A stretch of 32,000 nucleotides of DNA from an uncultured Alphaproteobacteria bacterium (lineage in GTDB: Bacteria > Pseudomonadota > Alphaproteobacteria > Rs-D84 > CACZYB01): the NCBI GenBank assembly GCA_934246625.1, contig CAKQHZ010000002.1, positions 185,112 through 217,111 of the forward strand. Reading direction: 5' to 3'. This document shows, in pieces, positions 1 through 32,000 of the stretch. The notes beneath the pieces were generated by a model. That model ran no database searches, was not told where the DNA came from, and saw nothing but the letters and a program-made list of their open reading frames with translations. Both the position numbers and the translations under genes were made by a program. Within the stretch, counting starts at the first letter, position 1; the number at the start of each line of letters is the position of its first letter.

Positions 1-829
1 TAAAAAAACACATCTTGATAATACAAAAACCGTTATTATTACTTGGACTGCACGAATTTTAAAATTCCTTGTGTTTATAATTGGTTTTTCTGTGTTTTTG
101 GAAAATTGGGGTGTCGAAGTCAGCACATTGATTGCTTCTTTGGGACTTGTCGGTATGGCTGTGGCTTTGGGTGCACAGGATATGTTTAAAAATATTATTT
201 CTGGTATGGCAATTATTTCAGAAAAAAGATTTAATATCGGCGATATTATTAAAATTGATAATTCAGCTAATCCAATTGAGGGTGTCGTTGAAAATATTGG
301 TTTTCGTTCTACTATGATACGAAAGTTTGATAGGGCCCCATTATATGTCCCAAATAGCACTTTGGCAGATGCCGCAGTGATAAATTTTTCTTCACGTAGA
401 TATAGACGTATAGAGTGGATTATTGCGCTTGAGTATAGAACAACTGCAAATCAGCTTAGATATATTCGTCAGGAAATTGAAAAATATTTAATTGAAAATA
501 ATACTTTTGTAAAGCCTCCTGAATCAATTATGCAAGTCAGAATTGATAAAATTGGAACATCTTCTATTGATTTGTTGGTGTATTGTTTCGCAAATACTAA
601 TGTATGGGCAGAATGGCTTAAAATAAAAGAAGACCTTGTTTTAAAAATTAAGGAAGTCGTTGAGGAAGCAAGAGCAAACTTTGCTTATAACTCTACATCA
701 ATTTATGTGGAAAAGGTTGATAACAATCTTGTAAAAAGACGTTTGCCAAATGAATTGATTTCTGAGATAAAAGATGATAAAAATAAGGTTGATAATAATT
801 TATATTTATTTCAGTCTGAGGATATATAA
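1..829 (+). CDS. MscS-family mechanosensitive channel, 5' end cut by the window edge
   Basis: The frame of listed ORF 71..829 stays open back to nt 2 (KKTHLDNTKTVIITWTARILKFL...), so the GTG at 71 is internal. The translation has the MscS pore-helix/beta-domain signature (LGLVGMAVALGAQDMFKNIISGMAIISEKRFNIGDIIKI...GVVENIGFRSTMIRKFDRAPLYVPNS). Confidence 0.85.
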   Translation, partial: KKTHLDNTKTVIITWTARILKFLVFIIGFSVFLENWGVEVSTLIASLGLVGMAVALGAQDMFKNIISGMAIISEKRFNIGDIIKIDNSANPIEGVVENIGFRSTMIRKFDRAPLYVPNSTLADAAVINFSSRRYRRIEWIIALEYRTTANQLRYIRQEIEKYLIENNTFVKPPESIMQVRIDKIGTSSIDLLVYCFANTNVWAEWLKIKEDLVLKIKEVVEEARANFAYNSTSIYVEKVDNNLVKRRLPNELISEIKDDKNKVDNNLYLFQSEDI

Positions 830-831
830 TA

Positions 832-1530
832 ATGTCTATGTTTAAACAAATTATGAAAAAAAATATTACTATCAATATTGTGTCTTTTATTGGATTTTTA
901 CTTGTCCGATTGGTTCAATTGCTTTCATGGACAAAGTATGTTAATCGAAAAAAATTGACAGATTATCTTAAAACTGGGAAGCCTGTGATTGTTGTGTTTT
1001 GGCATTCAAGAAGTATGCTTATGACAAAGGTGTGGCCGAAAAAATATCCTGTGTATGGAATTTTTTCAACTCATAGTGATGGTCGTATTATTGGAAAAAT
1101 TTATAATCATTTGGGTATTAAAAATGTGCTTTCTTCCTCTAAATCCACAGTCGGAGCAAAGGAAGTTGTGTTTAAGTTTTTACGACTTTTGAAAAGTGGT
1201 GTGTCAGTTGGACTTACTCCTGATGGTCCATTGGGACCAGTGTTTACTTTTGCAACGGATAGTGTGTTCTTATTTGCAAAGTCAAGTGGGGCTCCGATTG
1301 TTCCTTTGTATGTATCCGCAAGTAGAGTGAAATTTTTAAATAGTTGGGATAAATATATGATTGTAAAACCTTTTTCAAAATCAATTATTGAAGTTGGTGA
1401 TTTTGTTTGGGTTGATAAAAAGGCAACAGATGCAGAAATTTCAAAAATTAAGGCTGATTTAACAAAAGTTATGGTAGAAAAAACTGTGGCGTTGGATAAG
1501 AAAATGAATGTGTATAACAAAGGAGAATGA
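832..1530 (+). CDS. DUF374-domain protein (LPLAT-superfamily, waaA-associated)
   Basis: 232-aa ORF with an N-terminal TM helix. The blocks VVFWHSRSMLM, HSDGRIIG, GLTPDGPLGP and GAPIVPL are typical of DUF374 (PF04028) proteins found directly upstream of waaA. Its stop overlaps the waaA start (ATGA at 1527-1530). Confidence 0.7.
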   Translation: MSMFKQIMKKNITINIVSFIGFLLVRLVQLLSWTKYVNRKKLTDYLKTGKPVIVVFWHSRSMLMTKVWPKKYPVYGIFSTHSDGRIIGKIYNHLGIKNVLSSSKSTVGAKEVVFKFLRLLKSGVSVGLTPDGPLGPVFTFATDSVFLFAKSSGAPIVPLYVSASRVKFLNSWDKYMIVKPFSKSIIEVGDFVWVDKKATDAEISKIKADLTKVMVEKTVALDKKMNVYNKGE

Positions 1531-2810
1531 TTATGAAATTGTATTTATATAGATTATTAACTTTTTTAGCAAAACCTTTTATAAGACCTATTCTTTGTAT
1601 AAGACGTAAAAATGGACTTGAAACCACAGATAAAAATCGAAAGTGTGAACGTTTTGGTTATGCTTCTGTGAAACGTCCAAGTGGAAAAGTTTATTGGTTT
1701 AATGCCGCATCGGTTGGTGAAAGTAATTCTATTATTTCAGTTGTAAATGAAATACTTGATTATTATAAAGATGTGTCTGTTTTGATTACAACTACAACTT
1801 TGACTGCAGGTAATAATATTGCAAAAAAATTTAATGGCAATAAACGTGTTATTCATCAATTTTTGCCTATTGATAGACGTGCTTATGTTGATAGATTTTT
1901 CAAGTATTGGAAACCAACAGTTGGATTTTTTGTTGATAGTGATTTTTGGCCTAATCTCATTTTATCTGCAAAGGCAAATAATGTTCCATTGATTTTGTTA
2001 AATGGTCGAATTTCAGATAGGTCATTTGCTCGATATGAAAAAAATTTGGATTTTTGTAAGCCTTTGATGTCTGCTTTTATTTATGGTTTTGGTAAATCTG
2101 AAGAAGATAGAAAACGTATTGAGGTTATGGGTATAAAAAATACTGTTTGTGTTGGTAATTTAAAGTATGGTGTGCCAGTGCTTGGTTATGATAAAGATGA
2201 GTTAAATAAACTTAGAAAAATGATTGGTAATAGACATTTGTTTGTCGTTTCAAGTACTCACCCAGGAGAAGAAGAACGTTTGCTTTGTGGATTTTTGATA
2301 ATAAAGAAACGCTATCCTGATGTGCTTATGATTATTGCTCCTCGCCACCCTGCACGTGGAGCAGAGATAAAGGATTTTGTCGTTGCAAATGGACTTAAGG
2401 CATCTCTTCGTTCCGCTGGTGAACCAATTAAAGCTGATACAGATGTTTATGTTGCTGATACAATGGGCGAACTTGGATTATTTTATACTTTGTCAAATGT
2501 TGTGTTTGTTGGTGGGTCATTTGCAAATATTGGAGGACATAATCCAATGGAACCTGCTAGACTTCATTGTGTTGTGTTAAGTGGTAAGATTATTCATAAT
2601 TTTAAGGAAACTTATGATATTCTTATTAAACATAATTGTGTTGCAATGGTTGATGATGAAAATGATTTTGCAAGTAAGGTTAAAAGTTTCTTTGAACACC
2701 CTGATATTATGAAACAGTATATGGATAAGGCGTTTGAAGTGGCTGAACGTGAAGCTGATGTTTTGGAAAGAACTATGGATAAATTAAAGCCTATTTTGGA
2801 TAATGTTTAA
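1527..2810 (+). CDS. waaA: 3-deoxy-D-manno-octulosonic acid (Kdo) transferase
   Basis: 427 aa. N-terminal block YWFNAASVGESNS and C-terminal block VADTMGELGLFY...VFVGGSF...GGHNPMEPA match the WaaA/KdtA (GT30) family. Confidence 0.9.
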   Translation: MIMKLYLYRLLTFLAKPFIRPILCIRRKNGLETTDKNRKCERFGYASVKRPSGKVYWFNAASVGESNSIISVVNEILDYYKDVSVLITTTTLTAGNNIAKKFNGNKRVIHQFLPIDRRAYVDRFFKYWKPTVGFFVDSDFWPNLILSAKANNVPLILLNGRISDRSFARYEKNLDFCKPLMSAFIYGFGKSEEDRKRIEVMGIKNTVCVGNLKYGVPVLGYDKDELNKLRKMIGNRHLFVVSSTHPGEEERLLCGFLIIKKRYPDVLMIIAPRHPARGAEIKDFVVANGLKASLRSAGEPIKADTDVYVADTMGELGLFYTLSNVVFVGGSFANIGGHNPMEPARLHCVVLSGKIIHNFKETYDILIKHNCVAMVDDENDFASKVKSFFEHPDIMKQYMDKAFEVAEREADVLERTMDKLKPILDNV

Positions 2811-2822
2811 GGTTTTTGTTTT

Positions 2823-3506
2823 ATGAATGTGTATTGTTCTTTTGATAACAAAATTGTAAAAAATTTTGATAAGGAATTGTTCCTTAAAATTGAAAATTAT
2901 CTTCTTTTGTCTGGTGTTGCATCGGATAAAGAAGATTTTTCAGTTATTAAAGAGCGACTTGTTAATCCTCCTCATCTTTTGCCAGAAGAGTTTGCATACG
3001 AAGTTTTTTATGTGATACTTGCAAGTGGGTTTAAGCAAAAAATTGCAAAGGAAAAATTTCTTCAAATAAAATCATTTATTGAAAATGGTGGTTGTGTTTT
3101 GCCCGAAAATTTGCTTGTGATTTTTGGTAATAAAAATAAAATCAATGCCATTTGTCGTGTGTGGAATAATAGGGATAATTATTGTAATAATTTTTATTTG
3201 CAACCGGATATTGATTCAAAGATGAAGTATTTGGCGACTTTGCCACACATTGGTGAAATTACAAAAAATCATTTGGCACGAAATCTTGGTATAAATCAGG
3301 TAAAGTATGATGTGTGGATACAAAGACTCGGAATTGCATTATATGGTGATGATACTATGGTCGATGGTTTTCCTTTATCCGATTGTGTAAAATGTGCTTG
3401 TGATAAAATGTTTGATAAACTTGTTTGTGATACAAAACTTCCTCGCGGATATATTGATGTTGTGTTGTGGAAGGCGTGTCAAATAGGGGTACTTTTCTTT
3501 AAGTAA
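2823..3506 (+). CDS. hypothetical protein with a possible helix-hairpin-helix (HhH-GPD-like) segment
   Basis: 227-aa ORF placed tightly after waaA. The segment LATLPHIGEITKNHLARNLGINQVKYDVWIQRLG resembles the LPGVGxKTA...vDtHv.Rv region of HhH-GPD glycosylases by eye only. Function is not established. Confidence 0.45.
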   Translation: MNVYCSFDNKIVKNFDKELFLKIENYLLLSGVASDKEDFSVIKERLVNPPHLLPEEFAYEVFYVILASGFKQKIAKEKFLQIKSFIENGGCVLPENLLVIFGNKNKINAICRVWNNRDNYCNNFYLQPDIDSKMKYLATLPHIGEITKNHLARNLGINQVKYDVWIQRLGIALYGDDTMVDGFPLSDCVKCACDKMFDKLVCDTKLPRGYIDVVLWKACQIGVLFFK

Positions 3507-3544
3507 AAAGGTATTCTTTCATTAAAATAATCCTTGAGTTTTCT

Positions 3545-3572
3545 TTGATTTACTTGTATCTTTTTGTATATA
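3545..3572 (+). promoter_or_regulatory. candidate sigma70 promoter of obg
   Basis: TTGATT (3545-3550), 16-nt spacer, TATATA (3567-3572), upstream of the AAAGAGG RBS and the obg ATG at 3593. The AT-rich background makes chance matches likely. Confidence 0.35.
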
Positions 3573-3577
3573 GATAA

Positions 3578-4579
<1,002 letters not shown>

Positions 4580-5461
4580 ATGAAGCGTTTTGGCAAAGTT
4601 TTTGCACGATTTATTTGTGTCTTTATTTTAAATAAAAATTTACGAAGAAGGGTTCGTTGGATATTGGACCCTTGTTCTCCACCAAATTTGATAAAATATT
4701 TTGGGAAAAAGTATTTGCCGAAAGTTCAAATTTCAAAAAAATTTAATTGTGGGGAAAAATCAGATTATATTTTTCAATGTTGGCTTCAAGGGTATGATAA
4801 TGCTCCAAATATTGTAAAAAATTGTATTGATAGTGTGGAAAAATTTAAGGGGCATAGAAAACATATTATTATTACAAATGAAAATCTTTCTGATTGGGTG
4901 AATATACCACAATTTATTTTGGACAAGTATAAAAATGGTGAAATAGGTCATGCTCATTTTGCAGATATTTTGCGACTTTATTTACTTTCACAATATGGTG
5001 GGTATTGGATTGATACGACTTGTTTAATGACAGATAATATTCCTGATGTTATTGAGAATAGTAATTTCTTTATGTTCCACTCTTCTGGAAAATGGGAGTG
5101 GACATTGATAAATAATTGTTTTATCCGTTCGTATAAGGAAAATAGTTTTATTAACTCTTGGCGTGATATGTTGACTGAATATTGGAGGGGTGAAAATAGG
5201 GCGTTGGATTATTTCTTTTGCCATTTGCTTTTCAGGACATTGCTTTTGAATCCAATGTTGAAATCTGAATTCGATAAAATGCCAATTATTTCACAAGAGG
5301 AGATTCACAAACTTGCTTTTTGTTTGGGAGATGAGTTAAATCAAAAACAAATTGATGAGGTTTGTAAAGTTTCATTTATACAAAAACTGACTTATAAATT
5401 ATCAAATGGAGAGTTTGATAATCCAAAGTCAGTTGCGTCAATATTAAATAAAAGAGATTAG
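4580..5461 (+). CDS. capsular-polysaccharide-synthesis-type glycosyltransferase (Caps_synth-like)
   Basis: 293 aa, with the ATG abutting the obg stop (TAGATG). The block QCWLQGYDNAP...HFADILRLYLLSQYGGYWIDTTCLM resembles PF05704/Gly_transf_sug-type sugar transferases. Confidence 0.65.
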   Translation: MKRFGKVFARFICVFILNKNLRRRVRWILDPCSPPNLIKYFGKKYLPKVQISKKFNCGEKSDYIFQCWLQGYDNAPNIVKNCIDSVEKFKGHRKHIIITNENLSDWVNIPQFILDKYKNGEIGHAHFADILRLYLLSQYGGYWIDTTCLMTDNIPDVIENSNFFMFHSSGKWEWTLINNCFIRSYKENSFINSWRDMLTEYWRGENRALDYFFCHLLFRTLLLNPMLKSEFDKMPIISQEEIHKLAFCLGDELNQKQIDEVCKVSFIQKLTYKLSNGEFDNPKSVASILNKRD

Positions 5462-6000
5462 TTAAAGCTGTCCAAACATTTTTCGATTTCGGATTTTAAT
5501 CCATCGGCTTTTGAAAGTGCGATGGCACTTGTTATTGTGGAACCAACAGATGTTGCAGTCGATGTAATATTAGTTATATTTTTAATAACTTTTGAATTAT
5601 TATTTGATGGCATTGTGTTTGCTTCACCATTATTTTTTGCATCAATTTTGCCCTTTACTGTGGTTGCAATGTTGACTGCACTTGATGCGGTTCCAACTCC
5701 TGAAATAGCGATTGTTCCCGCGGAAAGTCCAAGCATAATATTTATATTTTCATCTGAAATTCCCTGACACGCAGAACGGGATTGTTCGCGTTTTGTAAGA
5801 AGTTGGTTATATTCTTTTTCCTTTCTTTCAATTTCCTTTTGTTTATCTTTTAATTTATTATTGTATCCAGTATTTCTTGCGGTAAGACTTGTATTTTCAA
5901 TTTGTAATTTTTCAAGTTGTTTTGTAAGTTCTTCGGCAGTTTGTGAAAATGCAGGAGATGTTAACATAGTCATAATAAGTATTGTTAAAAATTTTTTCAT
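5458..6000 (-). CDS. secreted coiled-coil protein with two Gly/Ala/Ser/Thr-rich helices and two conserved Cys (paralog 1)
   Basis: Listed ORF 5458..6018. I prefer the ATG at 6000 because AAAGGA lies 9 nt upstream of it and downstream of the 6018 ATG. Signal peptide MKKFLTILIMTMLTSPAFSQ, heptad-like region, then SRSAC...AGTIAISGVGTASSAV...TSVGSTITSAIAL...EKCLDSFN. No family recognised. Confidence 0.7.
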   Translation of the reverse strand: MKKFLTILIMTMLTSPAFSQTAEELTKQLEKLQIENTSLTARNTGYNNKLKDKQKEIERKEKEYNQLLTKREQSRSACQGISDENINIMLGLSAGTIAISGVGTASSAVNIATTVKGKIDAKNNGEANTMPSNNNSKVIKNITNITSTATSVGSTITSAIALSKADGLKSEIEKCLDSFN

Positions 6001-6833
6001 TAGAATGATCCTTTGCAATCTTTTACTTGTTGAGCGATTGTGTTTATAAGGGCGGTTGCAACACTTGAACTTATTGCTGTTCCAGCAGATGCAACTGTGC
6101 CAACGATTGTTGAAACATTTGAAACGGTTTCAAGGACGTTGTTTGTTTTTTGTTGCTTTGCCCATTTTTCATCTTTATTTTTTGTAGTAGTTTTTTTGTT
6201 ATCAGAATTGGTTGCACAACCTCCAGCAGAAGGTCTATTATCCCCATCAATAGTTGCAAATTTATTTTGGTTTTTAAGTTGGTCTTTTTCATATTTTTTA
6301 TTAAATTGTTCTTCGTTTTTTTGTAAAAATGAAGTCGTTGTTGCGGTTGCATGTGCAAGTGTTCCAACTCCAGATGCACTGACTGTACCAATTAGCCAGC
6401 CCTTTATTTCATCAATTTTTTTAGGGAGTATATTTCTGCAAGTGCTTTTTGATTTATTTTGTTGTGTTTCTAAATTTGAAAAATTTTCTTCTATATCAGA
6501 AAGTTTTTTTGTAAGGTCATTAAACTTTGTTTGTTTTTCCTTTATTTCATTATTTAACACTGTATTTTGTGTAGTCAAAGTTGCAATTTTTTGTTGCATT
6601 TCTTCGACGGATTCTGTCGGTTCGGAAGAGGTTTCTACTACTTCGGGTTCTTGGATTTTTACATAAGTTTCTTCTGGTAGTTCAACTGGCTGTGTAGATT
6701 TTGTGGGTGTGGTTGCACGGATAATATTTTTTCTTTGTGGACCATTTTTGGTTGCTTGGCGTTTTCTTGCTCCTTCAACTGAATTTGCAAGTATTACAAT
6801 ACCTAGCAAAAAGATGCTGATTTTTTTATTCAT
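6000..6833 (-). CDS. secreted coiled-coil protein with two Gly/Ala/Ser/Thr-rich helices and two conserved Cys (paralog 2)
   Basis: 277 aa with AGAGGAG RBS. Signal peptide MNKKISIFLLGIVILANSVEG, Pro/Glu/Thr-rich linker, coiled coil, SKSTC...IGTVSASGVGTLAHA...STIVGTVASAGTAISSSVATAL...KDCKGSF. The TAA stop overlaps the paralog-1 ATG (TAATG at 5998-6002). Confidence 0.7.
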   Translation of the reverse strand: MNKKISIFLLGIVILANSVEGARKRQATKNGPQRKNIIRATTPTKSTQPVELPEETYVKIQEPEVVETSSEPTESVEEMQQKIATLTTQNTVLNNEIKEKQTKFNDLTKKLSDIEENFSNLETQQNKSKSTCRNILPKKIDEIKGWLIGTVSASGVGTLAHATATTTSFLQKNEEQFNKKYEKDQLKNQNKFATIDGDNRPSAGGCATNSDNKKTTTKNKDEKWAKQQKTNNVLETVSNVSTIVGTVASAGTAISSSVATALINTIAQQVKDCKGSF

Positions 6834-6888
6834 GATATTTTCTCCTCTGTTTAAAGAAATATATCATAAAATTGAATATGTGTAAATA

Positions 6889-7629
6889 TTATAGTTTGAA
6901 ATGTTCACCAAGATAAACTTTGCGGACATCTGTGTTGCAAACTATTTCATTTGGGGTGCCTTCGCATAGCACAGTTCCGTTGTGAAGAACATAAGCACGG
7001 TCAGTAATTTCCAATGTTTCACGAACGTTGTGGTCGGTGATTAAAACTCCGTATCCCTTATCCTTTAGGTGTGAAACAAGGTTTCTTATATCATTTACAG
7101 CGATAGGGTCAACACCAGCAAATGGTTCGTCAAGCAAGATAAAGTCAGGATTTGCTGCCAATGCTCTTGCAATTTCAAGACGACGTCTTTCACCACCAGA
7201 AAGGGCGATTGCAGGGCTTTCACGTAAATGTGTAATTGAAAATTCGGCAAGAAGTTCATCAAGTTTTTGATTACGTTTGTCTTCGTATGGTTCAACGACT
7301 TCTAAAACTGCCATAATGTTGTCTTCAACTGAAAGTGAGCGGAAGATTGAGGATTCTTGAGGAAGATAGCCAATTCCCTTTTGTGCACGGTGATAAAATG
7401 GAAGTTTTGTTATATTTTCACCATCTAAAGTAATAGAACCTGTGTCAGGTGTTATTAGTCCAGTTATGCAATAAAAACATGTTGTTTTTCCAGCACCATT
7501 TGGACCAAGGAGACCGACTGCTTCGCCTTGTTTTACATGAATAGATACATTTTTCAATACTGGGCGTTTTGAATAACTTTTTGCAATGTTTTTTACAATG
7601 ATTTCTTTTACTTTATTTTCGTTTTCCAT
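6889..7629 (-). CDS. lptB: LPS export ABC transporter ATP-binding protein
   Basis: 246 aa. Walker A GPNGAGKTT, signature LSGGERRRLEIARAL, Walker B ILLDEPFAGVDP. LptB-like overall and adjacent to lptA. Confidence 0.9.
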   Translation of the reverse strand: MENENKVKEIIVKNIAKSYSKRPVLKNVSIHVKQGEAVGLLGPNGAGKTTCFYCITGLITPDTGSITLDGENITKLPFYHRAQKGIGYLPQESSIFRSLSVEDNIMAVLEVVEPYEDKRNQKLDELLAEFSITHLRESPAIALSGGERRRLEIARALAANPDFILLDEPFAGVDPIAVNDIRNLVSHLKDKGYGVLITDHNVRETLEITDRAYVLHNGTVLCEGTPNEIVCNTDVRKVYLGEHFKL

Positions 7630-7640
7630 TTAATGACCTA

Positions 7641-8393
7641 TTATTTATCTGTTGAGAACACACCTTTTACTTTGCTTTCACCATCTTTTGGAAGAATGCG
7701 AGCAATACCAGTTTTCATATCATAAATGATTTTTCCACCAGAAAGGTTTGCTTGGTTTCCCTTTTTAAAATATACGTTTCCAGAAATTGTGGCATATCCA
7801 TTTTGTGGGTTATATTCTGAAGTGTCGCCATAAAGTTCCTCTGTGCCATCAATAAGTTTTATGTTGCCGTTTGCAATTACCTTTTTAAGTTGGTTTTGTT
7901 TAGATTTTCCAGTTTTTGCAAATTCAACTTTTATATTATCAGCAAAAAGTTTTCTTCCAGAGTTTATAATTTGTGCATTTTTTGCAGTGGCATAGTTTTT
8001 ATTTTTATAGTAGATGACTTCGTCCTTTGCGATAATTTCGCTGTCGCCATTTTTAAGGGTTGTTGGATTATCCTTTGATATAAGGTTTATGATTTCATTA
8101 TTTATGTCGTATGTTAATTTGTCGGTTTTGATGTTTTCCTTTACAGATACTATATTTACATTATCGGTTGCAACTACCTTATATATTTTTTTGTTGGGTT
8201 CTTTATAAAAAGCCTCTATAAAATCAGCCTTTAGTTCATATTCAGAAGTTTTTGCAATGGCATTTTGCTTCATTGTGATTTTTTGTTCCCTTTGGTTCCA
8301 TTCCAAGCCATTGTCCGCGGAAAGTTCAATGTCTTCGGCAAATGAAGATGTTGAAAAAAATACCATCAATATCAATAAAAATATTTTAAACAT
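7641..8393 (-). CDS. lptA: LPS transport periplasmic protein LptA (OstA-N family)
   Basis: Listed ORF 7641..8447. The internal ATG at 8393 gives a clean signal peptide (MFKIFLLILMVFFSTSSFAEDIE) and has AAAAGGA 7 nt upstream. The repetitive beta-jellyroll-like sequence (LSADNGLEWNQREQKITMKQNAIA...ADNIKVEF...ANGNIKLIDG) is typical of LptA/OstA. Confidence 0.8.
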   Translation of the reverse strand: MFKIFLLILMVFFSTSSFAEDIELSADNGLEWNQREQKITMKQNAIAKTSEYELKADFIEAFYKEPNKKIYKVVATDNVNIVSVKENIKTDKLTYDINNEIINLISKDNPTTLKNGDSEIIAKDEVIYYKNKNYATAKNAQIINSGRKLFADNIKVEFAKTGKSKQNQLKKVIANGNIKLIDGTEELYGDTSEYNPQNGYATISGNVYFKKGNQANLSGGKIIYDMKTGIARILPKDGESKVKGVFSTDK

Positions 8394-8450
8394 AATTTGT
8401 CCTTTTATTATTTTTTGTATTATAAAGGAAAGATGTTTTAAAAACAATAA

Positions 8451-11224
<2,774 letters not shown>

Positions 11225-11288
11225 AATCTACCTTTTTATTATATTTTTTAATTATATAATATTTTTAATTTAAAAAAAGAAAAAAATT

Positions 11289-11297
11289 TGTTATAAT
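11289..11297 (+). promoter_or_regulatory. extended -10 promoter element upstream of ftsQ
   Basis: Exact TGtTATAAT (TG 11289-11290, TATAAT 11292-11297), 30 nt upstream of the ftsQ GTG, which has an AAAGGGG RBS. Confidence 0.5.
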
Positions 11298-11327
11298 GTT
11301 CCTAATGATATACTAAAGGGGATAAAA

Positions 11328-12068
11328 GTGCAAATACAAGAGTTTTTTTCAAAAGCCAAAAAAATATGCTTGGTGTTTTTTGTGATTTTTTGTGTTTCTT
11401 ATCTTATCATTTCTTTACGACAAAGATTTGTTGGTGATGATGCTTTTCTTCTTGATTATCCTGAGGTAGTTTTTAAGGGGGATTTGTCGATTGATAGAGA
11501 AATGGCTATTGCAGATATTAAAGATGTCCTTAATAAACATAATCTTCTTTCAAATCCGAAAAGTTTTTCTGTTGATGTAGATGAGGTAAAAGATGATTTT
11601 CTTCAACTTTCATGGATAAAAAATATTGCTGTGGTAAAGGAGTATCCTTCAAAATTATTGTTGGTTATTGAACCAAAAAATATTATTGCATATATGTTCA
11701 ATAATGATGAATATTTCCCTGTTGATGAAATGGGTAATATTATACCAATAAGTGTTGATTATAAATCTGGATTGATTATTAGTGGAGAGGGAGCAAATGA
11801 AAATTTGCTTGATTTCCTTATGGTCCTTAAAAAATATCCAAAAATTATGGAAAAGGTTGTTTATCTTCAATTTATAAATGGTTTAAGATGGAATGTGTTT
11901 TTATATGCTATTGAAGATGGTATTGTAGTAAAACTTGATAACGAAGATTTTGAAATGGGACTTCAAAAAATTGAACGACTTGATGATTATCAGGATTTGT
12001 TAAAACGAAATATTTCTGAAATTGATGTAAGGGATATAAATAGATTGCTTGTTAAACAAAGGAATTAA
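11328..12068 (+). CDS. ftsQ: cell division protein FtsQ
   Basis: 246 aa with a GTG start. Single N-terminal TM (ICLVFFVIFCVSYLIISL) then a POTRA-like block (LSWIKNIAVVKEYPSKLLLVIEPKNIIAYM). Directly followed by ftsA. Confidence 0.8.
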   Translation: MQIQEFFSKAKKICLVFFVIFCVSYLIISLRQRFVGDDAFLLDYPEVVFKGDLSIDREMAIADIKDVLNKHNLLSNPKSFSVDVDEVKDDFLQLSWIKNIAVVKEYPSKLLLVIEPKNIIAYMFNNDEYFPVDEMGNIIPISVDYKSGLIISGEGANENLLDFLMVLKKYPKIMEKVVYLQFINGLRWNVFLYAIEDGIVVKLDNEDFEMGLQKIERLDDYQDLLKRNISEIDVRDINRLLVKQRN

Positions 12069-12069
12069 A

Positions 12070-13320
12070 ATGATTGATAGAAAAAGTGTGATTGGTTTTC
12101 TTGATATTGGAACAAGTAAAGTTGTTTGCCTTATTGGTGCAATTACAAATGATGGTGTGCCTGTGTGCCTTAGTATTGGTGAGGCAATTAACGAAGGTTT
12201 TTCCAATGGGAAAATTACTGATGTTTCTAAGTTGGCATTTGCTATCAATCAGGCTGTGGCGATTGCAGAAAATAAAGCCAAGTGCAGAATAAAGGAAGTT
12301 GTGGTTTCCCTTTCTGGATTTCAATTTAAATCACATTTTTTAAATTCAAAAATTGGGTGGAATTTTGAAAAAAATATTACCTTTAAAGATATTGAGCATT
12401 GCACTAAACGTATTCCAATTCAAAAGCATATCAATATAGATGATTATTCGGTTATTCATATAATTCCAATAAAATATATTATTGATGGGAAAAAGGAAGT
12501 TGTTAATCCATTAAATCTTTCTGCTTCTACACTTAAAATAATTTATCATATTATTGTTGTTGATAGTCTTATGATGAATGATGTGATAGATGCAGTTAAA
12601 AAAACAAATCTTAAGGTTAAAGATGTTGTCGCAAATTCGTATGCGTCAGGGCTTTCATCTTTGGTTGATGATGACAGACGTGTCGGAAGTATGATTATTG
12701 ATATTGGAAAATCATCTGTGTCTGTGGGTGTGTTTTTTGAAAATAATTTTATTTATACTTTTTCATCTCCTATTGGTGGGGACTATATAACTAACTATAT
12801 TTGTAAAAATACCAATATTAAATTTGATGAAGCAGAACGTATAAAAAAGAAATATGGTGCTGTGAAACCTTTGCCTATTGATTATTCTGAAGTAATTAAC
12901 GTATCGGTTATTTCTGATAATGGCGAAGAAGAAAGTGTTGATATGGTAAAATCTGACATTTTGAATATTATTTATCCAGTTGTAAAAATGTCATTTAGTG
13001 TTATTAAGAAATATATTGAAGATAAAAATTTTACACCATTTGTTAATCGTATAATTATTACTGGTGGTGGCGCGTTGATTGAAAATGTTAAGGGGGTTGC
13101 AGAGGAGGTTTTTGAACTTCCTGTGCGTGTGGCAAAACCAATAAAGTTAGATGGACTTAATGAAGAATATGTGAATGTTTCAAATGCAACTTTGATTGGG
13201 CTTTTCCTTTTTAATTTTTATAAATCTTCAAGTGCATTAAAACTTAATTCTGAAATTGAATTTGAAAGGGATAATAGTCTTTTTGGTAAAATCAGAAAAT
13301 TTATCAATGATAATTTTTAG
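12070..13320 (+). CDS. ftsA: cell division protein FtsA
   Basis: Listed ORF starts at 12049. The ATG at 12070 follows the ftsQ stop and an AAGGA RBS. Actin-like phosphate-1 motif IGFLDIGTSKVVCLIG, later IIDIGKSSVSV and ITGGGALI, and a C-terminal amphipathic helix (SLFGKIRKFINDNF). Confidence 0.9.
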   Translation: MIDRKSVIGFLDIGTSKVVCLIGAITNDGVPVCLSIGEAINEGFSNGKITDVSKLAFAINQAVAIAENKAKCRIKEVVVSLSGFQFKSHFLNSKIGWNFEKNITFKDIEHCTKRIPIQKHINIDDYSVIHIIPIKYIIDGKKEVVNPLNLSASTLKIIYHIIVVDSLMMNDVIDAVKKTNLKVKDVVANSYASGLSSLVDDDRRVGSMIIDIGKSSVSVGVFFENNFIYTFSSPIGGDYITNYICKNTNIKFDEAERIKKKYGAVKPLPIDYSEVINVSVISDNGEEESVDMVKSDILNIIYPVVKMSFSVIKKYIEDKNFTPFVNRIIITGGGALIENVKGVAEEVFELPVRVAKPIKLDGLNEEYVNVSNATLIGLFLFNFYKSSSALKLNSEIEFERDNSLFGKIRKFINDNF

Positions 13321-13380
13321 GGTTTTATTGTATGTGCTTTTATGTTATTATAGTGTTAGGAAAAATATAAGGATTTTAAT

Positions 13381-15183
13381 ATGTTAGATTTGAAAAAAAA
13401 TGATGTGATGTCTGTGTATTATGATAATTCAAAGTATAATTTGTCATCAATACTTCTTCCATTTAAGGGAATGATAAGACGTATTTTTGGACTTTCATTT
13501 TTAATAAATGTTTTAAGTGTTTTGATACCTTTGTGTATTATGTATTTGATTGATGGAAAGTTTAATTTATCACTTGATTCAAATGGACTTTTTAACATTG
13601 TGTTTTTGACATCTGTGCTTGGGTTTAACTTTTTATTTCGTTATATTCGTGCGGGTATGATAAATTATGTTTTGTTAAATATTGATAATAATATTTGCAA
13701 AAATATTTTGGATAAGGTTTTTAAATTACCAGCAAGGAAAATGGAAAAAAAGAAAGAAGCCTTTTGGACAACTTTGTTTGCGGATATTGATGTTATTCGA
13801 AATGGTCTTTCTGGTTCCTATATTGTGAATATTACAGATATTCCTTTTGTGCTTTTGTTTATTGGTGTGATTGGAATTTTGCTTGGTAAATATTTCTTTG
13901 TCATTCTTTTATTTTTACTTATGTATGCAATTTTTATTATGTTTGCATCTTATGTTTTGGGAATTGTTGATGATAAGGAAAAAATGGCGATAAAGGAACG
14001 TGATGAACTTATATCTGGGTCAATACATAATCTTTCATCGTTGAAAACTTTGTCTTTGACAGACAAGGTTATGAATATGTGGCATGATTATCAAAAAAGT
14101 ATAGTTGATATTACATACAAAAGAAATTATACCTTGGATATTTGTTTGGTGTTGAATTATGTTATTTTCTTTTTGGGATTGATTGTATTTTCTTTGATTG
14201 GTGTTTATGCAGTTAATTTGCATATTATGAGTATTGGAACTTTGGTTGCTGTGCTTTTACTTTTTACTTTGAATTTTTATTTGATTAACAGCTTTTTAAA
14301 ATATCTTCCTCAATATTTTAAATTTATCAATTCTATTGAACGTTTAAGTCAAGTTATGGCGGAACAAGTTGATGCCCTTAAAACCGAAGAGGTGGAGGAT
14401 ATTACTCTTGGTAATTTGGAACTTAAAAATGTGGTGTTGGAAGATAGTTTGAAAAACATTATTTTAAAAGATGTTAACTTTACCTTTAAAGAAGGAAGTG
14501 TTTATGTTGTGCGTGGTAAGAATACTTTTGATACATCTTTATTTTTAAAAAGTTTGATTGGTGCATATGATATTTCAAATGGTGAAATACTTTTTGACAG
14601 ATATGATGTTGCGAACCTTAAGGCTGAAAGTCTTAAAAACTATATACACTATCTTGGGGTAAATTATTTTATCATTGAAGGAACGGTGAAAGAAAATTTG
14701 AATTGCTTTTTGAATGAAAGCGATACTTCCTTTGCTGGATTTGTTGATTATAAAAAGGTTGCGAAAATGTTCGGCCTTGATGAAATAATTGCAAAACTTC
14801 CAAATGGATATAATACGATTATTGATAGTAAAACAGATTTGTTGACACAGGAGGAAATGAAACTTTTGAGTATTGCTCGTGTGTTTGTTGGTAATCCAAA
14901 GGTTATGATTTTTGACCAACCATTTTTAGGACTTAGAAAAATTTATAAGGAAAAGTTGATAAAGGCGTTTGCCGAATTTTCTTCTGATAAAATTATTATT
15001 GTTTCAACAACGGAAAAGGATATTGGAAAACGTAAAGTTATTAACATTGAAAATGAAAAAATTACAATGTTGACTTCTGATACTTTTGATGAGGCTTTGA
15101 TGGATATAAATGCCAAAATCGAAGAAGAAGATGCAACAGAAAATCGTGCATTGTTTAGACGAATTTTTAGGAAGAAAGACTGA
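13381..15183 (+). CDS. T1SS/PrtD-HlyB-type ABC exporter (TMD-NBD fusion) with degenerate nucleotide-binding motifs
   Basis: 600 aa. N-terminus LLPFKGMIRRIFGLSFLINVLSVLIPLCIMYLIDG and about 6 TM helices. The NBD fold is recognisable (LPNGYNTIID...LSIARVFVGNPKVMIFDQP), but the Walker A, Q-loop, signature, Walker B Glu and H-loop positions are all substituted. Confidence 0.8.
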   Translation: MLDLKKNDVMSVYYDNSKYNLSSILLPFKGMIRRIFGLSFLINVLSVLIPLCIMYLIDGKFNLSLDSNGLFNIVFLTSVLGFNFLFRYIRAGMINYVLLNIDNNICKNILDKVFKLPARKMEKKKEAFWTTLFADIDVIRNGLSGSYIVNITDIPFVLLFIGVIGILLGKYFFVILLFLLMYAIFIMFASYVLGIVDDKEKMAIKERDELISGSIHNLSSLKTLSLTDKVMNMWHDYQKSIVDITYKRNYTLDICLVLNYVIFFLGLIVFSLIGVYAVNLHIMSIGTLVAVLLLFTLNFYLINSFLKYLPQYFKFINSIERLSQVMAEQVDALKTEEVEDITLGNLELKNVVLEDSLKNIILKDVNFTFKEGSVYVVRGKNTFDTSLFLKSLIGAYDISNGEILFDRYDVANLKAESLKNYIHYLGVNYFIIEGTVKENLNCFLNESDTSFAGFVDYKKVAKMFGLDEIIAKLPNGYNTIIDSKTDLLTQEEMKLLSIARVFVGNPKVMIFDQPFLGLRKIYKEKLIKAFAEFSSDKIIIVSTTEKDIGKRKVINIENEKITMLTSDTFDEALMDINAKIEEEDATENRALFRRIFRKKD

Positions 15184-15836
15184 TGAAAAAAAATATTTTA
15201 ATATCTGCAAGTTTAACATCAACTGATTATTTTGATATAGAAAAAACTATTGCTTTGGTAAATAGCTCTTCTGTGGATAGGATTCATTTTGATGTTATGG
15301 ACGGTGTATTTGTGCCAAATATTACCTATGGTCCAGATTTTATTTCATCGGTTAAATTACACACAAAAAAATTTTTTGATGTGCATCTTATGATTATCAA
15401 TCCTTTGTCCTATATTGAAAGATTTGTTGATGCTGGTGCAGATTTGATAAGCGTGCATATTGAGGCAAAAAATACTATGAAGTCGATAAAACTTATTAAA
15501 TCTTTTGGTGTGAAGGCAGGGATTGTTATCAATCCAAAGACCAGTTATAAAAAGGTTTTGAAGTATTTGGATTTTGTTGATGAAGTTATGGTGATGAGTG
15601 TTGAACCTGGGTTTGGTGGGCAAAAATTTATTGTTGATGTTGTGCCAAAAATTCAAAAAATTTCACAAATTATAAAAAGTAAAGGTAAAAAAATTTTGTT
15701 GCAAGTTGATGGTGGAATCAATTTTGAAACGGGTAAACTTGTTATTGATAGTGGTGTTAATTCTTTGGTTGTTGGAAGTTTTTTATTTAATCAAAAAAAT
15801 TTTGATAAAACAGTTCTTAAATTAAAAAGTTTATAA
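15183..15836 (+). CDS. rpe: ribulose-phosphate 3-epimerase
   Basis: 217 aa. Motifs HFDVMDGVFVPNITYGP, DVHLMI, MSVEPGFGGQKF and VDGGIN. Its start overlaps the ABC gene stop (TGATG). Confidence 0.95.
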   Translation: MKKNILISASLTSTDYFDIEKTIALVNSSSVDRIHFDVMDGVFVPNITYGPDFISSVKLHTKKFFDVHLMIINPLSYIERFVDAGADLISVHIEAKNTMKSIKLIKSFGVKAGIVINPKTSYKKVLKYLDFVDEVMVMSVEPGFGGQKFIVDVVPKIQKISQIIKSKGKKILLQVDGGINFETGKLVIDSGVNSLVVGSFLFNQKNFDKTVLKLKSL

Positions 15837-15848
15837 TCTATATTTTTA

Positions 15849-15877
15849 TTTACAAAAATTTAATTATGTATTAAGAT
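15849..15877 (+). promoter_or_regulatory. candidate sigma70 promoter driving the structured RNA and Cys-rich gene
   Basis: TTTACA (15849-15854), 17-nt spacer, TAAGAT (15872-15877), just after the rpe stop. This would place a transcription start near 15884. Confidence 0.4.
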
Positions 15878-15909
15878 GAAATTAGGTTTGGAAGTTATTC
15901 TGAACTTAG

Positions 15910-16100
15910 TGTCCTTAATGGATACGGGATTGTCGAAGGTCCTTTATAGTCTGCGTATAACGCAATGTTATATGGTAAATGCCCCCGCCTTTAGTGGGGA
16001 GCCCTTGATGTATGTTCAGAGGATATATCTTTATGTCCTTAAAGATCTTGTGGAATCATTTCAGACTATATGATTTTCGAACTCCCCGCCGTTAAGGATA
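15910..16100 (+). ncRNA. candidate structured RNA (class unknown; possibly a 6S-like RNA or a long cis-regulatory leader of the downstream gene)
   Basis: Visibly GC-enriched relative to its flanks. The 5' arm 15910-15953 pairs with the 3' arm 16062-16100 in four near-contiguous helices: 15910-21/16089-100 (12 bp), 15925-28/16085-88 (4 bp), 15933-41/16072-80 (9 bp) and 15945-53/16062-70 (9 bp). Four G-U pairs would be A-C mismatches on the other strand, which favours the + strand. The apical region of about 108 nt holds hairpins at 15981-16002 and 16027-16046. Confidence 0.45.
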
Positions 16101-16149
16101 AATGGGAAAAATTTTTGTGTTTTTGCACAAAATAAAGGGGAAAAAGAAC

Positions 16150-16518
16150 ATGAACAAGAAGTTATCAATATTGGTATCTACATTTTTATGTGTAGCGTTA
16201 TCATCTAATGTAAAATCAGAAACATTAATAGAGTCATTACAAAGGTATTGTGTGCCAACTGCTGAAGTTTGCGGAACTGTGGCAAGGGCAACATACAACA
16301 CATCGGAAAGTGCTTGCGAGTGTTCGGCTTGCGGAATGTATTATGATAAAACTTCCAGAAGTTGTCAGACTTGTCCAGAGGGAACTTATGTGAACAACAG
16401 ATACTCCACAGAGTGCATAAGGCCAGATTGTGGCATAGGCAATTATGGAGTTGTTGAAACTGGCAAAACCGATTGTGGAATAGGATTTTACAAAGTAGCT
16501 TTATCCAGTTGTAAATAG
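16150..16518 (+). CDS. small secreted cysteine-rich protein (TNFR/ephrin-receptor-like CxxCPxGTY module)
   Basis: Listed ORF 16102..16518. The ATG at 16150 has an AAGGGG RBS 9 nt upstream and yields signal peptide MNKKLSILVSTFLCVALSSNVKS. The mature part has 11 Cys, including CECSACGMYYDKTSRSCQTCPEGTYVNN...EC and the duplicated DCGIG(N/F)Y. Confidence 0.7.
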   Translation: MNKKLSILVSTFLCVALSSNVKSETLIESLQRYCVPTAEVCGTVARATYNTSESACECSACGMYYDKTSRSCQTCPEGTYVNNRYSTECIRPDCGIGNYGVVETGKTDCGIGFYKVALSSCK

Positions 16519-16524
16519 GAGATA

Positions 16525-16567
16525 TGGGAGGAGGTATTTTCTTATGGTTTTTGCTTCCTCCCTCCCA
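16525..16567 (+). other. GC-rich stem-loop just after the Cys-rich gene stop (possible terminator or SD-sequestering hairpin)
   Basis: TGGGAGGAGG (16525-16534) pairs with CCTCCCTCCCA (16557-16567) with one bulged C and a 22-nt loop. There is no clear U-tract afterwards, so it is not a canonical intrinsic terminator. Confidence 0.4.
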
Positions 16568-16600
16568 AAAGATAAGATGAGGTGTTTAATGAGAAAAAGA

Positions 16601-16667
16601 GTCAGCACAAAAGTACGAAGTGCAACGGTAGCCCTAAAGGGACGGAGGGCAGTTGCTTTGCTGACAT
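16601..16667 (+). other. nested GC-rich stem-loop (unknown function)
   Basis: Three nested helices: GTCAGCA (16601-07)/TGCTGAC (16661-67), GCAAC (16622-26)/GTTGC (16652-56) and GCCCT (16631-35)/AGGGC (16646-50). Confidence 0.35.
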
Positions 16668-16738
16668 ACTAAACCCTTAAAGAAAAATAAGAAAAATGGA
16701 GAAATAATGGAAAAGTTTTTAAAACTAGAACCTTATAA

Positions 16739-16774
16739 GAGCACACCCCGCAAGGGGGGGTAAGGGGTGTGCTC
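16739..16774. repeat. perfect 11-bp GC-rich inverted repeat (hairpin)
   Basis: GAGCACACCCC (16739-16749) and GGGGTGTGCTC (16764-16774) flank GCAAGGGGGGGTAA. An alternative inner CCCC-GCAA-GGGG tetraloop hairpin is possible. Confidence 0.5.
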
Positions 16775-16775
16775 G

Positions 16776-16799
16776 GTAAAATTGATGTATCAATTTTAC
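16776..16799. promoter_or_regulatory. perfect 24-bp palindrome, candidate operator overlapping a putative -35 of the second Cys-rich gene
   Basis: GTAAAATTGAT gt ATCAATTTTAC: 11-bp arms with a 2-nt centre. Its right arm overlaps TTTACA (16795-16800), which lies 18 nt upstream of TAATAT (16819-16824). The gene ATG is at 16854. Confidence 0.35.
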
Positions 16800-16853
16800 A
16801 TACATTAAAATTAAAAACTAATATTAACAAACTAAACTGAAAGGTAAAATAAA

Positions 16854-17573
16854 ATGGGAAAAATGAAAAATATGAACTTATTGTTGGTAATGACAACTTT
16901 GCCAATGACTGCAAAAGCCGATCTTTTTAAATGTATGGCTTGTACTAATAAACCTGCTAACGCTCACTATACATCCGGCGGAACCAATACCTCCAATTGC
17001 TCTTGGTCTTGCGATAGCGGATATACTAAAAATGATAATTTATGCTGTGCAAATAAACCTGATAATTCTTATTATTACTCCAATAATTGTGGTTGGAATT
17101 GTAATAGCGGGTATGCATCTTGTAATAGTCGTTGTATTAAAGATGAAAGAATTGCGAATTCATCATACAATTCAAGTTGTGAGCTAGAATGTAATAAAGG
17201 ATATAAACCTGTTTATACAACAACTGGTGGAGGTTGTTCATTTACTGTGAAGACTTTATCTGAGTGTAAAGTTGATCCTTGGGTTCACTGTGCGACAACA
17301 GCTAATGCTATATATATTCAATTTACTCATACTACTGAATATGGTGAATCATGTGCTAGCTCACAAAGAAAATATTATTCTGCGGGAACTTCATTTAATC
17401 CTGTTTTTAGAAGTTGGGAAAAAGGTAGGTGTGCTTATGTGATGTTTAGAATATATAAAACATCAGATCAAACACTTTTAAAAACAGTATCAGTCAGCGT
17501 TTTCAAGACACAATTTGATTATGACCAAAGATATATTTATTGTGATGGAAAACTTCAAAAATATACTGAATAA
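16854..17573 (+). CDS. secreted cysteine-rich repeat protein (EGF-like CxWxCxSGY repeats plus a C-terminal domain of about 110 aa)
   Basis: 239 aa with a GAAAGG RBS 9 nt upstream. Signal peptide ...MKNMNLLLVMTTLPMTAKA. Three tandem modules: KPANAHYTS..NCSWSCDSGYTKNDNLC, KPDNSYYYSNNCGWNCNSGYASCNSRC and IANSSYNSSCELECNKGYK. A terminator follows. Confidence 0.75.
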   Translation: MGKMKNMNLLLVMTTLPMTAKADLFKCMACTNKPANAHYTSGGTNTSNCSWSCDSGYTKNDNLCCANKPDNSYYYSNNCGWNCNSGYASCNSRCIKDERIANSSYNSSCELECNKGYKPVYTTTGGGCSFTVKTLSECKVDPWVHCATTANAIYIQFTHTTEYGESCASSQRKYYSAGTSFNPVFRSWEKGRCAYVMFRIYKTSDQTLLKTVSVSVFKTQFDYDQRYIYCDGKLQKYTE

Positions 17574-17576
17574 AAA

Positions 17577-17601
17577 AGAAAAGGGGTTTTGCCCCTTTTT
17601 T
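17577..17601. terminator. bidirectional rho-independent terminator between the convergent Cys-rich gene and epmA
   Basis: GAAAAGGGG ttttg CCCCTTTTTTTT: a GC stem flanked by an A-run on one side and a T-run on the other, so it reads as stem plus U-tract on both strands. Confidence 0.8.
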
Positions 17602-18660
17602 TTATAGTGTTGGAATTTCGGTCCAAAGAATATCCTTTATATCATTTGCACCAGTTGAAAGCATTATTAAGCGGTCAATTCCCATTGCAATGCCAGTGGC
17701 TGGGTCCATATTTTCTATGGCTTCGATAAAACTTTCATCAATAGGATATGTTATGCCGTATAATTCCTTTTTTGTTTGCATATCGTGTTCAAAGCGAGCA
17801 CGTTGGATTTTTGCATCGGTTAGTTCGGTGAATGCATTTGCAAGTTCAACTCCACAAACATAAAGTTCGAATCGTTCAGCAATATTTTTATTGGTATCCT
17901 TTGCCTTTGAAAGGGCAGCTTGATGAATTGGATATTCATAAAGGATTGTTGGTTTTTCACAGCCAAGATTTGGTTCAATATATTCGAACATAAGTTTTTC
18001 GTATATGTCGTCCCATGTATCAATTTGTGATACGTTGATGTTTAGTGATTTTGCCTTTTCTTCCAATAAATGTTTTGATGGGTTTTCTGGATTATCTATT
18101 GTTGCGAGTATATCAAAGTGGCAAAATTTTTCAAATGCTTCCTTTACAGTTAATTTTTCCATACCATTAAATGGAGAACATTTTTTACCATTGTGTTCAA
18201 AAAATTCTTTGCCGATTGATGATAATGCGGATTTTAAAATTTTTTCGCAATCGTCCATAAGTTTTGTATAGTCGTAATGTAATCTATACCATTCTAACAT
18301 TGTGAATTCAGGATAGTGTGTAGGAGATACAATTTCGTTTCTGAAGGTATGAGTAAATTGATAGATATTTTCCATACCGAAACTTAGCAATTTTTTCATT
18401 GCGAATTCAGGTGATGTATGAAGGTATAAAGTTTTTGGGTTTGTGCCAGTTATGTCCAAAAATTTTGTTTCAAATGCGGTAAGGTGGACTTCCATTCCTG
18501 GGCAATATTGAAGGATAGGGGTGTCAACTTCGGTAAAAGATTCTGTTGAAAAAAATTTTTTGATTGCGTTTATGATTTTGTTTCGCATCAAAAGAAAAGG
18601 AAGTTTCCTTTTGAAAACTTCCCTTGCTTTGTATGTATGTAAATTATTATTTTGCATCAT
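17602..18660 (-). CDS. epmA: EF-P (R)-beta-lysine ligase (PoxA/GenX, truncated class II LysRS paralog)
   Basis: By-eye alignment to E. coli EpmA: FTEVDTPIL, TSPEFAMKKLL, FRNE...HYPEFTMLEWY, ERFELYVCGVELANAFTELTD, GIAMGIDRLIML. The listed ORF extends to 18795, but those 45 low-complexity codons overlap rplY. The ATGs at 18660/18657 fit the family N-terminus. Confidence 0.88.
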   Translation of the reverse strand: MMQNNNLHTYKAREVFKRKLPFLLMRNKIINAIKKFFSTESFTEVDTPILQYCPGMEVHLTAFETKFLDITGTNPKTLYLHTSPEFAMKKLLSFGMENIYQFTHTFRNEIVSPTHYPEFTMLEWYRLHYDYTKLMDDCEKILKSALSSIGKEFFEHNGKKCSPFNGMEKLTVKEAFEKFCHFDILATIDNPENPSKHLLEEKAKSLNINVSQIDTWDDIYEKLMFEYIEPNLGCEKPTILYEYPIHQAALSKAKDTNKNIAERFELYVCGVELANAFTELTDAKIQRARFEHDMQTKKELYGITYPIDESFIEAIENMDPATGIAMGIDRLIMLSTGANDIKDILWTEIPTL

Positions 18661-19315
18661 TTGTTTCTTCAGCTTTCTTTGCAGCCTTTTCTTCTTGAGC
18701 AGAAGGAACTTCAGCTGATACAGGAGCTTCTGTTTCAACAACTTCTTCAACAGCAGAAGTAATTGTTGCGATTGTGAATGGTTCGTGTGATGCAAATCTT
18801 AAACCATTTGGTAATTTAACAGATGTTGAGTGAATTGATTCAGCAACATCAAGGTTTTGAACATCAACTTCGATTGCGTCAACCATATCTGATGCTTTAC
18901 AGATAACTTCAGCTGAACGGCTAACGATGTTAAGAACAGCACCTTTTTTAACACCAGCACAAATGTCTTCGTTGATAAATTTGAATGGGATTTCAACAGT
19001 AATTTCTTTGTTCAAATCAATTCTTAAAAAGTCAACGTGAATAGGACAATCTTTTACTTTGTCGTATTGAATTGCTTGGCAAAGTGCAAGTTCTTTTTTA
19101 GCTTTACCTTCAATTTCAAGTTCAAATTGACGAGTTCTGAAACCCTTTGTTTGCATTTGTTTAAGTAAATCTTTTGGAGTAATAGAGATAAGTTCAGGAT
19201 CTTGTTTATTTCCATAAATAACAGCAGGAATTAAACCAGCTCTTCTTGTTGCACGTGCGGCCCCCTTACCACTTGTTTGTCTTGGTTTTACATTTAAAAC
19301 TACTTTATTTGTCAT
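18647..19315 (-). CDS. rplY: 50S ribosomal protein L25 (long Ctc form)
   Basis: 222 aa. N-terminus RQTSGKGAARATRRAGLIPAVIYGNKQDP, a second beta-domain, and an acidic/Ala-rich C-terminal tail. Confidence 0.92.
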   Translation of the reverse strand: MTNKVVLNVKPRQTSGKGAARATRRAGLIPAVIYGNKQDPELISITPKDLLKQMQTKGFRTRQFELEIEGKAKKELALCQAIQYDKVKDCPIHVDFLRIDLNKEITVEIPFKFINEDICAGVKKGAVLNIVSRSAEVICKASDMVDAIEVDVQNLDVAESIHSTSVKLPNGLRFASHEPFTIATITSAVEEVVETEAPVSAEVPSAQEEKAAKKAEETNDAK

Positions 19316-19383
19316 TTTTATATCCTTTTTTATTTTAAATTTTATTAACTAATTTGCCTCCAAGGGTGCAAATTATGTTGGGG

Positions 19384-19411
19384 AGTATATCATATTTGTT
19401 TGTAAATGCAA
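19384..19411 (-). promoter_or_regulatory. candidate promoter of rplY
   Basis: Minus strand reads TTGCAT (19411-19406), 16-nt spacer, then extended -10 TGaTATACT (19392-19384), about 70 nt upstream of the rplY ATG. Confidence 0.45.
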
Positions 19412-19448
19412 GGATTTTCTTTGTTTTTTTATTTATATAAATTTATTG

Positions 19449-19477
19449 TTGACATTTATAATTATTTTGTCTATATT
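19449..19477 (+). promoter_or_regulatory. near-consensus sigma70 promoter of the 19517 gene
   Basis: TTGACA (19449-19454), 17-nt spacer, TATATT (19472-19477), 40 nt upstream of the ATG, which has a GAGGTG RBS. Confidence 0.55.
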
Positions 19478-19516
19478 TATCTTAATCGATTCTTTTTAAT
19501 ATAAGCGAGGTGAAAA

Positions 19517-20227
19517 ATGGAAATTATAAATAGCTTTAATAAAAACTTTGAAAATGAATGTTCTTCAAAAAAGAAGAAACTTTTTTATGATAAGGAGGCT
19601 TTTAAAAAAGCTCTTAGAAATAAAAAAATTATGGGAAATCTTCTTCTTGCTTCTGTTCTTGTTGGTTGGTTTTCTTACTCATTTACTTCAAATCGTATTG
19701 CCGAAAAAAGAAGAATTGCTGATTTTGCGATGATTCAAGGGGTGGCTCTTGATGAACCTCATATTTTTACAAGAACTTTTGAAAATGGTTCTTTTGTTGA
19801 GGCAAAATATACAAATGCTTTTGATTATGTGAATGGATATGGTGCTATTTTAGATTCTTATGTGCCTGTGGATATAAATGGTGATAATGAAAAAGATTTA
19901 GATTTACATATCGTTGTGAAAACACGTTATGATAAAATTTCTCCTAATCAAATGTTTGCTTTGACTAATATCAAAAGTGGGTCAAAGTTGGTTTTGGAAG
20001 GCAAAATTATAAAAGATGAATTTGGTCGTCCAGTAAATGTTGTTTATCCTAAAAATGGAACAGGAGTAAACAAAAGTGGGGCTGTCGTTGTTGATAAAGA
20101 ACGTGGTCCCGATTATATAGATATGAAAAATTTGCTTTCTATTGATAATTGTAAAATGAAAAATACGTTGAATAAGAATAATCAAAAAATATTTGATGAA
20201 AACTTTAAACGTGTTTATTCACGATAA
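19517..20227 (+). CDS. hypothetical membrane-anchored protein
   Basis: 236 aa. Basic N-terminus, one TM helix (LLLASVLVGWFSYSFTS) and a soluble domain of about 170 aa with no motif I recognise. It has its own promoter and terminator. Confidence 0.6.
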   Translation: MEIINSFNKNFENECSSKKKKLFYDKEAFKKALRNKKIMGNLLLASVLVGWFSYSFTSNRIAEKRRIADFAMIQGVALDEPHIFTRTFENGSFVEAKYTNAFDYVNGYGAILDSYVPVDINGDNEKDLDLHIVVKTRYDKISPNQMFALTNIKSGSKLVLEGKIIKDEFGRPVNVVYPKNGTGVNKSGAVVVDKERGPDYIDMKNLLSIDNCKMKNTLNKNNQKIFDENFKRVYSR

Positions 20228-20284
20228 AATATAAAAAATAATTAAGAAAGTGAACAATATATTTTGTTCTCGTTAATGAAAATT

Positions 20285-20309
20285 GGCTCCTGTGATGGAG
20301 CTTTTTTTT
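20285..20309 (+). terminator. rho-independent terminator
   Basis: GGCTCC tgtgat GGAGCT followed by an 8-T run (20302-20309). It overlaps the 3' end of the convergent prmC. Confidence 0.7.
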
Positions 20310-21234
20310 ATTCTTTTTTTAGTTCGATTACACGGATTATTCCGTTTAAATCCTTAAAGTAATTTATAAATTTAAAACCAAAGGCTTCGAATATTTTTTT
20401 TGCATCTGCTTCTTGACCCTTTCCAATTTCAAGAAATATTTTGCCGTTTGTTTCGACTATGTCCCAATAATAAAGTGCCTTTGATATGTTTCTGTATTCG
20501 TCCAAGCCATCGTTGCCTCCGTATAATGCAATGCGAGGTTCATATTTTTTTACATCTTTATCAAGGGTTTTCATTTCCTTTTTTGTTATGTATGGTGGGT
20601 TTGAAATTATTATGTTGAACTTTTTATCCTTTATTTTTTTATGTGGTTGTTTGTTGCACCAATTATGTTTTATCATTGTTGCACGATTATCCAAAGATAA
20701 CTTTTTTGCATTTTCCTTTGCGGTTTTTAAAGTGTCGTCCTTTATATCAATACCAAAGCCAATGGCGTTTTCATATTCGGTTAGTAATGTTAACAATAAA
20801 CAACCAGAACCAGTTCCCAAATCAATTATTTTATATGGAAGAGATTTGTCCTTAAATTCTTTTTTTACTGCATCAACCAAAGTTTCGCTGTCGGGACGTG
20901 GAATTAAAGTATGCTTTGAAACCTTGAATGGAATTGACCAAAATTCACGTTCCTTTGTTATTTGAGCAATAGGTTCATTTTTTGCACGGCGTTTTATAAG
21001 TTTTATATATTCCTTATATTGTTTTTGTGGGACTTCGATTTTTGGATTTGAAATAAAAAGATGGTGCTCTATGCCCAAAATGTATGAAAGAAGGACACGA
21101 GAATCTAAATCAAAAGTTTCAATATTGGCATTTTTTAAAATGTCTTTGCCTTCTGATAAAATATCACATACTGTATGTTTTTGTTCTTTGTTCATCATAC
21201 ATACAATTTTGCATAGTTTTATAAATTTTTCCAC
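20308..21234 (-). CDS. prmC: release factor glutamine N5-methyltransferase (PrmC/HemK)
   Basis: SAM motif IIDLGTGSGCLLLTL and catalytic IISNPPYI. The family N-terminus suggests the real start may be the ATG pair at 21198/21195 (MMNKEQKHTVCDIL...). Confidence 0.85.
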   Translation of the reverse strand: MEKFIKLCKIVCMMNKEQKHTVCDILSEGKDILKNANIETFDLDSRVLLSYILGIEHHLFISNPKIEVPQKQYKEYIKLIKRRAKNEPIAQITKEREFWSIPFKVSKHTLIPRPDSETLVDAVKKEFKDKSLPYKIIDLGTGSGCLLLTLLTEYENAIGFGIDIKDDTLKTAKENAKKLSLDNRATMIKHNWCNKQPHKKIKDKKFNIIISNPPYITKKEMKTLDKDVKKYEPRIALYGGNDGLDEYRNISKALYYWDIVETNGKIFLEIGKGQEADAKKIFEAFGFKFINYFKDLNGIIRVIELKKE

Positions 21235-21246
21235 AAGTATGACTTC

Positions 21247-22110
21247 CTATTTTATAAAATGATTTATTATTTTTTTAACCTTTGTTTCAGAATCTCCAAG
21301 AATATCAAATTTTGGAGCATATTCCACAAATTCCGCACATATCATTTTTGGGGTATTTAGCATTGGTAAAATTTCATTTATAAAATCAAATCTTATGCCG
21401 TTTTTCTCTGGAACTTGGACGGCTGTAAAATCGGTTGTTGAAAGAACATCAAAATCAAATGAAATTATGTATTTTTTTCCATTTAATTTTTGTAGGACGG
21501 TTTTTACAGTGTCCTTTAGGTAATCAATGTTGTTGACCAAAGAGTTATCGGTTGTAAAAATGTTTTCAGATTTTACAAATTGAAGTTCAGATGGTTCGTA
21601 TGAACGAGCACCAATGAAAAAAAGGTTTTCCTTTTTTAGTGGGATTTCGTTTGTGCCAAGTGATAAATATCTTTCATCACCATATCCAAGAAGATGGCGG
21701 ACATTTGTCCCATGGGGTGAGCCTGAGGCTTCTTTTTTTGAAGATTCAGGGGTATGTATATCAAAGTGTGCATCAATATAAATAAGCCCTATGTCTTCGT
21801 TTGGGTAAAATTGTTTTACTGCTTTGAAGTGGGCAAAGTTTACGCTGTGATCTCCACCAACGAAAATGTGATTTTCAATTTCATCTTTTGATAAATTTGA
21901 TATGTGGTTGTAAATGATTTTTTGAATTTCAAAATTTTCAGAAAATCTGTCAGCCTTTAATTTTTCAATATCAAATTCCCATGTTGGAGACAACATTTCC
22001 CATTTGTGATTTTTATATATTGTTTGAATTTTAAGAGGAGCTTTTTCACATCCATCTATGATAGGATTTTTTTGTGCTCCTCTTCCATAATTTACACCAA
22101 TGAAAAGCAT
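21247..22110 (-). CDS. arginase-family metallohydrolase (arginase/agmatinase/formiminoglutamase-like)
   Basis: 287 aa. Ureohydrolase metal motifs VGGDHSV, YIDAHFDIHTPE..SGSPHG and ISFDFDVL. Substrate not assignable by eye. Confidence 0.75.
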   Translation of the reverse strand: MLFIGVNYGRGAQKNPIIDGCEKAPLKIQTIYKNHKWEMLSPTWEFDIEKLKADRFSENFEIQKIIYNHISNLSKDEIENHIFVGGDHSVNFAHFKAVKQFYPNEDIGLIYIDAHFDIHTPESSKKEASGSPHGTNVRHLLGYGDERYLSLGTNEIPLKKENLFFIGARSYEPSELQFVKSENIFTTDNSLVNNIDYLKDTVKTVLQKLNGKKYIISFDFDVLSTTDFTAVQVPEKNGIRFDFINEILPMLNTPKMICAEFVEYAPKFDILGDSETKVKKIINHFIK

Positions 22111-22111
22111 C

Positions 22112-23050
22112 TTACTTTTCCGTTGAAATTAGGTATGTTGTTGCTTCCATAGCGGATTGTGCACCAGATGCGGCTGCAATTACAACTTGTTTAAAACGAG
22201 GGTTTTTAACATCACCTGCGGCAAAAACTCCATCAATATCAGTTGCACAAAGGTCTGGTTTTGTGATTATGTAGCCAGCGTTATCAAGTGGAACTTTTCC
22301 TTTGAAAATTTCAGTTTGAGGAACATTTCCAACAGCAATGAATAAACCGCTTGTTTCATAAGTTGTTCTTTCCTTTGTATCAACATTTTCAACAGTGATG
22401 CTTGAAAGTTTTCCCTCTGTTTCGGTTGCTTCTACAACAACGGAATTCCAAATTGTTGAAACGTTTGGAGTGTTGAAAAAATGTGTTTGATTTATGTGTT
22501 CTGCAGTAAAGTGGTCGCGACGATGAATTACAGTTACCTTTTTGCAAATTGTTGAAAGATGTAATGCTTCGTATATTGCAGAATTTCCACCACCAACGAC
22601 AAATACTTCTTTATCCCTAAAGAAAAAACCATCGCAAGTTGCACAGTATGAAATGCCGTGGCCAGTTAATTTTTCTTCGTTTGGAAGTCCAAGTTTTCTG
22701 TAGGTTGAACCTGTTGCAATGATGACTGCATCAGCGGTGATTTCATTATCATTTTCGCATTTTATTGTAAAAGGACGTTTTGAAAAATCAACTTCAACAA
22801 CTGTGTCAGCAAGAATTTCGGCACCAAAAATTTCGGCTTGTTTTCTCATTTGCTCGGTTATGTAAATACCATCAATTTTTTCTGTGAAACCAGGATAGTT
22901 TTCAAGGGCAAATGTTTTTGTGATTTGACCACCAAATTCCATACCTGTGATTATAAGAGGGTGATTTCCATTTCGACCAGCATATATTCCAGCAGAATAT
23001 CCAGCAGGACCAGAACCAATAATTACGACTTCTCTATGTTGTTGTTTCAT
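22112..23050 (-). CDS. trxB: thioredoxin-disulfide reductase
   Basis: 312 aa. FAD motif VVIIGSGPAGYSAGIYAGR, redox-active CATCDG, NADPH motif VVGGGNSAIYEA, C-terminal FAAGDV. Confidence 0.93.
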   Translation of the reverse strand: MKQQHREVVIIGSGPAGYSAGIYAGRNGNHPLIITGMEFGGQITKTFALENYPGFTEKIDGIYITEQMRKQAEIFGAEILADTVVEVDFSKRPFTIKCENDNEITADAVIIATGSTYRKLGLPNEEKLTGHGISYCATCDGFFFRDKEVFVVGGGNSAIYEALHLSTICKKVTVIHRRDHFTAEHINQTHFFNTPNVSTIWNSVVVEATETEGKLSSITVENVDTKERTTYETSGLFIAVGNVPQTEIFKGKVPLDNAGYIITKPDLCATDIDGVFAAGDVKNPRFKQVVIAAASGAQSAMEATTYLISTEK

Positions 23051-23111
23051 TTATATCTCCTTTTTATGTATTTTTTGAGATTATAGATTAGTGGCATTTT
23101 TTTTTCAAGGG

Positions 23112-23837
23112 TTAATATCTTAGTTCAAGTTCTTTTACTATAGATTTTAATTTTTCTATGAAGTCCTTGTCGGTGAAAAATTGCATTATCATTTGTTGTG
23201 ATGGATTTGCTGGGTTGTCCTTTTCAACTGGGCGGTATCTTTGCACGGCATATTTTTTTACCCCAAGTTTTGTTATGGTTTCGGCAATTTCAAGTATGTC
23301 TGATTTTGTTAAAACTGTTGGGTCGGCGGTTGTGCGGACTTCTAAATCTTTGTTTTGTGATAAAAGGTATGTAAGACTTTCGAATGCTTGCTCTCCACTT
23401 CCTTTTACCTTTGTGATTTCATAATATTTTTCACATGGTGCTTTTATATCAAAGCCAATCCAGTCAATGTATGGAGAAAGTTTTTTAAGATTTTCAGGAA
23501 AACAACCGTTTGTATGAAGACCGATTTTAAAATGTGGTGCGAATCTGTGAATATCTTCGATTGCGGTAATTATTTCATCTGCTTGGGCAGAGGCTTCTCC
23601 ACCGCTGAAGACTACGGCGTCTAAAATTTTTGTTCTTTTTCTTAAAACATTTAAAATATATTCCCAGTTTTCCTTATCTTGTTCGGTTGGGCGGTGAAAT
23701 TCAAAAAGGTGTGGATTGGAGCAGTAAATACATCTCCAGGGACAACCTTGTAAAAAAATAACTGATGAAATTTTTTTTGGATAATCGATTGTTGTAAATG
23801 GGACGAATCCTCCGACTATGATATTTGAATTTGCCAT
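23112..23837 (-). CDS. nrdG: anaerobic ribonucleoside-triphosphate reductase activating protein (radical SAM, NrdG2-type)
   Basis: 241 aa. N-terminus IVGGFVPFTTIDYPKKISSVIFLQGCPWRCIYCSNPHL carries a CxxxCxxC cluster. AAAGGAGG RBS. Adjacent to nrdD. Confidence 0.85.
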   Translation of the reverse strand: MANSNIIVGGFVPFTTIDYPKKISSVIFLQGCPWRCIYCSNPHLFEFHRPTEQDKENWEYILNVLRKRTKILDAVVFSGGEASAQADEIITAIEDIHRFAPHFKIGLHTNGCFPENLKKLSPYIDWIGFDIKAPCEKYYEITKVKGSGEQAFESLTYLLSQNKDLEVRTTADPTVLTKSDILEIAETITKLGVKKYAVQRYRPVEKDNPANPSQQMIMQFFTDKDFIEKLKSIVKELELRY

Positions 23838-23863
23838 AAAGCCTCCTTTAAAATTATAAAATA

Positions 23864-23892
23864 TATTATATTTGTTTTGTTGGATATAGTCA
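23864..23892 (-). promoter_or_regulatory. near-consensus sigma70 promoter of nrdG
   Basis: Minus strand reads TTGACT (23892-23887), 17-nt spacer, TATAAT (23869-23864), upstream of the AAAGGAGG RBS and the nrdG ATG at 23837. Confidence 0.6.
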
Positions 23893-23900
23893 AGAAAAGC

Positions 23901-23932
23901 ATAAAATAAAACCTCTCGAAAATGAGAGGTTT
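23901..23932 (-). terminator. rho-independent terminator after the small nrdD-fragment ORF
   Basis: Perfect 9-bp stem AAACCTCTC (23909-17)/GAGAGGTTT (23924-32) with a 6-nt loop. On the minus strand it is followed by TATTTTAT. It sits 20 nt after the stop at 23953. Confidence 0.7.
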
Positions 23933-23952
23933 TTAATCAATAAATTTTGTTG

Positions 23953-24153
23953 TTATGCAATCTTTTTATCATAAACACAATTGCAATTCATTGAGGATAA
24001 TGTAGCAGATTCTGTGAAATATTTTCTTTCATAAAATTCTGATTTTTTACCTTTGTTAAAATTAGCAACTGGACGGCAATATCCCATAGCACGAGTCCAA
24101 ATTTCACATTTAGTTCTTTTGCTGTTATCTAATTTTTTTTCAAATGTTTCCAT
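23953..24153 (-). CDS. stand-alone glycyl-radical domain of class III ribonucleotide reductase (NrdD C-terminal fragment)
   Basis: 66 aa. CEIWTRAMGYCRPVANFNKGKKSEFYERKYF aligns by eye with the NrdD glycyl-radical loop (E. coli RRVCGYLGSPDARPFNAGKQEEVKRR). Its own AAGGAGG (24165-24159) lies 5 nt upstream of the ATG. Confidence 0.8.
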   Translation of the reverse strand: METFEKKLDNSKRTKCEIWTRAMGYCRPVANFNKGKKSEFYERKYFTESATLSSMNCNCVYDKKIA

Positions 24154-24219
24154 TATATCCTCCTTATGTTTTGTTAATATTATTATATTCCTTTTTTCTT
24201 ATGTTATCAATATCAAAAT

Positions 24220-26349
24220 TTAATGGTTTGTTTTTTCTTTTGATATGATTTCTTCATCACAGATTGGACAGTATTCGTGTTCACCTGCGATATATCCGTG
24301 TTTAGGGCATATTGAAAATGTTGGTGTTATTGTTATGTATGGAACATGATAATTTTCAAATACCTTTTTTATAATTTGTTTTGCAACTTCGGTGTTGGAA
24401 ATTCTTTCTGCCATATAAAGGTGAAGAACTGTGCCACCAGTATATTTTGTTTGAAGCGCATCTTGAATATCCAATACTTCGAATGGGTCATCTGTATATC
24501 CTACAGGAACTTGAGATGAATTTGTGTAGTATGGAGCATCTTTTTTTCCAGCTTGGATAATATCAGGGAAAATTTTTGCATCTTCCTTTGCAAATCTGTA
24601 AGTTGTTCCTTCTGCTGGAGTTGCTTCTAGGTTATAAAGGTTGCCTGTTTCTTCTTGGAATTCAACCATTTTTGCACGAATGTGATCCAAAAAGTCAGAT
24701 GCCATTTTTTGACCACGAGCATCTGTGATGTCGTATTCGTCGTTTGTAAAGTTTCTTATCATTTCATTGATACCATTTACACCAATTGTTGCAAAGTGGT
24801 TGCGAAGTGTGCCAAGGTATCTTTTTGTAAATGGATAAAGTCCACCATCGATAAGTTTTTGAATTGTTTTTCTTTTGATTTCCAAACTTGTTTTTGCAAG
24901 TTCCATAAGAGAATCTAATTTATAATATAGTGCTTCTATATTACCCTTATATTTATAACCAAGTCTTGCACAGTTGATTGTTACAACACCAATAGAACCT
25001 GTTTGTTCAGCAGAGCCAAATAATCCGTTTCCACGTTTTAAAAGTTCACGAACATCAAGGCGAAGACGACAACACATTGAACGAACATCTGTTGGTTTTA
25101 AATCAGAATTCATAAAGTTTTGGAAATATGGAAGACCGTATTTTGCAGTCATTTCGAATAATAGGTCTGCATTTTCACCTTCCCAAATAAAGTCATTTGT
25201 GATGTTGTATGTTGGAATAGGAAATGTAAATGGACGTCCCTTTGCATCACCAGAAGTCATAACTTCAATATATGCTTTGTTTATCATATCCATTTCTTTT
25301 TGAAGGTCGCCATAGGTAAATTCTTCTATTTCCTTTCCACCGATTTTTGGGTGTTGTGGGGCTAAATCCTTTGGACATACCCAATCGAATGTAAAGTTTG
25401 TAAATGGAGTTTGGGTTCCCCAACGGCTTGGAACATTAAGATTGTATATAAGTTCTTGCATTTTTTGTTTTACATCTTTGTATGTCATATTATCAAGACG
25501 AACAAATGGTGCAAGGTATGTATCGACTGATGAAAATGCTTGTGCACCAGCCCATTCATTTTGAAGAGTTCCCATAAAGTTAACCATTTGACCAACTGCA
25601 GATGATAAGTGTTTTGGTGCAATAGATTCAACGTGTCCTGGAACACCATTGAAACCTTCTTCTAATAATGCACGAAGGGACCAACCTGCACAATATCCAG
25701 ATAACATACTTAAATCATGTATGTGAAAGTCGCCATTTCTGTGTGCATCACCAATTTCCTTTGGATATATATATGAAAGCCAGTAGTTTGCAACAACTTT
25801 ACCAGAGATATTTAAAATCATACCACCAAGAGAATAGCCTTGGTTTGCATTTTCATTTACACGCCAATCAAGTTGATTAAGGTATTCAGAGATTGATTTT
25901 TCAACATCAATTTTGATTTTTTCAGAATCACGGCTTTGTGCACGTTTTTCACGATATAAGATGTATGCTTTGGCGGTTTCATAAAAATTTGCATCAATAA
26001 GAACTTGTTCAATTATGTCTTGGACTTTTTCAATGAAAACGGCTTGGGTTCCATCATATTTGTGATTTAATACTTTGATTACATTATTTGTTAATTTTAT
26101 AATTTGTTCAGGAGAGAAGGGAGTTGTTGCTTCGCCAGCAAGTTTTATGGCATTTTCGATTTTTTCAATATTAAAATCAACAACTTCCCCATTTCTTTTT
26201 ACAATTTGTTTGATATTTAATTTTTCAATAGGTGTTAGATTTATGATTTTTTCGTTTTGTTGGTCAGTAGTTTTACACACTTTAGTCTCTCCTTTTTGAT
26301 TCGTAAAAATATCATAAATTATTGATTTTTTACTATTTGTTTTTCCCAT
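24220..26349 (-). CDS. nrdD: anaerobic ribonucleoside-triphosphate reductase, large polypeptide lacking the glycyl-radical loop
   Basis: 709 aa. ATP-cone (IVKRNGEVVDFNIEKIENAIKLA), class III core (e.g. NLEATPAEGTTYRFAK, CCRLRLD) and a C-terminal metal ribbon CPKHGYIAGEHEYCPIC. It stops 13 residues later, before any RxxGY motif. Confidence 0.9.
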   Translation of the reverse strand: MGKTNSKKSIIYDIFTNQKGETKVCKTTDQQNEKIINLTPIEKLNIKQIVKRNGEVVDFNIEKIENAIKLAGEATTPFSPEQIIKLTNNVIKVLNHKYDGTQAVFIEKVQDIIEQVLIDANFYETAKAYILYREKRAQSRDSEKIKIDVEKSISEYLNQLDWRVNENANQGYSLGGMILNISGKVVANYWLSYIYPKEIGDAHRNGDFHIHDLSMLSGYCAGWSLRALLEEGFNGVPGHVESIAPKHLSSAVGQMVNFMGTLQNEWAGAQAFSSVDTYLAPFVRLDNMTYKDVKQKMQELIYNLNVPSRWGTQTPFTNFTFDWVCPKDLAPQHPKIGGKEIEEFTYGDLQKEMDMINKAYIEVMTSGDAKGRPFTFPIPTYNITNDFIWEGENADLLFEMTAKYGLPYFQNFMNSDLKPTDVRSMCCRLRLDVRELLKRGNGLFGSAEQTGSIGVVTINCARLGYKYKGNIEALYYKLDSLMELAKTSLEIKRKTIQKLIDGGLYPFTKRYLGTLRNHFATIGVNGINEMIRNFTNDEYDITDARGQKMASDFLDHIRAKMVEFQEETGNLYNLEATPAEGTTYRFAKEDAKIFPDIIQAGKKDAPYYTNSSQVPVGYTDDPFEVLDIQDALQTKYTGGTVLHLYMAERISNTEVAKQIIKKVFENYHVPYITITPTFSICPKHGYIAGEHEYCPICDEEIISKEKTNH

Positions 26350-26360
26350 TTTCTCTTTAA

Positions 26361-26407
26361 TTACAAGATATAGTATTTTTTTTAATGTTGCAAACTATAT
26401 TTTGTGT
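26361..26407. promoter_or_regulatory. tandem candidate NrdR boxes upstream of nrdD
   Basis: AAACTATATTTTGTGT (26392-26407) matches the remembered NrdR consensus acaCwAtATaTwGtgt at 14/16 positions. TTACAAGATATAGTAT (26361-26376; reverse complement ATACTATATCTTGTAA) matches at 12/16. Centre-to-centre distance is 31 bp, about three helical turns, as is typical for NrdR box pairs. Confidence 0.5.
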
Positions 26408-26461
26408 TTTTTGTTAAAAAATTTTCTTGACGGTTAAAAATGTAGAAAAATCTTGAATTTA

Positions 26462-26470
26462 TGGTATAAT
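26462..26470 (+). promoter_or_regulatory. extended -10 promoter element of the 26508 gene
   Basis: TGgTATAAT (TG 26462-63, TATAAT 26465-70), 37 nt upstream of the ATG, which has an AGAGGAG RBS. Confidence 0.5.
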
Positions 26471-26507
26471 GATTTTGTAAAGTTATAAAAAAGAGGAGAA
26501 AACTGCG

Positions 26508-27353
26508 ATGAATTGGCTTTATTCTATCATGGGGTTTGTATGTTTTTTAAGTGTTTTTTGGGGTGTTTGGAGTAGCAAATATTTCCTTTCTAGCCCTAAT
26601 TTCCAAGGAGTCGGTGGAATCCTTCCTCAAGATATGGCTTATATGATTTTTGCTGTGATTATTCCTATTATTTTATTGTTGTTTGTTGGGATATTTTTAT
26701 TTGTGGCGATTTCGAATCATACAAATAAAAATGTTTTGGTAAGTTTGCTTAATGGTAATAAATCACAAATGTCATCACTTCAAATCCTTTGTAAGTCATT
26801 GATAGAAGTAAGAAAACTTGGTTTTACGAATCAATTTTTTCTTAATTTGCCGATTGTTTTGAATGATATTAGTGTTTCTCTTGCTGGAATCATTTCAAAA
26901 ACGGGAATGGCTTCTGATATTGTGATTTTTGATGCTCTTAATAAAGAGGGGGATAATAGGCTTTATTCAATTTGTAAAATTATTTTGGATTTAAGGGAAA
27001 GCACTCCTCATTTTGATGAAAATTTACGTCGTAAGGTTAAAAAAGACGCTGTGATTGCTGGAAATATTGGAATTTTTTCTTCTAAATACAATAAATTATT
27101 AAAAGTCCTTAAAAATTATGATTTAGATGGCTTTATTTATTCTTTGATAGAAGAAGGTGAGCTTGGTAAAGTGCATAATATTCTTTCATCAGCAATTTAT
27201 TCATCTGAAATTCCTGTAAAATCAATGGAAATAGAAGAAAATATGGATAGTGTTTTTGAAGAGGTTGAGGAAAAGGAAGAAACAAGAGCAAAAGCAAATA
27301 AAATCAATCTTGAAGAGATTATGAAATTTGTTGATGAGGAAAGTGAAGAATAA
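26508..27353 (+). CDS. hypothetical two-TM membrane protein with an acidic C-terminal tail
   Basis: 281 aa with a strong RBS. Two N-terminal TM helices (SIMGFVCFLSVFWGVW; MIFAVIIPIILLLFVGIFLFVAI), a helical soluble domain of about 170 aa, and a Glu-rich tail (EEVEEKEE...DEESEE). No family recognised. Confidence 0.6.
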   Translation: MNWLYSIMGFVCFLSVFWGVWSSKYFLSSPNFQGVGGILPQDMAYMIFAVIIPIILLLFVGIFLFVAISNHTNKNVLVSLLNGNKSQMSSLQILCKSLIEVRKLGFTNQFFLNLPIVLNDISVSLAGIISKTGMASDIVIFDALNKEGDNRLYSICKIILDLRESTPHFDENLRRKVKKDAVIAGNIGIFSSKYNKLLKVLKNYDLDGFIYSLIEEGELGKVHNILSSAIYSSEIPVKSMEIEENMDSVFEEVEEKEETRAKANKINLEEIMKFVDEESEE

Positions 27354-27408
27354 ATTCTTTGTTTTTTAAACTTGCAACTACTTTATTTATATAGTAGCTT
27401 TCTTTATT

Positions 27409-28833
27409 ATGGAAAAACAAAATTTAAAAAATATTATTGATAAAGGTTTGGCTGAGTATAAGGCTGGATTTGACCCAAAAATTAAATCCGATGTGATTGA
27501 TAATATGGGATTGTCTGAAGATGTTATTAGGTATATAAGTAAAAAAAATAACGAATCAGATGTGGTTTTGAATTTCAGGCTTAAGGCTTATCATAAATGG
27601 AAGGAAATGATTGAACCTCATTGGGCATTGTTTGATTATGACCCTATCAATTATAATGATGTCTACTATTTTTCTCGTCCAAAGGTAGAAGATAAAGAAG
27701 TCGATGATAAGATTAAAAAAACTTATGATAAGTTAGGAATTCCTCTTTCTGAACAAAAAATGTTATTGGGACAGGCTGTTGATGCAGTTGTTGATAGTGT
27801 TTCAGTGAAAACAACTTATCGTGAGCAGTTGTCAGAGCTTGGCATTATATTTTGTTCTATAAGTGAGGCATTAAAAAATCATTTTGATTTGGTGTGGAAA
27901 TATTTTGCCTCTGTTGTGCCGATGGAAGATAATTTCTTTTCTGCTTTGAATTGTGCAGTGTTTAGTGATGGCACATTTGTTTATATTCCAAAAGGTGTAA
28001 AGTGTCCGATTGAACTTTCCAGTTATTTCAGACTTCAAACTGAAAAGTTGGGGCAATTTGAACGAACTTTGATTATTGCAGATGAAGGTAGTGAGCTTTC
28101 TTATTTGGAGGGGTGTTCGGCTCCTATTCGTGATAGTAATCAACTTCATAGTGGTGTTGTGGAATTGGTTGCACTTCGTGGGGCAAAGATAAAGTATTCG
28201 ACTGTGCAAAATTGGTATGCTGGTGATAAAAATGGAAATGGTGGTGTGTATAATTTTGTAACGAAGCGTGGTATGGCTTTTGATGATGCGGTTATTTCAT
28301 GGACTCAGCTGGAAGTTGGTGCTGTGAAAACTTGGAAATATCCATCTTGTATTTTAAAGGGTGATAGAAGTAAGGGCGAATTTTTTTCTGTGGCTATTAC
28401 AAATAATTATCAAATGGCGGATACTGGCACAAAAATGATTCATCTTGGTAAAAATACTTCAAGCACCATTTTATCAAAGGGAATTTCTTTGGGACATTCA
28501 AAAAATGGTTATAGAGGTATGGTAAAGATTGCAAAGGGTGCATTGGATTCAAAAAATTACACAAAGTGTGATAACCTTATTATTGGTGATACTGCTTATT
28601 CTTTGGCATTACCAGAAATTACAAACTCAAATATGTCTTCACAAGTAGAGCATGAGGCTTCGGTTTCTTCGATTAGTGATGAACAATTATTCTTTTTACA
28701 ATCTCGTGGGTTGACAGAGGAGCAGGCAACGGGTCTTATTGTGAATGGTTTTTGTGGTGATATTATTAAACATCTTCCTGCGGAATTTGCAATGGAAGCA
28801 AAGGAACTTATCAATATAAGTATAGAGGGTTAA
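27409..28833 (+). CDS. sufB: Fe-S cluster assembly scaffold protein SufB
   Basis: 474 aa. Typical SufB blocks (FERTLIIADEGSELSYLEGCSAP, KYSTVQNWY, HLGKNTSSTILSKGIS, EHEASVSSISDEQLFFLQSRGL). Confidence 0.95.
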   Translation: MEKQNLKNIIDKGLAEYKAGFDPKIKSDVIDNMGLSEDVIRYISKKNNESDVVLNFRLKAYHKWKEMIEPHWALFDYDPINYNDVYYFSRPKVEDKEVDDKIKKTYDKLGIPLSEQKMLLGQAVDAVVDSVSVKTTYREQLSELGIIFCSISEALKNHFDLVWKYFASVVPMEDNFFSALNCAVFSDGTFVYIPKGVKCPIELSSYFRLQTEKLGQFERTLIIADEGSELSYLEGCSAPIRDSNQLHSGVVELVALRGAKIKYSTVQNWYAGDKNGNGGVYNFVTKRGMAFDDAVISWTQLEVGAVKTWKYPSCILKGDRSKGEFFSVAITNNYQMADTGTKMIHLGKNTSSTILSKGISLGHSKNGYRGMVKIAKGALDSKNYTKCDNLIIGDTAYSLALPEITNSNMSSQVEHEASVSSISDEQLFFLQSRGLTEEQATGLIVNGFCGDIIKHLPAEFAMEAKELINISIEG

Positions 28834-28834
28834 A

Positions 28835-29569
28835 ATGTTGGAAATTAAAGATTTAAAAGTAAATGTTGATAATCAAGAAATTTTAAAGGGTGTTAATTTG
28901 GTTGTTGGGGCTTCTGAAACTCATATTATTATGGGGAAAAATGGAAGTGGTAAAAGTTCACTTTTAAATACTATTGTAAAAAATCCAAAGTATTTAGTTG
29001 TTGGTGGAAGTATTTGTTTTAATGGTGTTGATTTAAAGGATTTGTCCGTATCTGAAGTAGCAGATAAGGGAATTTTTTTAAGTTTTCAAAATCCACCTGC
29101 TATTTCTGGGCTATCTGTATCAACTTTGTTGAAATATTCTGTTAATAGTGTGAAACGTGCAAATGGTGAAAAGCCTTTGTCTGCACCTGAATTTTTTAAA
29201 AAGTCTTCTGAATATTGTGAATTGCTTGAAATTCCAAATAGCTGGCTTAAACGAGAAGTTAATGTTGGGTTCAGTGGTGGTGAAAAAAAACGACTTAGTA
29301 TGTTGGAAATGTTGTTTTTGGAACCAAAGTTGGCTTTGCTTGATGAACCTGATAGTGGTGTTGATGTTGATAGTGTGAATATAATTCTTAAAGCTATTAG
29401 GTATTTACAAGAAAAGGGAACTTCTTTTGTTGTTGTTTCTCATTATCCACAGCTTATTTCAAATATAAAACCTGAATTTGTGCATATTATGAAAGATGGG
29501 GTTGTTGTTAAAAATGGTGATTGTTCGCTTGCAGATTGGGTATTAAAAGAGGGGTTTGAAAATGTCTGA
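28835..29569 (+). CDS. sufC: Fe-S cluster assembly ATPase SufC
   Basis: 244 aa. Walker A GKNGSGKSS, signature FSGGEKKRLSMLEM, Walker B ALLDEPDSGVDVD, H-loop VVSHY. Confidence 0.95.
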   Translation: MLEIKDLKVNVDNQEILKGVNLVVGASETHIIMGKNGSGKSSLLNTIVKNPKYLVVGGSICFNGVDLKDLSVSEVADKGIFLSFQNPPAISGLSVSTLLKYSVNSVKRANGEKPLSAPEFFKKSSEYCELLEIPNSWLKREVNVGFSGGEKKRLSMLEMLFLEPKLALLDEPDSGVDVDSVNIILKAIRYLQEKGTSFVVVSHYPQLISNIKPEFVHIMKDGVVVKNGDCSLADWVLKEGFENV

Positions 29570-30854
29570 TGTGAAACTTAATATTGTTAATGGAAAAGTT
29601 TGTGATGTGCCGTTTATATCAGATTATAAATCCTTGTCTGATTTAGGTTTTTATCCATGGATAGTTGCCTTTAAAAGGAATGGAATAGAGCATTATAAAG
29701 AACGTTTTAATAATAAATCTGTGAAATCAGAGATAAGTTCTTTTGTATCTGGGAATAAATTTTTTATTGGTGAAGAGAGTATTTTGCCTTCACTTAAAAA
29801 CCTTATTAAATATAAAACTTTTGGTATAGAGGCATATACACTTGTCCTTATAAATGGAAAGTATGTTGCGGAAATTTCAGATGAAGATGATTTGCCATTT
29901 TCAGTGTATTCTGATGGGCTTTATAATTGTTTGATTGATAATCCAAACTTTTTAGAACACAGACTTATTGAAGGTGAAAATGTTTTTTCATCTCTTAATT
30001 CAGCATATTTGTATGATGGTTTGGTGTTAAAGGTGGCAAAGGGAGAACATCTTGACAAACCTATACACATAATTTCAATAAATATTTCTGATGATTTGGT
30101 TTGTTTTAATTGCCCAAGGATTTATATAGAATTAGAAGAAAATGCAAAGTTAGATTTGTTGGAATCTTCTTTGTCTTTTGATAATGATAAATTTTTTGAA
30201 AATCGAGTGTTGCAAGTTGAGCTTAAAAATGGTGCAGAGCTTAATCATTATAGGTTTTATAATAATTCTGTTAATTCTTTGTTTGTGGAAAATGATTTTA
30301 TTGAGTGTGGAGATATGGCAAAATATAATTCCTTTACATCATCTTTGAAATCAGGAATTGTTGAGGTTAACTATAATTTTAATATTTTAAATGGGTGTGA
30401 AGTTAATAGTTATACTTCGGTTTATTCGAATTCTGCTTCTGTGCAAGATTTTAAAGCAAATATTCATCATATTGGTTCAAATGCAAATTCAAATGTGGAT
30501 TTTGTTGGTGTAAGTGATGATGAAAGTAAGATTTTATTTAAAACAAATTTGAAAACTTCTAGGTTGCTTGAAAATATAAAAACGAATCAGTTATCAAAAA
30601 TTTTGCTTTTAAGTGAAAAGTCCGCTGGTCAAATTTTGCCATTCCAAAATATTGGGTCGGAAAATGTTTCTGCGTTTCATGGTGCAGTTGTAAGTGGTAT
30701 TAAAAAAAGTGATTTATTCTTTTTACAAACTCGAGGTATTGATGAATCTTTGGCACGTGAAATTATATATAAATCATTTTTATTGAGTGTGTTTTCAAAT
30801 GTGAAAAATAGTCTAGTTTTTGACGAATTTGTTAAATTTTATTGGGATAATTAA
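29556..30854 (+). CDS. sufD: Fe-S cluster assembly protein SufD
   Basis: 432 aa, overlapping sufC by 14 nt. SufB/D beta-helix region with C-terminal SAFHGAVVSGIKKSDLFFLQTRGIDESLAREII. Confidence 0.85.
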   Translation: MKMSDVKLNIVNGKVCDVPFISDYKSLSDLGFYPWIVAFKRNGIEHYKERFNNKSVKSEISSFVSGNKFFIGEESILPSLKNLIKYKTFGIEAYTLVLINGKYVAEISDEDDLPFSVYSDGLYNCLIDNPNFLEHRLIEGENVFSSLNSAYLYDGLVLKVAKGEHLDKPIHIISINISDDLVCFNCPRIYIELEENAKLDLLESSLSFDNDKFFENRVLQVELKNGAELNHYRFYNNSVNSLFVENDFIECGDMAKYNSFTSSLKSGIVEVNYNFNILNGCEVNSYTSVYSNSASVQDFKANIHHIGSNANSNVDFVGVSDDESKILFKTNLKTSRLLENIKTNQLSKILLLSEKSAGQILPFQNIGSENVSAFHGAVVSGIKKSDLFFLQTRGIDESLAREIIYKSFLLSVFSNVKNSLVFDEFVKFYWDN

Positions 30855-30918
30855 CTTCTTGATTCTTAATATTTTTTTATTATACTAAACTTATTATAAC
30901 TTATAATAATGGAGATTT

Positions 30919-31563
30919 ATGATGAAAAAATTTATGGCTTTGTTTATGACATTTTTTATGTTGTCATTTTCTGTGTTTGCAGATGACAGTGTTGCTGATG
31001 TTAAAGTTTATACACAAAATTTAATTGATGATGCGATTATAAAAATTTTTAATAAGAATAATAAAACTTCTGCTGAAAGAATTCCTCCATTTCGAAAGGT
31101 GTTAAATGCAAATTTTGATTTTGATTTTATTGCAAATTTCGTTTTGGGTGTTTATGGTCGTGGTATGACAAATTATGAAAAGGATAATTTTATTAAGGAA
31201 TTTGCCGAGCTTAATGTTTATACTTTTGTAAAAAAGTTTGCTGTGTATTCCGACCAACAAATAAAGGTTGTTGATGTGAAACAAGGTAAAAAAGAGGGAC
31301 AATATTTTGTTTCAAGTAAAGTTATTTCTTCAAACCCAAGTGATAAAGATTTTTCTGTGGATTGGCGTATTATGAAAGTTGGCGATACATACAAAGTTAT
31401 TGATGTTATTATTGAAGGTGTGTCTATGGCTATGAGTTATAAAAATGAGTATGCTCCTGTGTTAAAAACTGGTAAAGATGAAGGTAAATCACCAGTTGAG
31501 TATTTAACAAATAAGATTCAGGATAAAGTAATACAACTTAAACTTGAAGACACTTCAAAATAG
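30919..31563 (+). CDS. mlaC: phospholipid-binding periplasmic protein MlaC (Ttg2D/toluene-tolerance family)
   Basis: 214 aa. Signal peptide MMKKFMALFMTFFMLSFSVFA. Family block FDFDFIANFVLGVYGRGMTNYEKDNFIKEFAELNVYTF...DWRI...YKVIDVIIEGVSM. Confidence 0.8.
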   Translation: MMKKFMALFMTFFMLSFSVFADDSVADVKVYTQNLIDDAIIKIFNKNNKTSAERIPPFRKVLNANFDFDFIANFVLGVYGRGMTNYEKDNFIKEFAELNVYTFVKKFAVYSDQQIKVVDVKQGKKEGQYFVSSKVISSNPSDKDFSVDWRIMKVGDTYKVIDVIIEGVSMAMSYKNEYAPVLKTGKDEGKSPVEYLTNKIQDKVIQLKLEDTSK

Positions 31564-31585
31564 TTGAAAAAATAATTTAATTTGG

Positions 31586-31622
31586 AATACTTTCCTTTTA
31601 TTCTTTAGGAAAGTATTTTTTT
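31586..31622 (+). terminator. rho-independent terminator after mlaC
   Basis: Perfect 10-bp stem AATACTTTCC (31586-95)/GGAAAGTATT (31608-17) followed by a T-run to 31622. Confidence 0.8.
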
Positions 31623-31631
31623 GGAGGTATT

Positions 31632-32000
31632 ATGAGAAAGTTTTCTTATTTATTGTTATTATTTCTTTGTGCTTGTAATCAACTTTTGCATGTGAAAGTT
31701 TATAAAGATGATTTCGTGCCAGAAAGTAAAGTTTTTTCATTAACTGGAGATAAAAAGTATATGCCAGAGCTTCGTGAGGCATTGACTAATGCAGGATATA
31801 CAGTTTTAAAGAATAATCAAGTAAGGACTATTACCAAAAATTATAATGTTATTGAAGATGGTGATGTTGTAGAGGCAAAGGAAAAGTATTCAAATTATAC
31901 TTCACAATATATAATTGATATTGTAAGAGTTAAAAATGTTGATATATGTGCACTTAATCCTGCGGTTGATTATGTCGATATGGATATAGAAGTTTTTGAT
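31632..32000 (+). CDS. putative lipoprotein, 3' end beyond the window (not in the supplied ORF track)
   Basis: ATG at 31632 with GGAGG 4 nt upstream. I read 123 codons to the window end without a stop. N-terminus MRKFSYLLLLFLCACNQ looks like a lipoprotein signal with a lipobox-like LCAC. Confidence 0.6.
   Translation, partial: MRKFSYLLLLFLCACNQLLHVKVYKDDFVPESKVFSLTGDKKYMPELREALTNAGYTVLKNNQVRTITKNYNVIEDGDVVEAKEKYSNYTSQYIIDIVRVKNVDICALNPAVDYVDMDIEVFD

Follow-up and report, generated by a model that had tools for sequence, protein, structure and literature searches.

Between rpe and g1, the gene of a secreted Cys-rich protein, the genome of an uncultured low-GC gut Alphaproteobacterium carries a segment with a GC content of 0.415 (15900-16099), compared with 0.22-0.33 in the flanks. 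The segment raises two questions, namely whether it encodes an RNA and, if so, whether this RNA serves the gene behind it. To our knowledge, no regulatory RNA has been described for this group of bacteria. All positions given below refer to the window, i.e. the whole stretch of 32,000 nucleotides (32 kb) that was analysed.

The folded RNA and its conservation

The segment at approximately 15886-16107 encodes a genuine folded RNA, about 220 nt long, that has been conserved. The four helices of the closing rod described in the earlier note have been identified at exactly the positions given there (15910-21/16089-16100, 15925-28/16085-88, 15933-41/16072-80 and 15945-53/16062-70), with two G-U pairs in the 12-bp helix 15910-21/16089-16100 and two in the 9-bp helix 15933-41/16072-80. 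The + strand of 15900-16110 folds with -75.9 kcal/mol (z = -5.76; none of 200 shuffles was as good), whereas the - strand of the same region reaches only -53.7 kcal/mol (z = -3.4) and is thus 22 kcal/mol weaker. The claim of a structured + strand RNA closed by a long rod is thereby borne out. Its proposed length of about 190 nt needs correction: a folded RNA is indeed there, but the conserved unit is longer, with a covarying 5' hairpin, P0 (15886-15905), at its start and a conserved UGGGA (16103-07) at its end. Similarly, one of the two apical hairpins pointed out before, the GC hairpin 15981-16002, has been kept as H2, whereas the 7-bp hairpin 16027-46 is not the conserved one; comparison of homologs places the covarying apical hairpin, H4, at 16020-27/16032-39 in its stead.

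Six further independent versions of the RNA have been found in MAGs and contigs of related gut Alphaproteobacteria, the contigs deriving from ERZ27286929, SRR25477420 and other data sets. The sample therefore covers about seven lineages of one narrow clade: the window, L009, L008, L166/L168, L169 and L010, plus the 5' fragments L167/L173. All versions share a common architecture (Table 1), consisting of (i) a sigma-70-like promoter; (ii) the hairpin P0; (iii) the P1-P2a-P2b-P3 rod; and (iv) an apical multi-hairpin domain with an invariant GGGGAG. The motifs UCAUU, GAACU and CGGG/CCCG are likewise invariant across the lineages.

A full-length MAFFT alignment across the clades misaligned the apical domain and was replaced by a hand-built alignment of P0 and the rod (A6; eight N-padded rows, apical domain left out). 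In this alignment, which was hand-fitted to the structure, 98.2% of the cells pair, compared with 32-47% when the partner strand is slid; both sides have changed in 25 of the 46 pairs, and not one of the five measures is attained by any of 500 shuffles. Within the helices of the homologs, G-U pairs outnumber A-C pairs by 65 to 4, which indicates that the constraint acts on the + strand RNA. The rod has also been recovered by RNAalifold in the window clade.

Table 1. Features of the RNA and of its immediate surroundings, with positions in the window
Feature	Position	Strand	Remarks
Sigma-70-like promoter TTTACA-17-TAAGAT	15849..15877	+	predicted transcript start near 15883-85
P0, 5'-terminal hairpin GUUUGGAA-GUUA-UUCUGAAC	15886..15905	+	8 pairs, 100% paired in 8 rows, 6 both-side changes
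Alternative local hairpin GUGUCC-UUAAU-GGAUAC	15909..15925	+	rivals P1 for the 5' strand; 6 pairs, 100% paired, 8 rows
P1 5' strand, outermost rod helix	15910..15921	+	partner 16089-16100; 94% paired
P2a 5' strand CGGG	15925..15928	+	partner CCCG 16085-88; extended to 5 bp in L166/L169
P2b 5' strand	15933..15941	+	partner 16072-80; 9 pairs, 100% paired, 3 both-side changes
P3 5' strand	15945..15953	+	partner 16062-70; both sides changed in 9 of 10 pairs
H1 hairpin	15954..15974	+	compensatory U-A to C-G, window vs L009
H2, GC hairpin, invariant GGGGAG at 15996-16001	15981..16002	+	GGGG/CCCC core kept
H4 hairpin AGGAUAUA-UCUU-UAUGUCCU	16020..16039	+	conserved CAGAG and UUAAAG on the flanks
Conserved junction sequence GGAAUCAUUU	16052..16061	+	UCAUU part invariant
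3' strands of P3, P2b and P2a	16062..16088	+	includes invariant GAACU
P1 3' strand	16089..16100	+	covaries with loop nucleotides of the local hairpin
Conserved UGGGA right after the rod	16103..16107	+	in window, L009, L008, L166 and L169
Small AU-rich hairpin between rod and ribosome-binding site	16113..16132	+	not a terminator
Shine-Dalgarno GGGGA (16137-41) and start codon (16150-52)	16137..16152	+	of the Cys-rich signal-peptide gene g1
g1, 122-aa secreted Cys-rich protein, hypervariable	16150..16518	+	gene downstream of the RNA

Elsewhere P0 is built from unrelated sequences (GUUCUGA/UCAGAAU in L169, UAUAGCAA/UUGUUAUA in L010), and P3 is represented by four of them (UAUAGUCUG, UAGUAAUAUC, AAGUGUAG and UGACUAAAA), with perfect pairing in each. 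Both sides have changed in seven of the 14 aligned pairs of P1, of which 94% are paired. The P2b helix occurs in the compensated variants CGAA/UUCG, CAGA/UCUG and GAAA/UUUC, and next to it the pair G15932-C16082 and the bulged A16081 are kept in all lineages. P2a is invariant throughout and thereby uninformative for or against the structure. Inside the rod, H1 is replaced by GGUGCU/AGCACU in L008 and by CGAUG/CAUCG in L166, the distal part of H2 varies in length with compensation, up to 10-11 bp in L166/L010, and H4 covaries as GAGUAUGC/GCAUGUUC, GAAUAUGU/ACAUAUUU and GGAAU/AUUCU, with an insertion in L169. Behind the rod, near-matches to UGGGA are present in L168 (UGGAA) and L010 (UGGGU); the position of the hairpin 16113-32 is occupied by a different 10-bp hairpin in L008/L009 and by a U-run, with no hairpin, in the L166 clade.

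The same segment could in principle act as DNA, either as a MITE or as an inverted-repeat site of recombination or inversion used for the exchange of variable genes. Bacterial MITE-like repeats, such as Correia, ERIC and the Rickettsia palindromic elements, are intergenic elements of 100-200 bp with terminal inverted repeats. The segment is intergenic as well, possesses terminal inverted repeats of about 34 bp around some 110 bp, has a GC content unlike its flanks, folds as RNA when transcribed, lies exactly at the border of a hypervariable island and exists as a mosaic copy in L009. However, it occurs just once in the 32-kb window and once in each locus retrieved, in identical orientation in all contigs and at a fixed position relative to promoter and gene. 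A BLAST search of plasmid and phage collections gave no match to the RNA, and the window holds no recombinase, transposase or reverse transcriptase. Moreover, pairing is strand-asymmetric, as the helices are kept by G-U pairs that are A-C mismatches on the other strand (the 65 vs 4 above), and the compensatory changes alter the sequence completely (P3), whereas a recombinase site would keep it. A DNA-level role is thus largely refuted and must be considered very improbable. A protein-coding role, through the 65-aa ORF 15876-16073 or an in-frame upstream start at 16102, is hardly credible at all. The ORF has been annotated by gene callers on several contigs, but it is closed after nine codons in L008 (ATGAAAATATGTTTAGATTTTTATATCTAA) and lost in the L166 clade; translation from the ATG at 16102 would meet a stop after two codons in L008/L009, L169 has no such ATG, and the substitutions track base-pairing, not codon position.

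Position of the RNA relative to g1 and the variable island

The promoter-like site TTTACA-17-TAAGAT that had been claimed for the RNA is present, and promoter-like sites with the same 17-nt spacing occur at the same place in L158 (TTGAAA-17-TATTAT), L168 (TTGAAA-17-TATCAT) and L010 (TTTACT-17-TATATT). A terminator scan of the window finds no site between the RNA and the ATG at 16150, as stated in the earlier note, and the window scan reveals no other promoter-like site between the promoter of the RNA and g1. For this reason, g1 must be transcribed through the RNA, which by its position is the 5' leader of the gene. The order promoter, RNA, Shine-Dalgarno and g1-type gene is found in the window, L009, L008/L158, L166, L168 and L169, so that in six lineages a g1-type gene comes directly after the RNA. 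Two further g1 homologs bear N-terminal over-extensions that are translated 3' sequence of the RNA (P0060, 'MIFELP' = AUGAUUUUCGAACUCCCC; P0048, 'MGK..' = AUGGGAAAA).

At the rpe locus, the RNA and the Cys-rich gene island have been shown either to occur together or to be missing together. In L156, L157 and L172 rpe is equally similar, yet the rpe locus has neither the RNA nor Cys-rich genes, and rpe abuts a convergent tRNA-synt_2/epmA-like gene. Position and gene linkage fit the long cis-regulatory leader suggested before. With somewhat more confidence than doubt, the segment at about 15884-16149 can be read as a structured 5' leader of the g1 mRNA and, jointly with this, as an RNA family that has not been described before and is restricted to a small set of low-GC gut Alphaproteobacteria. 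The RNA probably controls g1, and from the sequence we infer that it acts in cis on the expression of this gene.

The gene behind the leader is hypervariable. Strains are at least 99% identical throughout the leader and up to 16157, in codon 3 of g1, where this identity ends; between strains with at least 99% identical flanks, g1 and its neighbour are swapped for unalignable alleles, and the g1 alleles are 42% identical. The allele of L088 is a mosaic, and sub-threshold matches to Ephrin_rec_like have been found in three alleles. A full HMMER scan of 1.84 billion representatives assigns the g1-type proteins to about 50 clusters at 50% identity; a word-indexed search for homologs of the Cys-rich protein returned only two. 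The AlphaFold model of g1 has a pLDDT of 40 and is unusable. Swapped alleles of secreted proteins between near-identical strains are a pattern usually tied to interaction with a host or phage.

Conserved 5' regions are also known from loci of antigenic variation, such as vsa/vlp of Mycoplasma and sap of Campylobacter fetus. These loci and the present one have in common an invariant leader, ribosome-binding site and start codon, followed by a surface or secreted gene that is radically different between strains, and both include mosaic alleles. In contrast to them, neither a recombinase nor silent cassettes have been seen in the 32 kb, and the leader is conserved in the manner of RNA base-pairing (compensatory changes, G-U pairs) and not of a DNA recombination site. 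The diversity of the locus is extreme, with two secreted Cys-rich proteins exchanged as a whole between strains that share at least 99% identity elsewhere. If the leader reading is true, a conserved RNA in control of this variable locus would provide a handle on when the bacteria display their variable proteins, and the short list of conserved leaders without an assigned signal would gain a new structured RNA family of fairly large size (220-290 nt).

Known RNA families and the small-RNA alternative

Rfam 15 gives no match at the gathering threshold in the whole window. At E<=10, a search of 15700-16300 (601 nt) likewise yields no family match, with 6S, tmRNA, RNase P, SRP and the riboswitches included; the only matches at this level (mir-583, DUF3800-XI on the - strand, and Pseudomonadales-1) score 11-15 bits, compared with thresholds of 38-80. 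Six homolog loci searched at E<=5 return nothing. The earlier note had recognised no known family, and for Rfam 15, including 6S, alpha_tmRNA and RNase P, this statement holds.

Several individual candidates have been rejected. For tmRNA, including the two-piece alpha_tmRNA, both Rfam and ARAGORN are blank, the latter finding neither tRNA nor tmRNA in the window; the T-loop-like UUCGAAC is the 3' strand of P2b, covaries (UGCGAAC, UCUGAAC, UUUCAAC) and is not a sign of tmRNA. The covariance models of RNase P RNA and SRP RNA have no match in the window or the homologs, and those of the riboswitch classes described in Rfam 15 are unmatched as well. An RNA thermometer of the ROSE or fourU type has been discarded, the Shine-Dalgarno at 16137-41 being unpaired in the minimum-energy fold (mean unpaired probability 0.94) and the RNA measuring about 220 nt with a complex junction. 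An intrinsic terminator of rpe has also been dismissed: 15500-16700 contains only two terminator-like sites on the + strand, the 5-bp tip of H1 (15952-64) and one inside g1 (16314-34), neither of which fits. Pattern searches produced chance matches exclusively, 47 for TTNCGAACTCCCCGCC in viral contigs and 20, all in GC-rich DNA, for TGGATNCGGG-N{130,160}-CGAACTCCCCGC in JGI metagenomes. In 200 of the 408 supplementary files of a human-microbiome structured-RNA catalogue, the core strings are absent (PMC8040213).

A different reading regards the RNA as a stand-alone small RNA, trans-acting or protein-binding in the manner of 6S, which has its own promoter, lies merely upstream of g1 and is either processed from the co-transcript or partly terminated at the 3' hairpin and U-run. 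In E. coli, ssrS (6S, RF00013) is co-transcribed with ygfA, and an RNA processed from such a co-transcript had been suggested here too. The RNA shares with 6S the length of about 190 nt first proposed for it, the pairing of its 5' and 3' ends in a long irregular rod, which is also found in many stable sRNAs, and its own promoter, which is conserved and reads into the downstream gene. It stays constant across swaps of the downstream gene, and in L166, L168 and L010 a run of U6-U8 stands just after the 3' local hairpin. In L010 every helix is kept, yet the RNA, with a hairpin and U-run after it, has only a 9-codon remnant ORF and no full-length ORF directly behind it, as might be expected if its function did not depend on the neighbouring gene.

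The specific analogy to 6S does not hold, however. The 6S model is unmatched at E<=10 in the 601 nt and at E<=5 in the six homolog loci, and inside P3 the apical domain forms a junction of three to five hairpins (H1, H2, H4 and lineage-specific ones) in place of a central bubble and terminal stem. No other Rfam family matches at E<=10 either. Further points against a small RNA are the lack of a terminator before the ATG in the window, L008 and L009, and the lack of a separate promoter-like site for g1. The RNA is also missing from the rpe locus of L156, L157 and L172 along with the Cys-rich island, although it could lie elsewhere in those genomes; to come and go with an accessory island would not be expected of a housekeeping RNA. 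A stand-alone small RNA is accordingly judged unlikely.

A possible switch at the rod base

A fold with covariation and invariant junction nucleotides is aptamer-like, as is generally characteristic of riboswitches. Orphan riboswitch candidates and large structured 5' leaders obtained from comparative genomics, e.g. yjdF and raiA prior to or lacking the assignment of a ligand, have been reviewed (PMC7266159). The leader of g1 resembles such candidates in (i) its location in a 5' UTR directly upstream of one gene class; (ii) helices with covariation support; (iii) a multi-stem junction with invariant unpaired nucleotides; (iv) peripheral hairpins of varying length; (v) a closing helix whose 3' strand adjoins the ribosome-binding site. 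It differs from them in that no Rfam model matches, that it is restricted to about seven lineages of one clade, and that its gene encodes a hypervariable secreted protein, not a transporter or enzyme, and so offers no ligand hint. Tentatively, it may be a sensor of a new class, either a riboswitch or a leader that responds to a protein or an ion, in which a signal at the junction would toggle the rod base and gate the hypervariable Cys-rich protein. If this were true, it would be an RNA switch for a fast-evolving host- or phage-facing surface factor, itself unchanged as recombination replaces the downstream gene.

The leader may also be purely structural, with P0 and the rod only stabilising or processing the g1 mRNA, whose secreted product would be made in abundance, as an ompA-type stabiliser or an RNase III site, and without any sensing. 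Long interrupted rods of double-stranded RNA are plausible substrates of RNase III, and the present rod comprises about 34 bp of this kind; in every lineage only a few nucleotides separate P0 from the predicted 5' end, and the Shine-Dalgarno is unpaired in the minimum-energy fold of the window (0.94). On the other hand, stabiliser hairpins require neither a conserved 4- to 5-way junction with invariant GGGGAG, UCAUU, GAACU and UGGGA, nor two conserved alternative partners of one strand, and such a constitutive role appears doubtful.

The switch originally envisaged, an alternative pairing of GUGGGGAG with CUCCCCGC, is formable in every lineage with 6-9 bp, but it rests on G-run/C-run composition and is much weaker than the local GC hairpin in the L166/L168/L169/L010 lineages. 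This GGGGAG/CUCCCC switch is not favoured, as composition explains the pairing and as an H2 of 10-11 bp makes it energetically implausible in the lineages concerned. Comparison of the homologs suggests a different competition, located at the rod base, between the local hairpin 15909-25 and the long-range P1. Both partners of the P1 5' strand are kept across the lineages, and the loop nucleotides of the local hairpin covary with the P1 3' strand in the sets UUAA/UUAA, GCGAAU/GUUUGC and GAGA/UUUC. The two-state ensembles are predicted to differ by only 0.1-4.6 kcal/mol in six lineages, and the Shine-Dalgarno is predicted to be more exposed with the long P1 in five of the six (in the window, 0.94 vs 0.22). 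A switch at the rod base is possible in terms of these predicted folds.

In the preferred mechanism, the rod base would adopt two states. The 5' strand GUGUCC(UUAAUGG) would pair either with 16089-16100, forming the long-range P1 that closes the conserved junction domain, or locally with GGAUAC at 15920-25. With P1 closed, the 3' strand would be sequestered and the Shine-Dalgarno free (ON). With the local hairpin formed, the released C-rich 3' strand could pair with the downstream G-rich ribosome-binding region or, in L166/L168/L010, form a hairpin of its own with a U-run behind it (OFF or attenuated). Which of the states prevails would depend on a ligand or protein that the conserved junction binds. 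The 3' hairpin and U-run of L166/L168/L010 may possibly serve as a terminator; the hairpins in question have low stability (-6 to -7 kcal/mol, z about -1), and a simple scan for terminators reports none behind the RNA in L168 or L010.

The putative expression platform differs between the lineages: the window/L008/L009 group has an additional hairpin, and L166/L168/L010 have a U-run. The minimum-energy fold of the window already leaves the Shine-Dalgarno free, which would be compatible with a leader that is always ON. In the local hairpin 15909-25, one double substitution (C-G to A-U) and two single ones have been observed, and this hairpin may be only a co-transcriptional intermediate. In all lineages, the junction sequence GGAAUCAUUU (16052-61) can additionally pair with AAUGG/GAUGAY at 15917-22 over 5-7 bp.

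Structure and covariation of the RNA

Folding of positions 15900-16110 on the plus strand yielded -75.9 kcal/mol, against -49.4 +/- 4.6 kcal/mol for 200 dinucleotide shuffles, none of which did as well (z -5.76), and the complementary strand reached -53.7 kcal/mol (z -3.4). The sequence at 15849-16149 corresponds to its description in the earlier note, and the four helices proposed there as a rod (P1, P2a, P2b and P3) are all exactly present in the minimum-energy fold. The reported GC enrichment is seen as a maximum of 0.415 across 15900-16099. No second copy of the element was found inside the 32-kb window.

Features of the RNA and of the region up to the start codon of g1, the Cys-rich gene behind it
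Feature	Position	Strand	Remark
Promoter	15849-77	+	
P0	15886-15905	+	hairpin a few nt from the expected 5' end
P1	15910-21/16089-16100	+	
P2a	15925-28/16085-88	+	
P2b	15933-41/16072-80	+	plus G15932-C16082 over a bulged A
P3	15945-53/16062-70	+	
H1	15954-74	+	apical junction
H2	15981-16002	+	apical junction; invariant GGGGAG
H4	16020-39	+	apical junction; covaries
UCAUU	16056-60	+	invariant junction motif
UGGGA	16103-07	+	conserved
AU hairpin	16113-32	+	small
Shine-Dalgarno	16137-41	+	
ATG	16150	+	

An extra hairpin follows H1 in the L166 clade and in contig L010, and H4 of L169 has an insertion as well. When the helices are tabulated for each lineage, 398 of 409 cells hold canonical pairs in register, compared to 32-49% with the 3' strand slid by 1-3 nt, and G-U pairs fill 65 cells against four for A-C. 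Cross-clade sequences were misaligned by MAFFT, and an N-padded equal-length alignment of P0 and the rod (A6) was used instead, which MAFFT returned ungapped. In A6, hand-fitted to the structure and composed of few lineages, 98.2% of rod cells are paired (32-47% for slid partners), both sides change in 25 of 46 pairs, and the covariation score is 0.59 versus 0.23 when shuffled, with none of 500 shuffles reaching any measure. P3 is represented by four unrelated sequences, each perfectly paired, and pairs flip in P0 and P2b too. The covariation argument is strongest in the slid controls and in this complete exchange of helix sequences. P2a is invariant and therefore uninformative. RNAalifold, applied to unedited window-clade sequences, independently recovered the rod together with H1, H2 and H4; in its result 11 pairs are changed on both sides.

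Two further pairings of the earlier note fared less well. The 7-bp hairpin at 16027-46 can form, but its competitor H4 is the one that covaries. The alternative GGGGAG/CUCCCC pairing is possible in all lineages but implausible where H2 has 10-11 bp, and seems to be a side effect of having two G4/C4 helices. The plus-strand assignment holds: the G-U excess and the strand asymmetry of 22 kcal/mol show selection on a plus-strand RNA and not on a DNA inverted repeat, which leaves a DNA-level repeat or recombination site highly improbable. A 65-aa ORF across the region is unconserved and meets a stop after 9 codons in L008; coding sequence is the least credible reading of the element.

Known families and homologs

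A cmscan of the whole 32 kb with Rfam 15 gave nothing at gathering thresholds, in line with the earlier failure to match the RNA to a known family. At E<=10 only three matches (11-15 bits, unrelated families) appeared in 15700-16300, at E<=5 nothing relevant in six homolog-bearing loci, and ARAGORN detected no tRNA or tmRNA. Consequently, 6S, tmRNA, RNase P, SRP and all described riboswitch classes are unsupported. The plasmid and phage collections held no match, nor did the 200 of 408 supplementary files covered from a human-microbiome structured-RNA catalogue (PMC8040213). The RNA represents a new family within a known kind, that of structured 5' leaders or riboswitch candidates supported by covariation; its distribution is narrow and its partner gene unusual.

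The spacer is 99.4-100% identical in seven same-species contigs. With rpe as anchor, independent versions were found in L009, L008 (identical to L158-L165), L166/L168 and L169, and 5' fragments in L167, L170 and L173; an nhmmer profile then added a divergent copy (L010:7198-7463), which follows an outer-membrane-protein-like gene at a distance of 2.5 kb from rpe. Each version, folded separately, gave the same architecture (L010 core z -6.3, mononucleotide shuffles). The fragments L167:3158-3312 and L173:1820-1974, from independent contigs, stop at exactly the same nucleotide of the RNA (..GCTATTTTTTTATAC), where a palindromic insertion hairpin begins; the assembler probably broke off at the palindrome. 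Many other contigs, among them L008, L009, L159-L165 and L010, are interrupted within the Cys-rich gene, consistent with strain heterogeneity.

Position and proposed action on g1

A sigma-70-like promoter with 17-nt spacing lies at the same position in all lineages; in the window it is the TTTACA-17-TAAGAT site noticed earlier. No other promoter-like site precedes g1 there and, as had been claimed, no terminator-like site separates the structure from the ATG. In six lineages, the rod is followed within 50-110 nt by a Cys-rich gene that encodes a signal peptide and the motif (L)xxxLxKYCVP. A library of 1.84 billion proteins contained two more g1 homologs, whose over-extended N-termini are the translated 3' part of the RNA ('MIFELP' of P0060 = AUGAUUUUCGAACUCCCC; 'MGK' of P0048 = AUGGGAAAA). 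In relatives with equally similar rpe (P0007, 75%; P0024, 77%), rpe adjoins a convergent epmA-like gene, and both the RNA and the Cys-rich genes are missing from this locus. Gene order, six-lineage linkage and this co-absence make the RNA, by position, the 5' UTR of g1 and part of an island, as expected of the "long cis-regulatory leader" of the earlier note. The exception is L010: behind its RNA come a Shine-Dalgarno, a remnant ORF of 9 codons, a hairpin with a U-run, and only after these a g1-like gene that has a ribosome-binding site of its own. This arrangement and the U-runs speak for a stand-alone sRNA, which is nevertheless unlikely given that three lineages have no terminators and that the RNA is absent together with the island.

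Two conserved partners are available to the 5' strand of P1: (i) the distal strand, with 14 aligned pairs of which 7 are doubly changed (94% paired); (ii) a local GGAUAC, with all 6 pairs formed and one of them doubly changed. When six full leaders were folded under constraint, the two states lay 0.1-4.6 kcal/mol apart in ensemble energy, and predicted Shine-Dalgarno exposure is higher with P1 closed in five of the six lineages (window 0.94 vs 0.22). Both observations favour a cis-acting leader, in which the junction domain closed by P1 would set g1 expression, P1 closed presumably being ON. A constitutive leader, stabilising or processing the transcript, is as doubtful as the sRNA. A third pairing, of UCAUU with 15917-22, is possible. 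Once freed, the 3' strand of L166, L168 and L010 can fold into a weak hairpin with U6-U8 behind it, which the terminator scan does not call.

The hypervariable island and its setting

As a structure the RNA is solid, its function is putative, and the locus to which it belongs is strikingly variable. Up to 16157, codon 3 of g1, and again from 17599, strains L002-L006 share at least 99% identity with the window, whereas 16158-17598 (1.4 kb, both Cys-rich genes) is unalignable by blastn. The allele proteins share 42% (g1) and 35% (g2, the second Cys-rich gene) identity, and g1 of L088 is a mosaic of two allele types. Three g1 alleles gave sub-threshold Ephrin_rec_like/TNFR-like matches; at 50% identity, the 1.84 billion representatives contain about 50 clusters of the family, nearly all of 110-150 aa, and the AlphaFold model (pLDDT 40) is unusable. 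Between L009 and L008, rpe is 92.5% and the RNA 76% identical (L009:4637-4978, L008:4655-4980, window 15837-16152); the L009 core is window-like (84%), and for promoter, P0 and 3' tail L009 resembles L008. This disagreement between the rpe and RNA phylogenies implies that the RNA itself recombines, with exchange inside the leader.

The window belongs to the core chromosome of a Gram-negative anaerobe of low GC (32%) and contains mscS, kdtA, obg, lptA-type, ligA, ftsQ, ftsA, ABC exporter, rpe, L25, nrdD/nrdG, sufB and an epmA-like class II synthetase paralog; it holds no recombinase, transposase or reverse transcriptase. The nearest genomes by rpe are animal-gut Alphaproteobacteria MAGs (70-72% amino-acid identity across the full-length protein). 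On the minus strand, the longest ORF of the epmA-like gene (17602-18795, 397 aa from TTG) overlaps the L25 gene (18647-19315) by 149 nt and gene callers use a 352-aa form; the true start therefore probably lies further downstream. A 382-nt spacer without Rfam match (23838-24219) precedes nrdD, the anaerobic ribonucleotide reductase gene.

Directly after the g1 stop codon, a strong hairpin occupies 16526-16562 (GGGAGGAGG...CCUCCCUCCC). A related hairpin with a U-run lies behind the orphan RNA copy of L010 (~7520-7565), and the N-terminal over-extension of g1 homolog P0040 ('GGSCFF..FLPP') resembles a translation of this element, perhaps a terminator, perhaps a small mobile module within the island. 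The g1-g2 spacer, 335 nt in the window versus only 75 nt in other strains, carries at 16741-16775 an 11-bp GC-rich hairpin with a mismatch-free stem (AGCACACCCC...GGGGUGUGCU) and, behind it, a second AU hairpin.

What the first reader, a model, noticed from the sequence alone, without database searches (positions are those of the whole stretch)
16150..17573. Two adjacent secreted proteins built from eukaryote-like disulfide modules (CxxCPxGTY and CxWxCxSGY repeats)
Both ORFs have clear signal peptides and very high Cys content. The first (122 aa) contains CQTCPEGTYVNN...EC, the hallmark spacing of TNFR/ephrin-receptor-like (GCC2/GCC3) Cys-rich domains, plus a duplicated DCGIG(N/F)Y. The second (239 aa) has three tandem modules with consensus (K/I)(P/A)xN(A/S)xY..(N/S)C(S/G/E)(W/L)xC(D/N)(S/K)GY, reminiscent of the EGF C-terminal signature CxCxxGY. 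These are followed by a Cys-containing, beta-rich domain of about 110 aa with no motif I recognise. Such modules are unusual in a small AT-rich bacterial genome with an anaerobic-looking gene set, and they suggest host- or surface-interaction proteins. Their local GC looks higher than the flanks, and structured-RNA-like spacers bracket them. Together these point to an accessory islet between rpe and epmA.
Basis: partly seen in the sequence, partly recalled or inferred. Interest (0 to 1): 0.65.

Follow-up and report, generated by a model that had tools for sequence, protein, structure and literature searches.

The report
Hypervariable secreted cysteine-rich gene cassette
Two neighbouring genes for exported, cysteine-rich proteins form a cassette that is swapped and rapidly diversified between near-identical strains of an uncultured gut bacterium. 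The cassette is headed by a structured RNA leader that matches no family in Rfam 15.

Summary
ORF1 (16150-16518) and ORF2 (16854-17573) have signal-peptide-like N-termini and 9.8% and 7.5% Cys, against 1.2% in the neighbouring genes.

ORF1 belongs to a small family (22 clusters). Some members pass the Pfam Ephrin_rec_like cutoff; ORF1 itself scores below it. ORF2 has three short modules of a repeat found in 337 representative proteins. The closest solved structure is the MSP1-type EGF-like domain. Its last 111 residues have no relatives outside this species.

Three further results:
- **Strain-variable cassette.** In seven contigs with 99.0-99.4% identical flanks, 16158-17598 is either the same, half-swapped from ORF2 codon 58, or wholly replaced. 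ORF2 alleles evolve under positive selection (pN/pS 2.4; 9 nonsynonymous against 0 synonymous changes for the window allele).
- **Conserved gene pair.** The two-gene pair recurs in four unrelated genomic contexts.
- **Structured leader RNA.** The spacer 15909-16090 is a covarying structured RNA with 66 matches in total. It has no Rfam match and is usually followed directly by a terminator, as in a riboswitch or attenuator.

A poly-G tract upstream of ORF2 varies from 7 to 10 G. The function (variable surface or secreted recognition proteins) is inferred, not shown.

The parts
15849..15877 (+). Promoter-like site (TTTACA-17-TAAGAT) about 30 nt upstream of the leader RNA
   Evidence: Consensus scan only. 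Its position fits a leader plus ORF1 transcript. Not evidence of function.
15909..16090 (+). Conserved structured leader RNA (multi-helix junction; conserved CGGG, GGGGWGCC, GGAATCAT, GAACWCCCCGMC). An extra 5' hairpin lies at about 15883-15908.
   Evidence: Folding z=-5.2. Covariance model R1 finds 10 instances in fetched loci and 56 (52 distinct) in metagenome contigs. 94-96% of cells are paired and 39/58 and 43/57 pairs show compensatory change, against 30-57% paired in slid controls. No Rfam 15 match. The 65-aa ORF called here by gene finders (15876-16073) is probably spurious.
16150..16518 (+). Gene A (ORF1), 122 aa. Signal peptide about 16150-16218; mature Cys-rich protein 16219-16515; Ephrin_rec_like/TNFR-like stretch 16333-16443.
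   Evidence: PF07699, 18.8 bits; family members pass the cutoff; 8 conserved Cys; AF2 pLDDT 72.8, above 82 for residues 21-90; top fold matches all TNFR/Eph/CaSR Cys-rich domains but not significant.
16526..16566 (+). GC-rich hairpin GGGAGGAGG...CCTCCCTCCC just after the stop of gene A
   Evidence: Conserved after or before homologous genes in another species (L082, L003).
16601..16665 (+). Long stem element GTCAGCACAA...GCTTTGCTGAC
   Evidence: The outer stem is conserved and the inner part is changed yet still self-complementary in L003 and L007. Function unknown.
16739..16774 (+). Hairpin GAGCACACCCC...GGGGTGTGCTC with a poly-G tract (16754-16760) in its loop
   Evidence: The G tract is 7 in the window, 8 in L002 and L091-L093, 9 in L001 and 10 in L007 (another species). 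It is the only G/C homopolymer of 7 or more in the 32 kb. It lies just upstream of promoter-like sites at 16782-16824.
16854..17573 (+). Gene B (ORF2), 239 aa. Signal peptide 16854-16919; EGF-like modules 16920-17045, 17046-17135 and 17136-17237; orphan beta-rich C-terminal domain 17238-17570.
   Evidence: all remote hits fall in the modules; the C-terminus matches only P0001; MSP1 EGF, E=1.4e-4; C-terminus unrelated to other alleles; 9 nonsynonymous and 0 synonymous differences from L002.
16158..17598 (.). Strain-variable cassette. The whole interval is replaced in L087/L088. The sub-interval 17026-17598 (ORF2 from codon 58 to the terminator) is replaced in L001 and L091-L093.
   Evidence: blastn breakpoints with 99.0-99.4% identical flanks; alignment.
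17579..17599 (.). Terminator-like hairpin between the convergent genes ORF2 and epmA
   Evidence: One search reported it on the minus strand. The sequence AAAAGGGGTTTTGCCCCTTTT is palindromic with T runs on both sides.

Best explanation
Window 15909-17599 is a self-contained accessory expression cassette of an uncultured, AT-rich, diderm gut bacterium. Its closest loci come from genomes labelled Alphaproteobacteria.

A structured leader RNA precedes gene A, which encodes a Sec-exported protein of about 100 residues made of a TNFR/ephrin-receptor-like cysteine ladder. A structured spacer with a length-variable poly-G hairpin precedes gene B. Gene B encodes a Sec-exported protein with a 'stalk' of three MSP1-type EGF-like half-modules and a C-terminal 'head' of 111 residues.

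A and B act together outside the cytoplasm as disulfide-stabilised recognition proteins. B's head and exposed stalk residues set the specificity. Strains exchange whole cassettes or only B's head by homologous recombination, anchored in the conserved leader, in the first module and in the epmA end. Positive selection then diversifies B further.

The likely role is variable binding to, or evasion of, a partner, host, phage or immune factor. That would make it a contingency-type locus.

- Shown: the anatomy, family links, cassette replacement, positive selection, gene pairing and RNA structure.
- Inferred: export, disulfide formation, A-B cooperation, the binding function and any regulation by the leader or the poly-G tract.
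For: - **ORFs and Cys content:**
- **Family links:** ORF1 family to PF07699. The B partners in L082 and L083 also score 35.5 and 33.4 bits on PF07699. ORF2 modules link to cEGF, EGF_MSP1_1 and TNFR_c6 through relatives and to MSP1 EGF in the PDB.
- **Cassette replacement:** it occurs between 99.0-99.4% identical flanks, in three types, with mosaics P0014 and P0012.
- **Selection:** pN/pS is 2.40 for the 288-aa alleles and 9 nonsynonymous against 0 synonymous for the window allele. Flanking genes give 0.07-0.20 and gene A gives 0.42. Some codons have three alleles, for example ORF2 N44 as AAT/GAT/TAT.
- **Pairing:** the A-then-B pair occurs in four different genomic contexts, and every B starts A(D/Q)L(F/I)xCxxC.
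- **Leader and poly-G:** the leader RNA travels with gene A into other species and contexts. The poly-G tract length varies.
- **Diderm envelope:** Kdo transferase and LptA/B homologues lie in the window.
- **Lifestyle context:** the related order Rs-D84 has reduced genomes and a proposed partner-dependent lifestyle (PMC12306168).
Against: - There is no experimental or expression data.
- Signal peptides were judged by eye only.
- The window proteins themselves fall below Pfam cutoffs.
- Fold matches for ORF1 are not significant, and ORF2 could not be modelled (pLDDT 42.6).
- No membrane anchor, lipobox or known sorting signal places A or B on the surface.
- Whether this anaerobe has a disulfide-forming system was not checked.
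- A does not co-vary with B's head: the same A1 sits next to two different heads. Their cooperation therefore rests on gene order alone.
- Poly-G differences could be assembly noise.
Confidence: 0.55

Rival explanations
1. Gene B is a small polymorphic toxin or bacteriocin. Its conserved N-terminus would serve export and its swappable C-terminus would be the toxin. Gene A would be an accessory or immunity factor.
For: B has a conserved N-terminus with unrelated C-terminal domains in near-identical strains. Positive selection is present. A relative, P0017, combines the same modules with a sub-threshold Pretoxin-HINT match of 26.4 bits against a cutoff of 27.7. Small cytoplasmic ORFs follow B in some other contexts (L082 146 aa, L085 118 aa, L089 124 aa).
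Against: No toxin family hit was found in Pfam, NCBIfam, PADLOC or PHROGs for any allele. The window has no room for an immunity gene, because ORF2's stop is followed by the terminator and then epmA. Gene A is upstream, is itself exported, and stays the same (99% identical) beside two different heads. The variability is scattered point diversification rather than only domain swapping.
Confidence: 0.15
2. Gene B is the target of a diversity-generating retroelement, in which adenine-specific mutagenesis is copied from a template repeat.
For: Hypervariability is confined to particular codons in an otherwise invariant background, with three or four nucleotides at single sites.
Against: Runs of invariant A lie between the variable sites. 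Third-position A's of variable codons never change. In-frame indels occur, and many variable sites have no A allele. No ORF in the window or in the syntenic contigs was annotated as a reverse transcriptase, though four window ORFs gave no Pfam hit at E<=0.001 (2823-3506, 5458-6018, 19517-20227, 26508-27353) and one gave only a sub-threshold match (6000-6833).
Confidence: 0.03
3. The two genes are ordinary periplasmic proteins, such as metal- or redox-related Cys-rich proteins, with no partner or host recognition role. Their variability would reflect relaxed constraint at a recombination hot spot.
For: No anchor or secretion signal beyond Sec is visible. The function is untested. ORF1 has an odd number of mature Cys (11). 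One weak rubredoxin-like alignment was seen (E=0.23).
Against: Relaxed constraint gives pN/pS near 1, not 2.4, and not 9 nonsynonymous against 0 synonymous changes. The Cys positions and the module frame are strictly conserved while the residues between them vary. The same modules build giant repeat proteins of up to 4255 aa, typical of extracellular fibres or adhesins.
Confidence: 0.17

Closest known systems
Ephrin-receptor-like / TNFR-type cysteine-rich domains (Pfam PF07699 Ephrin_rec_like, PF00020 TNFR_c6). Functional analogue: soluble poxvirus TNFR decoys.
   Same: Gene A has the CxxCPxGTY...C spacing. Family members pass the PF07699 cutoff. The AF2 model's best fold matches are all TNFR, Eph or CaSR Cys-rich domains. 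Gene A is small, has a signal-peptide-like N-terminus and no predicted membrane anchor.
   Different: The window protein scores 18.8 bits, below the cutoff of 23.1. The fold matches are not significant. It is a bacterial stand-alone protein of 122 aa with a short N-terminal helix. No ligand is known.
MSP1-type EGF-like domains (Pfam PF12946 EGF_MSP1_1, cEGF PF12662; PDB 1n1i, Plasmodium MSP1-19)
   Same: The module consensus C-x-x-x-P-x-N-A-x-Y...W-x-C-x-x-G-Y...C aligns end to end with MSP1 EGF domain 1 (E=1.4e-4). Relatives pass the curated cutoffs.
   Different: Each module has 3-4 Cys rather than the six of a full EGF domain. ORF2 itself gets no Pfam hit. The modules are tandem stalk units widespread in bacteria.
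Polymorphic toxin and C-terminal-swapping systems (CdiA-CT, Rhs, PT-HINT proteins)
   Same: A conserved N-terminal part with unrelated C-terminal domains exchanged between strains. The recombination breakpoint lies at the end of a conserved module.
   Different: No toxin domain and no adjacent immunity gene in the window. The protein is very small and Sec-dependent only. Point diversification is under positive selection.
Phase-variable contingency loci with homopolymeric tracts (for example poly-G loci of Campylobacter, Neisseria and Haemophilus; from general knowledge)
   Same: The only long G tract in 32 kb sits upstream of a hypervariable exported protein gene. Its length differs from 7 to 10 between near-identical strains and a related species.
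   Different: The tract lies in the loop of a conserved hairpin. It is not in the coding region and not between the -35 and -10 elements. ON/OFF switching is untested, and within-sample heterogeneity was not measured.
Riboswitches and attenuators that head many unrelated genes (for example the c-di-GMP-I/GEMM class; from general knowledge)
   Same: A multi-helix junction with invariant junction nucleotides and covarying stems. In most copies an intrinsic terminator starts inside the 3' end of the element, followed within about 10-30 nt by a ribosome-binding site and an ATG. There are several copies per genome, mostly before exported proteins.
   Different: No Rfam 15 family matches. The ligand or binding factor is unknown. 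The window copy ends in CCCCGCC and lacks the canonical terminator.

Membership tests
Pfam PF07699 Ephrin_rec_like (gene A / ORF1) | Score at or above the curated gathering cutoff (23.1 bits) | tested here: not met
   ORF1 scores 18.8 bits, E=0.0014, residues 62-98. Homologues L004 (24.2) and L005 (29.0) pass. 13 of 22 family clusters carry a precomputed PF07699 hit. Membership therefore holds for the family by transitivity, not for the window sequence alone.
Pfam PF07699 Ephrin_rec_like (gene A / ORF1) | Characteristic Cys spacing C-x2-C-P-x-G-[ST]-[YF]-x(n)-C | tested here: met
   CQTCPEGTYVNNRYSTEC at residues 72-89. Cys 41, 58, 72, 75, 89, 94 and 109 are invariant across 16 family members.
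TNFR-like disulfide-ladder fold (gene A) | Significant structural match to solved TNFR or Eph Cys-rich domains | tested here: inconclusive
   The AF2 model has pLDDT 72.8. All top Foldseek hits are TNFR2, 4-1BB, HVEM, RANK, CaSR or Eph Cys-rich domains, but the best E is 0.13 and TM-scores are 0.2-0.3.
EGF-like domain, MSP1 type (PF12946) / cEGF (PF12662) (gene B modules) | Curated Pfam cutoff reached | tested here: not met
   ORF2 has no Pfam hit even at E<=10. Relatives pass: P0021 on cEGF (32.2 against 26.6), P0047 on EGF_MSP1_1 (42.5 against 27) and P0020 on TNFR_c6 (45.7 against 29.4).
EGF-like domain, MSP1 type (gene B modules) | Profile-level similarity to a solved EGF-like domain over the full module | tested here: met
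   A profile of 19 modules against the PDB gives 1n1i (MSP1) as best hit, E=1.4e-4, profile positions 1-32 of 32.
EGF-like domain (canonical) | Six cysteines forming three disulfides per domain | tested here: not met
   Modules carry 3-4 Cys. They resemble the C-terminal half of EGF only.
Polymorphic toxin system | Recognisable C-terminal toxin domain and an adjacent cognate immunity gene | tested here: not met
   No toxin family hit for any allele. ORF2's stop at 17573 is followed directly by the terminator and by epmA at 17602.
Polymorphic toxin system | Conserved N-terminal region with unrelated, exchangeable C-termini | tested here: met
Diversity-generating retroelement target | Adenine-specific variability plus a reverse transcriptase and template repeat | tested here: not met
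   Invariant A runs lie between variable sites, indels occur, and some variable sites have no A allele. No ORF in the 32 kb or the syntenic contigs was annotated as a reverse transcriptase; four window ORFs have no Pfam hit and one only a sub-threshold match. The whole genome was not available.
Phase-variable contingency locus | Hypermutable simple-sequence tract linked to the gene, with length polymorphism | tested here: met
   Poly-G of 7, 8, 9 and 10, unique in the window.
Phase-variable contingency locus | Tract length switches expression ON and OFF | not testable with these tools
   This needs read-level heterogeneity and expression data.
Riboswitch / transcription attenuator (leader RNA 15909-16090) | Conserved secondary structure supported by covariation | tested here: met
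   95.7% of cells are paired, 43/57 pairs show compensatory change and there are 434 double-change cells, against 30-57% paired in slid controls. Single-sequence MFE folds recover 48-94% of the consensus pairs.
Riboswitch / transcription attenuator (leader RNA) | Expression platform (terminator or ribosome-binding-site sequestering helix) overlapping the conserved domain | tested here: inconclusive
   38 of 50 distinct metagenome copies pass a strict hairpin plus T-run test, with the stem starting in the conserved CCCCGAC. The search pattern itself fixed the first 3 nt of that stem. The window and L082 copies lack this terminator.
Riboswitch / transcription attenuator (leader RNA) | Specific ligand or factor binding | not testable with these tools
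   This needs in-line probing, ITC or genetics.
Any Rfam 15 family (leader RNA) | cmscan match | tested here: not met
   No hit at gathering or at E<=10 in the window. None at E<=1 at the motif positions in five other loci.

The most novel reading that the evidence does not exclude
The leader at 15909-16090 represents a new riboswitch-like or attenuator RNA class, with 66 matches in total and an unknown ligand or factor. It would control a regulon of mostly exported, fast-evolving accessory proteins in reduced-genome gut Alphaproteobacteria.

The cassette it heads here would encode a bacterial TNFR-like protein together with an EGF-like 'stalk and head' protein. Together these would act as a variable recognition device towards a partner cell or the host. 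In the alternative alleles the head is a glycine-rich domain.
Probability: 0.3. Interest if true: 0.85.

Novelty: new variant of a known kind. Interest (0 to 1): 0.68.

Why it matters
Uncultured gut Alphaproteobacteria of the Rs-D84 type, and possibly this organism's lineage, have reduced genomes and are proposed to depend on partner organisms (PMC12306168). How they recognise partners or hosts is unknown.

This locus offers a concrete candidate. It is a two-gene cassette of Cys-rich proteins with predicted Sec signal peptides, it shows strong positive selection, and it exists in at least three interchangeable forms within one species.

Separately, the leader RNA is a well-supported structured RNA family that is absent from Rfam. 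It sits before many exported-protein genes and is followed directly by a terminator. That makes a new RNA-based regulatory signal directly testable.

The work also shows that Ephrin/TNFR-like and EGF-like cysteine modules are a common building material of bacterial extracellular proteins, not a eukaryotic oddity.

Tried and rejected
- **AF2 of ORF2 without an alignment** gave pLDDT 42.6 and was not usable. No alignment can be built for its C-terminus, because the exhaustive phmmer search finds only the 96%-identical P0001.
- **C-terminal comparisons.** BLASTP and hhalign of the ORF2 C-terminus against the C-termini of other alleles and paralogues gave nothing significant. Only a 12-residue end motif, Y-x-C-x-[DG]-K-L, is shared.
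- **PDB sequence searches** with the single proteins gave nothing significant.
- **DGR hypothesis** was rejected on the mutation pattern.
- **Phage origin.** No relatives in IMG/VR and no PHROGs or PADLOC hits. The ORF1 alignment was too variable for a viral scan.
- **Link to the adjacent type-I-secretion-like ABC gene** (13381-15183) was rejected. The A-B pair occurs elsewhere without it.
- **Gly_rich_2.** A precomputed weak hit for the L082 partner was not reproduced by hmmscan, so the glycine-rich heads stay unclassified.
- **Literature searches** found no description of these proteins or of the RNA.
- **Leader specificity.** The idea that the leader is specific to Cys-rich genes was tested RNA-first and rejected. 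Only 11 of 46 downstream ORFs have 4% Cys or more.
Full report
**1. The observation**

ORF1 (16150-16518, 122 aa) and ORF2 (16854-17573, 239 aa) are real open reading frames on the + strand. They lie between rpe (15183-15836) and the convergent epmA (17602-18660) (NCBIfam).

They contain 12 and 18 cysteines (9.8% and 7.5%). The mean over 29 other ORFs of the window is 1.17%.

Both begin with a lysine-rich stretch and a hydrophobic core. Plausible signal-peptidase I sites are VKS|E and AKA|D. Neither has a lipobox. This reading is by eye, since no SignalP was available, but the same layout is conserved in all homologues.

All quoted motifs are present. The GC claim is weak: GC is 0.385 for ORF1 and 0.328 for ORF2, against a window mean of 0.319, epmA at 0.334 and L25 at 0.35.

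**2. Gene A (ORF1)**

Pfam gives one sub-threshold hit, Ephrin_rec_like PF07699: 18.8 bits against a cutoff of 23.1, residues 62-98. NCBIfam gives nothing.

A profile search found a small family of 22 clusters of 107-160 aa, all unnamed. Thirteen carry a precomputed PF07699 hit. Two homologues from genomes labelled Alphaproteobacteria or 'bacterium' pass the cutoff when scanned here (24.2 and 29.0 bits).

Seven cysteines are invariant across 16 members, and Cys34 is kept in all but two.

AlphaFold2 with this alignment gave pLDDT 72.8, above 82 for residues 21-90. Every top Foldseek match is a TNFR-superfamily, CaSR or Eph cysteine-rich domain. None is significant: the best E is 0.13 and TM-scores are 0.2-0.3.

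So the family is Ephrin_rec_like/TNFR-like. The window member is a divergent copy.

**3. Gene B (ORF2)**

Pfam, NCBIfam, PADLOC and PHROGs give nothing.

An exhaustive phmmer search of 1.84 billion representatives found 337 proteins at E<=1e-3. All match only the first 120 or so mature residues, which hold the three modules. The hits include giants with up to 33 repeats, such as P0015 at 4255 aa.

Several relatives pass curated Pfam cutoffs:
- P0021 on cEGF: 32.2 against 26.6.
- P0047 on EGF_MSP1_1: 42.5 against 27.
- P0020 on TNFR_c6: 45.7 against 29.4.

A profile of 19 modules hits the first EGF-like domain of Plasmodium MSP1 (1n1i) end to end at E=1.4e-4.

The modules have 3-4 Cys, not six. 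They are therefore truncated EGF-like units.

The last 111 residues match only P0001, the same allele in another sample. They are not detectably related to the C-termini of any paralogue or allele.

The modules occur in many uncultured gut Alphaproteobacteria (rumen RGIG MAGs, Candidatus Enterousia, termite-gut 'Rickettsiales'). They also occur in Gracilibacteria/SR1, Saccharibacteria, Elusimicrobia, Bdellovibrio and Myxococcus. They are bacterial building blocks, not a rarity.

**4. A strain-variable cassette**

Seven metagenome contigs share 99.0-99.4% identical flanks with the window. Between them, 16158-17598 comes in three forms.

| Type | Contigs | Gene A | Gene B |
|---|---|---|---|
| I | window, L002 | A1 | 239/236-aa form |
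| II | L001, L091-L093 | A1 (99% identical) | Identical up to codon 57, then an unrelated 3' part giving 288-294 aa with a glycine-rich region; plus a 127-bp insertion upstream |
| III | L087, L088 | A2, 41% identical | Unrelated 214-aa form |

P0014 is a mosaic of the A2 and A1 halves. P0012 joins the type III signal peptide to the type II body.

Recombination therefore uses the leader and start of gene A, the first module of gene B, and the epmA end as anchors.

**5. Positive selection**

Summed over pairs, pN/pS is 2.40 for four type II alleles (pN 0.058). For the window allele against L002 there are 9 nonsynonymous and 0 synonymous differences.

The comparison values are 0.07-0.20 for the ABC gene, rpe, epmA and L25, and 0.42 for gene A.

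Variable codons are scattered in an invariant frame and are often tri-allelic. An example is ORF2 N44 as AAT/GAT/TAT, which lies in the module shared by both allele types.

A diversity-generating retroelement was considered and rejected. Invariant A runs lie between the variable sites, third-position A's never vary, indels occur, and no ORF in the region was annotated as a reverse transcriptase.

**6. A conserved gene pair**

A gene-A homologue is followed directly by a signal-peptide, Cys-rich gene B in four unrelated contexts:
- rpe/epmA (the window).
- Ribosomal L28/L33 genes (L082).
- traG/rpmI (L083, a Hadza gut sample).
- Pyruvate:ferredoxin oxidoreductase and a glycosyltransferase (L085, L086, L089).

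Every B begins A(D/Q)L(F/I)xCxxC after the signal peptide. The rest combines Ephrin_rec_like repeats (35.5 and 33.4 bits), NKPAN...CxWxCxxGY modules and various heads.

This supports a functional pair, although A does not co-vary with B's head.

**7. The leader RNA**

The spacer upstream of gene A folds far better than shuffles (z=-5.2). It is conserved at the nucleotide level in front of the gene-A homologue of another species in another context (L082, E=1.4e-22), and 11 pairs are kept through changes on both sides.

A covariance model (R1) found 10 full-length copies in the loci already held. A metagenome scan with a 22-nt pattern from the 3' end returned 81 stretches. R1 confirmed 56 of these as motif matches, 53 of them full length (52 distinct).

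On that second set:
- 95.7% of cells are paired.
- 43 of 57 pairs show compensatory change.
- There are 434 double-change cells.
- Slid controls give 30-57% paired.

These alignments are fitted to the model, which biases the counts. As a check, single-sequence MFE folds independently recover 48-94% of the consensus pairs.

No Rfam 15 family matches.

In most copies a hairpin gACCGCC...GGCGGT plus a T-run starts inside the conserved 3' end. It is followed within about 10-30 nt by a ribosome-binding site and an ATG. That leaves no room for a separate promoter, which is the layout of an attenuator or riboswitch. The window and L082 copies end in CCCCGCC and lack that terminator.

Taken RNA-first, 30 of 46 downstream ORFs have hydrophobic N-termini and 11 have 4% Cys or more. 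Some are cytoplasmic, for example a DNA-methylase-like protein. The leader is therefore not specific to Cys-rich genes. It heads a broad set of mostly exported accessory genes.

**8. The second spacer**

The spacer between A and B also contains elements conserved in another species. One is a hairpin whose loop holds the only G/C homopolymer of 7 or more in the window. Its length is 7, 8, 9 or 10 in different contigs. This suggests, but does not prove, phase variation.

**9. Interpretation**

The best-supported model is a contingency-type cassette for two exported, disulfide-stabilised recognition proteins. Gene B is a stalk-and-head protein whose specificity is renewed by head swapping and by positive selection.

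The rivals are less likely, for the reasons given in their own entries:
- Polymorphic toxin.
- DGR target.
- Ordinary periplasmic proteins under relaxed constraint.

Function, export, disulfide formation, A-B contact and regulation are all inferences.

The organism is probably an uncultured gut alphaproteobacterium. The closest loci come from genomes labelled so, and one of them carries an alpha-type tmRNA. The Rs-D84 order, to which some of the related genomes belong, has reduced genomes and a proposed partner-dependent lifestyle (PMC12306168).

Noticed in passing
window 15909-16090 (plus 66 matches in total, e.g. L082:5750-5930, L083:5726-5928, L095:2891-3090, L139:4106-4292): A structured RNA family absent from Rfam 15. 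It shows very strong covariation and is usually followed at once by an intrinsic terminator and then a gene. There are several copies per genome (two in L048, two in L154, at least four in MAG RGIG4808). Downstream genes are mostly exported proteins, but not only those.
   Followed up: yes
window 15876-16073: Gene callers annotate a 65-aa ORF here in all related contigs. It lies inside the structured leader RNA, and the L082 copy differs from the window by indels, so it is probably not a gene.
   Followed up: partly
window 16754-16760: A poly-G tract in the loop of a conserved hairpin upstream of ORF2. It is the only G/C homopolymer of 7 or more in 32 kb. Its length is 7, 8, 9 or 10 in different contigs. 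Possible phase variation, or assembly noise.
   Followed up: partly
window 16526-16566 and 16601-16665: Two further hairpin elements in the A-B spacer. Both are conserved, partly with changed but still complementary inner stems, next to homologous genes of another species (L003, L007, L082).
   Followed up: partly
L001:9837-9963 (same in L091); insertion point corresponds to window ~16803: A 127-bp insertion upstream of the type II allele of gene B. It contains a GC-rich palindrome (GCGAGCCGTCCGGCGCCCGAATTTATCGGGCGGCTCGC), reminiscent of a small palindromic mobile element.
   Followed up: no
P0002-P0012 (type II alleles of gene B; e.g. L001:10001-10867): The alternative 288-296-aa alleles carry a glycine-rich stretch (GIYMVKLRGGKGGAGYG). 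Similar stretches occur in gene-B partners elsewhere (L082, L085). A precomputed weak Gly_rich_2 hit for the L082 partner was not reproduced by hmmscan.
   Followed up: partly
P0017 (870 aa, from the exhaustive search): The same Cys modules in tandem, followed by a sub-threshold Pretoxin-HINT match and a C-terminal extension. These modules may also serve as the stalk of polymorphic-toxin-like proteins.
   Followed up: no
window 19517-20227: A 236-aa ORF with no family hit and one hydrophobic segment near the N-terminus. Its pN/pS of 0.55 is raised compared with the housekeeping neighbours.
   Followed up: no
window 13381-15183: A type-I-secretion-like ABC permease/ATPase (600 aa, far below equivalog cutoffs) sits alone between ftsA and rpe. 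No membrane-fusion or outer-membrane partner is in view. It is not linked to the cassette in other genomes.
   Followed up: partly
C-termini of window ORF2 (17535-17570), P0023, P0025, P0031, L004:144-863, L005:127-765: Otherwise unrelated C-terminal heads end in a shared short motif, [YF]-x-[IVY]-C-x-[DG]-K-[LI]. This could be a sorting or anchoring signal or a structural clasp. It is not significant by hhalign.
   Followed up: partly

What the first reader, a model, noticed from the sequence alone, without database searches (positions are those of the whole stretch)
23953..26349. Class III ribonucleotide reductase split into a catalytic polypeptide and a separately translated 66-aa glycyl-radical subunit
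The 709-aa NrdD ORF has the ATP-cone, the catalytic core and the C-terminal metal ribbon (CPKHG...CPIC), but ends at ...EEIISKEKTNH. The obligatory glycyl-radical loop is missing from it. That loop (TRAMGYCRPVANFNKGKKSEFYERKYF; compare E. coli RRVCGYLGSPDARPFNAGKQEEVKRR) lies on a 66-aa ORF 66 nt downstream. The small ORF is in the same frame, but two TAA codons (the nrdD stop and another 7 codons later) separate them. It has its own consensus AAGGAGG 5 nt before its ATG and a strong terminator after it. The dedicated SD argues against a trivial sequencing frameshift and for a two-piece enzyme. Established knowledge: the glycyl radical must insert into the barrel. A free glycyl-radical polypeptide is known for pyruvate formate-lyase (GrcA/YfiD spare part), but to my knowledge not as the sole radical carrier of an RNR.
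Basis: partly seen in the sequence, partly recalled or inferred. Interest (0 to 1): 0.68.

Follow-up and report, generated by a model that had tools for sequence, protein, structure and literature searches.

The report
Two-piece anaerobic ribonucleotide reductase
The oxygen-sensitive enzyme that makes DNA building blocks is encoded here as a large catalytic protein plus a separate 66-residue protein carrying the radical glycine, and this layout is conserved in many bacteria and copied by phages rather than being a sequencing error.

Summary
nrdD (24220-26349, minus strand) ends just after its zinc ribbon. A 66-nt spacer holds a second in-frame TAA and an AAGGAGG ribosome-binding site. A 66-aa ORF (23953-24153) then carries the glycyl-radical loop, followed by a hairpin terminator and nrdG.

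It is not an artefact or a pseudogene. The small ORF belongs to a large family of free-standing 50-150-aa proteins, and its dN/dS is 0.12-0.25. Of 82 related loci, 76 have the same split. The small gene sits in any of the three frames relative to the large one, from 11 nt of overlap to 650 nt away, and upstream of it in five loci. Carriers include gut Alphaproteobacteria, candidate-phyla-radiation (CPR) bacteria and Acidobacteria. They also include cultured Ralstonia solanacearum, Cupriavidus necator H16 (pHG1), Paracoccus, Bradyrhizobium and Pleomorphomonas. Fused relatives have a hypervariable 11-55-aa linker exactly where the break falls.

The best reading is a two-subunit class III reductase whose radical carrier is a separately made, probably replaceable, subunit. 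In addition, 76 of the 80 viral contigs examined carry only the small gene. I found no paper describing any of this. The proposed function is inferred, not shown.

The parts
24220..26349 (-). nrdD large subunit (709 aa from the first ATG). It has an ATP-cone, the catalytic barrel and the zinc ribbon, but no glycyl-radical loop.
   Evidence: NF006126 2-657/684 at 1117 bits; Pfam NRDD 1-531/562; ATP-cone residues 48-137. It aligns to P. copri NrdD 8p23 up to chain residue 709, two residues before that enzyme's radical Gly711.
25939..26208 (-). ATP-cone domain of the large subunit (residues 48-137).
   Evidence: Pfam PF03477, E = 4e-22.
25066..25077 (-). Finger-loop motif MCCR (residues 425-428). 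The second Cys aligns with the thiyl-radical Cys of the P. copri MGCR motif.
   Evidence: Residue-level alignment; positions. The partner Cys on strand beta-A lies in GYCAGW (residues 218-223).
24259..24309 (-). C-terminal metal ribbon CPKH-x9-CPIC (residues 681-697). It is the last conserved element of the large subunit.
   Evidence: Sequence, positions, alignment with fused relatives.
24154..24219 (-). 66-nt spacer. It holds a second in-frame TAA, a promoter-like TTGATA-17-TATAAT (24182-24210) and the Shine-Dalgarno AAGGAGG (24159-24165).
   Evidence: The -35 and -10 hexamers recur at the same place in several relatives while the bases between them differ. No Rfam family matches here.
23953..24153 (-). 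Small glycyl-radical subunit (66 aa). The radical glycine is Gly24 in WTRAMGY (codon 24082-24084).
   Evidence: Pfam NRDD 530-562/562. 70 free-standing homologues of 54-99 aa. Invariant R13, C16, W19, T20, R21, M23, G24, Y25, R27, P28, N33, G35, K36, E39, R43. dN/dS 0.12-0.25.
23908..23933 (-). Intrinsic terminator hairpin directly after the small ORF.
   Evidence: A hairpin followed by a T-run sits at the same place in most of the 12 relatives compared, with different stem sequences.
23112..23837 (-). nrdG, the radical-SAM activase (NrdG2 type, 241 aa). A promoter-like site lies at 23865-23893.
   Evidence: TIGR02495 at 173 bits against a cut-off of 131; promoter scan.
22112..23050 (-). Thioredoxin-reductase-like flavoprotein directly downstream. 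It may be part of the reductant supply.
   Evidence: The syntenic gene in L001 carries Pyr_redox_2/Pyr_redox_3. Any link to the reductase is inference only.

Best explanation
This is a functional class III (anaerobic, glycyl-radical) ribonucleotide reductase made of two separately translated polypeptides. The large subunit supplies the allosteric ATP-cone, the barrel with its catalytic cysteines and the zinc ribbon. The 66-aa subunit supplies the beta-hairpin that carries the radical glycine.

Inferred mechanism: NrdG uses S-adenosylmethionine to abstract a hydrogen from Gly24 of the small subunit, either free or loosely bound. The hairpin then inserts into the barrel of the large subunit next to the finger-loop cysteine, as the covalently attached glycyl-radical domain does in one-piece enzymes.

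The break lies in a surface linker between the zinc ribbon and the hairpin. Fused relatives tolerate 11-55 residues there.

A further, weaker inference concerns why the split is kept. Oxygen destroys a glycyl-radical enzyme by cutting the chain at the radical glycine. A separate small subunit would let the cell discard and remake 7 kDa instead of about 80 kDa. The small gene's own promoter-like site and terminator fit this idea. So does its presence in facultative denitrifiers, and so do the phages that carry only the small gene.
For: Shown by sequence:
- The anatomy and the profile breakpoint.
- An intact catalytic core.
- An adjacent NrdG.

Shown by comparison:
- 70 homologues of the small ORF, all 54-99 aa.
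- In a library of 1.84 billion representatives, 4400 hits at E<=1e-3 and 1117 at E<=1e-10. The best 150 are all 51-152 aa.
- The order large, small, nrdG recurs in divergent genomes.
- Of 82 loci where the 3' end of nrdD is visible, 76 are split and 6 fused. Relative frames are 27/24/20. The start is ATG in 74 of 76, and 55 of 76 have a Shine-Dalgarno-like motif. The gap runs from -11 to 650 nt. The small gene lies upstream of the large one in five loci, among them L027, L038 and L051.
- dN/dS of the small ORF is 0.12-0.25.
- All 120 closest large-subunit relatives (70-93% identity) lack the glycine motif.
- Among relatives of a fused homologue, 99 are fused and 21 lack the motif. The linker is 11-55 aa, and the window's two pieces abut inside it.
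- Split and fused forms interleave on a neighbour-joining tree, with at least 9 state changes.
- The AlphaFold2 model of fused P0273 (pLDDT 81; TM 0.6-0.73 to solved class III structures) puts the break in the coil after a post-ribbon helix. The break lies before the hairpin that has the glycine at its tip.

Evidence from cultured carriers:
- R. solanacearum has a 683-aa NrdD and a 58-aa ORF annotated as hypothetical. The two are joined by an ATGA stop/start overlap with a GAAGGAG upstream.
- C. necator H16 pHG1 has 676-aa and 66-aa ORFs followed by nrdG.
- A genome paper reports that the pHG1 nrdDG genes are needed for anaerobic denitrifying growth (PMC2864759).

For the replaceable-part idea:
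- A conserved promoter-like site before the small ORF and a hairpin terminator after it.
- 76 of 80 viral contigs carry only the small gene.
- The precedent of YfiD/GrcA and T4 Y06I for pyruvate formate-lyase (PMC8683613).
Against: - There is no direct evidence here for translation of the small ORF, for a radical on it, or for a large-small complex.
- The complex could not be modelled.
- The small protein modelled alone has no confident fold (pLDDT 57).
- Only 32 kb of this genome is visible, so a second, one-piece nrdD elsewhere cannot be excluded.
- The related loci were retrieved by similarity to the small ORF, so the 76:6 ratio overstates how common the split is among all NrdD.
- The tree is a crude distance tree.
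- The oxygen-repair rationale and the role of the phage copies are inference by analogy with GrcA.
- In four high-GC loci (L055, L060, L065, L067) only one in-frame TGA separates the two ORFs, so some readthrough there is not excluded.
Confidence: 0.85

Rival explanations
1. The two ORFs are joined during translation by stop-codon readthrough, frameshifting or ribosome hopping, so the cell still makes a one-piece NrdD.
For: In the window the two ORFs are in the same frame. In four high-GC loci a single in-frame TGA is the only barrier.
Against: - The window has two TAA stops, then a consensus Shine-Dalgarno and an ATG.
- Across 71 loci with the large gene first, the relative frames are 27/24/20 and the gaps run from an 11-nt overlap to 650 nt.
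- In five loci the small gene precedes the large one.
- No conserved recoding signal or Rfam element lies in the spacer.
Confidence: 0.03
2. The split is an assembly or sequencing error, or this copy is a decaying pseudogene.
For: A short ORF in the same frame after a premature stop is what a point error would produce.
Against: - The same architecture is seen in independent assemblies and in more than 130 complete Ralstonia replicons.
- The small ORF is under purifying selection.
- The catalytic motifs are intact and the large ORF scores twice its family cut-off.
- All 120 nearest relatives end at the same place.
Confidence: 0.01
3. The small protein is only a GrcA-like spare part for a normal one-piece NrdD encoded elsewhere. 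On this view the truncated large ORF is inactive or has another role.
For: Autonomous glycyl-radical proteins that rescue an oxygen-cleaved parent enzyme are established for pyruvate formate-lyase. Only 32 kb of this genome is visible. Phage orphan copies might serve hosts that have one-piece enzymes.
Against: - The truncated large gene is conserved at 70-93% identity with intact active-site motifs. It is always paired with the small gene and usually with nrdG.
- Pleomorphomonas koreensis has two loci and both are split (L034, L050).
- In C. necator H16 the locus reported as required for anaerobic growth is of the split type.
Confidence: 0.05
4. The two pieces are ligated after translation by a split intein.
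For: Ribonucleotide reductase genes are frequent targets of inteins and introns (PMC3653736). An invariant Cys16 also lies near the N-terminus of the small protein.
Against: - Only about 12 residues follow the zinc ribbon and about 15 precede Cys16, which is too few for intein halves.
- Fused relatives carry the same Cys in the same place as ordinary sequence.
- No residues resembling an intein C-terminal His-Asn precede the Cys.
Confidence: 0.01

Closest known systems
One-piece class III ribonucleotide reductase NrdD with NrdG (phage T4, E. coli, Thermotoga maritima, Prevotella copri, Neisseria bacilliformis)
   Same: It shares the catalytic core, the ATP-cone, the finger-loop cysteine, the C-terminal metal ribbon, the glycine hairpin motif and the adjacent radical-SAM activase. 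The family models are passed well above cut-off.
   Different: The glycine hairpin is on a separate gene product. In every structure and description I could read, the glycyl-radical domain is the C-terminus of the same chain.
GrcA/YfiD of E. coli and Y06I of phage T4 (autonomous glycyl-radical cofactors for pyruvate formate-lyase)
   Same: Each is a small free-standing protein carrying a glycyl-radical loop. Such a protein can be activated by the parent enzyme's activase and works by docking into a large partner. A phage-encoded version exists (PMC8683613).
   Different: Those proteins are homologues of the pyruvate formate-lyase C-terminus and back up a parent enzyme that has its own glycine. 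The protein here is an NrdD homologue with no Pfam Gly_radical match. Its partner has no glycine loop at all, so it is the primary carrier rather than a spare. The cited paper states that only the two pyruvate formate-lyase spare parts have been validated.
Split class II ribonucleotide reductase NrdJa/NrdJb (Pseudomonas aeruginosa, Thermus phage phiYS40) and fragmented NrdA of Aeromonas phage Aeh1
   Same: A reductase catalytic chain is encoded as two consecutive ORFs that must assemble. In NrdJ the C-terminal piece carries a zinc-finger module (PMC9669993; PMC3653736).
   Different: The class and cofactor differ. The NrdJb piece carries redox cysteines and an IscU-like domain, not the radical site. 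The 2022 survey of reductase extensions describes split domains as possibly distinct to class II.
nrdD genes interrupted by group I introns or homing endonucleases (T4 and related phages)
   Same: The nrdD coding sequence appears in two pieces in the genome.
   Different: In those cases splicing restores a single polypeptide or the fragmentation is sporadic. Here the 66-nt spacer has no intron and the pieces carry their own translation signals.

Membership tests
Class III ribonucleotide reductase catalytic subunit NrdD (NF006126 / TIGR02487 / PF13597) | Sequence membership of the catalytic core above the curated cut-off | tested here: met
   NF006126 at 1117 bits (cut-off 548), TIGR02487 at 497 bits (cut-off 326), PF13597 at 602 bits.
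Class III ribonucleotide reductase catalytic subunit NrdD (NF006126 / TIGR02487 / PF13597) | Finger-loop thiyl-radical cysteine and its partner cysteine on strand beta-A | tested here: met
   MCCR at residues 425-428 aligns with the MGCR motif of P. copri NrdD. The partner Cys lies in GYCAGW at residues 218-223.
Class III ribonucleotide reductase catalytic subunit NrdD (NF006126 / TIGR02487 / PF13597) | C-terminal metal-binding ribbon | tested here: met
   CPKH-x9-CPIC at residues 681-697, conserved in split and fused relatives. Metal binding itself was not tested.
Class III ribonucleotide reductase catalytic subunit NrdD (NF006126 / TIGR02487 / PF13597) | Glycyl-radical loop (R-x-x-G-Y) at the C-terminus of the same polypeptide | tested here: not met
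   The large ORF stops at model position 657 of 684. The loop lies on the separate 66-aa ORF at model positions 649-682. The feature is therefore supplied by a second polypeptide.
Class III ribonucleotide reductase catalytic subunit NrdD (NF006126 / TIGR02487 / PF13597) | Cognate radical-SAM activase NrdG | tested here: met
   TIGR02495 at 173 bits (cut-off 131) for the ORF at 23112-23837.
Class III ribonucleotide reductase catalytic subunit NrdD (NF006126 / TIGR02487 / PF13597) | Oxygen-sensitive glycyl radical and nucleoside-triphosphate reduction | not testable with these tools
   This needs EPR and enzyme assays.
Autonomous glycyl-radical cofactor GrcA/YfiD (IPR011140) | Small free-standing protein carrying a glycyl-radical loop | tested here: met
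   The ORF is 66 aa with its own Shine-Dalgarno, ATG and terminator. It belongs to a family of 51-152-aa proteins.
Autonomous glycyl-radical cofactor GrcA/YfiD (IPR011140) | Homology to the C-terminus of pyruvate formate-lyase (Pfam Gly_radical PF01228) | tested here: not met
   The Pfam scan returns only NRDD (PF13597) and a sub-threshold Lipoprotein_10 match (E 0.064). There is no Gly_radical match at E<=0.1.
Autonomous glycyl-radical cofactor GrcA/YfiD (IPR011140) | Acts as a spare for a parent enzyme that has its own radical glycine | tested here: not met
   The adjacent parent lacks the loop here and in 76 of 82 related loci. A second, intact parent elsewhere in this genome cannot be excluded.
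Split ribonucleotide reductases (NrdJa/NrdJb type) | Catalytic chain encoded as two adjacent ORFs whose products assemble | tested here: inconclusive
   Two adjacent ORFs are shown. Assembly of their products is inferred, not tested.
Split ribonucleotide reductases (NrdJa/NrdJb type) | Class II, adenosylcobalamin-dependent core | tested here: not met
   The core is class III by all models. Class II models match only the ATP-cone, far below cut-off.

The most novel reading that the evidence does not exclude
The small subunit is an exchangeable radical cartridge. It would be activated off the enzyme by NrdG, inserted into the large subunit, and swapped out after oxygen or nitric oxide has cleaved or quenched it. 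This would explain three things: why the split is favoured in bacteria that move between oxic and anoxic life, why the small gene has its own promoter and terminator, and why many phages carry only this 60-aa gene. On this reading the phage copy is an auxiliary metabolic gene that re-arms the host reductase during infection. If so, this is the first radical-carrier subunit of a ribonucleotide reductase, and the first phage spare part for one. It would also offer a natural system for watching how a glycyl-radical domain is activated outside its barrel.
Probability: 0.4. Interest if true: 0.85.

Novelty: new variant of a known kind. Interest (0 to 1): 0.72.

Why it matters
Every description of class III ribonucleotide reductases and glycyl-radical enzymes that I could read treats the radical glycine as part of the catalytic chain. 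How the activase reaches that buried loop is a long-standing problem. A natural enzyme whose loop is a free 7-kDa protein makes trans-activation and insertion directly testable. It can be tested in tractable bacteria that already carry the split: Cupriavidus necator H16, Ralstonia solanacearum and Paracoccus denitrificans.

It would extend the spare-part idea, so far validated only for pyruvate formate-lyase, to DNA-precursor synthesis. It also points to a widespread and unrecognised phage gene; the matching PHROG family is listed as unknown function.

There are practical consequences for annotation. The small ORF is variously labelled hypothetical, labelled nrdD, or not called at all. Surveys that score NrdD by the presence of the glycine motif would wrongly class these large subunits as defective.

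Tried and rejected
- **Modelling the complex.** I modelled a natural fused homologue instead.
- **Small protein alone.** It gave a low-confidence model (pLDDT 57), so nothing was concluded from its shape.
- **Solved structures.** A profile search with the small family found nothing at E<=1.
- **GenBank phage genomes.** Searches with the small protein found no close match, only distant hits to full-length phage NrdD. The phage copies are therefore known only from uncultivated viral contigs.
- **Rfam.** A scan of 22000-27500 found nothing credible, so there is no intron or riboswitch in the spacer.
- **Siedow et al. 1999.** This paper on the pHG1 nrdD/nrdG genes is not held. Its content is cited only through PMC2864759.
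- **Split intein and recoding.** Both were considered and rejected on the sequence and comparative grounds given under the rival explanations.
- **Alternative genetic code.** Reassignment of TGA (code 25) in Gracilibacteria was checked. Those loci remain split when TGA is read as sense.
Full report
**1. The observation**

On the minus strand, a 709-aa ORF (24220-26349) ends ...CPKHGYIAGEHEYCPICDEEIISKEKTNH-TAA. After 66 nt comes a 66-aa ORF (23953-24153): METFEKKLDNSKRTKCEIWTRAMGYCRPVANFNKGKKSEFYERKYF... The two ORFs are in the same frame, but the spacer holds a second TAA six codons after the first. AAGGAGG lies 5 nt before the ATG of the small ORF. A 10-bp hairpin with a T-run follows at 23908-23933. 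Next comes a 241-aa NrdG2-type activase at 23112-23837 (TIGR02495, 173 bits against a cut-off of 131).

Profile searches place the break precisely. The large ORF covers NF006126 positions 2-657 of 684 (1117 bits, cut-off 548) and Pfam NRDD 1-531 of 562. The small ORF covers NF006126 649-682 and Pfam NRDD 530-562, just above Pfam's gathering score. Every statement in the finding is therefore correct.

**2. It is neither an artefact nor a pseudogene**

The small ORF has many free-standing relatives.
- A search of 5.8 billion proteins with the small ORF returned 70 clusters, all 54-99 aa and 57-98% identical.
- The alignment has sixteen invariant positions (M1, R13, C16, W19, T20, R21, M23, G24, Y25, R27, P28, N33, G35, K36, E39, R43). 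These are centred on RxxCExWTRxMGYxRP...NxGK, and the ends of the protein vary.
- A profile search of 1.84 billion 50%-identity representatives gave 4400 hits at E<=1e-3 and 1117 at E<=1e-10. All of the best 150 are 51-152 aa.
- Against close relatives, the small ORF shows dN/dS of 0.12-0.25.

The large subunit is also conserved in its truncated form.
- Its 120 closest relatives (70-93% identity) all end shortly after the CPxC ribbon, without a glycine motif.
- Some of these sequences occur on hundreds of contigs.
- Where I looked, the neighbouring genes are large, small, nrdG in that order.

**3. The two pieces are separate genes, not a recoded single gene**

A scan of one genome per GTDB species with the small-protein alignment gave 80 loci. 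Together with loci from other look-ups, 82 show the 3' end of nrdD. Of these, 76 are split and 6 fused.

Among the split loci:
- The small gene is in frame 0, +1 or +2 relative to the large one in 20, 24 and 27 cases.
- It starts with ATG in 74 of 76 loci, and 55 of 76 have a Shine-Dalgarno-like motif.
- It lies from an 11-nt overlap to 650 nt downstream, with a median gap of 42 nt.
- In five loci the small gene lies upstream of the large one. Three of these are L027 (a Rickettsiales-labelled MAG) and L038 and L051 (Peregrinibacteria).

These facts exclude readthrough, a fixed frameshift or hopping as a general mechanism. The 66-nt spacer has no Rfam match. It is also too short for an intron or for intein halves.

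**4. Who has it**

Uncultured carriers include animal-gut Alphaproteobacteria, the group to which the window belongs. The nearest loci are MAGs labelled only 'bacterium' or Alphaproteobacteria, 94-95% identical in the small protein, and the window's GC content is 32%. Other uncultured carriers are Acidobacteria and CPR lineages (Gracilibacteria, Peregrinibacteria, Uhrbacteria).

Cultured carriers include several Pleomorphomonas species, Neorhizobium, Aliirhizobium and Formivibrio. In the plasmid collection they also include 133 Ralstonia replicons, Cupriavidus, Bradyrhizobium, Paracoccus, Cereibacter, Allochromatium and Acidiphilium.

Two cultured examples were examined in detail.
- **R. solanacearum.** A 683-aa NrdD is followed by a 58-aa ORF annotated as hypothetical. 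The ATG of the small ORF overlaps the TGA of nrdD (ATGA), and a GAAGGAG lies upstream. This is a classic translational-coupling layout.
- **C. necator H16, plasmid pHG1.** The layout is 676 aa, a 142-nt gap, 66 aa, then nrdG. RefSeq names the small ORF nrdD.

The C. metallidurans CH34 genome paper states that the pHG1 nrdDG genes are essential for anaerobic denitrifying growth of H16. It lists the CH34 genes as Rmet_5137 and Rmet_5139, skipping one locus tag between them (PMC2864759). That is indirect experimental support that a locus of this split type is functional. The primary paper (Siedow et al. 1999) could not be read here.

**5. Where the break falls in the protein**

Relatives of a fused homologue from Riflebacteria comprise 99 fused proteins and 21 that lack the glycine motif. 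In the fused proteins, the distance from the last ribbon Cys to the radical Gly ranges from 11 to 55 residues. The window's large C-terminus and small N-terminus abut inside this hypervariable linker.

I modelled the fused homologue P0273 with AlphaFold2. The model has mean pLDDT 81 and pTM 0.78, and its TM-score to solved class III structures is 0.6-0.73. In the model:
- The ribbon (CPKC, 660-663) runs into a helix (661-674).
- A coil follows (675-686).
- Then comes a beta-hairpin (694-699 and 702-705) with Gly701 at its tip.

The window's break maps to the coil just after the helix.

By sequence, the large ORF aligns to P. copri NrdD up to chain residue 709, two residues before that enzyme's radical Gly711. 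The catalytic cysteines are present: MCCR at residues 425-428 and the Cys in GYCAGW at 218-223.

On a distance tree of the catalytic core, split and fused forms interleave, with at least nine state changes by parsimony. The tree is crude. It nevertheless suggests that fission or fusion at this linker has happened repeatedly and that the two forms are functionally interchangeable.

**6. Mechanism**

*Shown:* the two genes exist separately, both are conserved, an intact catalytic core is present, an activase is adjacent, and the break lies at a tolerant linker.

*Inferred:* NrdG generates the radical on Gly24 of the small protein. The hairpin then occupies the same site in the barrel as the covalently attached glycyl-radical domain of one-piece enzymes. 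The radical passes from there to the finger-loop cysteine. In one-piece NrdD this domain is already known to be mobile (PMC11226230).

*Further inferred, with less confidence:* separation makes the radical carrier cheap to replace after oxygen cleaves it. Four observations fit this.
- In the window's clade, a TTGAxx-17-TATAAT promoter-like site recurs in the spacer while the bases between the hexamers diverge.
- A hairpin terminator with different stem sequences follows the small ORF in most relatives compared. The small gene therefore looks like its own transcription unit, in addition to any read-through from nrdD.
- Many cultured carriers are facultative denitrifiers.
- Pyruvate formate-lyase uses exactly such a rescue, through YfiD/GrcA and T4 Y06I (PMC8683613).

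**7. Phage copies**

A scan of IMG/VR with the small-protein alignment found 439 matching stretches. Of the best 80 contigs, 76 carry a free-standing 50-70-aa homologue with no nrdD or nrdG in up to 10 kb on either side. Four carry a separate large gene as well.

Orphan copies also sit in phage-like neighbourhoods in metagenome contigs and MAGs, next to lysozymes, CHAP and VanY peptidases, a reverse transcriptase and PHROG-family genes. Many of these MAGs are binned as gut Alphaproteobacteria.

Their best cellular match is most often the small subunit of an abundant human-gut alphaproteobacterium (34 of 96). The small proteins match PHROG 4132, which is listed as unknown function. Cultured-phage GenBank records have no close homologue.

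**8. Comparison with what is known**

Split reductase genes are known in several forms. Examples are class II NrdJa/NrdJb, the fragmented NrdA of phage Aeh1, and nrdD genes interrupted by introns or homing endonucleases. Autonomous glycyl-radical proteins are known only for pyruvate formate-lyase.

- The 2022 survey of reductase insertions and extensions describes the class III glycyl-radical domain as C-terminal. It calls split domains possibly distinct to class II (PMC9669993).
- A 2026 review of glycyl-radical enzymes mentions spare parts only for pyruvate formate-lyase.
- Eight full-text searches, plus reading of the most relevant papers, found no description of a class III enzyme with a separately encoded glycine carrier.
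- NCBIfam has no dedicated model. The small ORF scores 28 bits or less against models whose cut-offs are 326 bits or more.

Absence from searchable literature is not proof. RefSeq already labels some of these small ORFs nrdD, so curators may be aware of the layout.

**9. Verdict**

It is best filed as a new variant of a known kind: a two-subunit class III ribonucleotide reductase with an autonomous NrdD-type glycyl-radical subunit. It is widespread and is also found on phage contigs. Its function as a two-piece enzyme is strongly supported by comparative evidence but has not been demonstrated biochemically.

Noticed in passing
L093-L172 (IMG/VR contigs); also L004/L040, L006-L010, L035, L036, L039, L058, L061-L064, L072, L077, L080: Most viral contigs that encode a homologue carry only the 50-70-aa glycyl-radical gene, with no nrdD or nrdG nearby (76 of the best 80, out of 439 matching stretches). 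Their best cellular match is often the small subunit of an abundant human-gut alphaproteobacterium. This may be a phage auxiliary gene that re-arms the host reductase.
   Followed up: partly
window 24182-24210 and 23908-23933 (minus strand): The small ORF is bracketed by a promoter-like TTGATA-17-TATAAT in the spacer and a hairpin terminator. Both recur at the same positions in related genomes with diverged intervening or stem sequences, which suggests an independent transcription unit.
   Followed up: partly
window 22112-23050 (minus strand); large-subunit residues 425-428: A thioredoxin-reductase-like gene lies directly downstream of nrdG, and the finger loop reads MCCR (a double cysteine). 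This fits a thioredoxin-dependent class III enzyme like that of Neisseria bacilliformis, but was not examined.
   Followed up: no
small ORF residue 16 (window codon 24106-24108): Cys16 in KCEIW is invariant in the 27-sequence alignment of small subunits, and shifted by two residues in one gut clade (PVECW). Several fused relatives and one phage orphan copy (L140) have Thr at this position. It could help tether the small subunit, perhaps at the metal site. This is unexplained.
   Followed up: no
L033, L037, L041, L052 (Acidobacteria MAGs): In these loci the large subunit's tail (...EKEEKERILKQIKEIEEKLNKLEA) and the small subunit's N-terminus (MTEREILEKRLEELRYKLETVKGEKCEIW) both look like amphipathic helices. 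They could be a coiled-coil docking pair.
   Followed up: no
L129/L130 (12865-15255) and L163 (7383-9782): The phage-encoded large nrdD genes in these contigs align in two blocks separated by about 370-435 nt. This suggests an intron or homing-endonuclease insertion in addition to the separate small gene.
   Followed up: no
L014, about 115-190 nt upstream of the small ORF: The spacer contains a second copy of the ribosome-binding site and start (AAGGAGGAAAAAAATGAAAC...) followed quickly by a stop. It looks like a remnant duplication of the 5' end of the small gene.
   Followed up: no
L034 and L050 (Pleomorphomonas koreensis DSM 23070): This one cultured genome carries two nrdD loci, and both are of the split type with nrdG.
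   Followed up: no
PHROG family phrog_4132: This phage protein family is listed as unknown function. Its profile is 179 positions long and contains the NrdD-type glycine motif at positions ~113-158. Some cultured phages may therefore encode longer proteins ending in this module.
   Followed up: no
window 26508-27353 (plus strand): A 281-aa predicted membrane protein with no Pfam match lies between nrdD and the sufB-sufC-sufD genes. A 273-aa counterpart is conserved in synteny in L001.
   Followed up: no
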